Positions 1 to 64,000 of a stretch of DNA of 64,000 bases are shown piece after piece (position 1 is the stretch's first letter; every line of letters starts with the position of its first letter). The notes beneath the pieces are model-generated. The model did no database searches. It saw only the letters and a list, made by a program, of their open reading frames with translations, and was not told the DNA's origin. The stretch covers positions 11,899 through 75,898 of the forward strand of contig JBBSML010000004.1 of NCBI GenBank assembly GCA_038233215.1, in the 5' to 3' direction. The stretch is from Candidatus Limnocylindria bacterium (lineage in GTDB: Bacteria; Chloroflexota; Limnocylindria; QHBO01). The position numbers and the translations under genes were made by a program.

Positions 1-894
1 ACTGGAACGCTCAAGGTCGGCCAGATCGTGAGCGTCGGTCGAACATGGGGCCGGGTCCGCGCCCTCAACAACGCGGCGGGCACGCGCGTCAAGCAGGCTG
101 AGCCGGCCTCTGCCGTGGAGATCATCGGCCTCCAGGGACTTCCGGAGGCGGGCGACATCCTGCGCGTCGTGGCCGACGAGAAGACGGCCCGCGACGCGGG
201 CGAGGCCGCGGACCGGGTCGCCGCGGGAGCGGACGGACAGAAGGTCAGCACGCTCGAGGACATCAGTGCCCAGATCAAGGACAGCGAGGTCGCGGAGCTG
301 CGCGTCGTGCTGAAGACGGACGTGCAGGGCTCGATGGGGGCGATTCGCCATTCGCTGGAGCGGCTCAACACGACCGAGGTCAGGATCAACATCCTGCGGG
401 AGGGTGCGGGCGACATCAACGAGAGCGACATCAACCTCGCCTCGGCGTCCGACGCCGTGGTCATCGGCTTCAACACGAAGCTCGATCCGGGGGCTCAGCG
501 CTCCGTCGACGCCACCGGCGTCGACGTTCGTATCTACGACGTGATCTACAAGCTGACTGATGACATCGGGCTGGCGCTCTCCGGACTCCTGGCGCCCAAG
601 CTGGTCGAGCAGGTCGAGGGGCACGCCGAAGTGCGCATGGTCATCAAGGCCGGACGTGCCGGCAACGTGGCCGGCTCCTACGTCACCGATGGGCGCATCG
701 TGCGTGGCGGCCAGGTCCGCCTGTTCCGTGCGGGCCAGCTGCTCACCGAAACGCGGATCACGTCGCTGAAGCGCTTCAAAGACGACGTTCGCGAGGTGGC
801 CACCGGCTTCGAGTGCGGCATCGGCCTCGATGCGGATGACATCATCGAGGGTGACGTCATCGAGTGCTACCAGATGGTGACCGAGCAGGCCTAG
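1..894 (+). CDS. infB: Translation initiation factor IF-2, C-terminal part (5' truncated by window)
   Basis: Motifs LKTDVQGS, GDINESD, SLKRFKDDVREV, GFECGI; frame open from base 1; followed by rbfA. Confidence 0.97.
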   Translation, partial: TGTLKVGQIVSVGRTWGRVRALNNAAGTRVKQAEPASAVEIIGLQGLPEAGDILRVVADEKTARDAGEAADRVAAGADGQKVSTLEDISAQIKDSEVAELRVVLKTDVQGSMGAIRHSLERLNTTEVRINILREGAGDINESDINLASASDAVVIGFNTKLDPGAQRSVDATGVDVRIYDVIYKLTDDIGLALSGLLAPKLVEQVEGHAEVRMVIKAGRAGNVAGSYVTDGRIVRGGQVRLFRAGQLLTETRITSLKRFKDDVREVATGFECGIGLDADDIIEGDVIECYQMVTEQA

Positions 895-898
895 CAAG

Positions 899-1249
899 AT
901 GAGCCAGCGAACGGATCGGCTTGACAGCCAGATTCGGCAAGAGCTTGCCGATCTGCTCTACCGCGAGATGAAGGATCCGCGCATCGGGTTCGCGACCATC
1001 ACCCGGGTCGAGACGGCGCGAGACCTCGGCACGGCCAAGGTCTGGGTCAGCATCATGGGGACCGATGAGGAGCGGGAGGTGACGATGAAGGCGCTGACCG
1101 ACGCGGCACCCTGGCTGCGCCGGCAACTCGGCGGCCGGCTCACGCTGCGCCACATCCCGCAGCTCGTCATTCGCCACGACGACTCGATCGAGGCGGGTGA
1201 CCGCGTCCTGCGCCTCCTGCGCGAGATCGAGCAGGAAGGTTCCTCGTGA
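899..1249 (+). CDS. rbfA: Ribosome-binding factor A
   Basis: KDPRIGFATITRVE...DL..AKVW, LRHIPQL..D.SIE; conserved position after infB. Confidence 0.96.
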   Translation: MSQRTDRLDSQIRQELADLLYREMKDPRIGFATITRVETARDLGTAKVWVSIMGTDEEREVTMKALTDAAPWLRRQLGGRLTLRHIPQLVIRHDDSIEAGDRVLRLLREIEQEGSS

Positions 1250-2229
1250 GCCGGCAGGCGGTCGTGGAAGCGATCCGAAACGCATCGCGCATCACCGCGA
1301 TCTGTCACGAGAACCCTGATGCCGACACGCTCGGGTCAGCGCTGGCCCTGCGCATCGCCGCTGAGCGCCTCGGCAAGCAGGCCGAGGTGGTTGCGGCCGA
1401 TCCCGTGCCGCCGTCGCTCGCCCAGCTCACCGGCGCCGCCGACGTTCGGACCGCACCGCAGCTCGAACCGGACGTCGCGATCGTGGTCGACGGACCGCTC
1501 TCGCGGACCGGTGCCGTGGCCAGCCAGTCGGCGGACTGGCTGTCGCGGGCGCGAATCGTCAACATCGATCATCACGTGTCGAACGACGGCGGCGAGTCGG
1601 CAGTGTCCTGGATCGATCCGGGCGCCGCTGCGACCTGCGAGATGGTCGCGCTCCTCATTCCGGAGCTGGGTGTCGAGATCGATGTCGACATCGCGACCGT
1701 CCTCACCGCTGGCATCGTCCAGGACACGCACACGTTCTCGCATCCGAACGCGACGCCGCGGACATTGCGGGTCGCGGCGGACCTGTTGGCGGCCGGTGCG
1801 CCGCTTTCGGCCATCCATCGCTCGATCTACGCCGACAAGCCGTTCGGGACCCTCGCACTCTGGGGCCGCATCATGGGCGGCCTGAAGCAGCGGCGCGACG
1901 GCCGGATCGTGCACGCCGCCATGACCAACGCCATGCTCGCCGACACCGGCACCGATCCGATCGCCTCCGAGGGACTGATCGACCTGCTGGCGTCGACCAA
2001 GGCAGCCGATATCACCGTGCTCTTCAAGGAGGTCGACGCCACGCACGTGCGAACGAGCGTACGAACCTCGGCTCGCGCCGATGCGGTGGCCATCACCTCG
2101 GCATTCGGCGGCGGCGGCCATGCGCGCGCGGCGGGTTGTGCGATCGACGGCCCGTTGCCGCAGGCTGCGGCGAAGCTGCTCGACGAGTGCGAGCGGGAGC
2201 TCGACCGGGCCGATGCTCGGGGTCGTTAA
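1246..2229 (+). CDS. nrnA: DHH/DHHA1 phosphoesterase (NrnA-like nanoRNase/pAp phosphatase)
   Basis: HENPDADTLGS, NIDHH, QDT, GGGGHARAAG motifs; rbfA-nrnA-truB synteny. Confidence 0.9.
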   Translation: MSRQAVVEAIRNASRITAICHENPDADTLGSALALRIAAERLGKQAEVVAADPVPPSLAQLTGAADVRTAPQLEPDVAIVVDGPLSRTGAVASQSADWLSRARIVNIDHHVSNDGGESAVSWIDPGAAATCEMVALLIPELGVEIDVDIATVLTAGIVQDTHTFSHPNATPRTLRVAADLLAAGAPLSAIHRSIYADKPFGTLALWGRIMGGLKQRRDGRIVHAAMTNAMLADTGTDPIASEGLIDLLASTKAADITVLFKEVDATHVRTSVRTSARADAVAITSAFGGGGHARAAGCAIDGPLPQAAAKLLDECERELDRADARGR

Positions 2230-3106
2230 CCTCGATAAACCTGTCGGGCCGACCAGCCACGACATGGTCGGCATGATGCGGCGGTTGACCGGCATCCGGC
2301 GCATCGGCCACGCGGGAACGCTGGATCCACTGGCATCTGGCGTGCTGCCGGTCCTGGTCGGTGCCGCGACGCGTTTCAGCGCCGAGCTGACCGGGGGATC
2401 CAAGCGGTACGACGCCGTGTTCCGCCTGGGCGCGCGGAGCGCCACGGACGACGCCGAAGGACCGATCGAAGCGGTCCACGGCCCAGTCCCGGACGAGCCA
2501 GACGTGCACGCCGTCCTCTCCGGCTTCATCGGGACCTTCGACCAGTTTCCGCCCGCGTTCAGCGCGCGGAAGGTGGGCGGTCGGACGGCCTACCGCGCGG
2601 CGCGTGTCGGGGAGCCCCTCGACCTCCCGGCGCGGGCGGTCACGATCCATGCGCTGGACATTCTGGCTTACGAGCGTGTGGACGATGGTGCGGACGTCCG
2701 CATCGATCTGCGTTGCGGCACCGGGACTTACGTGCGGGCCCTGGCGCGTGATCTCGGCGCGCGACTCGGATGTGGAGGCTACCTCCGGGCGCTGCGCAGG
2801 ACGGAGGCAGCCGGTCTGAGGGTGGATGCCGCCGTCACGCCGGAGCACCTGGAAACACTCGCAGCCGATGGTCTCCTGAGAGACGCGCTCTTGCCGGTCG
2901 GCGACCTCCTGCCAATGCCGAAGATCATGCTTGACCGGCACGTGGCAGATGCGTTTCGCAATGGATCGGCCCGTTCCCTGGTGACTTCTCATGCCGACGG
3001 GCGGGTCGCCGTGTTCTCTGGTAACGAGCTGATCGGCATCGGGTCGGTGAGCGCGAACCTCCTTCAGCCGGAGAAGGTTCTGCCACGGGAGTCATCAGCC
3101 CCATGA
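2213..3106 (+). CDS. truB: tRNA pseudouridine(55) synthase
   Basis: NLDKPVGPTSHD, GHAGTLDPLASGVL, GTYVRALARDLG; start placed at ATG 2213. Confidence 0.96.
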   Translation: MLGVVNLDKPVGPTSHDMVGMMRRLTGIRRIGHAGTLDPLASGVLPVLVGAATRFSAELTGGSKRYDAVFRLGARSATDDAEGPIEAVHGPVPDEPDVHAVLSGFIGTFDQFPPAFSARKVGGRTAYRAARVGEPLDLPARAVTIHALDILAYERVDDGADVRIDLRCGTGTYVRALARDLGARLGCGGYLRALRRTEAAGLRVDAAVTPEHLETLAADGLLRDALLPVGDLLPMPKIMLDRHVADAFRNGSARSLVTSHADGRVAVFSGNELIGIGSVSANLLQPEKVLPRESSAP

Positions 3107-4038
3107 CCGCACTGGGGATGGATGAGCTGCCCATCATCGGGCCTGCCGTGATCACGCTCGGGGTGTTCGACGGCGTCCACCGTGGCCATCGACACGTGCT
3201 GACAGCAACGGCGCAGGCGGCGCGCGACCGAGGTGCCGCCAGTGTCGCGCTCGTTTTCAGCCCACATCCCGACGAGGTCACTCGCCCCGGGACAACGATC
3301 GGCCGGCTCTTGCCGCGCGAGCTGACGCTGGAGCGGCTGCGGTCAGCCGGAGTCGATCACGCGTTCGAGATCCGCTTCGATGCTGCACTCCGAAATCTCG
3401 AGCCGGAGGCATTCCTTGCGGGCCTCGCCCCCGCCATCGAGCTGCGCGGCATCACGATGACGCCCGGGAGCGCCTTTGGACGTGCCCGGGCCGGCACGCT
3501 CGAGCGCGTTGCGGAAATCGGGGCGGAGAACGGATGGGACTGCATCGCGGTCGAGTCGCTCACCTCCGACGGCGAGGTCATCTCATCGTCACGGATTCGC
3601 GCCGCGCTGCGCGAAGGGGAGATCGAGGTGGCGTCGGCCCTGATCGGATCGGCGCCGCTGCTGCGCGGGATCGTGGTCCACGGCGACGAGCGGGGACGCG
3701 AGCTCGGGTACCCGACGGCGAACCTGGCGTTCGAGTATCCCGCCGTGCTGCCGGCGCAAGGGATCTATCTCGGTCGCGTCGGTGTTCCCGACCGCGACGT
3801 GGGCCCGGACCACGCGGCGCTGGTCAGTGTCGGGGTTCGCCCGACGTTCCACGATGACGGACGGGTCCTGGTGGAGGCCTTCCTGCTCGATTGGGACGGC
3901 GACCTGTATGACGCGAGCTTCGACCTGAAACTGGACGCGCGACTGCGTGAGGAGCGCCGATTCGACGACGCCGACGCGCTCGTCATGCAGATGCGGGCGG
4001 ATGAGGCCGAGGCACGACAGCGGCTGCAAATTCCGTGA
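3103..4038 (+). CDS. ribF: Bifunctional riboflavin kinase/FAD synthetase
   Basis: GVFDGVHRGH, ISSSRIR, GRELGYPTAN. Confidence 0.95.
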   Translation: MTALGMDELPIIGPAVITLGVFDGVHRGHRHVLTATAQAARDRGAASVALVFSPHPDEVTRPGTTIGRLLPRELTLERLRSAGVDHAFEIRFDAALRNLEPEAFLAGLAPAIELRGITMTPGSAFGRARAGTLERVAEIGAENGWDCIAVESLTSDGEVISSSRIRAALREGEIEVASALIGSAPLLRGIVVHGDERGRELGYPTANLAFEYPAVLPAQGIYLGRVGVPDRDVGPDHAALVSVGVRPTFHDDGRVLVEAFLLDWDGDLYDASFDLKLDARLREERRFDDADALVMQMRADEAEARQRLQIP

Positions 4039-4153
4039 TGTATGAGGGCGACCGTCCGCCGCGAGATCGATGTCATGGCCCAATATTACGAATGGCGACC
4101 GACAGGCTCGTCTGCTAAACTTCCCGCGTTACAGAATGAATGTGGAGGAATAC

Positions 4154-4423
4154 GTGCCGCTCGCCAAGGACGCGAAAAGCGCAGTCGTCGACGAATACGC
4201 CACGCACGACGGTGATACAGGATCACCCGAGGTGCAGATTGCGCTTCTCACCGAGCGGATCAAGTCACTGACGGAGCATTTGCGTAGCTACCCGAAAGAC
4301 AATCATTCGCGCCGCGGGCTTCTGAAGCTCGTTGGGCAGCGCCGACGTCTGCTCGCGTATCTGGTCCGCAATGATGTGGACAGGTACCGCACCGTCATCG
4401 GCAGCCTGGGGCTGCGCCGCTAG
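4154..4423 (+). CDS. rpsO: 30S ribosomal protein S15
   Basis: [33 protein letters not shown]; GGAGG SD before GTG 4154. Confidence 0.97.
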
Positions 4424-4431
4424 ACACCGAC

Positions 4432-4468
4432 TGCGATCGACCCAGGGCCGCCTGCCTTGGGTCTCGCA
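4432..4468 (+). terminator. Hairpin after rpsO (terminator or pnp leader processing stem)
   Basis: GACCCAGGGC/GCCTTGGGTC stem extended by TGCGA/TCGCA; weak pyrimidine tail. Confidence 0.5.
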
Positions 4469-4575
4469 CTTCTCACACCAACTGCGGTACCCACCCCCGC
4501 CTGACGCCGCGCTCACGCGAGTGCGCCACGGGAATCGAGCGTCGGACGCCGCACCCAATATCACTGGAGGAATCA

Positions 4576-7185
4576 GTGGCTATCAAACACGAGGCCGAAA
4601 TCGGCGGCAAGAGCTTCAGTATGGAAGCTGGCAAGCTCGCCGAGCAGGCTCATGGCGCGGTCATCGTCCGCTGTGGCGACACCGTTGTTCTTGCAACGGC
4701 AGTTGCCGGCAAGGAGCCCCGCGAAGGGGCCGACTTCTTCCCTCTCACCGTCGACTACGAGGAGCGGATGTACGCCGCGGGCAAGATCCCGGGCGGCTTC
4801 ATCAAGCGCGAGTCGCGTCCGTCGGAGGCGGCCATCCTGGCCATGCGCCTGACCGACCGACCCCTCCGTCCGCTCTTTCCGAAGGGCTACTTCAACGACG
4901 TGCAGGTCGTCCTGACGGTCCTGTCGACCGACCAGGAGAATGATCCGGATATCCTCGCGCTGAACGGCGCATCGGCGGCCCTGAGCATCAGTCACATCCC
5001 GTTCATGGGACCGGTCGGTGCCGTGCGCGTCGGTCGCATCGGGGGAGAGTTCGTCACGAACCCGACGAACAGCGAGCTCGCCGAGAGCGAGCTCGACCTC
5101 GTGGTCGCCGGCACCCGCGACGCCGTGATGATGGTCGAGGCAGGCGCAAAGATCCTGCCCGAAGCGGTCATGGCCGACGCGATCGCCTACGGTCACAGCG
5201 AGCTCCAGAAGTCGATCGATCTCCAGGAGAAGCTGGTCGCCTCGGCCGGGACGCCGAAGAAGGTTCCGTTCATCGGCCCCAAGGCCGCATCGGTCATCAG
5301 TCTCGGCAAGATGCTCTCCCAGAGCAAGAATGAGTTTGTCGTTTTCGATCTGGAGACGACGGCCATGAAGCCGGAGGCCGGATTCATCGTTGATGTCGCT
5401 GCGCTGCGGCTGCGCGACGGGCAGATCGTCGACCGCTTCGAGTCCCTGGTGAACCCTGGACGTCCGATCGTTGGGCACCAGGTCCACGGCATCAAGACCG
5501 AGGACGTCGCCAAGGCGCCGACCGCGGCGGAGGTGCTCGGCAACTTCGTCCACTGGGTCGGCGAGACCCCGATCGTGGCTCACAACGCCGCGTTCGATGT
5601 GCCGTTCCTGCTTCGCCATCTGCCAAACGACCGCAAGTGGACGCCGGCGGCCGTGTTCGACACGCTCGAGCTCGGTTACCAGCTCTACCCCGATGCGGGC
5701 GCGTACAAGCTCGCTGACCTGGTCCGTTTCGTGTTCGGTCGCGATCACGCCGCCGCACACCGCGCCATGCCGGATGCGGAGGCAACCGCCGAGCTGTTCC
5801 TCCATTTCACCAACGGCCTTTCGGAGCGGCTCGATGCGCTGCGCCAGGAGATCGCCGACGAAGTGCGGGGCGCGCGTGACAACTACAACCGCACCGAGCA
5901 GGGCGATCGGCTCGAGGACATCCGGCGCCGTCACGGCATCGCCTCGCCGCTGATGGACGCTGTGACAAAGGCCACCGTTCGCGAGCTCGTTCTCAGTGAG
6001 AACGTGCGCATCGACGGTCGCGACACGAAGACCATCCGCCCGATCAGCGTGGAGGTCGGCATCCTGCCGCGCACGCACGGATCGGGCCTCTTCACCCGCG
6101 GGCAGACGCAGGCGCTCTCCATTGCCACGCTTGGCCCCTCCAGCAACGTGCAGCGCATGGACACGATTTCCCCGGAGACCGAGAAGCGCTACATGCATCA
6201 CTACAACATGCCGCCGTACTCCGTTGGCGAGGCCAAGTTCATGCGTGGCCCCGGCCGCCGCGAGATTGGCCACGGCGCCCTTGCTGAGCGCGCACTTCTT
6301 CCCGTCCTGCCGGATGCCAGCGAGTTCCCGTACGCCATTCGCGTCGTGAGCGAGTGCGTGAGCTCGAATGGCTCGACCTCGATGGCCTCCACGTGCGGCT
6401 CGACCCTGGCACTCATGGATGCCGGTGTGCCGATCAAAGCGCCCGTCGCCGGAGCGGCGATGGGCCTCATCACCGACAAGGAGACCGGCCGCTACGCCGT
6501 CCTGACCGATATCACCGGCAAGGAGGACGCCTACGGCGACATGGACTTCAAGGTGACCGGGACGGCCGACGGCGTTACGGCGCTCCAGATGGACATCAAG
6601 ACCGGGGGCATCACGATCGAGATCATGCGTGATGCGCTCGATCAGGCACGGGATGCCCGGCTCCACATCCTGGGCAAGATGACCGAGGTCATCAGCGCCA
6701 GCCGCGAAGACCTCAGCCAGTACGCGCCGCGGATCACGACCATCAAGATCCCCGTCGACAAGATCCGGGACGTCATCGGCGCCGGCGGCAAGGTGATCCG
6801 CCAGATCACCGCCGAGACCGGTACCCAGATCAACGTCGAGGACGACGGCACGAGTCAGATTGCCGCCACCACGGGTGAGGCCGCCAAGAAGGCGATCGCC
6901 TGGATCGAGGGCCTGACCAAGGACGTCGAGGTCGGCAAGGAGTATCTCGGCAAGGTGACCCGGATCATGAACTTCGGTGCCTTCGTCGAGATCCTGCCGG
7001 GCAAGGAAGGCCTGGTCCACATCAGCCAGCTCGCGGACTACCACGTCCCGCGCGTTGAGGACGTGGTCAGCATCGGCGACGAGTTGATGGTGGTCGTCAC
7101 CGAGATCGACCGCATGGGCCGCGTGAACCTGAGCCGCCGTGCCGCAATGGAGCGGCACATGGCCAAGGCCGGCGATCGGAGCTGA
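4576..7185 (+). CDS. pnp: Polyribonucleotide nucleotidyltransferase (PNPase) with an internal DEDDh 3'-5' exonuclease domain
   Basis: PH1 ([16 protein letters not shown]), PH2 ([26 protein letters not shown]), KH (VIGAGGK), S1 ([18 protein letters not shown]); extra ~160 aa with FDLETT/HNAAFD/HRAMPD; 869 aa. Confidence 0.96.
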
Positions 7186-7411
7186 GGACCTCGACTCCGC
7201 GCGGAGCATTACTCCACGCGTGACGGAGCGCCGGACATGTCGCCCATGGCATGGTCGGCGCCACGCCCCGATGTACCATCCTCCTGCGGCGCTGCATCAG
7301 GCCCCGCTTCGCGAGACAGAGGTCCGCGACCACGCGGCCTGTCGGTGACGTGGGTGGATGCCCGTCGCCCGCCCGACGACGCGAACAGATGACCCTCTCT
7401 TAGGAGTTCCC

Positions 7412-9076
7412 ATGTCCGATTCCCTGCGCATCATTCCGCTCGGCGGGGTGGGCGAGGTCGGCAAGAACATCACCGTCATCGAGATTGACGACGAGATCCT
7501 GGTGGTGGACTGTGGCCTGGCCTTTCCCGAGCCGGAGATGCTCGGCATCGATCTCGTCATCCCGGATGCGACCTACCTCGCCGAGAACCGCGAGCGCGTG
7601 CGCGGCATCATCCTCACCCACGGCCACGAGGACCACACCGGCGCATTGCCGTACGTCCTTCCAAAGATTCCTGGCACGCCAATCTACGCAACCCGGCTTA
7701 CCGAGGGCCTTGTCCAGGGCAAGCTGCGTGAGCACAAGCTTCTCGACTCGACGCCGCTGCACGTCATCGACCCCGGGCAGGAGTTCGCGGTCGGGTCGTT
7801 TCGGATCACGCCGTTCCGGGTCAACCACTCGATCCCCGACGGCGTCGGGTACGCAATAAGCACGCGTCTCGGGACGGTCGTCCACACCGGCGATTTCAAG
7901 TTCGACCACACGCCGCCCGACGGCCGGCGTGCCGACCTTGGGCTCATAGCCGAGATCGGCAACCGCGGTGTGGAATTCCTGCTCAGTGACTCGACCCGGG
8001 CCGAGAAGGACGGCTACACCCTCTCTGAGACCACCGTCGGGGACAGCCTCAACAGGCTGGTGGGGGAAGCTCCGGGCCGGGTGATCGTGGCGACCTTCGC
8101 GTCGAATATCGGTCGCGTGCAGCAGGTGATCGATGCGGCCTGGGCGCATGGCCGCAAGATGGTCGCCCTTGGCCGCAGCATGGAGCAGAACACGGCTATC
8201 GCGCTGGAGCGTGGGTACCTGGACGCCCGTGACGGCACGTTGGTGAAGAAGGAGCAGCTCCAACGGTTACCAAAGGAAGAGCTCGTTGTCATGACGACCG
8301 GCTCGCAGGGCGAGCCGATGAGCGGGCTCACGCGCATGAGCAACCGAGACCACCGCAATATCACCATCGAGCCCGGCGACACGGTCATCGTGTCGGCCAG
8401 CCCGATCCCCGGCAACGAGGAAGCGGTCGCCAAGACGATCGACAACTTGTTCAAGGAGGGGGCGATGGTGCACTACGAGCCGCTCGTCCACTGCCACGTC
8501 TCCGGCCACGGTTCGCGTGAAGAGCTCAAGCTCATGCTGGGACTTGTCAAGCCCCGCCATTTCGTCCCGATCCATGGCGAGTACCGCATGCTGGTGCAGC
8601 ACGCGCTCCTCGCCGAGGGGGCCGGCGTTGATGTCGACAAGATCTTCGTACTCGAAAATGGACAGGTGATTGAATTCGATGGCCAGAGCGGCCGCATGGC
8701 GGGCTCGGTAACGGCCGGTGCGGTCCTGGTCGACGGGATCGCCGCCATCGACGGCATCGACGGCGTGGTCCTTCGCGATCGGCGCATGCTCGCTTCCGAT
8801 GGCGTGGTCATGGTTGCGCTGACCATCGATGCCAAGACGGGACAGCCGGTCGGTCTCGCGGACCTCGTCAGCCGCGGTTTTCTCTCCGATCCGGAGGACC
8901 CGGTCATGGGCGCGGCGCGTGATCACCTGATGAACGCGCTTCGACAACGACGCGAGGACGAGCACACGGCCGAGGCGGCCTACGTGAAGACCAAGATTCG
9001 TGACACGCTGAGCCGCTACTTCCATCAGCGAACGAAGCGCCGACCAATGATCCTGCCGATCGTGATGGAGGTCTGA
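7412..9076 (+). CDS. rnj: Ribonuclease J
   Basis: PLGGVGEVGKN, THGHEDH, NHSIPD, HTGDFK, TGSQGEP, HVSGH, PIHGE; AGGAG SD before ATG 7412. Confidence 0.97.
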   Translation: MSDSLRIIPLGGVGEVGKNITVIEIDDEILVVDCGLAFPEPEMLGIDLVIPDATYLAENRERVRGIILTHGHEDHTGALPYVLPKIPGTPIYATRLTEGLVQGKLREHKLLDSTPLHVIDPGQEFAVGSFRITPFRVNHSIPDGVGYAISTRLGTVVHTGDFKFDHTPPDGRRADLGLIAEIGNRGVEFLLSDSTRAEKDGYTLSETTVGDSLNRLVGEAPGRVIVATFASNIGRVQQVIDAAWAHGRKMVALGRSMEQNTAIALERGYLDARDGTLVKKEQLQRLPKEELVVMTTGSQGEPMSGLTRMSNRDHRNITIEPGDTVIVSASPIPGNEEAVAKTIDNLFKEGAMVHYEPLVHCHVSGHGSREELKLMLGLVKPRHFVPIHGEYRMLVQHALLAEGAGVDVDKIFVLENGQVIEFDGQSGRMAGSVTAGAVLVDGIAAIDGIDGVVLRDRRMLASDGVVMVALTIDAKTGQPVGLADLVSRGFLSDPEDPVMGAARDHLMNALRQRREDEHTAEAAYVKTKIRDTLSRYFHQRTKRRPMILPIVMEV

Positions 9077-9084
9077 CCCGGCCC

Positions 9085-11460
9085 GTGGCCACCAAGCGGA
9101 GGACGACGACACGACGTCGCCCGAGCCGACGCCGGAAGCAGAAGACCGCGATGGTGCTCAGTGCGCGCTTCGTCCGCGAGGGTCTGGCCTTCGTGCTGCT
9201 CCTCCTCGCGATCATCAGTGTCATCGCGTTGTTCGCCCGGGACGCCGGCGCCATCATCCGCCCGTGGCATGACGTGCTCGCCACCACGCTGGGCTGGGGG
9301 ATCGCGTTCGCCGCACCCCTTCTGGCGGGATTCGCGGTCATGCTCTGGATGAAGACGATGCCGGCCGAGCGCTGGATGGCGGCCACCGGCGCAGCACTCG
9401 TCGCGCTGGCCCTGCTTGGCATGTTTCACCTGTCTGTCGGCGGCGGCGCCGAAGCAGTCGCGGCCGGAGAGGGCGGGGGAGCGATCGGATTCGGCGTCAG
9501 CGCTCTGCTCGTCGGTGCTGTCGGCAGCGCGGGAGCTTGGATCGTGCTCGTGCTCCTGGCGGGCGTCGGCCTGCTGCTCTACTTCAACATGACAATCGGT
9601 GATCTTGTCGCTGCCTACCTCGCCGGCCGGGACGACCGGCACGACCGTGAGGCCGATGAGGCTCGACAGTCGACCGATCGTCAGTCTCGCAGCGTCGAAA
9701 CACGCGGTCGGCCGGACGCACCGCCCCAACCGGATGTGGGAGGTGGATTGATCAACCGCATGCGAGACCGGCTCGCCGGCGGCGGTGAGATCGATGAGGA
9801 CCACCCGGTCATCCTGCGTCGTGAGCGTCCAACGCCATCCAGCAACGGCAACGGCCGGCCCGCACCGCCGCCTCCCGTTGCCGCCTCCGAGCTCGAGCAT
9901 CGACCGGTTCCGGCCATCGCGGAGCTCGAACATACAGAAGAGGCGCACCTGGCCGAGACGGAACCGGAAGAGGGCGTCGATGCGGCGCTTGAGCCAGTGG
10001 AGCGGGTCTGGGAGCTGCCCGCGCTCCATCTGCTGGCCGACGCGCCCGAGTCATCGGCGGCACAGATGGACCTTACGGCGAAGGGGCAACGCATCCGTGA
10101 GACGTTGGCGCACTTCGGTATCGGCGTGAAGGTCGCTCGCATCCAGGAAGGTCCCGTCGTCACGCAGTACGCCCTCGACGTGGATCCCGGGATCAAGCTC
10201 AGCCGAATTGAGGGTCTGTCGGACAACCTGGCCCTGGCCCTTGCGGCCAGAAGCATCCGCATCGAGGCGCCGATCCCGGGGGAGCCGTATGTGGGCGTAG
10301 AGATCCCGAACTCGGCGTTCGACCTGGTGACCCTCAAGGAGGTGCTCGCCAGCCGCAACCACGTGGAGGCCTCGAAGAAGTCGAAGCTTGCCTTTGCACT
10401 CGGCCAGGACGTGGCCGGCCAACCGTTCAGCGCGGACCTCGCCCGGATGCCTCACCTGCTCATCGCCGGCGCCACCGGTTCGGGCAAGAGCGTGTGCGTC
10501 AACGCCATCATCGACAGCTTCCTGATGAACGCCACCCCGGCCGAGGTCAAGCTGATCCTGATCGATCCCAAGCGCGTCGAGCTGGCGCAGTACAAGGGCA
10601 TTCCGCACCTGCTGTGCGAGGTGATCGTCGAGCCCGAAAAGGCGGTCAATGCCCTGAAATGGACGGTCGGCACCATGGAGGGCCGATACGCCGAGTTCGC
10701 CTCACGCGGCGTGCGGAACATCGCGGGATACAACGAGGCGCTACGCGCTGGCGAGCCGCGCATGCCGTATATCGTGATCGTGATCGACGAGTTGGCCGAT
10801 CTCATGATGGTGAGTGCCTACGAGGTCGAGGCTACCATCACGCGCATCGCGCAGCTGGCTCGGGCGACCGGCATCCACCTGATCGTGGCCACCCAGCGCC
10901 CATCGGTCCAGGTCATCACCGGGCTGATCAAGGCCAACATTCCGAGCCGCATTGCATTTGCCATGACTTCGGGCATCGACAGCCGGACCATCCTGGACAC
11001 GACCGGGGCCGAGGATCTGCTGGGTCGCGGCGACATGCTGTATCAGCCGATCGACGCGCCGCGCGCCGTCCGACTTCAGGGGGTGCTCGTCACCGACCCC
11101 GAGATCGAATCGGTTGCGCGTCACTGGCGCGCCCAGGGAGGACCGCAATACCGGCCGGAGATCACGGCCGCTCGACGCGATGGCAAGCCGGGAGGACGCC
11201 CGGGGGAGGAAGACGCCGATGATGATGCCGATGCCCTGTTCAGCCAGGCGGTCGACATCGTGCGGCGCTCGGACAAGGCCTCGGCGTCGCTGCTGCAGCG
11301 ACGTCTACGCATCGGCTACGCGCGGGCAGCCCGCATCCTGGACCAGATGGAGGACCGAGGGGTGGTCGGCGCCGCGGATGGAAGCCGATTCCGGGAAGTG
11401 CTGGTCACGTCCGACGGATGGGGGGGCGACGTGGACCCCGCTGAGGACGAGGAGCCGTGA
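9085..11460 (+). CDS. ftsK: DNA translocase FtsK/SpoIIIE
   Basis: N-terminal TM helices, PHLLIAGATGSGKS, IVIDELADLM, ATQRPS, gamma domain LQRRLRIGYARAAR. Confidence 0.97.
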   Translation: MATKRRTTTRRRPSRRRKQKTAMVLSARFVREGLAFVLLLLAIISVIALFARDAGAIIRPWHDVLATTLGWGIAFAAPLLAGFAVMLWMKTMPAERWMAATGAALVALALLGMFHLSVGGGAEAVAAGEGGGAIGFGVSALLVGAVGSAGAWIVLVLLAGVGLLLYFNMTIGDLVAAYLAGRDDRHDREADEARQSTDRQSRSVETRGRPDAPPQPDVGGGLINRMRDRLAGGGEIDEDHPVILRRERPTPSSNGNGRPAPPPPVAASELEHRPVPAIAELEHTEEAHLAETEPEEGVDAALEPVERVWELPALHLLADAPESSAAQMDLTAKGQRIRETLAHFGIGVKVARIQEGPVVTQYALDVDPGIKLSRIEGLSDNLALALAARSIRIEAPIPGEPYVGVEIPNSAFDLVTLKEVLASRNHVEASKKSKLAFALGQDVAGQPFSADLARMPHLLIAGATGSGKSVCVNAIIDSFLMNATPAEVKLILIDPKRVELAQYKGIPHLLCEVIVEPEKAVNALKWTVGTMEGRYAEFASRGVRNIAGYNEALRAGEPRMPYIVIVIDELADLMMVSAYEVEATITRIAQLARATGIHLIVATQRPSVQVITGLIKANIPSRIAFAMTSGIDSRTILDTTGAEDLLGRGDMLYQPIDAPRAVRLQGVLVTDPEIESVARHWRAQGGPQYRPEITAARRDGKPGGRPGEEDADDDADALFSQAVDIVRRSDKASASLLQRRLRIGYARAARILDQMEDRGVVGAADGSRFREVLVTSDGWGGDVDPAEDEEP

Positions 11461-12758
11461 CCGACCAGGTCCACAAGCTCGGTGAGGTCCTCCGCGCCGC
11501 CCGTGAGGCCAGGAGCGTTGATCTGCCGCGGGTGGAGCGGGACACCAAGATTCGGGAGCGTTACCTGTCGGCACTCGAGCGAGGTGAATACCGTGAGCTA
11601 CCCGGGGCTGTCTACACCAAGGGCTTTCTGCGCAACTACGGATCGTATCTCGGGCTCGATCCGGAATACCTCATCGACCTGTACCGACTCGAGACATCGG
11701 GGACGCCGGCCGACCGTTCGGTGGCTCCGACTCCGCCGCGGCCGATGGCGGTCCGCCGTCGACGTACGTTCGTGGTCACCCCAGGCGCTGTGGCTGGCGC
11801 GATCCTGACGATCATGGTCGGCGCGCTGGTCGCCTGGATCGCCTATGAGTTTGTCAATTTCGCGCGCACGCCGGAGCTGCGCATCACCCAGCCCGCCGGT
11901 GACGTGGCCGCACAGTCGGAGGAGACCATCACCCTCCGCGGGGTCACCACCTCTGGTGCCACGGTCACCGTCAGCGGCCTGCCCGAGAATCCGAGCACGA
12001 CCGCCGATGCCGAGGGAAACTTCGAGATGACCGTCGAGCTTCTGCCCGGGTCGAATGAGATTCGCATCGAGGCTGTCGATCCGCTAACGCGCCGTTCCTC
12101 GGCGACGTTCGTGCGACGCGTCAACGTCGTCGCGGACACGGTCGTGAGTCCGTCGCCGAGTTCCGGCGCCAGTCCACCGGCGGCCGTCGACCACCCGGCG
12201 GCCGACGCTACGATCACCGGGCCGGTGGCGGTATCCGGGGCGGCGGCGCCAGGCTCGGAAGTCTTGGTGCGCGCGGTGCTGGTCGAATCGCCGGTGCCGA
12301 GTTTCTCCGTCGAAGATGCGAGTGGTGACACGGTGGAGCTTGACCCGGTCGACCCATCCGCCCCCGAGCCGACGACCGTGGTCGCGGAAGCGACCGGCAG
12401 CTATTCGGCCAGCCTATCGCTGACACCCGGCACGTGGGACGTGGTGATCACCCCAGCCGAGGCACCACTGACCACCCGCCGCGTGACGGTCCTGCCCGAG
12501 GAAGGACTCACCGGTATGCTCCGTCTGGACGGAGGAGACTCGTATCTCGAGATCGAGGAGGACGGGACATCGCTCGAAGGTGTTTCGGGCGGGATCAGTG
12601 ACGATGGCGACCGCGTCGAGATCGAGGCGGACGAGACGATCCGGATCCTGGCCGGCAACGCCGGCGCCGTGGGCGTGTCCATGAACGGCATCAACCTCGG
12701 CACGATGGGAGGCAACGGGGCCGTCATCGAGTGGGTGGTCACGCGAACAGGGGACTGA
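11457..12758 (+). CDS. RodZ-like protein (HTH, TM, Ig-like domains, DUF4115-like C-terminus)
   Basis: KIRERYLSALERGEY..LPGAVYTKGFLRNYG HTH; one TM; C-terminal GNAGAV..MNG; follows ftsK. Confidence 0.8.
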   Translation: MTDQVHKLGEVLRAAREARSVDLPRVERDTKIRERYLSALERGEYRELPGAVYTKGFLRNYGSYLGLDPEYLIDLYRLETSGTPADRSVAPTPPRPMAVRRRRTFVVTPGAVAGAILTIMVGALVAWIAYEFVNFARTPELRITQPAGDVAAQSEETITLRGVTTSGATVTVSGLPENPSTTADAEGNFEMTVELLPGSNEIRIEAVDPLTRRSSATFVRRVNVVADTVVSPSPSSGASPPAAVDHPAADATITGPVAVSGAAAPGSEVLVRAVLVESPVPSFSVEDASGDTVELDPVDPSAPEPTTVVAEATGSYSASLSLTPGTWDVVITPAEAPLTTRRVTVLPEEGLTGMLRLDGGDSYLEIEEDGTSLEGVSGGISDDGDRVEIEADETIRILAGNAGAVGVSMNGINLGTMGGNGAVIEWVVTRTGD

Positions 12759-12776
12759 AACGAGGATAGGGGAGCC

Positions 12777-13268
12777 ATGGCAGCAGATTCATCATTCGAC
12801 GTGGTGAGCGATTTCGACCAGCAGGAGCTCGTCAACGCGCTCGACCAGGCGCGTCGCGAGATTGCCACGCGCTACGACTTCAAGGGCAGCAATGTCGGAT
12901 TCGAGCTCGGCAAGGATGCGATCGTGCTCACCGCCGACGACGAATACCGGGCCGGGGCAGCCAAGGACCTCCTCGAATCGAAGGCGGTGCGCCGTGGCCT
13001 GAGCCTGAAGATCTTCGACTGGGGCAAGGTCGAACCAGCCGGCGGCTCCACCGTCCGCCAGGAAATCAAGTTGAAGCGGGGCCTGACGAGCGAACAGGCG
13101 AAGGAGCTCTCGAAGCGCATTCGCGAGATGTTCCCCAAGACAAAACCCTCGATCCAGGGCGACGCCGTCCGTGTATCGGCCAAGTCGAGGGATGAGCTCC
13201 AGGCCATCATTGCTGATCTGAAGGGGCTTGAGTATCCGGTCGACCTGCAGTTCACGAACTACCGCTAG
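12777..13268 (+). CDS. yajQ: YajQ family nucleotide/c-di-GMP-binding protein
   Basis: SFDVVS, RYDFKGS, IQGDAVRVS.KSRDELQ, LQFTNYR. Confidence 0.95.
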   Translation: MAADSSFDVVSDFDQQELVNALDQARREIATRYDFKGSNVGFELGKDAIVLTADDEYRAGAAKDLLESKAVRRGLSLKIFDWGKVEPAGGSTVRQEIKLKRGLTSEQAKELSKRIREMFPKTKPSIQGDAVRVSAKSRDELQAIIADLKGLEYPVDLQFTNYR

Positions 13269-13272
13269 GCCG

Positions 13273-13788
13273 ATGCCGCCCACGCGACCACCGACGGATG
13301 ACGAGCTCGATGCGGCCGCGCGCCGGCTGGGTCGGGCCCTCGTCAAGCGTGGCTGGCAGATGGCAAGCGCGGAGTCATGCACTGGCGGGCTGCTGGGCCA
13401 CGCCATCACCCAGATTCCGCGCTCGAGTGACCATTACCTGGGTGGCATCGTGAGCTACTCGAACGCCGTCAAGGAAGAGCTCCTTGACGTGCCCGGTGCG
13501 CTTCTGGAAGGCGTCGGTGCGGTGTCGGCCGAGGTGGCCGAGGCGATGACCACCGGCATTCTAAGTCGCTTCTCCGTGGCCCGGCTGGCCGTCGCCGTCA
13601 CCGGGATCGCCGGCCCGCATGGAGGATCGGCCGACAAGCCGGTTGGCCTGACGTACATTGCGGCCGCGATTCGTGAAGGCACGGCGGTCGTGGAGCGTCA
13701 TTCATGGCCGCACGACCGATCAGGGAACAAGCGCGCGTCTGCGCTGGCGGCGCTCGAGCTGGCGACGCGCCTGGCGTCCGAGAAATAG
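13273..13788 (+). CDS. CinA C-terminal domain protein (NMN deamidase, PncC-like)
   Basis: SAESCTGG, YSNAVK, GAVS.EVA, TGIAGP.GGS.DKPVGL. Confidence 0.9.
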   Translation: MPPTRPPTDDELDAAARRLGRALVKRGWQMASAESCTGGLLGHAITQIPRSSDHYLGGIVSYSNAVKEELLDVPGALLEGVGAVSAEVAEAMTTGILSRFSVARLAVAVTGIAGPHGGSADKPVGLTYIAAAIREGTAVVERHSWPHDRSGNKRASALAALELATRLASEK

Positions 13789-13790
13789 CG

Positions 13791-15203
13791 ATGGTCGAGC
13801 GCGGCGAGCGAATCCACGTCATCGGCATCGCCGGCTCGGGAGCGGCCGGAACGGCTCTCCTGCTGGACTACGCCGGAGCCACCGTGGATGGATGCGATAT
13901 CGACGCGCCGTCGCCCTACACACCGCCGCTGGACGCGGCAGGTATCCATTACGCTGCCGCGCACGATCCGGGGCACCTCATCGGCATCGACCGGGTCGCC
14001 ATCTCGCCCGCGTTGCGCTCAATCCAGGACCACCCGGAGCTCGCCGCTGCCCACTCTCGGGGCATTCCGGTCGTGACGTGGCAGGCACTGCTCGGCGAAC
14101 TGCAGATGGCAACCGGGCGCATTGGCCTCGGGGTCACCGGCACGCATGGTAAGTCCACCACCACGGCACTCCTGGGCCATCTGCTCATCGCCGCCGGGCT
14201 CGATCCGACCGTGGAGGTCGGTGCCTTCATCGGCGCATGGGGCGCATCAGTTCGACCCGGCGGGGGAACGCCATTCCTGGTGGAGGCCGACGAGTTCGGC
14301 GACAATTTCCTCAATTACCACCCGGCCGGCGCGATCGTCACGAATGTCGAGATGGATCACCCCGACTTCTTCGCCGATGCATCCGCGGTGATGGATTCCT
14401 TCGAGCGATTCGTCCGTGGCATGGGCAGTCATCCGGCGTTGAACGGTCGCCTGCTCGTGATTGCCGCCAACGACCATGGTGCCATGGAGCTGAGTGGGCG
14501 CCTCGGGGAATGGGAGGGCCGCGTCCTGCCATATGGGCCGGGCGGCGAGATCATGGCGACCGACGTCGCGCGCGGGCGCGACGGCACGACATTCAGGCTG
14601 TTCGACCAGATGTTTCAGATGTCCCTGGCCGGGGAGCACAACATCCTCAATGCCACGGCCGCGTTGATCATGGCTCGCGCGCTCGGTGCCGACCTCGAGT
14701 TGTTGAACGAGGGCATGCGAACGTTCTCAGGGGCGGGGCGCCGCATGGAGCTGATCGCCGATACTCCCACGGTGACGATCTACGACGACTACGGACACCA
14801 CCCGACCGAGGTGCGTGCCGCGCTGTCCGCCGCCCGACAGAAGGTCGGACTCGACCGGCGTCTCTGGGCGGTCTTCGAGCCGCACATGTACTCGCGGACG
14901 GCCCTCCTCATGGATGCGTTCGCCACCGCCTTCACCGATGCCAACGAAGTCGTCATCGCCGACATTTTTGCTTCACGCGATACGCCCGACGCCATGGCCT
15001 CCACCAGCGCCGAGGCGTTGGCGGATGCGATCGAGCGCAACTCGGCGGTGCCCGCTATCGCGACCGGCGATGTCGACGCCACGACGGACTACGTCGGAGA
15101 CCACGTCGGGGCCGGCGACGCGGTGCTCGTGATGGGTGCTGGCAAGTCCTACCGGATCGCCCGCAACCTCGCGGATCGGCTGGCGAAGGATCCGCGTTCG
15201 TGA
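13791..15203 (+). CDS. murC: UDP-N-acetylmuramate--L-alanine ligase (MurC family)
   Basis: IHVIGIAGSG, GTHGKSTTT, VEADE, TNVEMDH, DDYGHHPTE, VMGAG. Confidence 0.88.
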   Translation: MVERGERIHVIGIAGSGAAGTALLLDYAGATVDGCDIDAPSPYTPPLDAAGIHYAAAHDPGHLIGIDRVAISPALRSIQDHPELAAAHSRGIPVVTWQALLGELQMATGRIGLGVTGTHGKSTTTALLGHLLIAAGLDPTVEVGAFIGAWGASVRPGGGTPFLVEADEFGDNFLNYHPAGAIVTNVEMDHPDFFADASAVMDSFERFVRGMGSHPALNGRLLVIAANDHGAMELSGRLGEWEGRVLPYGPGGEIMATDVARGRDGTTFRLFDQMFQMSLAGEHNILNATAALIMARALGADLELLNEGMRTFSGAGRRMELIADTPTVTIYDDYGHHPTEVRAALSAARQKVGLDRRLWAVFEPHMYSRTALLMDAFATAFTDANEVVIADIFASRDTPDAMASTSAEALADAIERNSAVPAIATGDVDATTDYVGDHVGAGDAVLVMGAGKSYRIARNLADRLAKDPRS

Positions 15204-15577
15204 CCGGCCTTCGGTCCGTCATTCTGGGCGCACTGCTGGCGGTGGCCGTTGCGATCGCCTACCAGGCAGTGGTGGGTCTGGTCGACGCTTCCGGCGCGCG
15301 CGACCAGCCCGCACTGATCCTGATTCTTCTGCTCGCGGCATTCCTGGGCGTGCTGACAGCGGTCGCCACTCGGATGCTGCGCCTACCGGGGGCAACCGCA
15401 CCGACCGTGCTCGTGCTTGGCTGGACGCTGGTCCCGGTCGTCCTCGGCGCCATCCCGAGCGCCGCCACCCAGCTCTTCGCGGGGGATGCAGGGCTATCAG
15501 CCGATCAGGCGTTGGCTCTCGCGGCCGCGACCGTTGCTGCCGCAATCACACTCGGAGTTCCGGCGGAACGACGCTGA
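15200..15577 (+). CDS. Small multi-pass membrane protein
   Basis: GTG overlaps murC stop (GTGA); about four hydrophobic segments. Confidence 0.6.
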   Translation: MTGLRSVILGALLAVAVAIAYQAVVGLVDASGARDQPALILILLLAAFLGVLTAVATRMLRLPGATAPTVLVLGWTLVPVVLGAIPSAATQLFAGDAGLSADQALALAAATVAAAITLGVPAERR

Positions 15578-15609
15578 TCAGCCACCGCGAACGAGTGTTG
15601 AGGCGCCGG

Positions 15610-15640
15610 TAGTTGCATACGCAACTAGATGTTGTATCAT
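15610..15640 (+). promoter_or_regulatory. Pirin promoter with inverted-repeat operator
   Basis: TAGTTGC-ATAC-GCAACTA palindrome over TTGCAT (-35); TATCAT (-10) 6 nt before ATG 15647. Confidence 0.65.
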
Positions 15641-15646
15641 TTCCTC

Positions 15647-16657
15647 ATGCCAGCCATCACCGTCGACGACATCTCCGTTCTCGCGCATATTCCGGCGCCT
15701 GATCCCCTCATCGCGCGGCAGCGCGATGTCCGCGGCGTCACGACGGCGCCTCGTGGCTTCGAGGGCGACGGATTCCCGGTACGTCGGGCGTTCGCGGGCG
15801 TCGATCTTGCCGAGCTCGATCCATTCATCCATCTCGACCAGATGGGTGAGGTGGAGTACGCGCCCGGCGAGCCGAAGGGCACGCCGTGGCACCCGCATCG
15901 CGGTTTCGAGACGGTCACATACCTCATGGACGGTACGTTCGAGCACAGCGATTCGAATGGCGGTGGGGGAGTGATCACCAACGGCGACACGCAGTGGATG
16001 ACGGCCGGTGCCGGCATCCTGCACATCGAGAAGCCGCCGGAGGCACTCGTCGTCAGCGGCGGACTGTTCCACGGCTTCCAGCTGTGGGTGAACCTGCCGA
16101 AGGCGCAGAAGTGGTCGCCGCCGCGTTACCAGGACATCCGCGCCGGCGAGGTGGGCCTGCTCGCGTCCGCCGACGGCGGAGCACTTGTGCGCGTCATTGC
16201 CGGTGAGGTTGCCGGCCATGCCGGCCCGGGGGCGACCTACACGCCGATGACGCTGGTGCACGCCACCCTCAGTCCGGAGGCCAACCTCACAATGCCCTGG
16301 CGCGCCGACTACAACGCCATCGTCTACGTCATGGCCGGCGCGGGCACGGTAGGCGCCGAGCACGTGCCGGTGCAGACCGGCCAGCTCGCCGTACTCGGTC
16401 CCGGCAACACGTTGACGGTCACCGCGTCGCGCACCCAGGAGAGCCGCAGCCCCACCCTCGACGTGCTCATCCTCGGCGGTCGCCCCATTCGCGAGCCGGT
16501 GGCATGGGCTGGCCCGTTCGTGATGAACACGCGCGAGGAGGTCATGCAGGCTTTCGCCGATTACCAGGCCGGGCGCCTCGGCGTCATCCCCGCCGTGCAC
16601 GGCGCACCGACCGAACTGAGCGAGTCGCGGCCCATCAACCCAGCACCGACCGCGTGA
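15647..16657 (+). CDS. Pirin family protein
   Basis: EGDGFPVRRAF, DPFIHLDQMG, WHPHRGFETVTY, QWMTAGAGILHIE, GPFVMNT. Confidence 0.95.
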   Translation: MPAITVDDISVLAHIPAPDPLIARQRDVRGVTTAPRGFEGDGFPVRRAFAGVDLAELDPFIHLDQMGEVEYAPGEPKGTPWHPHRGFETVTYLMDGTFEHSDSNGGGGVITNGDTQWMTAGAGILHIEKPPEALVVSGGLFHGFQLWVNLPKAQKWSPPRYQDIRAGEVGLLASADGGALVRVIAGEVAGHAGPGATYTPMTLVHATLSPEANLTMPWRADYNAIVYVMAGAGTVGAEHVPVQTGQLAVLGPGNTLTVTASRTQESRSPTLDVLILGGRPIREPVAWAGPFVMNTREEVMQAFADYQAGRLGVIPAVHGAPTELSESRPINPAPTA

Positions 16658-16713
16658 TCTGACGAGCGCGAGACGCCGCGGAGCCGCGACGCGGAAGTGG
16701 CTGGTGACGCACA

Positions 16714-19700
16714 ATGGCCGCCGTAGCGGAGCGCGTACGGCATCCGCCAACAAGAGGGTCGACAACCATCCCCGAGCATCGGCCACCAAACACATCCGAG
16801 ACACCGCACCGAGCGGCCGACGAGCCCGAAACGCCCGTCGGACGCCTCGGGCGATCCGAGTCGATGCAGGCCGCTCTGTATCGCATTGCCGACACGGCGA
16901 GTGCCGCCAAGGACATGCCGTCGTTCTATGCCGCGATCCACGAGATTGTCGGCGAGCTGATGTACGCCGACAACTTCTACATCGCGCTCTACGATGACGA
17001 GCGACAGCGGATCAACTATCCATTCTTCGTGGACGAGGTTGACACCGACCTGCCCGATCCCAATGCGTGGGAGGTGTTCGGGATCGGCGATGCCGCGGGT
17101 GTGACCGCTCACGTGCTGCGGACCGGCCGGCCGACATATCTCGACGCAGCCAGGTTCGAGCAGCTGCTCGCGAGCGGCGAGGTGCAGCCGGCGGGTGACA
17201 CCAGCGTCCTCCAATGGCTCGGCACTCCGCTGCGTTCGGACGGCCGAACGATCGGCGTGCTGGCGGTGCAGAACTACCGGGCGGACCGCACCCTCACGCC
17301 CGATGACCTCGACCTGCTGACATTCGTCGGCCAGCACATCGGCACGGCTCTTACCCGGGCGCGGGCCATCGAGGAAACCCGCCAGCGCAACGCGGAGCTG
17401 GCCCTCGTCAACGAGGTCGCGACGGCGCTCTCGATGCAGCTCGATTTCGACGCGATCATCGAACTCGTCGGCGACCAGATCAGCGCCATCTTCGAGTCAG
17501 ACTCGGTCGGCGTCTCCCTTCACGAGCCGGACACGAACATCCTCTCCTTCCCGTATCTGTTCGACCGCGGTGTCCGTCTCCAGGTCGACGCGATCGAACT
17601 CGGCGCCGGCTTGAACTCCGAGGTCATCACGACCCGACGGCCCCTGCGCGTGAGCTCGAACGAGGAGATGGCGGAGCACAACGCGCTGACGGCTCGTCGA
17701 TTCGAGGGCGACGATGAACAAGCGGAATCGTGGCTGGGCGTTCCCGTCCTCGTCGGCGACCGTGTGCTCGGTGTGATTAGCATTGAGCGGGTCGAGGCGT
17801 ACGCAATTGACGACGCGGACGAGCGTCTCCTTTCGACGCTTGCCTCCAGCCTCGGTGTGGCGCTCGAGAATGCCCGATTATTCGCCGAGACAAAGCGCCT
17901 GCTGACCGAGGCCGACGAGCGCGCCGCCGAGCTTTCGATCGTCAACAGCGTCCAGCAGGGCCTTGCCCAGAACCTGGACATGCAGGCCATGTACGACCTG
18001 GTCGGGGACAAGATCAGGGAGATCTTCGACGCCCAGGTCGTCGACATCGGCATCATCGATCCGGAAGCCCGACTGATGCACTTCCCGTACTCCATCGAGC
18101 GGGGTGTCAGATTCCCCGACGAGCCGACCCAGGTCGATTCCTCACCGCTCATGCTCGAAATCCTTCGTGAGCGCCGATCGATGGTCTGGAACGATATGCC
18201 TGCATGGCAGGCCGAGCACGGGGTCGTGGCGCCAGTCGTCCAGGGCGAGCCTTCGCTCTCCGTAATCATCGCGCCGCTCATGGCCGGCGGCGATGTGCGG
18301 GGCCGCATCTCGCTCCAGAATCTCGACCGCGCGGATGCGTTCACCGAGTCCGACGTGCGACTCCTCTCGACGCTGGCGGGGAGTCTCAGCGTGGCGCTCG
18401 AGAACGCGCGTCTGTTCGACGAGACGAAGCGCCTGCTGACGGAGACCGATGAGCGCGCCGCCGAGCTCGCCATCATCAACAGTGTTCAGGAGGGACTGGC
18501 CCAGAACCTGAACATGCAGGCCATGTACGACCTCGTCGGCGACAAGATCCAGGAAATCTTCGACGCCCAGGTCGTCGACATCGGCATCTACGACACCGCG
18601 GCGGCGACCATCTCCTTCCCGTACACCATCGAGCGCGGAGTGCGACTCCCCGACGAAATGATCCGCATCGAGGACTCGCACCTCTCGAAGACTGTGCTCG
18701 AGACCCGTCAACCGCTCCACGTCCGCGATGTCCCGCGCTGGCTCGCGGAGACCGACGTCGTCCAGGCGCTGCAGGGCGAGCAGCCGCAGTCGCTGCTCCT
18801 CGCTCCGCTGATCGTGGCCGGGGAGGTGCGCGGCCGTATCTCGATCCAGAACCTGGACCGCATCGATGCGTTCAGCGAGTCCGACGTTCGGCTCCTTACC
18901 ACCCTTGCCTCGAGCCTGAGCGTGGCGCTCGAGAACGCGCGCCTGTTCGACGAGACGCGTCGCTTGCTGACCGAGACCGACCGGCGTGCTGCGGAGCTGG
19001 CGATCGTGAACAGCGTGCAGCGCGGGCTGTCGTCCGAACTCGACGTCCAGGCCATGTACGAGCTCGTCGGAGAGCGCGCGACCGACGTGTTCGACGCGAA
19101 CGTGGTCGACATCGCCATCTTCGATCGGGACGAGGACCTGATGCGGTTCCCGTTCATCATCGAGCGCGGCGTCCGATTCGACGATCATCCAGGCCCGGTC
19201 ATCGGCTTCCGACGCCGGGTCATGGAGACCGGGCAGCCGGTGGTGGTGACGCACGACCTCGGCACGGAGGCTGCCGAGGTGGGCCAGCCCGCGCAGCTCA
19301 TCGGCGAACCCGCGAAGTCGGCCATTTTTGCGCCCCTCGCCCTTGGCGACAAGGTCCTCGGCGTGATCAGCCTCCAGAACCTGGATCGCGAATACGCCTT
19401 CAGCGAGGCCGATGTCTCGCTTCTGACGACGATCGCTGCCAGCCTGAGCATCGCCCTGCGCACGGGCCGCCTGATCGACGAAACGCGACAACGCGTTGCC
19501 GAGCTCGGTACGATCAACGAGGTCAGCGAGGCCATCACGGCGCAGCTTGAGGTGAACCCGCTTCTCGCACTGGTCGGTGACAAGACGCGCGATGCCTTCG
19601 ATGCGGACATCGCGTATGTCGCCCTCGTCGACGACGAGTCAGGATTGATCGAGTTCCCGTACTACGTCGAGAAGGGCACCGAACTGCCGCAGCCGCCGCT

Positions 19701-22164
19701 TCGCAGCGGGGAGGGTCTGACCTCGCGCGTGATTGAGCGGCGCGAGGCCATGCTTCTCAACGACGAGGCGGATTGGAACGAGCTGGGCCAGCGGGGGGTC
19801 GGGACCCCCGCGAAGTCCTGGCTCGGCGTGCCGATCGTCGCGGGCGAACGGGTCATCGGCGCAATGAGCGTCCAGAGCCTGACCCACGAAGGTCGCTTCA
19901 CGACCGCCGACCAGAGCCTGCTGACCACCATCGCCGCAAACGTCGGCGTCGCCGTCCAAAATGCGCGGCTCTACGCCGAAACGCGGCGGCGCGCAGAGGA
20001 AATGGCCGCGCTCGCGGAGGTTGGGCGCCAGGTGTCCGCGACGCTCGAGTTGTCGGTGGTGCTCGAACGTATCGCCGACCGGGCAAAGACCCTGCTGCGC
20101 GCCGACACCAGCGCCGTCTTCCTTCCACAGCCCGACAGAAACGAATTTCGAGCAATCGTCGCTCTCGGCACCGTGGCCGACGCGATCCTCGCCGATGCCG
20201 TGACCCCGGGTCAGGGCATCATCGGTGACATCGCCACGACCGGACGCGCCGAGTTCGTGAACAGCACCAAGCACGATCGCCGGTCGGTGACGATCCCCGG
20301 CACCGACGAGGACGAGGACGATCGCCTCATGGCGGCGCCGCTGACGATCCGCGGCGAGGTGGCGGGCGTGCTCGTCGTTTGGCGCTTTGAAGGTTCGGCC
20401 CCCTTCACGACAGCCGACCTCAGCTTCCTCGGCGGACTCTCGCAGCAGGCGGCGATAGCGCTCCAAAACGCGCGGCTCTTCGCCGATGCCGAAGAGTCAC
20501 GTCGGGTCGCCGAGCAGGCGAACGAGGCGAAAAGCAGCTTCCTTGCAGCGATGAGCCACGAGATCCGGACCCCGCTCAACGCCGTGATCGGCATGAGCGG
20601 CCTGCTGCTCGACACGACCCTGAACGAGGAGCAGCACGAGTTTGCGGAGACGATCCGCACCTCGGGCGACGCCCTCCTCACCATCATCAGCGATGTTCTC
20701 GACTTCTCGAAAATCGAGGCCGGCCGCGTCGATCTCGAGGCACGGCCATTCGTACTGCGAGATGCGGTGGAGGCCTCGCTCGACATCCTTGCGCCATCGG
20801 CGGCGAAGAAGGGGCTCGAGCTCGTGTACGCCATCGACGAGGAAGTGCCCCAGGTTCTCGTCGGCGACACCGGACGACTCCGCCAGATGCTCCTCAACCT
20901 GTTGTCGAACGCGGTGAAGTTCACGGAGCATGGCGAGGTGGTCGTAACGGTCGCTGGCTCGAGACTCGCATCGGACGGGGCACAGGACCGATCGACACAC
21001 GCAGGCGCCGATCGCTGGGAGCTGCGGATCGACGTGCGCGACACCGGCATCGGCATCCCGCCCGACGCGATGGGAAAGCTGTTCCAGTCCTTCAGCCAGG
21101 TCGATGCCTCGATCGCGCGCCGCTACGGCGGCACCGGCCTCGGTCTCGCCATCAGCCGACGGCTGGCGGAGCTGATGGACGGCGACCTGGCCGCCAACAG
21201 CAGTGGCGTGGCGGGGGAGGGGAGCATCTTCCACCTCACCGTGCGGATGGCGGAGGGCGCCGCCGACGCCGTCGCCCCGGCTCGACCACGCCGCATGGAT
21301 GCGGACCTGACCGGACGGACGGTCCTCATCGTCGACGACAATGCCACCAACCGGCGCATCCTCGTCGCTCAGACGGCCCGATGGGGGATGGTGCCGCGCG
21401 AGACCGGCTCGCCGGCAGAGGCGCTCGGCTGGCTCCAGGCCGGGGAACGCTTCGACATCGCCCTGTTCGACCTGCTGATGCCCGAACTTGATGGGCTCGA
21501 GCTTGCTGCGGAGGTCGCGTCGATGACGCCGAATGGCGACGCGCGCCCGATGCCGATCGTCGTGCTCAGTTCGGTCGGAGTGCGCGATCGGGAGGGAACG
21601 CCACTGGCCGCCTGGCTCGCAAAGCCGGTGAAGCCGTCGGCCCTCTTTGACACGATCGCCACGGTCCTGCTTGGCGAAACGGTAGTCCGCTCTCCGACTC
21701 CGGCCCTATCGGAGCCAGGCTCCGCTGCCGACCTCGGCATCCGCCATCCGCTTCGGATCCTGCTCGCCGAAGACAACGCGGTAAATCAGAAGTTGGCTCT
21801 TCGATTGCTGGCGCAGATGTCCTACGAAGCACACGTCGCCGACGACGGACGCCAGGCCGTCGAGGCATTGGAGCGCGAACGGTTCGACGTCGTGCTGATG
21901 GACGTGCAGATGCCGGAGCTCGACGGGCTCGGGGCCACCCGAGAGATCCGGGCGCGATGGCCGGTCGAGCCGGTGTGGATCGTGGCGATGACGGCCAACG
22001 CCATGGCCGGGGATCGCGAGGCATGCCTCGCGGCCGGGATGAACGATTACATCAGCAAGCCCGTCCGGCCCGCCGAACTGGCTGCGGCGCTTGCGCGGGT
22101 GCCCGTGCCGAACGGAGCAGCCGGTCATGGAGCAGTGCACACGAAGGGACAAGCCCATGAATGA
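16714..22164 (+). CDS. Cytoplasmic hybrid sensor histidine kinase (7 GAF, HisKA, HATPase, 2 REC)
   Basis: Seven GAF repeats linked by ENARLF-type helices; [11 protein letters not shown]-box; NAVKFT, DTGIG, GGTGLGL; two receivers (DLLMP, DVQMP); no TM. Confidence 0.93.
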
Positions 22165-22534
22165 GCTTGAGACACCGGTCCTCGACGCGGCCGTGCTCGA
22201 GGAGCTCGCGAAGTCGGTCGGCGGCGACCGTGAATTCGTCGTCGATCTGATCGGAACCTACCTCGACGACACGGAGGGCCAGATCGCGGCGATCGAAGCG
22301 GCCGTCGCTGCCGACGACCCTGCGGCGCTCGTTCGTCCGGCACACACGCTGAAGTCAAGCAGCGCGACGCTCGGGGCAAAGCGGTTGGCCGAGCGGGCAC
22401 GAGCGCTCGAGATTGCCGGTCGCTCCGAGCGCATCGACGATGGCGCCCGCGTCGATGCCGAGCAGCTCGCGCAGGACTGGCGGGAGGCCAAGACCGCGCT
22501 GCAGGAGTGGATGGCGAGGAGCGACACCTCGTGA
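22157..22534 (+). CDS. Hpt phosphotransfer protein
   Basis: [13 protein letters not shown] motif; overlaps kinase stop. Confidence 0.92.
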
Positions 22535-23619
22535 GTGAGGTTCGAATCGCGCTCGTCGTGGATGACAGTCGAGTCAACCGGCTGGTGCTGACCCGTCAGC
22601 TGAGAGCGCTCGGCCTGGAGGTCCTCGAAGCCGAGAACGGGATCGAGGCGCTCGACCTGGTTCGCGCCCACGCGAGCGCAATCGACGTCGTCCTCCTCGA
22701 TGTCATCATGCCCGAGCTCGATGGCTACGACACCCTCGCCACGCTGAAGGCCGATGACGCCACCCGACACATCCCGGTCATCATCGTCTCCGGGGTCGAG
22801 GAGCTCGACAGCGTCGTTCGCTGCATCGAGCTGGGCGCCACCGACTACCTGACCAAGCCGATCAACGCACGGGTCCTCGAAGCGCGCCTCAACGCGTCGC
22901 TGGCCGCCAAACGCCTCAGGGATCTCGAGCTGGAGCACATCGAGCAGCAACGCAGGCTGACCGAGACGATCGATCGACAGAAGACCGAACTGAGTCGCTT
23001 CCTCTCGCCACAGATCTCTGCGCTCATCTCGTCGCCGGAGGGGGAGCAGCTGCTGGCCGGGCATCGGCGCATGATCACCGTCGCCTTCTGCGACCTGCGC
23101 GGTTTCACCTCGTTCGCCGAGCAGGCTGATCCGGAGGAGATGCTCGGCGTCCTGGGCGAGTATCACCGCATGATCGGCGAGTCCATCGTGAGGCACGGCG
23201 GCACGCTCGAGCATTTCGCAGGTGACGGCGTCATGGTCTTCTTCAATGACCCGATCGTCCAGGAAGACCATGTTGAGCGGGCCGTTCGGATGGCGGTCGA
23301 GATGCGCAGCCGGTTCGAGGACCTCGGGGCGGGCTGGCGCAAGCGCGGCTACGAACTGGGGTTCGGCATCGGCATCGCCGTAGGCTACGCCACGCTCGGG
23401 CGTATCGGTTTCGAAGGCCGCCACGACTACGGCGCCATCGGCAACGTCGTCATCCTGGCGTCGCGGCTCAGCAGTCAGGCAGCGGCCAACCAGATCCTGC
23501 TCAGCCAGCGTGCAGCCGGCATGGTCGAGGAAATCGTTGACGTCGAATCGGTCGGTGAATTGCAGATCAAGGGCTTGAGCCGGCCGGTGAGCGCCAGCAA
23601 CGTGCTCGTCCTGCGCTGA
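22531..23619 (+). CDS. Response regulator receiver fused to class III nucleotidyl cyclase
   Basis: VVDD..LLDVIMP..YLTKP receiver; FCDLRGFT, FAGDG, GIGIAVG, LASRL cyclase motifs. Confidence 0.92.
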   Translation: MSEVRIALVVDDSRVNRLVLTRQLRALGLEVLEAENGIEALDLVRAHASAIDVVLLDVIMPELDGYDTLATLKADDATRHIPVIIVSGVEELDSVVRCIELGATDYLTKPINARVLEARLNASLAAKRLRDLELEHIEQQRRLTETIDRQKTELSRFLSPQISALISSPEGEQLLAGHRRMITVAFCDLRGFTSFAEQADPEEMLGVLGEYHRMIGESIVRHGGTLEHFAGDGVMVFFNDPIVQEDHVERAVRMAVEMRSRFEDLGAGWRKRGYELGFGIGIAVGYATLGRIGFEGRHDYGAIGNVVILASRLSSQAAANQILLSQRAAGMVEEIVDVESVGELQIKGLSRPVSASNVLVLR

Positions 23620-23935
23620 TTCTCAGCGCTCGAGGCGGGCGAGTGCCGTTCGCTACATCGGGTTCTACTCGCTATCCGGGACGATTATATAACATAACAT
23701 ACATTTGCGGAAGTCCAATCTACGCTTGGACTGAGTAGTGCTGTGAACGCCGGTCGACGGCAGCGTGCGCTCATCGGCATCGTGATTGCCGGGTGTGCCG
23801 TTTGTTCTTCGCGGTGCTTGGCGTGGTGCGGTGCTTCCTTGGCGATTAGATTCAGGTTGGCTCGCGCTTGTGGTCCTAGAACGCATGGACGATATTCCTA
23901 TGGGAACCCAGCCTGCGCGCGCATAGGTTCCCCGC

Positions 23936-24181
23936 ATGCATCACACACTCTGGTCGACCGCCATCGCGGGACTCGGGCTCGGCAGCATGGCAATGGTGGG
24001 TGGAACGGCCATTGGCGGCGAACTGGGTCCGCTGGCGATCGGATACGGCCTGCTGGTGGCGCTCGCAGCCCTGTACCTGGTGGCCGGCCTGGCCGTCCGT
24101 GAGCGGGTCTGGCGCCGCCTTTCCGCCCCGAACATCGGACGGCCGCATGCGGATCGTCTGGTAGGCCGCCGCGTCTTTTAA
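23936..24181 (+). CDS. Small two-TM membrane protein
   Basis: Two hydrophobic helices, basic tail; TAGGTT 6 nt before ATG (leaderless pattern). Confidence 0.6.
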   Translation: MHHTLWSTAIAGLGLGSMAMVGGTAIGGELGPLAIGYGLLVALAALYLVAGLAVRERVWRRLSAPNIGRPHADRLVGRRVF

Positions 24182-25560
24182 CCCACGCCTCGCCGTTGCC
24201 GCAGCGCTTCGAAGCCGATGATGGCCGCCGAGGTCGCGGCTCCAAGCTCCGGTGCACGGTCTCGCCCGTAGCCGATCCTGACGCGGACATCCGCCTGTTC
24301 GACGAACGATCGCGTCACACCGCGCCGCTCGCCACCGATAAGCATGAATAGGCCACCGGTCAGATCTGTCTTGCTGAGCTCGATGGCCTCATCGGTGGCA
24401 ACCGCGCATGCAATGCGCATTCCGCGTCGCCTGCACGCATCAGCAGCCTCTTCGGCTGATGCGGTCATCGCCGTCGGAATGAGCTCGCTCGCGCCTGCCG
24501 AAGCGCGTGTCACCGTACTGATTGCCGTCTCCCAGCTGCGCCGGACGACGAGCGCATCGACGCCTGCGGCGTACATCGCCCGAACCGCCTGTCCGAAATT
24601 GAATGGATCTTCGATGCCATCGAGCATGATGATCAGGGACCGATCCCCCACCTCGGTCAACAATGTCCCGATGCTCTGTTGGCGGCGTGGAGCAACTAGG
24701 CCGATCACGCCGCCGTGGGATCGCCCGGAGGCGAGCTCATTGATCGTCTCGGCCGCAACCTGGTCGATCGTCACGCCGCGCTCGCGGGCTAGTGCGCGCA
24801 GCCGTCCAAAGCGTCGGTCGCCGGGACGCGTGGCCCAGATACGACGCACCTGACGCACCTCGCCCTCGAGGGCAGCCTCGACCGATACGTGGCCCTCCAC
24901 GACCATCGGCCATTGGTTGATCGGGTTAGCGCCGCGGTCCGGGCCATATGGTATGAAATCGCCATCAGCGAGGTACGGGGCCTCGGCGGAAACGGGCGGT
25001 AGGCCGATTTCGGCACGGCGCGTTTCGAGGTGAGCGGCATCGGCCACGGGCAGGGGGAACTCGGGCTCCCCGTCCGCGGCCAGGATGGCGATGGTGCCGT
25101 ACGTCTGGCGTTCACCGGCCACCGCGGCCACACGATCGGTCAGCGTGCCGAGATGACGCGGGTCCGCGTCGCCCGTATCGACCGCGGTGGCGAGGACCGG
25201 GATCCACGAACGTCGCAGCTCGTTCGCGCGATCGGCATGCTGAGCCAGCATCCAGGCCGCGTCCGTACCGTCGGCGCCGACCAGTCGCAGTCCTGGCCAT
25301 TCGCCGGTGTCCTCGATCAGCGCGGCGAAACGTGAGACGTTGGCTTCGTTGACCGCAAGCAGTGACCGTGCCTCTGGCGGAGCATCATCCCAGGAGTCGA
25401 GGGCGACAATGAGCGGGGTGAGAGGTCCCTTCAGCCGTCGTTCCAGTTCCTTGTCGAGCACGGCATCCTCGGCGCAGCGCGCGAAGAATGCGTCGGCGGC
25501 CGCAAGCTCGCGCGCGGTCATCTCGAGGAGCTCCTGGCGGAGCCAGGGCAGCGAAGGCAT
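24178..25560 (-). CDS. DUF6624-like domain fused to TrmH/SpoU-family RNA methyltransferase
   Basis: N-part WPGLRLVG.DG..AAWMLAQHAD..LTDRV..QTYGT..RRAEIGL; C-part HGGV, LDGIEDPFNFG..R, TRASAGASE, IGGERRG. Confidence 0.8.
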   Translation of the reverse strand: MPSLPWLRQELLEMTARELAAADAFFARCAEDAVLDKELERRLKGPLTPLIVALDSWDDAPPEARSLLAVNEANVSRFAALIEDTGEWPGLRLVGADGTDAAWMLAQHADRANELRRSWIPVLATAVDTGDADPRHLGTLTDRVAAVAGERQTYGTIAILAADGEPEFPLPVADAAHLETRRAEIGLPPVSAEAPYLADGDFIPYGPDRGANPINQWPMVVEGHVSVEAALEGEVRQVRRIWATRPGDRRFGRLRALARERGVTIDQVAAETINELASGRSHGGVIGLVAPRRQQSIGTLLTEVGDRSLIIMLDGIEDPFNFGQAVRAMYAAGVDALVVRRSWETAISTVTRASAGASELIPTAMTASAEEAADACRRRGMRIACAVATDEAIELSKTDLTGGLFMLIGGERRGVTRSFVEQADVRVRIGYGRDRAPELGAATSAAIIGFEALRQRRGVG

Positions 25561-25568
25561 GCGGGATT

Positions 25569-26867
25569 TCAGCGAGATGTGGCGCCGCGCCGGCGCGTTG
25601 CGCGGCCGGCTGCGCTCAGCTCAGCCGCGATGCCCTCCGGCAAGTGGCCACGGACGCGAACACCGCGCTCCTCGTAGCGCTCCTCGACCTCTCCCGAGGT
25701 TCGCGCACGGGCAACGAGCTCACCGCGCTCGTAGGGCACCACCGCATCGACGACGACCATCTGTCCGCGCAGCGCGTCCGCAATCCGTTCCCGCAGCAGA
25801 TCCAGCCCCGCCCCCGTCACGGCGCTGACAAAGACAGCCCGCTCGGTCGAGGGAGCAGCATCGATCTCCACCGCGAGCAGGTCGATCTTGTTGAAGACGG
25901 TGATGCGCGGCTTGTCTCCCGCGCCCAACTCGTCGAGGACCGTCTGCACTGCCGACTGTTGGCCCAGGAAGTCGGGATCGGCGGCGTCGACGATCTCGAG
26001 CAGGAGGTCGGCGCGCATGACCTCTTCGAGGGTCGCGCGGAAGGCGTCGACAAGATCGTGTGGGAGCTTGTTGATGAAGCCCACGGTATCGGTGATGACG
26101 GCCTGCTGCCCGTTCGGGAGCGATACCTGGCGGCTGGTTGGGTCGAGCGTGGCGAAGAGCATGTCGGCGGCGTACAGGTTCGCATCGGCGAGCGCGTTGA
26201 GGACCGTGCTCTTGCCTGCATTCGTATAGCCGACAAGCGCAACGCTGGCGACGTCATTACGGTCCCGCTTCCGTGTGGCGATGGCCCGATGCTTCTCGAC
26301 CTCCGCAAGGTCTGCCTTGACCTTCTTGATCTTGTCGCGAATCAGACGGCGGTCGGTCTCGAGTTGACTCTCGCCAGGCCCGCGCGTCCCGATCCCGCCA
26401 CCCGTGCGCGAGAGATGCGTCCACAGGCGGGTCAGGCGCGGGAGGTGGTATTCGAGCGCGGCCAGCTCGACTTGGAGGCGACCCTCCTTGGTCTTGGCAT
26501 GGCGGGCGAAGATATCGATGATCAGCGCCGACCGGTCCAGCACCTTGCACTCGAGCAACGTCTCGAGGCTGCGCTGCTGGTTCGGTGCCAGCTCGTCATC
26601 GACGATGAGCACGTTGAAGTCGCTCTCGGCCTTCTCATCCAACAGTTCGGCGGCGCGCCCCTTGCCGAAATACCAGACGGGATCCGCTTTGGGTCGACGC
26701 TGAGAAGCCTGGCCGACGACGGTCGCCCCGGCTGTTTCAGCCAGAGCGCCGAGTTCCGCGAGTGAGCGCTCCACCGGCCAGCGATCATCATCGGGACCAT
26801 CCAGACCGATCAGAAAGGCACGCTCATCCGGTGTCGTGAGGTCGATCATGCGCGGGCGTTCAGTCAT
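25569..26867 (-). CDS. hflX: GTPase HflX
   Basis: IFARHAKTKEG.LQVELA, GPGESQLE, GYTNAGKS, FATLDPT, DTVGF, NKID. Confidence 0.97.
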   Translation of the reverse strand: MTERPRMIDLTTPDERAFLIGLDGPDDDRWPVERSLAELGALAETAGATVVGQASQRRPKADPVWYFGKGRAAELLDEKAESDFNVLIVDDELAPNQQRSLETLLECKVLDRSALIIDIFARHAKTKEGRLQVELAALEYHLPRLTRLWTHLSRTGGGIGTRGPGESQLETDRRLIRDKIKKVKADLAEVEKHRAIATRKRDRNDVASVALVGYTNAGKSTVLNALADANLYAADMLFATLDPTSRQVSLPNGQQAVITDTVGFINKLPHDLVDAFRATLEEVMRADLLLEIVDAADPDFLGQQSAVQTVLDELGAGDKPRITVFNKIDLLAVEIDAAPSTERAVFVSAVTGAGLDLLRERIADALRGQMVVVDAVVPYERGELVARARTSGEVEERYEERGVRVRGHLPEGIAAELSAAGRATRRRGATSR

Positions 26868-26905
26868 AGGTTCGATCCATGGTAGCCGAGCATGCGGCAT
26901 AGGGC

Positions 26906-27847
26906 TCAGTGGCCACCCGACCGGATGAGTGCGTCAGCGCGCTCGACAAGGTCAGGATCGTCGGTCGGTTCCTCCCCGGCCGATATCCAGCTGATGCGAG
27001 GGTCGCGCCCGAACCAGGTGAGCTGACGCTTGGCGTATTGTCTCGTACGGCGCGCGGTTATCTCGATCGCCTCGTCCAGCGACCACTCCCCCGCCAGGTG
27101 ACGCGCCGCCTCGCGGTATCCGTGGCCGCTCATCGGTCGCAGCTCGGGTCCGTAGCCGGCGTCCAGCAGCGCACGAACCTCGTCGAGCAAACCGCTGGCG
27201 AACAGGCGCCTCGCGCGCTGATCGATGCGCCGATACAGCACCTCGCGTGGCCGGTTGATGCCGAGGAGCGCGATGCGTCTGCCGAAGGGCTCGCTGACGG
27301 GAGCCACTCCCCCACCTGCGGTCTCGAACCGCTCCAGCGCGCGGAGCACACGCCGCGGATTGTGCAGGTCGGTTCGCTCGGCCGCCTCCGGGTCAGCGGT
27401 CCTCAATCGATCGGCGAGTGGTGCCAGTCCATCGGCCTCCAGGGCCTTCGTCAGCCGCGCCATCACGCCGGGCACGGAAGGCTGCGATGCATAATCGTGG
27501 CCGTCCAGCAGCGCGGAAACATACAGGCCGGTGCCACCCACCAGCATCGGGATCCGACCGCGCCTTCCGATCTCGGGAAGCAATGATCGGGCACGCTCAA
27601 CCCAGTGCGCCACGGTGAACGGCTCATCAGGATCGACAATGTCGAGCAGGTGATGCGGGACGGCTGCCTGCGCGACCGCATCCGGCTTGGCCGTGCCGAT
27701 ATCCATCCCGCGGTAGACCTGACGAGAATCGGCCACCAGGAACTCGACCGGCCAGATGCGAGCCAGCGCCAGCGCCAGGTCCGTCTTGCCCGATGCTGTC
27801 GGCCCCACGATGCCGATGACGGGTCCCGCGACCTCGGCCCGGCTCAT
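26906..27847 (-). CDS. miaA: tRNA dimethylallyltransferase
   Basis: GPTASGKT, DSRQVYRGMDIGTAKP, VGGTGLY, TRQYAKRQLTWF. Confidence 0.97.
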   Translation of the reverse strand: MSRAEVAGPVIGIVGPTASGKTDLALALARIWPVEFLVADSRQVYRGMDIGTAKPDAVAQAAVPHHLLDIVDPDEPFTVAHWVERARSLLPEIGRRGRIPMLVGGTGLYVSALLDGHDYASQPSVPGVMARLTKALEADGLAPLADRLRTADPEAAERTDLHNPRRVLRALERFETAGGGVAPVSEPFGRRIALLGINRPREVLYRRIDQRARRLFASGLLDEVRALLDAGYGPELRPMSGHGYREAARHLAGEWSLDEAIEITARRTRQYAKRQLTWFGRDPRISWISAGEEPTDDPDLVERADALIRSGGH

Positions 27848-27865
27848 TCCCTCATTCCTCGCGCG

Positions 27866-27885
27866 GAGTATATACATATATACTC
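27866..27885. promoter_or_regulatory. Perfect AT-rich palindrome overlapping miaA promoter
   Basis: GAGTATATA-CA-TATATACTC; contains TATACT on the minus strand. Confidence 0.6.
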
Positions 27886-27898
27886 GACGACCACGAAC

Positions 27899-28708
27899 CT
27901 ACACCTCGATCAGGCGTTGGACCTGTTCGATGGCGATGGCGCGCCCGGTGGCCGGATCCGCAGTGATGACGACCGCGTTGAATGAGACCGGTCCCTCGGC
28001 AACCGCGAATCGGGTCGGGAGGTGGCGAGTGAAGCGCGGCAGCACCGTCTCGAGGCTGAATCCGATCACGGAGTCGCGCGGTCCAGTCATCCCGATGTCG
28101 CTGATGAAGGCCGTGCCGCCCGGAAGCACGCGGGCATCCGCGGTTGGCACGTGCGTGTGCGTGCCAACCACGCCGGAGACCCGCCCATTGAGATACCAAC
28201 CCATCGCGTTCTTCTCAGAGGTGATCTCGCAGTGGAAGTCTAGGATCCGTACCGCTGGAAGCGGTTCGGCCGACTCGTCGAGCAGCTCGTCGAGCTTGGT
28301 GAACGGCGAATCCAGCTGGTTCATGAAGACGCGGCCCATGGCGTTGATGACGGCCACCTCGGTTCCATCATCGGCGTGATGAACCAGCCATCCGCGTCCC
28401 GGCGCCTCATCGGGGTAGTTGATCGGACGAAGGACGGGGCGGTCCGTGTCGAGGTAGTCGTAGATCTCGCGTTTGTCCCAGATGTGATTGCCGCTGGTGA
28501 TAACGTCGACCCCACCGCCCAGCAGCTCCTCTGCCAGGCTTGGTGTCAGCCCAGCGCCGGCAGCCATGTTCTCGCCGTTGGCGATCACAAGGTCGATCGT
28601 TAGCTCCCGACGGAGATCCGGCAGCGTCTGCATAACGGCCAGGCGGCCCGGCTTGCCGATGATGTCGCCGATGACGCAGATGCGGACGCCACCAGCCGCG
28701 GCGCTCAC
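27899..28708 (-). CDS. ymdB: YmdB-family metallophosphoesterase
   Basis: [37 protein letters not shown]; directly after rny. Confidence 0.93.
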
Positions 28709-30237
28709 CGGGCGTAGTCGATGGCGCGTGTCTCGCGGATCACGGTCACCTTGATCTGTCCGGGGTACTGGAGCTCATCCTGGATCTTCTTCACCACGTC
28801 GCGGGCGAGACGGCTGGACGCGAGATCATCGATATCCTCGGGCCGGACGAGGATGCGGATCTCGCGGCCGGCCTGGATGGCGAAGCAGCGTTCGACGCCG
28901 GGAAAGCTGAGCGCAATCTGCTGGAGATCCTCGAGGCGTTTCACATAGTTGTCGAGGTTTTCGCCACGGGCGCCCGGCCGTGACGCACTGATTGCGTCGC
29001 CGATCTGCACAATGGTGGCCTCTACGCTCTCCTGCTCGACTTCCTGGTGGTGCGCGGCAATGGCATTGCATACGATCGCGTTCACGCCATACCGTTTCGC
29101 GATATCGGCTCCGATGGCAGCGTGGGCGCCTTCCACCTCGTGGTCGACCGCTTTGCCGATGTCGTGCAAGAAGCCACCCTTCTTTGCCTCGGCCACGTTG
29201 GCACCGATTTCTGCGGCAAGCAGGCCGGACAGACGGGCCGTCTCGACGGAGTGATTGAGCACATTCTGACCGTAGCTGGTTCGGTACTTCAGCCGGCCGA
29301 TCAGCTTGATCAGCTCGGGATGGAGGCCGGGCACGCCCGCCTCGTACGCGGCCTGCTCGCCGGCCTGGCGCATGACCACCTCGATCTCGGAGCGGCATTT
29401 CGCCACCGTCTCCTCGATGCGGCCCGGGTGAATGCGGCCGTCGCTGATCAGCTTGACCAGCGTCATGCGCGCCACCTCGCGCCGCACCGGATCGAAGCCG
29501 GAAAGGACGACCGCCTCGGGTGTGTCATCGATGATGAGGTCGACCCCGGTTGCCTGTTCGAGCGCTCGGATGTTGCGACCCTCCCGGCCGATGATGCGTC
29601 CCTTCATCTCCTCGTTCGGCAGTGGCACGACGGTGATCGTGGCCTCCGAGGTGTGATCGGCCGCGATGCGCTGCATGACGGTGGTCAGCACCCGTCGCGC
29701 CTTGTCCTCGCCCTCATCGTGCGCGAATCGCTCGATCTCGCGGACCCTGTGCTGAGCCTCGGCCTGCGCTTCGTCGACGATCTGGCTGATCAGCCCGTCC
29801 CGTGCCTCGGCTGCGCTCAATCCTGAGATCCGCTCAAGCTCCGCCAGCTGCCGCTCCTGGAGCGCGCGGCCGCGTGCGGTCTCCGCATCGAGCTCCTGCT
29901 GGCGAGCGACCAGGGCTACTTCGCGCCGCTCGAAGGCTTCCACCTTACGGTCGAGCGCCTCGTCCCGATCCAGGAGTCGGCGCTCTGAACGCTGCAGGGT
30001 GGCGCGCTGTTCACGCCCCTCTTCCTCGGCCGCACGGCGCAGCTGCAACGCCTCGTCCTTGCCCTCGAGGACAATCTCTTTCTGCTTGGCGCGCGCGTCG
30101 GAGACGAGCCGTTCTGCATAATGTTCGGCGTGCTTCACGGATCGCCCGCTCAGCACACTGCGGGCGAAGAATCCGATGACGATGCCGCCAACGGCGGCCA
30201 GCGTCGCCACGATGATGACGACGAGGAGATCAAGCAT
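28705..30237 (-). CDS. rny: Ribonuclease Y
   Basis: N-terminal TM, coiled coil, [30 protein letters not shown]. Confidence 0.97.
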
Positions 30238-30387
30238 GTCGGCTCCCCCAATGCGTTGGAGCCCCGTGTGGGCAATATCGCGCCGGCCAGTGGCCGGAGC
30301 ATCGGCAAGTCAAGCAAGGCGTGCGTCTCGGGACGGTTCCCGATCGGGGGAGTGTAGCGCAACTCCGCCGATTGCCCGCGACGGCGC

Positions 30388-31341
30388 TCAGGCCGAGAAG
30401 ATGCGTCCCATGAGCCGCACGTGATCGAGGTCACGGGGCAGGAAGTCCTGCAGCATGATGCGTTGTGTTCCCTCCCGCTCAAACATCGTCACTCGTTGGC
30501 GAGCCTCGTCTGGCGTGCCCATGATCCAGCGTTGGCGTCGTTCTGCAAGCCATGCGTTGGCATCGGCGTCGCCTTGCCCCAGCGCGGTCATCAGGTCCGA
30601 GACGCGGGTTCGCAGATCGTCCTCTGTCTCCGCTACCAGGACCCCTGTCATGGCGGAGTAGACAAGCTCATCTGGGTCTCGTCCGACGACCTCGCATGCC
30701 GCGCGTACACGCCCGTACGCGGCCGGAACGGCGTCGGGCGATGCCGAAATGAGGTTGAACTCGTCGGCGTAGTGCGCGACGAGCTCGGACATCCGTGGCA
30801 GACCCTTACCGCCCAGGATGACATGGGGATGTCGGCGGCCCGCCCGTGCGATCTCTCCATGCTGCTTGGAGCCCCGAACTTGCCAGTGGTCACCTGAAAA
30901 CGACCAGCCGTCGTCCTCGGTCCACAGGCCGTGGAGGATGGCGAGCTCTTCGGCGAGCATGTCATAACGCTCGCCGAGTGACGGAAACGGAATACCGAGC
31001 TGGGCGTGCTCGTCCTCGTTCCAGCCGGCTCCCAAGCCCGCCTCGATCCGTCCGCCGCTCATCTCGTCGACCGTCTGGATGACTTTGGCCAGGCTCCCGG
31101 GGATCCGAAACGTCACCGGGGACACAAGGGTGCCGAGCCGGATCGACGTCGTCTCGCGCGCGAGGCCGGCGAGGGTCGCCCAGGCGTCGGTCGTCGGCAG
31201 TCCCGATTCCCCCGGAAAGCTGGCGTAATGGTCCGATCGAAAGAATGCCTCGAGCCCCGCATCCTCTGCCGTCCGGGCCAGAGCCAGGATCTCGTCGTAG
31301 CTGATCCCCTGCTGGGGCTCGGTCATCAGGGCGTAGCGCAT
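30388..31341 (-). CDS. LLM-class (probably F420-dependent) oxidoreductase
   Basis: EPQQG, FFRSDHY, DAWATLAGLARET..IRLGTLVSPVTFR, GLGAGW.EDEH. Confidence 0.88.
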   Translation of the reverse strand: MRYALMTEPQQGISYDEILALARTAEDAGLEAFFRSDHYASFPGESGLPTTDAWATLAGLARETTSIRLGTLVSPVTFRIPGSLAKVIQTVDEMSGGRIEAGLGAGWNEDEHAQLGIPFPSLGERYDMLAEELAILHGLWTEDDGWSFSGDHWQVRGSKQHGEIARAGRRHPHVILGGKGLPRMSELVAHYADEFNLISASPDAVPAAYGRVRAACEVVGRDPDELVYSAMTGVLVAETEDDLRTRVSDLMTALGQGDADANAWLAERRQRWIMGTPDEARQRVTMFEREGTQRIMLQDFLPRDLDHVRLMGRIFSA

Positions 31342-31352
31342 GGCCGGCAAGC

Positions 31353-31904
31353 CTACTGCTCCTGTAGCTCGATGGGCAAATCCGCCAGGCGCATGGTGCC
31401 TCGTATCGTCTCGGGGTCGAAGCCGCGACGGGCGAGATACATGCCGATCCGCTGGCGGGCCCGGGGTTCATCGGGCAGCGGACGCCCCTTGAGGTGGCGC
31501 GCCAACGCCTGGAACGCGCGCTCTTCCTCGGTCCCGGGCAAGGACTCGTCCTCCGGGGCGCGCTGAGGACGGACGTGCTCCACGCGGTACGCCTCGATCA
31601 CGTCGCGTTCCACTCCGTGCTGCCTGAGCTCCACCTCGAGGGCCCGACGCCCGCGTGGGTCATGGCGATCGCGCTGCTCGGCCCACCAGCGAGCAAAGGC
31701 GGCGTCGTCCACGTAGCCCAGCTCCGCCAGCCGGCTGAGCGTCACTTCGATGTCCGGCTCCCCGACCCCGGCACGACGCAGGCGCCGATCAAGCTCCCAC
31801 CGCGTCCGTGGCCGCGTTGCGAGAAAGCGAACGGCAGTCTCCATTGCCGCGGACGCATTGGGGGTCTCGGTGGGATCGCGCCGTCGGGAGCCCAGTCCGG
31901 GCAT
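31353..31904 (-). CDS. recX: Regulatory protein RecX
   Basis: FLATRPRTRWEL, LGYVDDAAFA, ELRQHGV, YLARRGF; downstream of recA. Confidence 0.9.
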   Translation of the reverse strand: MPGLGSRRRDPTETPNASAAMETAVRFLATRPRTRWELDRRLRRAGVGEPDIEVTLSRLAELGYVDDAAFARWWAEQRDRHDPRGRRALEVELRQHGVERDVIEAYRVEHVRPQRAPEDESLPGTEEERAFQALARHLKGRPLPDEPRARQRIGMYLARRGFDPETIRGTMRLADLPIELQEQ

Positions 31905-31913
31905 GGCTCGTGT

Positions 31914-32975
31914 CTACTCCGCCTCGCTGATGCCGTCGACGCCGACCTCGATGCTGGCCACTCGACCGCGAATCTCGTCATCGATGCGCTTGGCGATCTC
32001 CGGATTGGTTTTCAGGAACTCGCGCGAGTTCTCGCGACCCTGACCGAGACGCACATCCCCGTAGTTGAACCACGCACCGGTCTTGGAGAGGACGCCGGCC
32101 GCGATTCCGACGTCGAGCAATCCTCCCTCGACGCTGATGCCCTCGTTGTACATGATGTCGAACTCGGCAACGCGGAAGGGGCTTGCGACCTTGTTCTTGA
32201 CCACCTTGACGCGGGTTCGGGAACCGACCGCATCGGTCCCTGACTTGAGGGTCTCGATCCGACGGATGTCCATCCGTACGCTGGCGTAGAACTTGAGGGC
32301 ACGGCCGCCGGGCGTTGTCTCGGGGTTACCGAACATGACGCCGATCTTCTCGCGCAACTGGTTCGTGAAGACAAGCGCCGTGTTGCTGCGATTGATGGCA
32401 CCGGTCAGCTTGCGCAGCGCCTGGCTCATGAGCCGCGCCTGGAGTCCCATGTGGCTATCGCCCATGTCTCCCTCGATCTCGGCGCGCGGCACCAGGGCTG
32501 CGACCGAATCGACGATCACGACGTCCACGCCGTTGGACCGAATAAGCGTTTCGGCGATTTCGAGCGCCTGCTCTCCGGTGTCGGGCTGGCTGACGAGCAG
32601 CTCATCAACGTCCACGCCGACATTGCGCGCGTAGCCGGGATCGAGTGCATGCTCCGCGTCGATGAACGCCACGATGCCGCCCATCCGCTGGGCATTGCCG
32701 GCCACGTGGTAGCAGAGCGTCGTTTTGCCGCTCGACTCGGGGCCGTAGATCTCGGTGATTCGACCGCGCGGCACGCCACCCACGCCGAGTGCAAGGTCCA
32801 GCGCGACCGATCCGGTCGGGATGGCTTCGACGTTCTGCGCGGCACGATCGCCGAGACGCATGATCGACCCGCGGCCGAACTGCTTCTCGATCTGGAGGAT
32901 GGCGGCATCCACCGCCCGCCCGCGTTCGCCGTTCTTCTCTACCGGAACCTGGGCAATCGCCACCGGTGCATCCAT
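31914..32975 (-). CDS. recA: Recombinase RecA
   Basis: [37 protein letters not shown]. Confidence 0.99.
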
Positions 32976-33023
32976 CTGTCGTTCCGCTCCTGAATCATTG
33001 TGTTGGGTCCCGGCGGCGCTGGT

Positions 33024-33182
33024 TCACTCGTCGTCGCTGGGCGTGCGCTCCTTGCGCCTGGGCTTGATCACTTCGACCGATGCCGGCGGCTCATACGTGG
33101 ATGCCATCGGCGGGAGCTTCGGCGCCTTTTCCTTTGCCTTGCGCTTCGGCTCCTTCTTTGGTCGATCTCGGCCCTTTGCCAT
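33024..33182 (-). CDS. Small Lys-rich protein upstream of recA (52 aa)
   Basis: GGAGG SD 8 nt before ATG; MAKGRDRPKKEPKRKAKEKAP...VEVIKPRRKERTPSDDE. Confidence 0.7.
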   Translation of the reverse strand: MAKGRDRPKKEPKRKAKEKAPKLPPMASTYEPPASVEVIKPRRKERTPSDDE

Positions 33183-33384
33183 CGCTCGAACCTCCCAGAT
33201 GTGTGGACCGACCGAGCTGCGCCATCCTGCACCACCGGCCCTTACCAACCACTTACCCGGCGCTTACCGGCACCGTTGCGGTCGATTCTACCCTTGGCCG
33301 CGACAGCTCTGGCGTCGCGAATCACCTCATTCTACACCGGTGTCATACGATGTCATACAGCCGCGCGGGCCTTGACGCCCTCGG

Positions 33385-33405
33385 TAGCCCCGCCGGGCGG
33401 GGCTA
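33385..33405. terminator. GC-rich hairpin downstream of tgt
   Basis: TAGCCCCGC-CGG-GCGGGGCTA; no clear U-tract. Confidence 0.4.
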
Positions 33406-33543
33406 ATGCCCATCGGACGAGGCAAGGGTCCGAGCTCAGGTGCGATCTGACCCGCGCCACGGTGGGATGACCACGGAGCTGCGTCTCGATCGCCGTTAGC
33501 CCCGTGGTGCGGGTCGCGGGGTGATCGCGAGGCTCGCTCCGGC

Positions 33544-34671
33544 TCAGACGGTTCTGCGAAAGCCTGCAGCGATCATCCGGCGAAGCTCGCTGAACGATCC
33601 TTCGGCCAAGGACGATCGCACGCGTCGCAGGAGGGCAAGCGTCCACGTCACGTTATGGACCGTGGCCAATCGATACGCCAGCAGCTCCCGGGTACGGAAC
33701 AAGTGCGCCAGGTAGGCGCGCGAGTGGTTGCGACACGCCTCGCAGACGCAGGCAGCGTCGATGGGGCCATCGTCATCCTGCATCGCCGAGTTCCTGAGGT
33801 TCAGACGTCCTGCATCGGTCCATACCTGGCCCGTACGAGCCACCCGGGTGGGAAGGACGCAGTCAAAAAGGTCGATTCCGCGCTCCACCGCCGTGAAGAA
33901 ATCGACGGGCGAGCCGACGCCCATCAGATACCGAGGGCGCGAGTCATCACCCAGCCCATCCGCAACCACGTCCAGCGTGGCGGCCATCTCGGCCTTCGAC
34001 TCTCCCACAGATAGTCCGCCGACGGCGATCCCGTCGAATGGCAGCGCGCCAATGGCCGCCACGGATGCCCGGCGCAGCTCGGCATCCACGCCACCCTGGA
34101 TGATGCCGAACACCGCCTGATCTGGGCGGGCCCGCGCGGCCAACGATCGCTCCGCCCACCGGTGCGTACGTTCCATCGCGTCCGCAACCTGCGCGCGCGG
34201 GAGCACAGGGTCGACGAGCTGGTCGAAGGCCATCGCGATGTCCGATCCGAGGAGCGCCTGGATCTCCATCGCGCGCTCAGGCGTGAGCCGGTGCGTCGAG
34301 CCATCGAGAGGCGACGTGAAGGTCACGCCGTCATCATCGACACGCCGCAGATCGGCCAGGCTGAAGACCTGAAATCCGCCGGAATCGGTTAGGATCGGTC
34401 CGTCCCAGGCCATGAATCGATGCAGGCCCCCCAGCCGCGCGATCCGCTCGGCGGTCGGCCGCAGGTTGAGGTGATAGGTATTTCCGAGGATCATCTGCGC
34501 GCCGGCTGCGTGCAGATCACCCGGCGTCAGGGCCTTGACGCTGGCCTGCGTGCCGACCGGCATGAATTCCGGAGTTTCGATCACGCCGTGCGGCGTCTCG
34601 ATTCGGCCCAGCCGGGCGCGGCCGACACTGGTCGGCTCGAATGTGTAAACGATCGGGGCGGACGGTGACAC
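33544..34671 (-). CDS. tgt: tRNA-guanine transglycosylase
   Basis: FMPVGT, NTYHL, DSGGFQV, GIIQGG, YLMGVG, FDCVLPTR, zinc site CVCEAC...H. Confidence 0.96.
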   Translation of the reverse strand: MSPSAPIVYTFEPTSVGRARLGRIETPHGVIETPEFMPVGTQASVKALTPGDLHAAGAQMILGNTYHLNLRPTAERIARLGGLHRFMAWDGPILTDSGGFQVFSLADLRRVDDDGVTFTSPLDGSTHRLTPERAMEIQALLGSDIAMAFDQLVDPVLPRAQVADAMERTHRWAERSLAARARPDQAVFGIIQGGVDAELRRASVAAIGALPFDGIAVGGLSVGESKAEMAATLDVVADGLGDDSRPRYLMGVGSPVDFFTAVERGIDLFDCVLPTRVARTGQVWTDAGRLNLRNSAMQDDDGPIDAACVCEACRNHSRAYLAHLFRTRELLAYRLATVHNVTWTLALLRRVRSSLAEGSFSELRRMIAAGFRRTV

Positions 34672-34717
34672 CGCCGGAGAGGATAGGCTACGCACACCAC
34701 GGAGAGGTGATTGTCGC

Positions 34718-35404
34718 GTGCGATTGAACGAATGGCCGCGGATGCCGTTCCTGAACGACGAAGTGAAGGAATGGATCGCGATCGAGCTGAAGAGCCTCGG
34801 CGTCGAGGATCTGGCGGTGTATGCCCTGGAGGCGGGCACCGAGGGCGATGAGCGTCGGGTGATGGTGGCCACCGAGGTCGGCCTTCTCGATCATCGGTAT
34901 GCCCCGTTCGGATCGTCGGCCCGATACCGGCTGGCGATGCTCATGTACCCATGGCAGGTCCTGCGCGGCGTCGAGCTTCGCGCCGATACCTTCCGCCTCT
35001 GGGCGCGCGAACACCGCACGCGATGGTCATTCCGCCTGCATCACCCGCATTTCGAAGCAGCCACCGAATCCGCGGATCTTGGGCAGGCGCTCTGCGATCT
35101 CGCGCGCGTGTGCGCCGTGATGGCCGAGCCATTCGGCGTCCCGGCCGGACGGGTGTCAAGCGACGTGCCGGGCGTCATTCCGGGCGGGCCGCGGCCGCTC
35201 CCCGCCACGGAAGACCCCGAACAGCGTCGCCCAGCTCCACCCGCCAATGTCGGGGCGGAGTCGAATGGAGGACCGCCCGCTCAAGAGGAGGCTAAGGCCG
35301 AGCCCGAGGTGAAAGCCGTGCCGATCGACACGGGCGAAGAGGTCATCGGCCTCTCGGACGAAGAACGGGAAGCCGTCCCGACCCGCTCCGACGGCCAGGC
35401 CTGA
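34718..35404 (+). CDS. Hypothetical protein (globular N-part, Pro/acidic tail); start uncertain
   Basis: Long ORF filling the tgt-queA gap on the opposite strand; GGAGAGG upstream. Confidence 0.6.
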   Translation: MRLNEWPRMPFLNDEVKEWIAIELKSLGVEDLAVYALEAGTEGDERRVMVATEVGLLDHRYAPFGSSARYRLAMLMYPWQVLRGVELRADTFRLWAREHRTRWSFRLHHPHFEAATESADLGQALCDLARVCAVMAEPFGVPAGRVSSDVPGVIPGGPRPLPATEDPEQRRPAPPANVGAESNGGPPAQEEAKAEPEVKAVPIDTGEEVIGLSDEEREAVPTRSDGQA

Positions 35405-35451
35405 CGGACTTCGCGGTGATTCCGTTCATGAGCGGCATGAGCTGACGAGGA

Positions 35452-36510
35452 TCAGACAATCAGCATCGCGTCCCCGAAGCTGAAAAACCGATACCCCGCT
35501 TCGAGCGCGGCTCGATACGCGCCGAAGAGCGCATCACGCGCCTCAAATGCGTCGGCCTCGCCCATGCCTTCCTGCACGAACGCGGTAACGAGCAGGAGCA
35601 GCGAGCTGCGAGGCAGGTGAAAGTTGGTGATGAGCGCATCGACCGAACCGAATGGGTAAGGCGGCGTGATGTAGAGATCGGTCCAGCCGGAGGCTGCCTC
35701 GGTCCGCGCAGCCGTCTCGAGCACACGGACCGCCGTCGTGCCAACCGCAATGACGCGGTTGCCGGACGCGCGTGTCGTAGCGATTGTCCGGCGAGTCTCG
35801 GCTGGGATCTCGAACCACTCGCGATGGATCAGGTGCTGGTCGGTGAACTCGCTCTCGAGCGGACGGAACGTGTCGAGTCCGACATGCAGCGTGACCGAGG
35901 CGAGGGCCACACCCCGCGACACGAGAGACGCCAACAGCTCAGGCGTAAAATGCAAGCCGGCGGTGGGCGCCGCCGCGGAGCCGGGCGGGCTCGCATAGAC
36001 GGTCTGATATCGATCCGCCGGCGCCGTTCGATCGTGAATGTACGGTGGGAGCGGCATTTCGCCGGCGGCGGCCATGATGGAGGCCGGGTCGCCATCGAAG
36101 CGAACCACGCGAGCCCCGCCGCCAAGGCGTTCGCCCACCTCGACCTGCTCGCCCGTCCGCAGGGTTAGCCGATCCCCTTCCGCGATCCGTCGCGACGGGC
36201 GCACCAAGGCCTCCCATCGGACGGGACCCCCTGCCAGAGGTCGCAGGAGAAGGACCTCGGCCAAACCGCCGCTGGAGCGTCGGGCCGAGAGCCTGGCGGG
36301 AATGACACGTGAGTCGTTCACGACCAGCAGGTCGCCGGGCTCCAACAAGTCGCCGATGTCGCGAAACTTCAGATGTTGAACGTCTCCCGGGCGCGATCGG
36401 TCCATGACCAGCAGGCCAGAGGCGTCGCGAGGCTCGGCGGGTATCTGGGCGATGGCGTCGGCGGGTAGCTCGTACGAGAAATCATCGACGCGCAGCCGCG
36501 GACCACTCAC
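35452..36510 (-). CDS. queA: S-adenosylmethionine:tRNA ribosyltransferase-isomerase
   Basis: FSYELP..IAQ.P, NDSRVIPARL, PLPPYI, AAPTAGLHF, TNFHLPRSSL, YRFFSFGDAM. Confidence 0.97.
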   Translation of the reverse strand: MSGPRLRVDDFSYELPADAIAQIPAEPRDASGLLVMDRSRPGDVQHLKFRDIGDLLEPGDLLVVNDSRVIPARLSARRSSGGLAEVLLLRPLAGGPVRWEALVRPSRRIAEGDRLTLRTGEQVEVGERLGGGARVVRFDGDPASIMAAAGEMPLPPYIHDRTAPADRYQTVYASPPGSAAAPTAGLHFTPELLASLVSRGVALASVTLHVGLDTFRPLESEFTDQHLIHREWFEIPAETRRTIATTRASGNRVIAVGTTAVRVLETAARTEAASGWTDLYITPPYPFGSVDALITNFHLPRSSLLLLVTAFVQEGMGEADAFEARDALFGAYRAALEAGYRFFSFGDAMLIV

Positions 36511-36522
36511 CACGCAAGCGTA

Positions 36523-36551
36523 GCGCCCGGCCGGGTGATCCGACCGGGCGC
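36523..36551. terminator. Hairpin between NCS2 permease and queA
   Basis: GCGCCCGG...CCGGGCGC stem. Confidence 0.4.
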
Positions 36552-36569
36552 CATCGGCTCATCGATGGC

Positions 36570-37982
36570 TCAGGCGCTGATTCCGCCGGGGAGGAGGGCC
36601 TGAGCGAAGTAGATCAGGAAGGCGATCGCCACCAGCCACATCAACGGATGGATGGCGCCGAGCTTGCCGAGGGCAATCTTTATCAGCACCCAGATGATGA
36701 ACCCGGCGCCGATCCCGATCGTGATGCTGAACGTCAGCGGCATGAGGATCAGGGTGAGCAGCGCAGGAAAGCCTTCCTCGATGTCGCCGAAGTCGATGTC
36801 CTTGATCATCACGGCCATGAGATAGCCGACCACCACCAGGACCGGTCCGGTGGCGACGAAGGGAACCAACGTGGCCAGCGGCGAGAACAGGATCGAGATC
36901 AGGAACAGGACGCCGACGACGACCGCCGTCAGCCCGGTTCGTCCGCCTTCGGCGATCCCCGCCGCGCTTTCGATGTAGCTGGTGTTGGAGCTGATACCGG
37001 CTGCTCCACCCGCTACAGCACCGACCGAATCGACCAGCAGCAGGCGCCCGACGCCGGGAACGCGTCCATCCCGTTCGGCGAGCCCCGCCTGTTCGGCGAG
37101 GCCGGTGGCGGTGCCCATGGTGTCGAAAAAGTCGGTCAGCATGAAGCTGAAGATCGTCAGGATTGCCGCGACCAGGCCAAGGGTCGAGAAGACGTTGGTG
37201 ACGTCGAACATGCCGAGCGTCGAGAAGTCGAACGGCGAAGTCAAACTGGCAGGGACGGTCTGCACTCCGACGATGAGGGCAATGATCGAGGTGAAGACGA
37301 TGCTGAGGATCAGCGCTCCCGGCACCTTCCGCACAAAGAGGATGATCGTCACCAGCAGGCCAAGGAAGAAGACCCCGAGGTCGGGCGTGCTCGGGAACAC
37401 GAACTGCACGGGGACTGGCCCGGACGCATCGGGGGCGTTGATGATCACTCCGGCATCCACGAGGCCGATGAACAGGATAAACAGCCCGATTCCGACGCCG
37501 ATCGCTCGTTTCAGGGCCAGTGGCACGGCATACATGATCGCCTCGCGCAATCCGACGAGGACGAGCAGCAGGACAACGAGGCCCTCGATCACGATGACAC
37601 CCATCGCGCCCGCTGGCGTCAGACCCGTCGTCAGCACCAGGCCGAAGGCGACGGCGCCGTTTATGCCGAGTCCTGCGGCCAGCGCGATCGGAAAGTTGCT
37701 GACCAGGCCCATCGCGATGCTCAGCACGCCCGCCACAAGGGCGGTGGCCGCTGCCGCGGGGGCAACGAAGTCCATCACCGCCTGCTCGCCCTGCGGGATG
37801 AACATGGCCGACAGGATCGAGGGATTCAGGAACAGGATGTAGGACATGACCATGAAGGTGGCCAGGCCGGCCTTCATCTCGGTCCCGACCGTTGTTCCCC
37901 GCTCTGTGAGCTTAAAGAATGAGTCGAGTCCCCCACCGCCAGGCGTGGCTGGCTCGCTCCGTGGTGCCTCAGTTGCCGTCAC
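36570..37982 (-). CDS. NCS2/AzgA-type nucleobase (purine) permease
   Basis: AGLATFMVMSYILFLNP, DFFDTMGT, YIESAAG..EGGRTGLT, MPLTFSI; GGAGG SD before GTG 37982. Confidence 0.92.
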   Translation of the reverse strand: MTATEAPRSEPATPGGGGLDSFFKLTERGTTVGTEMKAGLATFMVMSYILFLNPSILSAMFIPQGEQAVMDFVAPAAAATALVAGVLSIAMGLVSNFPIALAAGLGINGAVAFGLVLTTGLTPAGAMGVIVIEGLVVLLLVLVGLREAIMYAVPLALKRAIGVGIGLFILFIGLVDAGVIINAPDASGPVPVQFVFPSTPDLGVFFLGLLVTIILFVRKVPGALILSIVFTSIIALIVGVQTVPASLTSPFDFSTLGMFDVTNVFSTLGLVAAILTIFSFMLTDFFDTMGTATGLAEQAGLAERDGRVPGVGRLLLVDSVGAVAGGAAGISSNTSYIESAAGIAEGGRTGLTAVVVGVLFLISILFSPLATLVPFVATGPVLVVVGYLMAVMIKDIDFGDIEEGFPALLTLILMPLTFSITIGIGAGFIIWVLIKIALGKLGAIHPLMWLVAIAFLIYFAQALLPGGISA

Positions 37983-38135
37983 TCGGGATACCCTCCGCTC
38001 CTTGGCACGCGCAGTCCGGGAGATAGGCACGCCGGGCCGGTGCCGCTGCGCAGCCTACTCCCGTGCGGGGCTCTCCGACGCCAATTTGCGCGAGGAACTC
38101 CGCCTGCCCACGTGCTGGTCGGCCGAGGTTGCACC

Positions 38136-39185
38136 CTAAGTGTCGAAGAGACCGGGTTGCGCCGATGCGCCAGCCGAGCTGGCGGGCGGCGTCAGGCCGA
38201 GGTGCTCCCAGCCACCACGCGTCAGCTGGCGGCCTCGCGACGTGCGGGCAAGCATGCCGATCTGCATCAGGTACGGCTCGACGACATCCTCGATCGTCTC
38301 GATCGGTTCACTGACGGTGGCCGCCATGGTGGCCAGGCCGACTGGTCCGCCTCCGTGGTGATCGGCCATGGCCTGGAGCAGCTGACGGTCCATGGCGTCC
38401 AGGCCACGCTCGTCAATTTCGAGCAGCCGAAGCGCATTGCCGGCCAGCGTCTCGGTGACTCCCCCGTCCCCACCCCCGCGCACCTGGGCGTAGTCGCGCA
38501 CGCGCTTGAGCAGGCGGTTCGCGATCCGCGGTGTACCGCGAGAGCGACCCGCGACCAGTCGGGCGGCATCATCGGTCAACGCCACCCCCAGGATTTCCGC
38601 CGAACGCCTGAGAATCCGTTCCAGCTCGGTCTCGGTGTAGTAGTCGAGCCGATACGTCACACCGAACCGGTCGCGCAGCGGTCCGGTGATGGAACCGACG
38701 CGAGTGGTCGCCCCGATCACCGTCAGGTGCTCGATCTGGAGCCGGACCGAGCGCGCGCCCGGCCCCTTGCCGAGCACGACGTCGAGCGCGAAATCCTCCA
38801 TGGCCGGATACAGGATCTCTTCCACGGCATGGCTGAGCCGATGAATCTCGTCGATGAACAGCACGTCACCGTTGCCGAGGGAGGTCAGCACGGCCGCGAG
38901 GTCGCCGGCGCGCTCGATGGCCGGGCCGGAGGTCGTCCGGATCTGGGCGCCCATCTCGGCGGCAACGATGTTCGCGAGCGTCGTCTTGCCCAGCCCCGGC
39001 GGCCCATACAACAGGATGTGGTCGACCGGCTCGGATCGATGCTGCGCCGCATCGATCAGGATGGCGAGGTTTTGCTTGACGCGATCCTGGCCCGCGAACT
39101 CGTCAAGCCGGCGCGGCCGGACGGTCGACTCGAGAGCAAGCTCCTCCTCAGCGATCTCCGCGGTGGCGATGCGCTCGATCGTCAT
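38136..39185 (-). CDS. ruvB: Holliday junction branch migration helicase RuvB
   Basis: [44 protein letters not shown]. Confidence 0.98.
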
Positions 39186-39227
39186 CGGTCAGGGTTGGTC
39201 GGCGCCGAATCGAACATGTGAACGATT

Positions 39228-40265
39228 CTAGTGCAGCGCCTCGCTCGCCCAGCGGCGGATCAGCTCGTGGTGCGGAGCCCAGGCGCGCCAGGTCTCCTCG
39301 CCCCACTGGCGGACGAGCGCGCCATGTTCGGCGGACGTCGTCGCAGCCAGCACGTCTCGAACGGTCAGTGCGTAGGTGAGGGGCGGCTCGAGCCAGGGCC
39401 AGTCCCGATCGCCGCTCGCGAGTCGCTGGGTGATCGGATTCAGCTCCCGCATGCCCATGCCGTGCTCGAGCCAATGGCACAGGCCGATCAGGTGGAGCGC
39501 CACGGACTGCCGCTGCCGTCGTTCGTCCCGGCCCGGATGCTGAACGGTATACACATCCACCGTGTGCCGATGGATCCAGCCGTAGCCGGGGTCGCCGAAC
39601 TCGCGGGCAAGGACCTCCCCGAACGCAGCCCAGCAGGCCGGCGAGGCGCCGATGTACTCGTGGGTCGCATCCTGGCGCACCGGCTGGAAGAGCGCGTCGC
39701 ATCCCGGACACGGTTCACCCAGGGCGGCGAGGTCGGTGGGAGTATCGACGTCTGGGGCATGAAGCTGGACATCGACGGCCGTGACGAGGTCCGGGTGATC
39801 GATGAGGATGGCTCGGAGCCCCTCGTCACCCGTGGCGGCATTCGCCATCGCGAAGGCCTCGCGCCGTAGCAGGACCGGTGGACCCAACCGACCCTCTGCC
39901 CTGGCGGCCACGACCCGGCGGTCGGTCGCCGCGCCTGCCAGTACGGCCCGGACGGTCCTGAGTGCCATGGTCGGCTGGTCGCCGAGCAGGATCAGTGCGG
40001 CCTCGATCTCGGCGGGCACCGCGGCGAGACCGATGCGGAGCGAGTGGCTGAGACCGCTGGAAGGGGCGGTGTTGAGCGCCGGCAGCACTCCAGCGGGGAC
40101 GGCCAGTCCCGGCGGGACGACCGAAATCACGGGATCGAGGCCCGACCCACGGGCCAGCATGACCACCGCCTCCAGCAAGGTTCTCCTGCCGATCAAGGCG
40201 AGCTGCTTGGGAGACTCGAACCGCTTCGAGGTCCCGGCGGCAAGGATCACGGCGGCGGTCTGCAT
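39228..40265 (-). CDS. MocA/MobA-like nucleotidyltransferase fused to DUF5946-like domain
   Basis: ILAAGTSKRF..PKQL, LGDQP, GDEG.R, DVDTP.DL; then CPGC...YIGASPACW...VDVYTVQHP...VALHLIGLC. Confidence 0.8.
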   Translation of the reverse strand: MQTAAVILAAGTSKRFESPKQLALIGRRTLLEAVVMLARGSGLDPVISVVPPGLAVPAGVLPALNTAPSSGLSHSLRIGLAAVPAEIEAALILLGDQPTMALRTVRAVLAGAATDRRVVAARAEGRLGPPVLLRREAFAMANAATGDEGLRAILIDHPDLVTAVDVQLHAPDVDTPTDLAALGEPCPGCDALFQPVRQDATHEYIGASPACWAAFGEVLAREFGDPGYGWIHRHTVDVYTVQHPGRDERRQRQSVALHLIGLCHWLEHGMGMRELNPITQRLASGDRDWPWLEPPLTYALTVRDVLAATTSAEHGALVRQWGEETWRAWAPHHELIRRWASEALH

Positions 40266-40331
40266 GAACTCATTCTGCACCCGTGTCCCGGCCGCCCGCG
40301 GGCCGTCGCGTTGGGCGCGTACCATCCCGGG

Positions 40332-40823
40332 ATGACGGATTCGCGACCATTGGCCGCCGGCGCTCGGTACGGGCACACGAACGTGATCGCCCGCGATTGG
40401 AACGTACTGGCAGCCTTCTACGAGAGCGTGTTCGGATGCCTTCCGGTTCCACCGGAGCGCGACTACTCGGGAGCGGCCCTCGAGCGTGGCACGGGCGTTG
40501 CCGGCGCGGCGTTCCGCGGAGTCCACCTCCGGTTGCCGGGTTGCGGGCCTGACGGACCGACGCTCGAGATCTATACGTATGCCGAAAACGCCGACAGTGC
40601 CGGGGCGGCCTCGCCCAACCGCGTGGGGTGGGGACATGTGGCCTTTGTTGTCGACGACGTGGACCAGGCCCGGACTGCGGTATTGGGCGCGGGAGGCGGC
40701 ATCGTCGGTGACGTCGTCACGACGCAAACCTCGGACGGACGGCGCGTCACGTGGTGCTACCTCACCGATCCCGAGGGAAACATCCTCGAGCTTCAGAGCT
40801 GGTCACCGCCTGCGGATGCCTGA
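40332..40823 (+). CDS. VOC/glyoxalase family protein
   Basis: YGHTNV, TLEIY, GHVAF.VDD, YLTDPEGNILELQ. Confidence 0.88.
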   Translation: MTDSRPLAAGARYGHTNVIARDWNVLAAFYESVFGCLPVPPERDYSGAALERGTGVAGAAFRGVHLRLPGCGPDGPTLEIYTYAENADSAGAASPNRVGWGHVAFVVDDVDQARTAVLGAGGGIVGDVVTTQTSDGRRVTWCYLTDPEGNILELQSWSPPADA

Positions 40824-42402
40824 GCGCTACCACGTTCTCATCGAGAATGGGACAGTGGTCGACGGCAGCGGCGAGCCCGGCTTTGCGGCGGCCGTCGGCG
40901 TCCGCGACGGACGCCTCGCGGTCATCCGCACCAAGACCGACGAGCTTGCCGCGGAACGGCGAATCGACGCCAGAGGGCTGGTGGTGAGCCCCGGCTTCAT
41001 CGACCTGCACAGCCACTCGGGGCTCATGATCTTCGCCGATCCGTTGCACGAGCCCAAGGTTCGCCAGGGCGTGACCACCGAGGTCATCGGCGTGGATGGC
41101 CTCAGCTACGCCCCGATCGACGACCCAGAGGATCTCGAGGCGCTGGTCGAGATGAATGCCGGCCTCGATGGGCGGCCCGATATCGCCTACGACTGGTCGA
41201 GCGTCGAGAGGTATCTCGATCGACTCGAAGCGCTGCGCCCCAGCCTCAACCTGGCGTACCTGGTCGGGAATTCGGCGCTTCGCATCGGCGCCATCGGGTG
41301 GGATGAAGCGGAAGCCACGGCTGCGCAGGTGCAGGACATGCGCGCCATGCTGCGCGAGGCGATGGAGCAGGGCGCCATCGGTCTCTCGTCGGGCCTTGAC
41401 TATCCGCCGGGTTCGTACGCGGATACGGATGAGCTGGCAGCCCTGACGTCAGAAGCCGGTCTGTATCACACCCATGTGCGCTATCTACTCGGCGACCGGT
41501 ATCTCGACCCGTTCCGGGAGGCCATCGAGATCGGGAGGCGCGGCGATGGTGCCGTGCACATCACGCACTTCTATCACCGCGAAACCTTCCCGGGTGGGCC
41601 CGGGCCCATGCTGGAGCTCGTCGACGACGCGCGATCCGATGGTCTCGACGTGACATTCGACACCTACCCCTACGAGTGGGCAAGCACGCGGTTGCTCATC
41701 ATGATCCCGCCCTGGGTCCAGGCTGGTGGGCCGATGCCGACGAAGGAACGCTTGGCCGACCCTGGTATCCGTGACCGCATTCGGCGCGAGCTGGGTGATC
41801 GCGGCGTCCTGTTCGCGGGTCGACGAGCGTGGGACGACGTCCGGCTCGGGGCCTTCATGACGCCCGACCTGCTGCGCTGGGAGGGTCACACGCTCGGGGA
41901 CGTCATCGCCGACCGCGGGGATGACCCGGTCGACGTTCTGTGCGACCTGCTCCTCGCCGAAGGGCTTCGCCTCAACCAGGTCACGCCCGGACCGTGGACC
42001 GAGTCGCTGCGCGAGTTCATCCGGCATCCGGTGGGGATGATCGGTACTGATTCCACGTTCGTGGGTACCAAACCGTCGCCGCGCACCTATGGCTCATTCC
42101 CGCGGGTTCTGGGGCAATTCGTGCGCGAGGAAGCGCTCATGAGCCTCGAGGAGGCCGTGCGTTCGATGACGTCGGCGGCCGCGTCCCGACTGGGACTGGC
42201 GGATCGAGGACTGGTCCGGGACGGGTTGGTCGCCGATCTCGTCGTGTTCGACCCCGACCGGGTGCGTTCCAATGCCACCTACGACAATCCGTGCCAGTAC
42301 CCTGACGGCATCGATTGGGTCCTCGTCGGTGGCGAGGTCGTCGTGGAACAGGGAACGCACACCGGCGCTCGTCCGGGGCGAGTCCTCAGGGGTGGTAGAT
42401 AG
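40816..42402 (+). CDS. N-acyl-D-amino-acid deacylase family amidohydrolase
   Basis: PGFIDLHSH, QGVTTE, SSGLDYPPG, FDTYPY, PRTYGSFPRVLG, ADLVVFDP. Confidence 0.88.
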   Translation: MPERYHVLIENGTVVDGSGEPGFAAAVGVRDGRLAVIRTKTDELAAERRIDARGLVVSPGFIDLHSHSGLMIFADPLHEPKVRQGVTTEVIGVDGLSYAPIDDPEDLEALVEMNAGLDGRPDIAYDWSSVERYLDRLEALRPSLNLAYLVGNSALRIGAIGWDEAEATAAQVQDMRAMLREAMEQGAIGLSSGLDYPPGSYADTDELAALTSEAGLYHTHVRYLLGDRYLDPFREAIEIGRRGDGAVHITHFYHRETFPGGPGPMLELVDDARSDGLDVTFDTYPYEWASTRLLIMIPPWVQAGGPMPTKERLADPGIRDRIRRELGDRGVLFAGRRAWDDVRLGAFMTPDLLRWEGHTLGDVIADRGDDPVDVLCDLLLAEGLRLNQVTPGPWTESLREFIRHPVGMIGTDSTFVGTKPSPRTYGSFPRVLGQFVREEALMSLEEAVRSMTSAAASRLGLADRGLVRDGLVADLVVFDPDRVRSNATYDNPCQYPDGIDWVLVGGEVVVEQGTHTGARPGRVLRGGR

Positions 42403-42513
42403 GATCCACGTCCTCCATACGCCAACATGGTCGGCCCCTTGCGACTGGCAGCCAGCCCGAACTCACGTCGAGGGATCCGCGGCGATTGCCAATCGAAACG
42501 GTAGGATGCACCG

Positions 42514-44907
<2,394 letters not shown>

Positions 44908-44926
44908 TGACGCGGGTCAACGTGCC

Positions 44927-45394
44927 ATGAGCTTCCAATTCGCCGTCAACGGCGCAGCAGTCGAGGTGGAAGCAACCGGCACCCGCCGCCTTCTGGATGT
45001 CCTCCGTGAAGATCTCGGCCTCACGGGAACGAAGGAAGGCTGCGGCGAGGGCGAATGTGGTGCGTGCAGCGTCATCATCGACGGCGCGGTGGTCGACGCG
45101 TGTCTCGTACCGGTGAGCCAGGTCACCGGTACATCCGTCCGAACGGTCGAAGGACTTGCGGATGACGGGCGCCTGAACACGCTGCAGCAGGCATTCCTGG
45201 AGACCGGTGGCGCGCAATGCGGCATCTGCACGCCCGGGATGCTCATGGCCGGCGACGCATTCCTGGCTTCAGGGGCGGATCCGACCGAGGACAACATTCG
45301 CGAGGCGATCGCCGGCAACCTGTGCCGCTGCACCGGATATACGAAGATCATCGACGCCATCGCGCTCGCAGCCGAACGGAGTGCTCACCCATGA
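44927..45394 (+). CDS. Xanthine dehydrogenase family 2Fe-2S subunit
   Basis: GCGEGECGAC, QCGICTPG, GNLCRCTGY. Confidence 0.95.
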   Translation: MSFQFAVNGAAVEVEATGTRRLLDVLREDLGLTGTKEGCGEGECGACSVIIDGAVVDACLVPVSQVTGTSVRTVEGLADDGRLNTLQQAFLETGGAQCGICTPGMLMAGDAFLASGADPTEDNIREAIAGNLCRCTGYTKIIDAIALAAERSAHP

Positions 45395-45528
45395 CCGATA
45401 CGACCGAGCCCCTCAACCAGGCGCTCGATGACCACGACATCACCCTCGCCTTGACGCCCGGCCAGCTCGTCCTGCTGGCGATCGGCATCTTCGTTCTGCT
45501 TCGCGTCCTTCGAGGCCTCAAGCGCTAG
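45391..45528 (+). CDS. 45-aa single-TM protein inside the xdh operon
   Basis: ATGA overlap with 2Fe-2S stop, GGAG SD; LVLLAIGIFVLL TM plus basic tail; ends 4 nt before FAD subunit. Confidence 0.65.
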   Translation: MTDTTEPLNQALDDHDITLALTPGQLVLLAIGIFVLLRVLRGLKR

Positions 45529-45532
45529 ACAT

Positions 45533-46405
45533 ATGCCGAACGCCGTCGAGCCACCCTCCGAATCTCCCACGCGCCTGGAGGCGGCGTATGCGCTGCTCGC
45601 CGATACGTCCGACTCACCATGGCGGCCACTGGCCGGCGGCACCGACCTCATGGTGACCATGAGCGGCGAGATCGGCGAGCCACCGGAGCGCGTGCTCGAC
45701 ATCTGGGCGCTCGACGAACTTCGAGGCATAGCTGTCGAAGCCGATACGCTCGTCATCGGCGCACTGACGACCTACACCGAACTACGGCATTCCGAGGTGG
45801 TCGCCGAGTCCGCTCCTGCGCTGGCGGAGGCCGCGGCAACGATCGGCGCGGCTCAGATCCAGAACCGTGGAACGATCGGCGGCAACGTCGTCAACGCCTC
45901 CCCCGCTGGCGACACGTTGCCGGTCCTGCTGGCCCTCGGTGCTGAGATGGTTCTCGGGTCCGCGAACGGCGAACGCACGGTGCCTGCGGATGGCTTCTGG
46001 CCGTCATATCGCGCAACGGCGCGGCGCGACGATGAGCTGCTGGTTCGCATCCGAATTCCGCTGGTACAGGGTCGACAGGTTCGTTTCCGCAAGATCGGCA
46101 CGCGCCGGGCACAGGCCATCAGCAAGGTCGTGATGGCGCTGGCCTGGCGCTCCTCAGCTGAGGACGGACCCTGGACCGATGTACGCCTCGCTCTCGGGTC
46201 GGTAGCGGCAACCCCGGTGCGAGCACCGGCGACGGAGTCGACGCTGGAAGGAGCACGCCCCACCCGTGAGACGGCCGATGCCGCAGTCGAGGCCCTCAGC
46301 GCAGAGCTCGAACCGATCGACGACGTGCGTTCCACCGCCGACTACCGGCGGCTCGTGGCCGGCCGCGTCCTGCATCGGCTCGTCCGCGATGCCGGCGGCT
46401 GGTGA
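45533..46405 (+). CDS. Xanthine dehydrogenase family FAD-binding subunit
   Basis: LAGGTDL, QIQNRGTIGGN..NASPAGD, PIDDVRSTADYR. Confidence 0.94.
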   Translation: MPNAVEPPSESPTRLEAAYALLADTSDSPWRPLAGGTDLMVTMSGEIGEPPERVLDIWALDELRGIAVEADTLVIGALTTYTELRHSEVVAESAPALAEAAATIGAAQIQNRGTIGGNVVNASPAGDTLPVLLALGAEMVLGSANGERTVPADGFWPSYRATARRDDELLVRIRIPLVQGRQVRFRKIGTRRAQAISKVVMALAWRSSAEDGPWTDVRLALGSVAATPVRAPATESTLEGARPTRETADAAVEALSAELEPIDDVRSTADYRRLVAGRVLHRLVRDAGGW

Positions 46406-46998
46406 TGGAGATCCCGACCGCGACGGTTTTCGAGAACCCGGCCGAGTTCCGCGCCTGGCTCGAGGAGCACCACGACCGTGAGACCGAGCTGTGGGTTGGC
46501 TACTACCGAAAGGGTGTGCCAAAGACGTCGATGACGTACCCCGAGGCCGTGGAGGAGGCGCTGTGCTTCGGCTGGATCGATGGCGTGGGACGCCGCATCG
46601 ACGATGAGGTGTCCGCCAATCGGTTCACGCCGCGTACGAAGCGCAGTACGTGGAGCGCGGTGAACGTGGCGCGCATCGGCGAGCTCATTGTCACCGGGCG
46701 AGTCCATCCGGCAGGGCTGCGCGCTTTCGAGGCGCGGACGGCCGACAACACCGGCATCTATTCGTACGAGAACCGGCCCGCGGACCTGCCGGATACCTAT
46801 CGTGCGCAGTTGCACGCGAACACGGCCTCGTGGAGCTGGTGGCAGGCGCAGACGCCCGGATATCGGCGTGCGGCGACCTGGTGGGTCGTATCGGCCAAGC
46901 AGGAGACGACCCGTGACCGGCGGCTGGCGACTCTGATCGAGGACTGCGCGGCTGGTCAGATGATCAAACCGATGCGGTACGGCCGACATGCGGAGTGA
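46402..46998 (+). CDS. YdeI/OmpD-associated family protein
   Basis: FRAWLEEHH, AVEEALCFGWIDG, RFTPR..S.WS.VN, SAKQETTR.RRL. Confidence 0.9.
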   Translation: MMEIPTATVFENPAEFRAWLEEHHDRETELWVGYYRKGVPKTSMTYPEAVEEALCFGWIDGVGRRIDDEVSANRFTPRTKRSTWSAVNVARIGELIVTGRVHPAGLRAFEARTADNTGIYSYENRPADLPDTYRAQLHANTASWSWWQAQTPGYRRAATWWVVSAKQETTRDRRLATLIEDCAAGQMIKPMRYGRHAE

Positions 46999-47109
46999 GC
47001 GCGTGTCGGCCAGCCAACACCTGCACTGTCGGGCGCGGTCCAGGCATCGCACGACAACATGGGTGGCGTCATGTGGTGCCGGTCCCTCGCGGGCTGGGAC
47101 AATGCCCAG

Positions 47110-48687
<1,578 letters not shown>

Positions 48688-48772
48688 CGATCGCGGAACA
48701 GAACCCTCGCGCATCTGCCTATCGCGACACGCTTGCAGGCGGCGGCCGAGGATGCGTGCAGGATGCTCTCAC

Positions 48773-50629
48773 CTACGGCCGGTAGACCCTCACGTAGTCG
48801 AACTCGGCGGTAAATCCGTCGCCGCCCATGGATACGAGGCCGATTCGAGCGTTGGAACCGAGGTCGTGCGTCCACACGCCACCGCGGACCCAGTTGACGC
48901 CATCGTCACTGGTGTAGGCGCGATAGTGCTCCTCGCCATCGATGTCACGCTTGGCGATTCGCAGCCAGGTCCACTCGCCGGGAGGTCCGACGACGGTGTT
49001 GCCGTACGGTCGCAGCGCCTGCGCTGGCGGTACTTCCTTGGCAAACTCGGTCTGGCGCGTCTCCCAGATCGAGACGTGCGCCAGCTTCACGTAGCTGTCG
49101 TCGCCGGCGTAGACCACGAGGCCCGCCTGGGTGTAGTTGAAGCAGCATCCGTCCGCCGGAACGTTCAACCGCACCTTGGTCTCGACGATGTAGTCGCCGC
49201 CCGGCATCGGCTGCGTCAGCACGGATGCGCTGTTGCTGCCCTCGTACAGGTCCGCGGCCTGGGTGTCGAACGCGAACACGCCACCGCCAACGCTCCACTC
49301 AGCGGTCTCACCGCGCACCCAACGCCATCGGTTACGCAGGTCCTGGCCGTCAAACTCGTCGGAGAGCCCCTTGACGGCCGTCCGTGGCTCATCCCATGCC
49401 GCGAGGACTGCGAAATATGCTGTCGTGTCACCGGGCTGCGCGGCCGGCGCGGGCATCGGCTCATCGGACGCCCAGAGGCCGCCGCGCACCTGCGGCCAGC
49501 CATCAACCCAGTCGACCGGATCAATCAGGAGCGGGCGCTTGGTGAAGCCGGGGGCGCCGGCAAAGTACGGATCTTCCCGATCGACGGCGTGGTACGTGGT
49601 CCACCACTGTCCGTCGAAGTCGATCAGCACGCTGTTGTGGCCCGTGCCCACCCATCGATTGCCGTTCATGCTGAGCACCGGCGTACCGCCGACGCGCGAT
49701 TCGAGCAGCGAGGAACCGACCTGGTCGACGAATGGACCGGTCGGGGACGACGAACGACCGACGAACACGCTGTAGCCGGTCAGCGGACCGCGGCAACAGT
49801 CGGTCGCCGACACGAACAGGTAGTAGTGACCGTCGCGGTAGGCGACCTCCGCGCCTTCATAGCGATTGGCGATCGTGATCTGGGTCGACATGGCCGCGGG
49901 AGCGGTCAGGACGCCTCCATCTGCGATCAGCAGGTCGCGCACGAAGATGCCACCGTAGTAGCTGCCGAAGTAGATGTGGAGATTACCGGACTCATCGGCG
50001 AGGACCTCGGGATCGAAGGTCCAGAAGAAGTTGCAGCCACCACCGCCTCGACGCGGTTCGACCAGAGGCCTGCCTGAATCCACCCACGGCCCGGTCGGTG
50101 AGGCGCTGGTGGCATATCCGATGGCATTGTCGCTCGAACAGCCAGGCTCCCCGCTGACTTCGTCCTTCACGTCGGTGATGCCATAGAAGAGGTAGTACGT
50201 CTCGCCGATCTGCTTGATCTCCGGGGCCCACATCCCGGCCGTCGGCTCGCCCCACGCGGGAACGGAGGTGAAGGCGTCGTTGACGTAGGTCCATGTCACG
50301 AGGTCCTCCGACCGTAGCGTCGGAAGCTTATGGAAGTTGAAATCCCCATCGGCATTGCGGTCGCCCGCGTTCAGCGGATCGGACGTGCAGTAGGTGTACC
50401 AGTACCCATCCGCATAGAACGTGGACGGGTCGGCGCAGCTCTCAACGACACCGTCGCCCGGCAGCGCCGCAAGGAGCGGATTGTCGTACGAGTCAGCAGC
50501 CAGGATCGATGACGGACGAACCGCCTGCCCCAGCAGTGCGCCAAGCAGCAGCAGAGCCGCAATGAAGGCAGGAAGCACGCGGGAGGAGGTCCCGCGACCG
50601 AGATCCAGGTCGATGGTCGGACGGTGCAC
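48773..50629 (-). CDS. Secreted GH43 glycoside hydrolase with C-terminal beta-sandwich
   Basis: Signal-like hydrophobic N-terminus; CADP, MWAPE, FDP, YEG catalytic motifs, GTGHNS. Confidence 0.88.
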   Translation of the reverse strand: MHRPTIDLDLGRGTSSRVLPAFIAALLLLGALLGQAVRPSSILAADSYDNPLLAALPGDGVVESCADPSTFYADGYWYTYCTSDPLNAGDRNADGDFNFHKLPTLRSEDLVTWTYVNDAFTSVPAWGEPTAGMWAPEIKQIGETYYLFYGITDVKDEVSGEPGCSSDNAIGYATSASPTGPWVDSGRPLVEPRRGGGGCNFFWTFDPEVLADESGNLHIYFGSYYGGIFVRDLLIADGGVLTAPAAMSTQITIANRYEGAEVAYRDGHYYLFVSATDCCRGPLTGYSVFVGRSSSPTGPFVDQVGSSLLESRVGGTPVLSMNGNRWVGTGHNSVLIDFDGQWWTTYHAVDREDPYFAGAPGFTKRPLLIDPVDWVDGWPQVRGGLWASDEPMPAPAAQPGDTTAYFAVLAAWDEPRTAVKGLSDEFDGQDLRNRWRWVRGETAEWSVGGGVFAFDTQAADLYEGSNSASVLTQPMPGGDYIVETKVRLNVPADGCCFNYTQAGLVVYAGDDSYVKLAHVSIWETRQTEFAKEVPPAQALRPYGNTVVGPPGEWTWLRIAKRDIDGEEHYRAYTSDDGVNWVRGGVWTHDLGSNARIGLVSMGGDGFTAEFDYVRVYRP

Positions 50630-50718
50630 GCTATCTCCATCATCTGCTGCGACTGGTTCCGAGCCGATGGGTACTCAGGCAAGCAGGGCGCATCGGCATC
50701 GGATGACTTGCATGCACC

Positions 50719-51311
50719 TTAGTCGGTCGCGCGCGGGCAGGCAACGTCTCCGCGCCATTGGCGCAGTCCCACGCAATCGAGGTCCCAGAACACGCGCGAG
50801 TACACCACCGTCCCGGTCATCCAGTCTTCATAGGTTGGATGTCGTATCACCTGGAACGCGGGTTCCGGAATGCGCAGCGAGGGACGACGAAAGCCATGCT
50901 CGCCAGCGGGCTGGAAGCCAAAGCGCCGGTAGTACGTGGGCGAGCCCTCGAGGAATACGAGGGGCTCAGAGCGTCGCGCCACGTGTCGAAGCCCGTGGCG
51001 AACAAGGGCCGTACCCACCCCGTTGCCCTGACAGGCAGTCACGACGGAGACCGGCTGAGCACCAGGACCTCGACGAGTCGCCGCGGCGCGTCGAGCAGCG
51101 ACCGGGTGAAGAGGATGTGACCGATCAGCTGCCCGGCTCGCTCGGCCACAAACGACAGACCCTCGATCCAGTCGGGCGACGTCCGCAGCGCGTCCGCGAG
51201 ATCCGCGACGACCCGCTCGCCAAAGGCGTCTTCGATGACCGTCCGTACCTCCGTCTCCTCTCCAGGCAGCTCCGGTCGGTATCGAACTATGGGCATGGGC
51301 GTCTCATCCAT
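50719..51311 (-). pseudogene. GNAT (YhbS-like) acetyltransferase split by a frameshift near 51052
   Basis: Upstream frame LSFVAE...GHILF...VLVLS continues in another frame as VSVVTACQGNGVGTALV...EGSPTYYRRFGF. Confidence 0.8.
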
Positions 51312-52212
51312 CGGCCAATGGCTCCGCGACCTCGCGTGCCATGGCGGCCAGGCCATCGGGCCCAGCAGCAGCGGGCACCCCAAGGATCACGTGGTTGGCG
51401 CCGGCGGCGACGAAGCGCCGAGCGGTCGCCAGCGACGTCCTCCGCGTCTTCGCCGACGCTCCGCAGTCGAGCTGTGCGGCGAACGTGAAGTTGTGGGGAT
51501 CACGTCCAGCCATCGAAAGGGCGTGACGGATCTCATCGCGCTTCTCCGCGAAGTACGCAACATCCCCGGGTCGATTCCCCGGCATCGGCCAACCTTCGGC
51601 GTATTGAACGGCGAGCCGAATCCCGCGAGTGCGCTGCCCACCGAGCCAGATCGCCGGTCCACCCGTGCGTACCGGACGCGGTTCGATCGTCGCGCCGCGA
51701 AGTGGAAAGAGCGGGTCCTCCAGGGTCACCCCCCGTCCGGCCGCCGCATCCTCACCGAAGAGAGCCGTCACGGTCCTCACAGTCGCCTCGAGCCGGTCGA
51801 ACCTCTCAGGCAGGGGCGGTAGCCGGACGCCGAACGCGTCGTGCTCGCCTTCGTGCCAGCCAGCTCCGATGCCCAGGATGAACCGGCCACCGGTCACGTT
51901 GTCAAGGACGGTGGCAGCCTTGGCCATCACGGCGGGATGGCGGAATGTCGCCGATGCGACCGCGACACCGAGCCAGCGGCCGGGAACAGTGTGGGCCAGC
52001 GCAGCGAGCGTCGTGAACGCTTCGAATGCAACGCCACCTCGCTCGCGATTCGCGTCCGCGAGGTGATCGCTCATCCATCCGGCATCGAACACGGCGAAGG
52101 TGCCGGCGCGCTCCCACATGGCACGGAGCGTGGACCAGTCCAGGTCGGCTGACTCCGTCGCCGAGACGCGAAAGCCAATGGGGCCGGGACGGCTCCCGCC
52201 CTGCTCGTTCAC
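51304..52212 (-). CDS. LLM-class flavin-dependent oxidoreductase
   Basis: WMSDHL, FRHPAVMAK, GRFILGIGAGWHEGEH, IWLGG; start approximate. Confidence 0.85.
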   Translation of the reverse strand: MNEQGGSRPGPIGFRVSATESADLDWSTLRAMWERAGTFAVFDAGWMSDHLADANRERGGVAFEAFTTLAALAHTVPGRWLGVAVASATFRHPAVMAKAATVLDNVTGGRFILGIGAGWHEGEHDAFGVRLPPLPERFDRLEATVRTVTALFGEDAAAGRGVTLEDPLFPLRGATIEPRPVRTGGPAIWLGGQRTRGIRLAVQYAEGWPMPGNRPGDVAYFAEKRDEIRHALSMAGRDPHNFTFAAQLDCGASAKTRRTSLATARRFVAAGANHVILGVPAAAGPDGLAAMAREVAEPLADG

Positions 52213-52389
52213 GAGTTGCAGAATGACACGTCCGAGGACCGAGCGTGGAAAACGGCTCCATGGGCCCCGACGGGAGCATGACCGATGGAAAAGGAGGTGC
52301 GCGTTCCAGTCATAGGAGGCAGACTGGATCACTGACCGCTTGCGGTCCCCCAGCAGCGATCCCGGACTACCGCACACCTGGAGATCTTC

Positions 52390-52767
52390 ATGCTCAAAGA
52401 CAGCGCCGCCTTCTCAGGATTCTCGTCCAACGATGTCCCGAAGGCAAAGGAATTCTACGGCCAGACGCTTGGGCTCGACGTGTCCGAGGAGAATGGCATG
52501 CTCACGCTCGAGATCGCGGGCGGGCAGACGGTCCTCATCTATCCCAAGGAGGACCACGAGCCGGCAACGTACACGATTCTCAACTTCCCGGTGAAGGACA
52601 TCGAGAACGCGGTTGATGCACTCGCCGAGCGCGGCATCGCGTTCGAGCAGTACGGAGAGGGCATGCACCAGGACGAGCGCGGAATCATGCGGGGCGAAGG
52701 GCCGCCCATCGCCTGGTTCAAGGACCCGGCCGGCAACATCCTCTCGATCCTCCAGACCGAGCCCTGA
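52390..52767 (+). CDS. VOC/glyoxalase-bleomycin resistance family protein
   Basis: [33 protein letters not shown]. Confidence 0.9.
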
Positions 52768-52800
52768 CAGATTCGGACGGAAGACGAATCAGACTGACCG

Positions 52801-53326
52801 ATGCAGACGACCGAGGCCGTCAAGCTCTTCGACTATCTCTACTGGGCGCGAGACGCGGTCCTTCGTGCCGCTGCCGAGTTGAGTAGTGATGAATTCATTT
52901 CGACGGACAGCGTGACTGATCGTGACCTGCGAGCCACGCTCGTGCACGAGCTGGACGTTGAATGGAGCTGACGTGAGCGCCTGAAAGGGGCCGATTGGGA
53001 TGAATGGGGTGACGATGCCGACCTGAGTGCGAGTGACTACCCCTCCCTCGAATCCGTGCGAGATCACTGGATGCGCGACGAGGCGGAGATGCGCGCCTGG
53101 CTGGCTCTACTCACCGATGAGGACCTCGACGCTCCGCCACCTCGCGACGAGGACCCCCTTCCCCTGTGGTACTACGTCATGCATCTCACACGGAATCCAG
53201 CAGCTCAGCGAGGCAGCGGTACTCCTGACGAGGGCCAACCACTCGCCCGGCGACATCGGTTTCCTCGAATTCGCACACGACCGCTCGGGCCACGGCCAGG
53301 CGAGCGAGTCGCAAAATCAATGGTGA
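52801..53326 (+). pseudogene. DinB family protein, disrupted (in-frame TGA at 52969 and frameshift near 53188)
   Basis: LFDYLYWARD...LRATLVHELDVEWS*RERL...PLWYYVMHL / HGIQQLSEAAVLLT..HSPGDIGFL. Confidence 0.82.
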
Positions 53327-53345
53327 CGTGGCACGGAAACCGTGG

Positions 53346-53461
53346 TACGCTTTCGGAAGCAACGCCCAGCTTGGGCATAACATCGCGGCAGCACGAACGC
53401 TCCTCTCACGGTCTTAACGGCGAGATGGCTCGCTGAGGCCGCACAAGAGGAGTGTTTTTCT
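53346..53461 (+). promoter_or_regulatory. Promoter and structured 5' leader sequestering the SD of the zinc-ribbon gene
   Basis: TG-G-TACGCT extended -10; AACGCTCCTCT (53396-53406) pairs with AGAGGAGTGTT (53446-53456). Confidence 0.6.
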
Positions 53462-53797
53462 TTGTTGACCTACCAGGACAAGACGCTGACCTGCGTCGAC
53501 TGCGGAATGGAGTTCTCGTTCACCGCGAGCGACCAGCAGTTCTACGCTGACCGCCAGTTCAGCGAGCCGCGCCGATGCCCGGCCTGTCGCGCAGCCAAGA
53601 AGGCCGCACGCGGCGAGAGCACCGGTGGCTACGGCGGTGGCGGTGGCGGTGGGGGCTACGGCGGTGGCGGTGGCTACAGCGACCGGCCGCGCGAGATGTT
53701 CAGCGCCACCTGCGACGGCTGTGGCAAGGAAGCCCGCGTTCCGTTCCGTCCCACCGGCACCAAGCCGGTCTACTGCAGTGACTGCTTCCGCCGCTAG
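53462..53797 (+). CDS. Zinc-ribbon protein with CxxC-x17-CxxC domain and Gly-rich linker
   Basis: DKTLTCVDCG..F.FTASDQQFY...PRRCPACR; REMF.ATCDGCG...VPFRP....PVYCSDCF. Confidence 0.93.
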   Translation: MLTYQDKTLTCVDCGMEFSFTASDQQFYADRQFSEPRRCPACRAAKKAARGESTGGYGGGGGGGGYGGGGGYSDRPREMFSATCDGCGKEARVPFRPTGTKPVYCSDCFRR

Positions 53798-53818
53798 GCG
53801 CCAGCAGGACACCAATAA

Positions 53819-53848
53819 ACGACCCGGCGGGTTTCCCCGCCGGGTCGT
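53819..53848. terminator. Likely bidirectional intrinsic terminator
   Basis: ACGACCCGGCGGG-TTTC-CCCGCCGGGTCGT perfect 13-bp stem between convergent genes; AATAAA on the left gives a U-tract on the minus strand. Confidence 0.8.
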
Positions 53849-53872
53849 GTGGTATTTGGGCCCCACTGTCGA

Positions 53873-54250
53873 CTACGGTTCGTCTGGCCGCCACGGCTTC
53901 GCCCAAGGGTATTTCTGGCTCGCGACCTCCAGTGCCTTCAGCATCTCGGCTCGTGCATCGGCGAGTGCCTGGGCCGTCCGAGCCGCCTCTGACGGATCCG
54001 TGTCGCTGCGCTCTGACTCGACACGAAGCCCCTCGGTCAAGCGCCGGTATGCCTGGATGGCGTCATTTGCCGTTCGCGTGATCTGACTCGTCGTCTGGCG
54101 CAGGAGCCGCAATTGCTCCTCGGGCCGAGCCTCACGCAACAGCTCACGGTCGAGCGTGGCGCTCAGTTCCTCGATGCGGGTCGTGGCATGGCGGATGGCG
54201 CGCAGGTCGCCCGAGCTGCGGCGGGAGAGTCTCGTCGTGGATCTGATCAA
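53873..54250 (-). CDS. Hypothetical alpha-helical protein; start uncertain
   Basis: Open frame with helical heptad character; TACCCT 6 nt before TTG 54250. Confidence 0.6.
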   Translation of the reverse strand: MIRSTTRLSRRSSGDLRAIRHATTRIEELSATLDRELLREARPEEQLRLLRQTTSQITRTANDAIQAYRRLTEGLRVESERSDTDPSEAARTAQALADARAEMLKALEVASQKYPWAKPWRPDEP

Positions 54251-54274
54251 GGAGTCAGGGTACACCACACGCGC

Positions 54275-55064
54275 TCAATGGCTGGAGCGGTACACCAGGC
54301 CGATCCCTTCCGGATCACAACAGGGTCAGGAGTTCGCCATCGATGGTGGGGATGAACCCATCGCCGATGACGCTCACAACGTGGCTGTCCTGGTCGCTCA
54401 ATTCCGGCGGGCATGCCGTCTCGTTCATCCCCCAGCTCGGCGCCTGAATCTGGTCTCCCTGCTCCATCCAGTTCCCCGAAAAGGTACGGCAGCCGGTCGA
54501 GCCGGTGAACGTTCCGTCTTCATGCAGCTCGAGCGTCGCCGGCTCGCCCATCGGCCGCGATGCGACATCACCGTCGACCAGCGTGTCGAGCACCCATCTG
54601 GTGTTCACGAGGTCGGATGTCGGCGGCGCAGTCAGCGCTGCGAATCGCAGGTCGACCCCGTCCCCCCGCGCCACCAGCTCCTCTCCGTCGCGCGTGATCT
54701 GGCGGACCCGTGCCATCGCTCCGAGGTACGCGGCTTCCGCGGTCATGGCTGGATCCTCGCAGGCCATGTCGGTCTGACCAAGGTTCTCCAGGCGCAGGCC
54801 GTCGCCGCCCATTCTGATCTCGCCCCCATAGCTGTTGCACGCGGCCGTGCCCGCGATCCGGCTCCCCGAGATCGTCAACGTGATGCGATGGTTGTCTAGG
54901 ATTGGAGCATCCTGTCCATCGATTGAGCCGCCGGTCAGCACCCAGTCGCCGACCACCAGTCCATCGGACGCACGCGGGTCAGTGGGGTCAGTCGGCGCCT
55001 GGCCCGCGCCGCAGGCAGCGAGCAGGGCGGTCAGCAGGAGAACGGGAGTGATGGCTTGTTGCAT
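54275..55064 (-). CDS. Lipoprotein with two META domains; probable frameshift in the last ~15 codons
   Basis: Lipobox LLAAC; GTAACNSY..TDMAC and GSTGCRTF..ETAC repeats; stop at 54315, while DPEGIGLVYRSSH continues in an adjacent frame to 54275. Confidence 0.8.
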
Positions 55065-55126
55065 GCCGCTCCGACGCCAAATGGCCTGCATCGGTTCCCA
55101 TCGCGCCGAGCGCGACGGACCGCCGG

Positions 55127-56488
55127 TCACAACAGCCATCGCTCGAGGAACCGGCCTCTCGTTTCCCCGATCCCTCGACCGCCAATGATCACGTCTCGGA
55201 CGGCTCCCTGGAACTGCATTCCTTCGTACGGTGAGAAGTCGCTCGTGTGGTGCAGGTCCGCCTGTCGCAGGCTGCGACGCGCACCCGGATCCCAGATCAC
55301 CAGGTCGGCGTCGAGACCTGGCGCGATCGCGCCCTTCGACTGCAGCCCGAAGAGGCGTGCCGGGTTGCCGGCCAGCACCTCCACCATGCGATGCACGCCG
55401 ATGCGACCCGCGGCCACGCCCTGCGAGTAGACAACGCTCAACAGCGTTTCGATGCCCGGTGCGCCGTTGCTGATCTCCGGGAAGGCAGGCGCCGGAACGC
55501 GCTTCTCGCGATCAAGGCGGTCGGCGACGTGATCGCTGGCCACCACGTCGAGAATGCCGTCGCGAAGGCCCGCCCACAGGGCCTCGACATCATCTTCCGT
55601 CCGTAACGGCGGCGAGATGACGCGCTTGATGACCTCGCGTTCGTCGGGATCGGCATACAGCACATCGGTGAAGGTCAGGTAATGGGGGCAGGTCTCGGCA
55701 TAGACCGGTTCACCGTGCGCCTTGGCCTCCGCGACGGCATCGAGCGCCTCCTCGCAGCTGAGATGCACGATGTAGAGCGGCGCCTCGGCGCGCCTCGCCA
55801 TCTCGATCGCCTTGCGTGTCGCCACACCCTCCGCGCGTGACGGTCTGGTCAAAGCGTGGTAGCGGCAGGCTGTCTGACCCTTGCTCAGGGCATCGGCGAC
55901 GAGCGGGTCAATGATGGCGGGGTCCTCGCAATGCACCTGGAGCATGCCGCCATGCTGCCCTGCGGTGCGCATGGCTTGATCGAGATCCTCGTCGCACAAC
56001 CGGAAGTCGTACACCATGAAGGCCTTGAAGGTCGGCACCCCGGCCTCGATGAGTGCAGGCAGATCGCCGATGGGATTCGCCTGCTGCCCGCTGATGACCG
56101 CGCAGAGCCCATAGTCGATCGGAGACTGCTCGACCGTTCGCTCCTGGAACTCCGCGAGGCCGCCCAGGAGCGAGCGAGCACCCTCGTCTGAGATGCCGGT
56201 GCCCGGGTTGTTGAAGGTCAGCACGGTGGTCGTGCCACCGTGGGCGGCGGCAAGCGCGTCCTGCCGGAACCGATCCGGATGCTCGGCATCGGGGAGCCGC
56301 AGATGCGTGTGGACGTCGATGACCCCGGGCAGGACGAGCATGCCGGTCGCATCGACGATGCGTGCGCCGCCGGGTGCGAGCTCGGGTCCGATCGCCTCGA
56401 TCCGTCCGTTGGCCACGGCGATGTCAATCTCCCGTATGCCCTCGGGGGTGACGACACTCCCACCGACAATGAGGAGGTCAGCGCTCAG
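55127..56488 (-). CDS. Cyclic amidohydrolase (dihydropyrimidinase/hydantoinase/allantoinase-like)
   Basis: PGVIDVHTH, GGTTT, FKAFM, VHCE, YIVH, ETCPHYL, SPPLR, ASDH; start may be CTG overlapping the upstream stop. Confidence 0.9.
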   Translation of the reverse strand: MSADLLIVGGSVVTPEGIREIDIAVANGRIEAIGPELAPGGARIVDATGMLVLPGVIDVHTHLRLPDAEHPDRFRQDALAAAHGGTTTVLTFNNPGTGISDEGARSLLGGLAEFQERTVEQSPIDYGLCAVISGQQANPIGDLPALIEAGVPTFKAFMVYDFRLCDEDLDQAMRTAGQHGGMLQVHCEDPAIIDPLVADALSKGQTACRYHALTRPSRAEGVATRKAIEMARRAEAPLYIVHLSCEEALDAVAEAKAHGEPVYAETCPHYLTFTDVLYADPDEREVIKRVISPPLRTEDDVEALWAGLRDGILDVVASDHVADRLDREKRVPAPAFPEISNGAPGIETLLSVVYSQGVAAGRIGVHRMVEVLAGNPARLFGLQSKGAIAPGLDADLVIWDPGARRSLRQADLHHTSDFSPYEGMQFQGAVRDVIIGGRGIGETRGRFLERWLL

Positions 56489-56907
56489 GGTGCCTCCTCG
56501 ATCTGGATCTCCTGGGCTCCCTCCCACAGGACGCGGCGGCCGACCGTGCGCAATCGGTCAAGCCAGCCCTCATCGGGGACCAGCGTCGCAAAGTGGTTCC
56601 CCGCCAGCTGGCCGACTCTCGAGTTGAAGCTACAGGCGCCGTAGGGAAACAGGATCTCGCACTCGCTGATGTCACCGATGTAGATGAGCAGGTCGCCCGG
56701 CGCAGGGTGCGACGTGTGGTTCTCCAAGCCGACGTTCGGCCGCTCCTCCCCGAACGGAATCCAGGTCGACTCGCCGCTCCATTTGCAGTGGATCAACTTC
56801 GACCGGATCGGGAGCCATGGCAGCAGCGCCTGGCGCGTCTTTGGTGCGGCCTCCTCCCAGCGCGCGCCGAACCGCATCTCCCCCACCGTGATCGTCAGGT
56901 CTGCCAT
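56485..56907 (-). CDS. DUF3830 family (cyclophilin-like fold) protein
   Basis: APKT, IHCKWSGESTW, ENHTSHPAPGD, GQLAGNHFAT, LWEGAQ. Confidence 0.85.
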   Translation of the reverse strand: MADLTITVGEMRFGARWEEAAPKTRQALLPWLPIRSKLIHCKWSGESTWIPFGEERPNVGLENHTSHPAPGDLLIYIGDISECEILFPYGACSFNSRVGQLAGNHFATLVPDEGWLDRLRTVGRRVLWEGAQEIQIEEAP

Positions 56908-57005
56908 CTGCGGAGGATACGCCGAGCGGGACCGATCAGTGGGGCCAACCGTCGCGGCGCGGCACGAATATCGGGCATGATGCAGCGACAGTTACAGAGG
57001 CTTTC

Positions 57006-57353
57006 ATGGCCGACGCGCGCGCAACGATCAGCACACACGTCCTTGACCTGGTGAGAGGCAGCCCTGCGTCCGGCGTCGGCGTCGCTCTTTTCCGCATGGC
57101 CGATGGCGACGCACCCGAGCTCGTCTCGGATCTCCTGACCGATGAGGACGGTCGCATCGGCGACCTGCTCGACGGCTCGGACCTTTCCGCAGGTGATTAC
57201 CAGCTTGCCTTCGACATCGGCGCATATGCGGACGACCCGGACGCGTTCTTCCAGAGCGCCGCGCTCGCTTTGCACATCACCGACGCGTCGCGCTCGTACC
57301 ACGTCCCGCTCCTGCTCAGCCCCTTCGGGATGAGCACCTACCGCGGCAGCTGA
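57006..57353 (+). CDS. uraH: 5-hydroxyisourate hydrolase (transthyretin-like)
   Basis: ISTHVLD, TDEDGR, YHVPLLLSP, C-terminal YRGS. Confidence 0.95.
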   Translation: MADARATISTHVLDLVRGSPASGVGVALFRMADGDAPELVSDLLTDEDGRIGDLLDGSDLSAGDYQLAFDIGAYADDPDAFFQSAALALHITDASRSYHVPLLLSPFGMSTYRGS

Positions 57354-57355
57354 AC

Positions 57356-58303
57356 ATGGCGGAGGTCCCGTCGGTCGAGGATCTCAATGCGCTCGACGCG
57401 GCTGGATTCGCAGGCGTCGTCGGGCCACTGTTCGAGCGTGCGCCGACATTCGTCACGCGGCTCGGGGAAGCGCGGCCGTTCGAGTCACACGACGACCTCT
57501 TCGACGCGGCCCGCGTGATCGCCCGCGAAATCCCGGAGGCGGGCCAAATCGAGCTGCTCGACGCGCACCCGCGCATCGGCGCGGACCCGACACTCGTCTC
57601 GGACCTCTCGCTCGGTGAGCAGGGCGATGGTCATGTCAGCCAAGCCTGGGTCGGCGAAGAGCTCATCGCGCTGAACGGGGCCTACGAGTCCAGGTTTGGA
57701 TTCCGTTTCGTCGTATTCGTGGCCGGCCGGCCACGCGTCGATATCATCCCCCTGCTCGAACGGTCGCTTCGCGCCGATCGTGACGAGGAGCTCCGCCGCG
57801 CGCTGGACGACATCGTCCTGATCGCGCGCGATCGGATGGCGACACTGCGGGGTCCACGCCCCTTGCCCGAGGAGCTGCGCGAGGTACTTGCGCTCGAGAC
57901 ATCGCGCTGGATGATTGGCGAATCGGACCGCGACGGGTTGATCCGAGCGGCGCAGCGGCTCATCGAGGAAGGTGTTGAATCGCGACCCCTGTTGACGCTC
58001 TCCCTGGCAAACCAGACGGAGGAATCCGATCTCGCCCCGATCGTCGCCCGACTAATGAGCGAAATCGGCCTGGAGGAGTGGGATGCGGCGCAGGCTGGGC
58101 AATTGCTGGCGCTCCATGCAGCGGCCTCCATCGTCGGCGGCGTGCGCCAGCCGATCGACGGCGCGCGTCGCATCGCGTCCGTTTCTGATAGTCCCGAGTT
58201 TCGCGAGCTGGTCCGGCGCTGGGACCTTGACGTCGACGCCCGGGGCGGCCTGGATGTCGAGATTCGCACCGCAGCGGTCGAACTCTTCGGCGAGGAGCAG
58301 TGA
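57356..58303 (+). CDS. uraD: OHCU decarboxylase with ~150-aa unknown C-terminal extension
   Basis: LFERAP, AHPRIG, EQ, LN.AYESRFGFRFVVFV, IARDR. Confidence 0.85.
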   Translation: MAEVPSVEDLNALDAAGFAGVVGPLFERAPTFVTRLGEARPFESHDDLFDAARVIAREIPEAGQIELLDAHPRIGADPTLVSDLSLGEQGDGHVSQAWVGEELIALNGAYESRFGFRFVVFVAGRPRVDIIPLLERSLRADRDEELRRALDDIVLIARDRMATLRGPRPLPEELREVLALETSRWMIGESDRDGLIRAAQRLIEEGVESRPLLTLSLANQTEESDLAPIVARLMSEIGLEEWDAAQAGQLLALHAAASIVGGVRQPIDGARRIASVSDSPEFRELVRRWDLDVDARGGLDVEIRTAAVELFGEEQ

Positions 58304-59232
58304 TGGGAATGAAACACGAGATCCGCTACGGCAAGGCGGACGTCAAGGTCTACCGAACGCATGCCGAGCCGTTGACCGGCATCACTCCGATCCCCGAATC
58401 ACCGTTCGCCGGCCGCGACAACACGCTGGCCGCGGCCCAGATCGAAGTGGTGGTGCGCGGCGAGGTCTTCCTGGACGCGTACACGACGGGCGATAACCGC
58501 CTGGTGGTGGCCACGGACACCATGAAGAACTTCATCCACGCCGTTTCGTTGCGCGCCCGCGCCCGCACGCTCGAGGAATGGCTGATTGAGGTGGGTACCG
58601 CGTTTCTCGACACGTATCCGCACATGGAGCGGCTGACCATGCTCGGTCGCGACCTGCCTTTCCCGGCCGCGTTCATTCCCGGGAGCGACGGCTTCGATAC
58701 CTCCGATCGGCTCTTCAGCCGTGACCGAGGCGACTTCGGCAGCGCACGGCTCGAGCTCGAGCGCACGGTCGAGGGCTCCGTCGTCGTCACGGATCACGAG
58801 TCGGGGCGGCGCGAGCTCCAGCTCATCAAGGTCACCGGGTCCTCATTCGCTGACTTCGCGCGCGATGAGCACACGACCCTCCCCGAGCGTCCCGACCGTC
58901 CGCTCTATATCTGGTGCGATATCGGCTGGCGCTACACCGATGCGTCGCATGCCGTGCTGGCCGATCCCGCTCGCTACGTCGCCGCCGAACAGGTAGCCGA
59001 CTTGGCGAGCGCCGTGTTCCACGAGTTCGTCAGCCTCTCCATTCAGCACCTGGTCAATGAGATCGGGCTCCGCATGCTCGACCGATGGCCGCAGCTCGCC
59101 GAAGTCAGCTTTGACGCGCAGAACCGCCTCTGGGACCTTGTTGCGGAGTCGAGCGACGATCCCCGGGTGAAGACCTACTCCGATCCACGGCCGCCGTTCG
59201 GAAACATCGGGCTTGTCCTCCGGCGCGAGTGA
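58303..59232 (+). CDS. pucL: Factor-independent urate oxidase (uricase, PucL-type)
   Basis: YGKADV, VATDTMKNF, GSSF..F.RDEHTTLPE..DRPL, SLSIQHL, QNR. Confidence 0.92.
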   Translation: MGMKHEIRYGKADVKVYRTHAEPLTGITPIPESPFAGRDNTLAAAQIEVVVRGEVFLDAYTTGDNRLVVATDTMKNFIHAVSLRARARTLEEWLIEVGTAFLDTYPHMERLTMLGRDLPFPAAFIPGSDGFDTSDRLFSRDRGDFGSARLELERTVEGSVVVTDHESGRRELQLIKVTGSSFADFARDEHTTLPERPDRPLYIWCDIGWRYTDASHAVLADPARYVAAEQVADLASAVFHEFVSLSIQHLVNEIGLRMLDRWPQLAEVSFDAQNRLWDLVAESSDDPRVKTYSDPRPPFGNIGLVLRRE

Positions 59233-59299
59233 GCGCCGTCGCCAGAATGCGTGGCCGCTCAGCGTAACGGCCTCGTCGGAACGAGCCCGTCGGATGCGA

Positions 59300-59746
59300 T
59301 CAGGAACGTCGGGAGCCGATCATGGTCGGATGGTCGATCGCCGGGCAGCGGTCCATGACAACCTCGAGCCCGGCATTCGCCGCCAGCAGCGCAGCCTCTT
59401 CGTTCCAGACTTCGAGCTGCATCCATACCGCTCGGGCACCGATGGCGATGGCCTCCTCGACGTGGGGCAGGACGAGCTCGGAACGGCGGAAGATATCGAC
59501 TACCTCGATCGGTGCGCGCGGATCCGTGGGCACCGAAGCGAGATCCGGGTAGGCCAGCTCTCCGTGGATCACCGACTCGTTGGGGTTGATGGGAACGACG
59601 CCATAGCCCTGGCTGAGCAGGTAACGCGAGACGCCATGTGAGGCGCGCCACGGATGCGACGAGCACCCCACCACCGCCCAGACGCGATACGTGCGGAGGA
59701 TGTGCTCAGCGACGGTCGGGTCGCTCCAGTCGCGCGGCGTCGTCAT
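59300..59746 (-). CDS. CoA-binding protein (YccU-like)
   Basis: WAVVGCS, YL...GY.VVPINP, VDIFRRS, VWMQL, VMDRCP. Confidence 0.9.
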   Translation of the reverse strand: MTTPRDWSDPTVAEHILRTYRVWAVVGCSSHPWRASHGVSRYLLSQGYGVVPINPNESVIHGELAYPDLASVPTDPRAPIEVVDIFRRSELVLPHVEEAIAIGARAVWMQLEVWNEEAALLAANAGLEVVMDRCPAIDHPTMIGSRRS

Positions 59747-60318
59747 CGCGAGCGGGCAAGCTCCTGGAGGGCTGCTTTGATGCGCACGTCGAGCTCCTCC
59801 GCGGTCCCAGCCACCGCGCCGGCAGCACGCCTGGCCTCGGACGCCGAGTAGCCGAGCGACTCGAGCGCGGCGACGACGTCCGAATCGGTCGAGCTCGCAC
59901 CACCCCCGGCGATGCCGGCCGCATGCACCTTCTCCTTGAGCTCCAGGATGATGCGCTGCGCAGTCTTGCGCCCGACCCCCGAGACGGCCGTGAAGGTGTC
60001 CGGTTCATCGGTCACAATCGCGAGCTGGAGCTTGGTCACCGCGTGGGCCGCCGTGATGGCAAGTGCCAGGCGCGGACCGACCCCGGCGACCGTCATGAGC
60101 AACTCGAAGAACGTCAGTTCCTCCGTGGTGGCAAAGCCGAACAGCGCCTCCTGATCCTCGCGAACGAGATGATGGGTGAAGACCGATGCTTCCCGACCGA
60201 TCCGCAGCTTCGCCAGCAGCGCCGGTCCTGCCATGATCCGGTAGCCGATACCGACCACCTCCACGAGGGCGTAGTCCTGCCCGACATGCGTCACCGGTCC
60301 GCGGACCGATCCGATCAT
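59743..60318 (-). CDS. ruvA: Holliday junction branch migration protein RuvA
   Basis: MIGSVRG, VREDQEALFGF, GVGPRLA, GVGRKTAQRIILELK, ALESLGY. Confidence 0.96.
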   Translation of the reverse strand: MIGSVRGPVTHVGQDYALVEVVGIGYRIMAGPALLAKLRIGREASVFTHHLVREDQEALFGFATTEELTFFELLMTVAGVGPRLALAITAAHAVTKLQLAIVTDEPDTFTAVSGVGRKTAQRIILELKEKVHAAGIAGGGASSTDSDVVAALESLGYSASEARRAAGAVAGTAEELDVRIKAALQELARSR

Positions 60319-60809
60319 CTGGTCACCACTTTCGGCTCGGACGCTGCACGGTAGGCACACCCGATGGCGATCGCCAGCGCGTCGGTGGCATCATCGGGCA
60401 CGCCGACGAGGCTGACGCGGAGGAGGCGCTGGACCATGGACGCCACCTGCGCCTTGTCGGCCGAGCCATTTCCACAGATCGTCTGCTTCACCTCGTTGGG
60501 CGTGGGCTCATCGATCGGCACATTCGATTCCGCCGCAGCGAGGAGGGCGACGCCTCGCGCCTGGCCGACCGTCATCGCCGTCTGCACGTTGCGCTGGAAG
60601 AAGAGGCGTTCGATTCCGATGCGCTGCGGCCGATGCTCCCCGATGAGTGCCCGCAGTGCCCCGTGGAGCTGGCGAAGGCGCTCCGCGTCCGTGTCCACGG
60701 CCGGGGTGCGGATGCACCCGGCATCCACCATACGGACCTCCCCATCACGAAGCTCGACCACGCCATAGCCGCAGGTGGCGGTGCCTGGGTCGATACCGAG
60801 CGTGATCAC
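60315..60809 (-). CDS. ruvC: Crossover junction endodeoxyribonuclease RuvC
   Basis: LGIDPG, IERLFF, GQARG, TP.EVK, G.ADKAQV, DDATDALAIA. Confidence 0.96.
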   Translation of the reverse strand: MITLGIDPGTATCGYGVVELRDGEVRMVDAGCIRTPAVDTDAERLRQLHGALRALIGEHRPQRIGIERLFFQRNVQTAMTVGQARGVALLAAAESNVPIDEPTPNEVKQTICGNGSADKAQVASMVQRLLRVSLVGVPDDATDALAIAIGCAYRAASEPKVVTR

Positions 60810-60850
60810 GTTGGCATGGTAGGGAATTTGGCCGAGAGGCGTCCAGATGC

Positions 60851-60908
60851 TTGACAGTCGATCGACAATAGTCGTACGATGTACCCGTGCGTTCGAGATT
60901 CTTCGAAC
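60851..60908 (+). promoter_or_regulatory. Sigma70-type promoter with tandem TCGA-N6-TCG operators
   Basis: TTGACA-18nt-TACGAT; GTTCGA-GATTCT-TCGAAC palindrome just downstream; related GATCGA-CAATAG-TCGTAC in the spacer. Confidence 0.65.
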
Positions 60909-60943
60909 CAATCGCAATACGGTCGAAGGAACGGTCCTCCACA

Positions 60944-61153
60944 ATGATGCTCCCACCGAACCCTGGCGTCCTCGATTCCCTCATTCGGGAACGCCAGAGC
61001 AGCCTCAGAACGCTGCCTGCCCGACGATCGGCTCATGCCCGCGTCGCCTGGCGAATTCGCATTGGCCATGCCCTGATCATGGCCGGTAGCTCGCTGAGCG
61101 GCGAGCGGGTCGAACAGCCCGCTCGCCATCAGCCCCTCTCCCGCGCCGCCTGA
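60944..61153 (+). CDS. Small hypothetical protein (69 aa)
   Basis: AAGGA upstream; lies between the promoter and the ArsR gene; RIRIGHALIMAG amphipathic segment. Confidence 0.55.
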   Translation: MMLPPNPGVLDSLIRERQSSLRTLPARRSAHARVAWRIRIGHALIMAGSSLSGERVEQPARHQPLSRAA

Positions 61154-61185
61154 TTCGCACACTGGCACGCTGAGAGGGAGAAGCC

Positions 61186-62319
61186 GTGGCACCGACCCGC
61201 CGTCCCGGCACGCCGCCGGGAGTAACGATCGAGGTCTCGCCGGCCTACGAGCTTCTCGAGTCGCTCGTGACCGCGTTCAGCGAAGATGAGTCAGGCACGT
61301 ACGAAATCGGAAGCGGTTGGATCGGGAACGCGCGTCAGCGGGCCGGCGACGACCTTCTCGCTCGCATCGCCGCCGTCTCGCTGGGTGACCCCGATACGTT
61401 CATTCATCTTGCCGGGATCGCGTACGACACACCCGCGCCGCGCGATATCCCCTCCTTCCTGAAGCATCTGCGCCAAACCGACGCGGACGAGATCCGGCTG
61501 CACCTGGTGCAGTTCTACGCTCGCGACATCAGACGCATGACCCCAGCCGCCGTGATCCGTGCTGCCATCGGCGGCGACGCGGCGGCGAAGACGGAGTTCC
61601 TGCGCACCTCGCATCCGGATTGGGAGCCGTGGAGCGACTATTTGCGGGGCATCCTGGACACGGATGGTATCGCCTTCAAGGCAGAGCTGGTAGGTGTCCT
61701 CGAGCAGTGGGCCGAGCGAGTCATCCTGCCCGAGCTGCCGACCATCATGCCGATCCTGGAGCGCGACGCAGAAAGCAAGCGCGATCTTGCACGCGATCTC
61801 GCCGTTGACCGATTCGTCACCGTCGCGACGAACGGCGTTGAATTCGCTCCGCGGCCCGGCATCGACCGCGTGGTCATGGTTCCCAGCTTTGTAAACCGGC
61901 CGCTCGTTTCGTACCTGGAATTCGGCGAGGTGCTCCTGATCATCTATCCCGTGGCGGATGAAAGCATCCTCGCGGATTCGGACACACCCCCGCCGCGACT
62001 GGTGAGGCTTTCAAAGGCGCTGGGTGATGAGAAGCGGCTTCGGATCCTGCGAATGCTCGCTGACGGCGAGAAGACCCTCATGGAGCTGGCTGAGACGTTC
62101 GGCGTCGCGAAGACGACCATGCATCATCATCTGATCATCCTCCGATCGGCCGGGCTCATCTCGGTTGGCGTCGGTTCCAAACGCTATCGTCTCCGCCACG
62201 AGACCGTGCCGGACGTCGGCGCATTGCTGAGTGGGTACCTCGGCGCCGCGACTGAGTCTCCGGTGGCGTCGAGGACGCGCGACGGCCGCCGCAAAGGCTC
62301 GACCGAAGCCGCGAGCTGA
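61186..62319 (+). CDS. Large ArsR/SmtB-family regulator (N-terminal sensor domain, C-terminal wHTH)
   Basis: KALGDEKRLRILRML...TLMELAE..GVAKTTMHHHL..LRSAGLI. Confidence 0.88.
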   Translation: MAPTRRPGTPPGVTIEVSPAYELLESLVTAFSEDESGTYEIGSGWIGNARQRAGDDLLARIAAVSLGDPDTFIHLAGIAYDTPAPRDIPSFLKHLRQTDADEIRLHLVQFYARDIRRMTPAAVIRAAIGGDAAAKTEFLRTSHPDWEPWSDYLRGILDTDGIAFKAELVGVLEQWAERVILPELPTIMPILERDAESKRDLARDLAVDRFVTVATNGVEFAPRPGIDRVVMVPSFVNRPLVSYLEFGEVLLIIYPVADESILADSDTPPPRLVRLSKALGDEKRLRILRMLADGEKTLMELAETFGVAKTTMHHHLIILRSAGLISVGVGSKRYRLRHETVPDVGALLSGYLGAATESPVASRTRDGRRKGSTEAAS

Positions 62320-62322
62320 CGC

Positions 62323-63081
62323 CTAGACCACCTGGGCCTCGAGCCGTTCCATCAACGCGTCGGGAATGTCGAAGTTGGCGTAGACGTTCTGGACGTCGTC
62401 GAGGTCCTCCAGGCGCTCCATGAACTGGAGGACCTGCCTGGCCGTCTTCTCATCGCCGATTTCAACTTTTGTCGTCGGCTCCATCGAGAGCTCTGCCGAA
62501 TCGGCGTCAAAGCCGCCCTGGGCCAGCGTTCGGCGCACCGATTCGAGGTCCGCCGGCTCAGTGGTCACCATGATCGCCCCGGAATCAGGTGCGCTGACGT
62601 CGGAGGCGCCGGCATCGATTGCCGCCATCGTCAGCTCGTCGGGATCACTGCCGTTGAGCGGGAGGCTGATAAGACCCTTGTGTTCGAACTGCCATGCGAC
62701 AGAGGACAGCGATCCGCCCGCCTTGCTGAAGACGCTGCGAATCTCGGATGCGGTGCGATTCCGGTTGTCCGTCATCGCGGCGATGACCACCGCGACATTC
62801 GCCGGCCCGAGTCCCTCGTATGTCACTTCTTCATACTGCTCTGCATCGGCTCCGCCGCCGGTCGCGCGTTCGATGGCGCGCTTGATGTTCTCAGCGGGCA
62901 TCGAGGCGGACTTGGCCGTGTCCACCGCCATGCGGAGACGGTAGTTGGCGTCCTGGTCTCCCCCACCCTGCCGAGCGGCGGTCATGATCTCGCGGGCCAG
63001 TTTCGTGAAGACCGCGCCGCGCTTCGCGTCGTTGGCGCCTTTCTGCCGTTTGATCTGGGACCATTTGCTGTGGCCTGACAC
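62323..63081 (-). CDS. yebC: YebC/PmpR family protein
   Basis: SGHSKWSQIKRQK, YEG.GP, TDNRNRT, LEDLDDVQNVYAN. Confidence 0.96.
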   Translation of the reverse strand: MSGHSKWSQIKRQKGANDAKRGAVFTKLAREIMTAARQGGGDQDANYRLRMAVDTAKSASMPAENIKRAIERATGGGADAEQYEEVTYEGLGPANVAVVIAAMTDNRNRTASEIRSVFSKAGGSLSSVAWQFEHKGLISLPLNGSDPDELTMAAIDAGASDVSAPDSGAIMVTTEPADLESVRRTLAQGGFDADSAELSMEPTTKVEIGDEKTARQVLQFMERLEDLDDVQNVYANFDIPDALMERLEAQVV

Positions 63082-63199
63082 CGGTCCTCCTGCCGCGCTT
63101 GCTGCGGGCATTGTTGCTGCTGACGGTCGAGATTCAGATTCTACCAACAGCTCCCCAGGTCAGACGTCAGTCCACCGGCGGCCGATGGACTCGCCACAC

Positions 63200-64000
63200 T
63201 CAACCACGGCGAATGCGTTCCCCGAGTGGCACAAGCACGGCGCGGTCCACGCTCCAGCGGCCGGCGCCGAGAATGACCAGAACGGACGAGAGCCCGAAGA
63301 GGCCGACGTGCGCGATGACCGGGTCGTCGGGCAGCGCGAAGAGCGCCAGCGTCAGCACGGCGAAGCCGACGACGGCGCTGAAGCGCGTCAGCACTCCGAA
63401 GATGATGGCGACGCCAAGGGCCGTCTCGATCAGGATCGCGCCGAGCACCCACAGCTCAGCGGCGACGGGCACCACGGCGGTGAGCTCATAGCGGTCAACG
63501 GCCGCAAGGGCCTGGTCGTAGATGAAGAGCTTGTCCACGATCCCCGAAGCGGCGAAGGCGCCTCCGAGTCCAAGCCGCACGACGAGCGGCACGATGTCGT
63601 CGTACCGGCTGCTCGCAAGGTTCACGTTGGCCGCTCGTGCCCCCGGACCACCCGGGAAGGCCGCGCGCAGCAGATCGTCCAGGCTCGGGCGACCCGGACC
63701 CAGGATGGCGGCTGCGGCAACGGCTCCGGCGACATCGAGCATCATCACCAGCTCCGGATTGACGACGAAGGTGACGACGTAGGCGCCAAGCGCAATGAGG
63801 GCGGCCGGTCGCACCGCCAGGCCGAGAAGCAGAAGGAAGCCCGTCGCGGTCAGCAGCAGCGCGAACAATCCGTCCGCATCCATGGTGGGCAGGAACCGCA
63901 CGCGCGACACTCCGGAACCGATCAGCACCAGACCGACGGACAGCCGCACGATCCAGGGCAGATACTCTCGATACCCCGCGACATGTTCGATGAATCGTGT
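63200..64000 (-). CDS. DoxX-family membrane protein with tandem DoxX-like halves (5' truncated)
   Basis: YLPWIVRLSVG, GFLLLLGL..RPAA, GPGRPSLD, RLGLG, GAGRWSVD; frame open to window end. Confidence 0.8.
   Translation of the reverse strand, partial: TRFIEHVAGYREYLPWIVRLSVGLVLIGSGVSRVRFLPTMDADGLFALLLTATGFLLLLGLAVRPAALIALGAYVVTFVVNPELVMMLDVAGAVAAAAILGPGRPSLDDLLRAAFPGGPGARAANVNLASSRYDDIVPLVVRLGLGGAFAASGIVDKLFIYDQALAAVDRYELTAVVPVAAELWVLGAILIETALGVAIIFGVLTRFSAVVGFAVLTLALFALPDDPVIAHVGLFGLSSVLVILGAGRWSVDRAVLVPLGERIRRG

Follow-up and report, generated by a model that had tools for sequence, protein, structure and literature searches.

Within the window analysed here, a stretch of 64,000 nucleotides from a Limnocylindria (Chloroflexota) genome, the pnp gene (positions 4576..7185, + strand, including the stop codon) encodes from a GTG start a polynucleotide phosphorylase (PNPase) of 869 aa that carries a DnaQ-like DEDDh 3'-5' exonuclease domain inserted in frame, a combination that suggests a previously undescribed two-mode nuclease. 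On balance we favor the reading that the protein is a bifunctional PNPase in which a phosphorolytic core is combined with a competent DnaQ-type hydrolytic 3'-5' exonuclease and for which RNA 3' ends would be the main substrate. The open reading frame, Pfam and NCBIfam agree on an rpsO-linked pnp with an in-frame DEDDh insert, as had been claimed in a first-pass annotation made from the nucleotide letters. That annotation also held the architecture to be undescribed, and our search of the main texts of Creative Commons papers in PMC and of bioRxiv found no description of a PNPase with an inserted DEDDh domain. To our knowledge, the domain plan of PNPase is among the most constant of RNA-processing enzymes, from bacteria to organelles.

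The gene is preceded by its usual 5' partner rpsO, encoding ribosomal protein S15 (4070..4423, + strand; Ribosomal_S15 match), and since the S15 domain occupies aa 37-116 of the longest rpsO open frame, the real start of rpsO is probably located farther downstream. RNase J (7358..9076, + strand) lies directly 3' of pnp, and an NrnA-like DHH-DHHA1 phosphoesterase, a candidate nanoRNase (1246..2229, + strand), is found in the same gene row 2.3 kb upstream of pnp. The PNPase part of the fused protein was recognized by the NCBIfam models TIGR03591 (polynuc_phos; 974.3 bits against a cut-off of 525) and NF008805 (971.8 bits against 471), in both cases as two stretches flanking the insert, the second TIGR03591 stretch (aa 424-856) corresponding to profile positions 256-688. 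All features of pnp lie on the + strand, and the Pfam order shows that the PNPase plan is kept: PH1 (RNase_PH, aa 12-142, and RNase_PH_C, aa 145-208; 4609..5199) is followed by the insert, the rest of the alpha-helical domain (aa 412-478; 5809..6009), PH2 (aa 479-715; 6010..6720), the KH domain (aa 721-778; 6736..6909) and the S1 domain (aa 784-855; 6925..7140), and the RIDGR motif is present in the translation. Residues D651, D655, D657 and K659 of PH2, together with the SNGS-SMAS segment S597-S605, which we take to be metal- and phosphate-binding catalytic residues, are invariant in all 27 aligned sequences. Judged by these motifs, the phosphorolytic core is complete and intact, in agreement with the earlier annotation, and the fused protein presumably forms a homotrimeric ring. 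The Pfam match to the PNPase helical domain is weak (aa 458-483; 20.9 bits, under the cut-off of 24.6). The predicted structure places one helix before the insert (237-248) and three after it (415-432, 439-453 and 457-475), so that the helical segment, which had been annotated as short, is in fact little shortened.

Canonical PNPases (TIGR03591; structures 5yjj, 7ogk, 4aim and 3gcm) show the same order of PH1, helical domain, PH2, KH and S1, and the solved enzymes are approximately 40% identical to the fused protein, with which they have in common the invariant PH2 motifs and the rpsO-pnp linkage. In contrast, the fused protein has approximately 150 more residues between the equivalents of residues 247 and 280 of 5yjj, and a comparable inserted domain was seen in none of the PNPase chains among the Foldseek matches listed (32 entries of ranks 1-49; 482-730 residues).

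The inserted domain (aa 255-408; 5338..5799) is located between PH1 and the main part of the helical domain, after its first helix, and was assigned to RNase_T (PF00929) with an E value of 7e-22 (score of 79.1 bits, cut-off 24), which bears out its annotation as a DEDDh domain; the fold and the NCBIfam dnaq subfamily-domain model TIGR00573 (72.3 bits against 71.5; 72.2 for the insert alone) lead to the same assignment. The D-x-E of Exo I, the D of Exo II and the H-x4-D of Exo III are all present, and the residue numbers given earlier proved exact: D258 (codon 5347-5349), E260 (5353-5355), D341 (5596-5598), H395 (5758-5760) and D400 (5773-5775). All five residues are kept in each of 22 fused sequences, with an identity between families of only 38-45% over the insert. 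Within family f1 (55 pairs), dN/dS was 0.135 for the insert, 0.115 for PH2 and 0.080 for PH1, and by these ratios the insert is under purifying selection. The linker in front of the insert (aa 229-254; 5260..5337), which holds the predicted helix 237-248, is the least conserved of all stretches, with a dN/dS of 0.30 within f1. In the model of the module aa 229-480 (pLDDT 91.8, pTM 0.89) the insert and the remaining helices appear packed together into a single rigid unit; the full-length model is of moderate quality (pLDDT 77, pTM 0.70), with the insert reaching a pLDDT of 80-94 within it.

Both structural and sequence comparisons place the insert in the DinG/PolC/epsilon branch of DEDDh domains rather than in the RNase T/Orn branch. 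Foldseek matches of the insert model included DinG, PolC, epsilon, ExoX and RNase T (E 1e-10 to 1e-7), and the best of them were the exonuclease domains of S. aureus DinG (8zef, at the top), PolC (9qpc) and epsilon. Likewise, the best PDB sequence match was PolC (E 3e-20), with DinG and epsilon also among the best. RNase T and Orn resemble the insert in having a DEDDh fold and all five catalytic residues. Membership in their branch was rejected: neither was matched by sequence in the PDB at E 1e-5, RNase T chains were reached by structure only from rank 13, and no RNase T or Orn model was among the best 25 of 67 and the best 25 of 29 NCBIfam families in two queries. The insert was also rejected as a true DNA polymerase III epsilon subunit (TIGR01406, 73.8 against 222.7 bits; NF004316, 65.6 against 196), and the fused protein as a DnaQ-DinG helicase-nuclease, since Pfam detects no helicase domain in it. 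In PolC (2p1j, 9qpc) the DEDDh domain also sits inside another domain, as illustrated by P0160, in which PHP (52-408) surrounds RNase_T (138-293), indicating that the DEDDh fold tolerates insertion; PolC, however, is a DNA polymerase, while the host of the insert is PNPase. A PolC-like gene was not encountered in the class, where the single PF00929 matches fall in pnp or DinG.

Three families of Limnocylindria carry the fusion, which is vertically inherited. In a class sample of 201 genomes from five families (f1-f5), matches were obtained in 64 of 66 f1, 60 of 60 f3 and 7 of 7 f4 genomes, every best E value being 1e-94 or lower, whereas genomes of f2 and f5 gave split matches only, with best E values of at least 1.6e-62. 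Similarly, all 44 contiguous matches in a phylum sample of 401 genomes belonged to f1, f3 or f4, and the fusion was not found in 355 genomes of other Chloroflexota classes, of which 347 gave split matches and 8 no match. The family tallies take in unpublished genomes (G006, G141, G115, G175, G106, G089, G127, G113, G133, G170, G422, G374, G349, G524, G461 and G253); leaving these out would alter no family pattern, and the aligned and modelled sequences all come from other genomes. Moreover, all 120 homologues listed from NCBI, JGI, ENA and Logan, on contigs of up to 2.2 Mb, combine PF00929 with RNase PH domains and are 75-93% identical over aa 225-460, and 112 of them also carry KH and S1, which are absent in 8 shorter ones. 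Near-closed fused genomes exist as well, for example G109 and G197 with one contig each. The class to which the fused clade belongs has been recovered from soil, sediment and freshwater-sediment metagenomes, and the present gene comes from a metagenome-derived bin (93 contigs, 96.5% complete).

The first-pass annotation had left room for an assembly chimera, an explanation that is ruled out by the same junctions in more than 130 genomes and in all 120 listed proteins; since the fusion occurs in independent assemblies, reads spanning the junctions are dispensable. Base composition is even over both insert junctions (GC 0.62-0.68), and 45-95% of the sampled words of the gene were present, by word counts only, in 14 DNA runs from 8 studies. 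Six RNA runs contained 8-13% of the sampled words, again as word counts only, which say nothing on expression. A search of representatives from all libraries revealed no close stand-alone relative of the insert, all close matches being PNPase fusions or fragments thereof. The 17 short representatives that were aligned each cover only part of fused PNPases, 15 of them at 56-98% identity and two (P0146 and P0154) at 43%.

With regard to the origin of the insert, the 14 fused rows formed one clade (100/100) in a tree of the PNPase core from which the insert columns had been removed, as did the 5 unfused Limnocylindria rows (100/100), and the insert tree also contained one clade (98/97) with the same split of f1 from f3 plus f4. 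Since both trees recover one clade, a single gain of the insert on the stem of f1, f3 and f4 is likely. Its source is less clearly indicated: the insert clade sits on an unresolved backbone in both a quick tree (152 rows) and a careful tree (62 rows), and the latter does not join it to the resident DinG exonuclease as a sister group (backbone 57/91). An approximately unbiased (AU) test did not reject a clade of the insert and the Limnocylindria DinG exonuclease (p 0.665), with the constrained tree ahead of the quick free tree by 25.7 lnL, and the insert is 34-46% identical to Limnocylindria DinG compared with 43-44% to unrelated DinG-like representatives. These results neither establish nor reject a DinG origin of the insert.

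A comparison of nuclease repertoires revealed a complementary distribution of the fusion and a DinG-type helicase over families f1-f5. The insert is the only PF00929 match in this genome (96.5% complete), and exactly one match was found in 60 of 67 f1 genomes, while in five unfused genomes the only match above the cut-off lies in an open frame of 890-1041 aa; two of these frames were scanned and contain RNase_T, DEAD and Helicase_C_2. The DinG-type helicase domain PF13307 was present in 61 of 66 f2 genomes and the single f5 genome, compared with 0 of 66 f1, 1 of 60 f3 and 0 of 7 f4 genomes. It was absent in 4 fused-clade genomes, and the present genome holds only a 107-aa fragment, a DinG C-terminal piece on a 3.6-kb contig. 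The DEDDh domain of DnaQ-DinG proteins (S. aureus 8zef, B. subtilis DinG and those of f2/f5 Limnocylindria, such as L036:738-3416) belongs to the same branch as the insert, and each of the two, DnaQ-DinG in unfused and the insert in fused genomes, is the sole PF00929 domain found in its genome. Unlike DnaQ-DinG, the insert is without a helicase part, internal rather than N-terminal, and hosted by an RNA phosphorylase. However, as few as one gain and one loss, both on a single branch, may underlie the complementarity, which is therefore an association, not a test. Among five class genomes, fused and unfused, RNB (RNase R/II) was found in none and PF01612 (RNase D type) above the cut-off in none; every one of the five families has RNase PH, and all five fused or unfused relatives showed a DHHA1 match in an open frame of 342-480 aa on the pnp contig. 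A comparison of RNB, PF01612, RNase PH and NrnA-like genes thus revealed no gap among RNases that is confined to the fused clade and would explain the gain, since the unfused families likewise are without RNB and RNase D and possess RNase PH and NrnA-like genes.

In the favored reading, each subunit of the presumed trimer would carry a Pi-independent hydrolytic site next to the helical domain, and one particle could shorten single-stranded 3' ends in two ways, by phosphorolysis and by hydrolysis. Its main substrate would be RNA 3' ends, comprising decay intermediates and 3' tails that are released by, or stall, the ring. The geometry of the PNPase barrel is described in passages of two papers (PMC13684590; PMC13572404). 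RNA as the main substrate is suggested by the PNPase host, the rpsO-pnp-rnj row and the KH and S1 capture domains, which are all RNA-directed, as well as by the lack of detectable RNB or RNase D-type domains in the five class genomes and of any PF00929 match outside the insert in this genome. Counting against this substrate, the enzymes to which the insert is most closely related work mainly on DNA or RNA-DNA hybrids. Since the DnaQ-DinG of the sister families is absent where the insert was gained, the insert may also do the nuclease job of DinG.

A role of the insert on DNA or R-loops, with PNPase serving as scaffold and binder of RNA tails, therefore stays in play as a possible explanation, if a rather unlikely one. 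PNPases of B. subtilis and mycobacteria have been linked to DNA repair, and such a role is in line with the occurrence of PF13307 and the fusion in opposite families, the confinement of PF00929 in the five unfused genomes to one long open frame, of DinG type in the two scanned, the DinG, PolC and epsilon matches, and the compatibility of the AU test with a common clade. According to passages of PMC12525004, moreover, B. subtilis DinG degrades ssDNA in the 3'-5' direction and also the RNA strand of hybrids. This role is opposed by the RNA metabolism encoded around pnp, by a complementarity that one gain and one loss may account for, by the position of the insert in the 62-row tree and its identity to resident DinG, which is no higher than to unrelated DinG-like proteins, and by the DinG C-terminal fragment that this genome itself carries. 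The evolutionary extension of this idea, that a DinG nuclease head was planted in the PNPase helical domain and the helicase was then discarded, yielding an exosome-like particle with two chemistries, is kept as a speculative and unlikely scenario because of the complementary distribution, the AU test without rejection and the top structural match to DinG.

We consider it improbable that the insert acts in an Orn-like manner and hydrolyses the 2-5-nt limit products of PNPase at the ring exit; nanoRNA finishing, one of the options named in the first-pass annotation, is weakened here. The single PF00929 match of this genome and of most f1 genomes would leave the Orn/RNase T type otherwise unrepresented, and in the predicted models the insert lies on the same side of the core as the helical domain, its placement relative to the trimer channel following the location that we take the helical domain to have. 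However, the NrnA-like gene in the pnp row and the DHHA1 matches on the pnp contig in all five genomes tested suggest that the terminal nanoRNA step is probably covered already, and equally so in families without the insert; in addition, Orn-type specificity depends on a homodimer, and the affinities of the insert lie away from Orn and RNase T. DEDD folds without activity exist, but a non-catalytic binding, regulatory or docking module is, like a chimeric assembly, highly improbable in the present case. No positive point was found for an inactive domain, and all 22 sequences keep the five residues across approximately 40% divergence under the low dN/dS of the insert; the only point for a chimera is the binned origin of the genome, against which stand the identical junctions in independent genomes and proteins and the words present in the DNA runs.

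The bifunctional enzyme favored here resembles in outline the eukaryotic nuclear exosome with Rrp6, which likewise unites an RNase PH-type ring, an S1/KH cap and a hydrolytic 3'-5' exonuclease of the DEDD family. The exosome ring, however, is inactive, and its Rrp6 is a DEDDy (RNase D-type) nuclease present as a subunit of its own near the cap, whereas the PNPase ring described here should be active and its DEDDh domain is fused into the helical domain; judged by outline, the likeness is one of convergence and not a homologous arrangement. An apparently active hydrolytic nuclease within the PNPase helical domain would represent an unreported build of a 3'-5' decay machine and could serve as a natural single-chain model in which to see how a DEDD nuclease and a PH ring work together. 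Furthermore, the poorly understood helical domain tolerates and, in the models, rigidly holds an enzyme of 160 aa, which offers a handle on its role. In the speculative case that the insert derives from DinG and replaced it, one trimer would phosphorolyse RNA and clear DinG substrates, either ssDNA 3' ends or R-loop RNA, so that a single enzyme would serve both RNA decay and genome maintenance. Finally, a domain that is a genome-wide singleton is part of DinG in one of two sister clades and part of PNPase in the other, which opens the purpose of the DinG exonuclease to comparison.

The pnp gene was identified by ORF calling and translation as the longest open reading frame at 4576..7185 of the window, on the plus strand with a GTG start, and encodes 869 amino acids. 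Pfam domains were found in the order RNase_PH (aa 12-142), RNase_PH_C (aa 145-208), RNase_T (PF00929; aa 255-408, E 7e-22, 79 bits vs a cut-off of 24), a low-scoring match to the helical-domain model of PNPase (aa 458-483), KH (aa 721-778) and S1 (aa 784-855). The NCBIfam PNPase equivalog TIGR03591 was matched with 974 bits, compared with a cut-off of 525, in two separate stretches, the second of which (aa 424-856) picks up at profile position 256. Likewise, aa 7-234 and 416-856 aligned to residues 22-247 and 280-707 of the solved PNPase 5yjj, and because this alignment breaks between aa 234 and 416, about 150 extra residues can be placed where the helical domain begins. GC content is even over both junctions of this insert, and the DEDDh motifs and residue numbers reported in the first-pass annotation proved exact in the translation and in the alignment of fused sequences. 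An AlphaFold2 model of the full protein had a pLDDT of 77 and a pTM of 0.70, with 80-94 in the insert and weak stretches in the core loops 45-108 and 523-566, and the module aa 229-480 predicted alone reached 91.8 and 0.89. In the module model one helix (237-248) leads into the exonuclease fold, which is followed by three long helices; on this basis the helical domain is predicted to be retained, and the modelled exonuclease appears to be held rigidly by it.

Analysed alone, the insert had DEDD-exonuclease, PolC and DinG as its top NCBIfam models, narrowly passed the TIGR00573 'dnaq' domain model and reached no NCBIfam equivalog cut-off. Its best PDB sequence matches were the PolC exonuclease 2p1j (E 3e-20), PolC 9qpc, DinG 8zef, epsilon and ExoX, and its structural matches came in the order DinG 8zef, PolC, a DnaQ domain and epsilon, then RNase T, ExoX, ExoI and TREX. 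Neither RNase T nor Orn was among the PDB sequence matches at E 1e-5. The protein belongs to both the PNPase family and the DnaQ-like DEDDh family, and falls outside the DinG, epsilon, RNase T and Orn subfamilies. In PolC the DEDDh fold likewise sits as an insertion, there within the PHP domain. A functional likeness may be seen in the eukaryotic exosome with Rrp6, in which a PH ring is combined with a DEDD nuclease. No DEDDh-type domain was found in solved PNPases (32 chains shown from Foldseek ranks 1-49, 482-730 residues), and our literature search returned no description of a PNPase with this architecture.

In a word-indexed protein search with aa 225-460 (E <= 0.001), 1304 proteins matched, and the 120 listed, which were 75-93% identical, all combined PF00929 with RNase PH domains; KH and S1 were also present in 112, the remaining 8 being shorter (612-835 aa). 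These homologues came from NCBI, JGI, ENA and Logan on contigs of up to 2.2 Mb, with Candidatus Limnocylindria as source label and generic protein names. Genomes were searched with aa 100-600, a query that yields a single contiguous match to a fused gene and two to an ordinary one. Among 201 genomes of the class, matches with best E <= 1e-94 were obtained in families f1 (64/66, not counting the source genome G000, which also belongs to f1), f3 (60/60) and f4 (7/7); those listed were contiguous over 1-501, with the exception of a few genes truncated at contig ends or broken by frameshifts. Only split matches (best E >= 1.6e-62, frames of ~740-770 aa) were obtained in f2 (65/66) and f5 (1/1). 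Similarly, the 44 contiguous matches among 401 genomes from 83 families of Chloroflexota all fell in f1 (17 including G000), f3 (23) and f4 (4), and the fusion was not found in 355 genomes of other Chloroflexota classes (347 split matches, 8 without a match). The suspected clade trait is therefore confined to f1, f3 and f4 in both samples, and the independent assemblies with the same fusion, sought as a check and found across these families, rule out an assembly chimera. Some relatives have a fused pnp with an in-frame stop (TAG in G026, C3:52998-55553; TGA in G171, C1:2219907-2221338, and in G003) or one that is interrupted in this way or split into two or three frames (these three and G008, G014, G022, G178 and G210). 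Several of these are assemblies in few contigs, which makes indel errors no less likely an explanation than pseudogenes.

In a PNPase tree of 698 columns, from which the insert columns were dropped by an 80% fill rule and which was rooted with 8 Chloroflexota from outside the class, 14 fused proteins formed one clade (100/100) and 5 unfused Limnocylindria another (100/100). The fused exonuclease domains also formed one clade in the insert trees (SH-aLRT 97 with 152 rows; 98/97 with 62 rows), which repeated the split of f1 from f3 plus f4. These trees suggest that a single gain of the insert followed by vertical descent is likely. Short proteins clustering with the insert were considered as stand-alone enzymes, and 17 of 17 checked aligned to only part of the fused PNPase and were fusion fragments. 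Between families the insert is 38-45% identical, compared with 72-76% for PH2. D258, E260, D341, H395 and D400, the catalytic residues noted initially, are all retained in 22 of 22 fused sequences, and the PH2 motifs of the core in 27 of 27. Within f1 (55 pairs), dN/dS was 0.135 for the insert, 0.115 for PH2, 0.080 for PH1, 0.167 for the helical part and 0.296 for the linker; the higher f3 values are probably affected by saturation. The protein combines an intact PNPase with a conserved, selected DEDDh domain that has all catalytic residues and is attached to the helical domain.

The insert is the sole PF00929 match in G000 (96.5% complete), in which this model picked up neither a recognisable proofreading subunit of the DnaQ/epsilon type nor an Orn or RNase T; replication proofreading is perhaps performed by the PHP domain of DnaE. 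Exactly one, two or more, and no PF00929 matches were counted in 60, 5 and 2 of 67 f1 genomes (including G000), 49, 11 and 0 of 60 in f3, 1, 6 and 0 of 7 in f4, and 50, 12 and 4 of 66 in f2; the single f5 genome had one. Very small sizes of 1.0-1.4 Mb (89-93% complete) were recorded for six f4 genomes (G032, G078, G087, G126, G163 and G177), which, unlike most of f1 and f3, have a second match besides pnp. In five unfused genomes the one match above cut-off lay within an open frame of 890-1041 aa, and the two frames scanned contained RNase_T, DEAD and Helicase_C_2, which identifies them as DnaQ-DinG helicase-nucleases. The helicase domain PF13307 was found in 61/66 f2 and 1/1 f5 genomes vs 0/66, 1/60 and 0/7 in f1, f3 and f4 of the class sample. 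The lone f3 match (G108:C10:22156-22632) is weaker (81 bits) and belongs to an open frame of 2041 aa, so that some other large helicase is more probable here than DinG. G000 has only a DinG trace, a C-terminus of ~105 aa at C69:6-320 that is truncated where a 3.6-kb contig begins (GC 0.655 vs 0.670 for the genome) and is 39-48% identical to f2/f5 DinG proteins; unlike G000, the 66 other f1 genomes had no PF13307, and the fragment represents a remnant or else contamination introduced in binning. Fusion and DinG distributions are complementary across the class, which, since the families are kin, may represent no more than a single gain and a single loss. The 62-row tree left the insert clade unplaced relative to the resident DinG head, and an AU test did not reject their union as one clade (p 0.665). 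Other 3'-5' RNases are alike in fused and unfused genomes: RNase PH occurs in all five families, a DHHA1 match in a 342-480 aa open frame lies on the pnp-bearing contig in 5/5 genomes tested, fused and unfused, and searches of these five revealed no RNB or RNase D-type domains.

The gene order is infB, an NrnA-like DHH-DHHA1 gene, truB, ribF, rpsO, pnp, RNase J and ftsK. The longest rpsO ORF (4070-4423) encodes 117 aa with an S15 domain only at aa 37-116, so translation probably begins downstream of 4070. Between the NrnA-like gene (1246-2229) and truB (2081-3106) there is an overlap of ~150 nt in the longest ORFs, and one of the two probably starts further downstream. The NrnA-like gene weakens the initial suggestion that the insert finishes nanoRNAs, which we consider unlikely. 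An inactive domain or an artefact, taken jointly, is highly improbable, the artefact being answered by the independent assemblies. The main rival, that the insert continues the work of the DinG nuclease on ssDNA ends or the RNA of hybrids, is a genuine if lesser possibility, and B. subtilis DinG acts on both kinds of substrate in vitro (PMC12525004). We lean towards a bifunctional model with RNA 3' ends as the favoured substrate, because PNPase itself, its capture domains and the gene row are all RNA-directed. In this model each subunit would carry a Pi-independent hydrolytic 3'-5' site. The barrel geometry of PNPase is described in PMC13684590 and PMC13572404.
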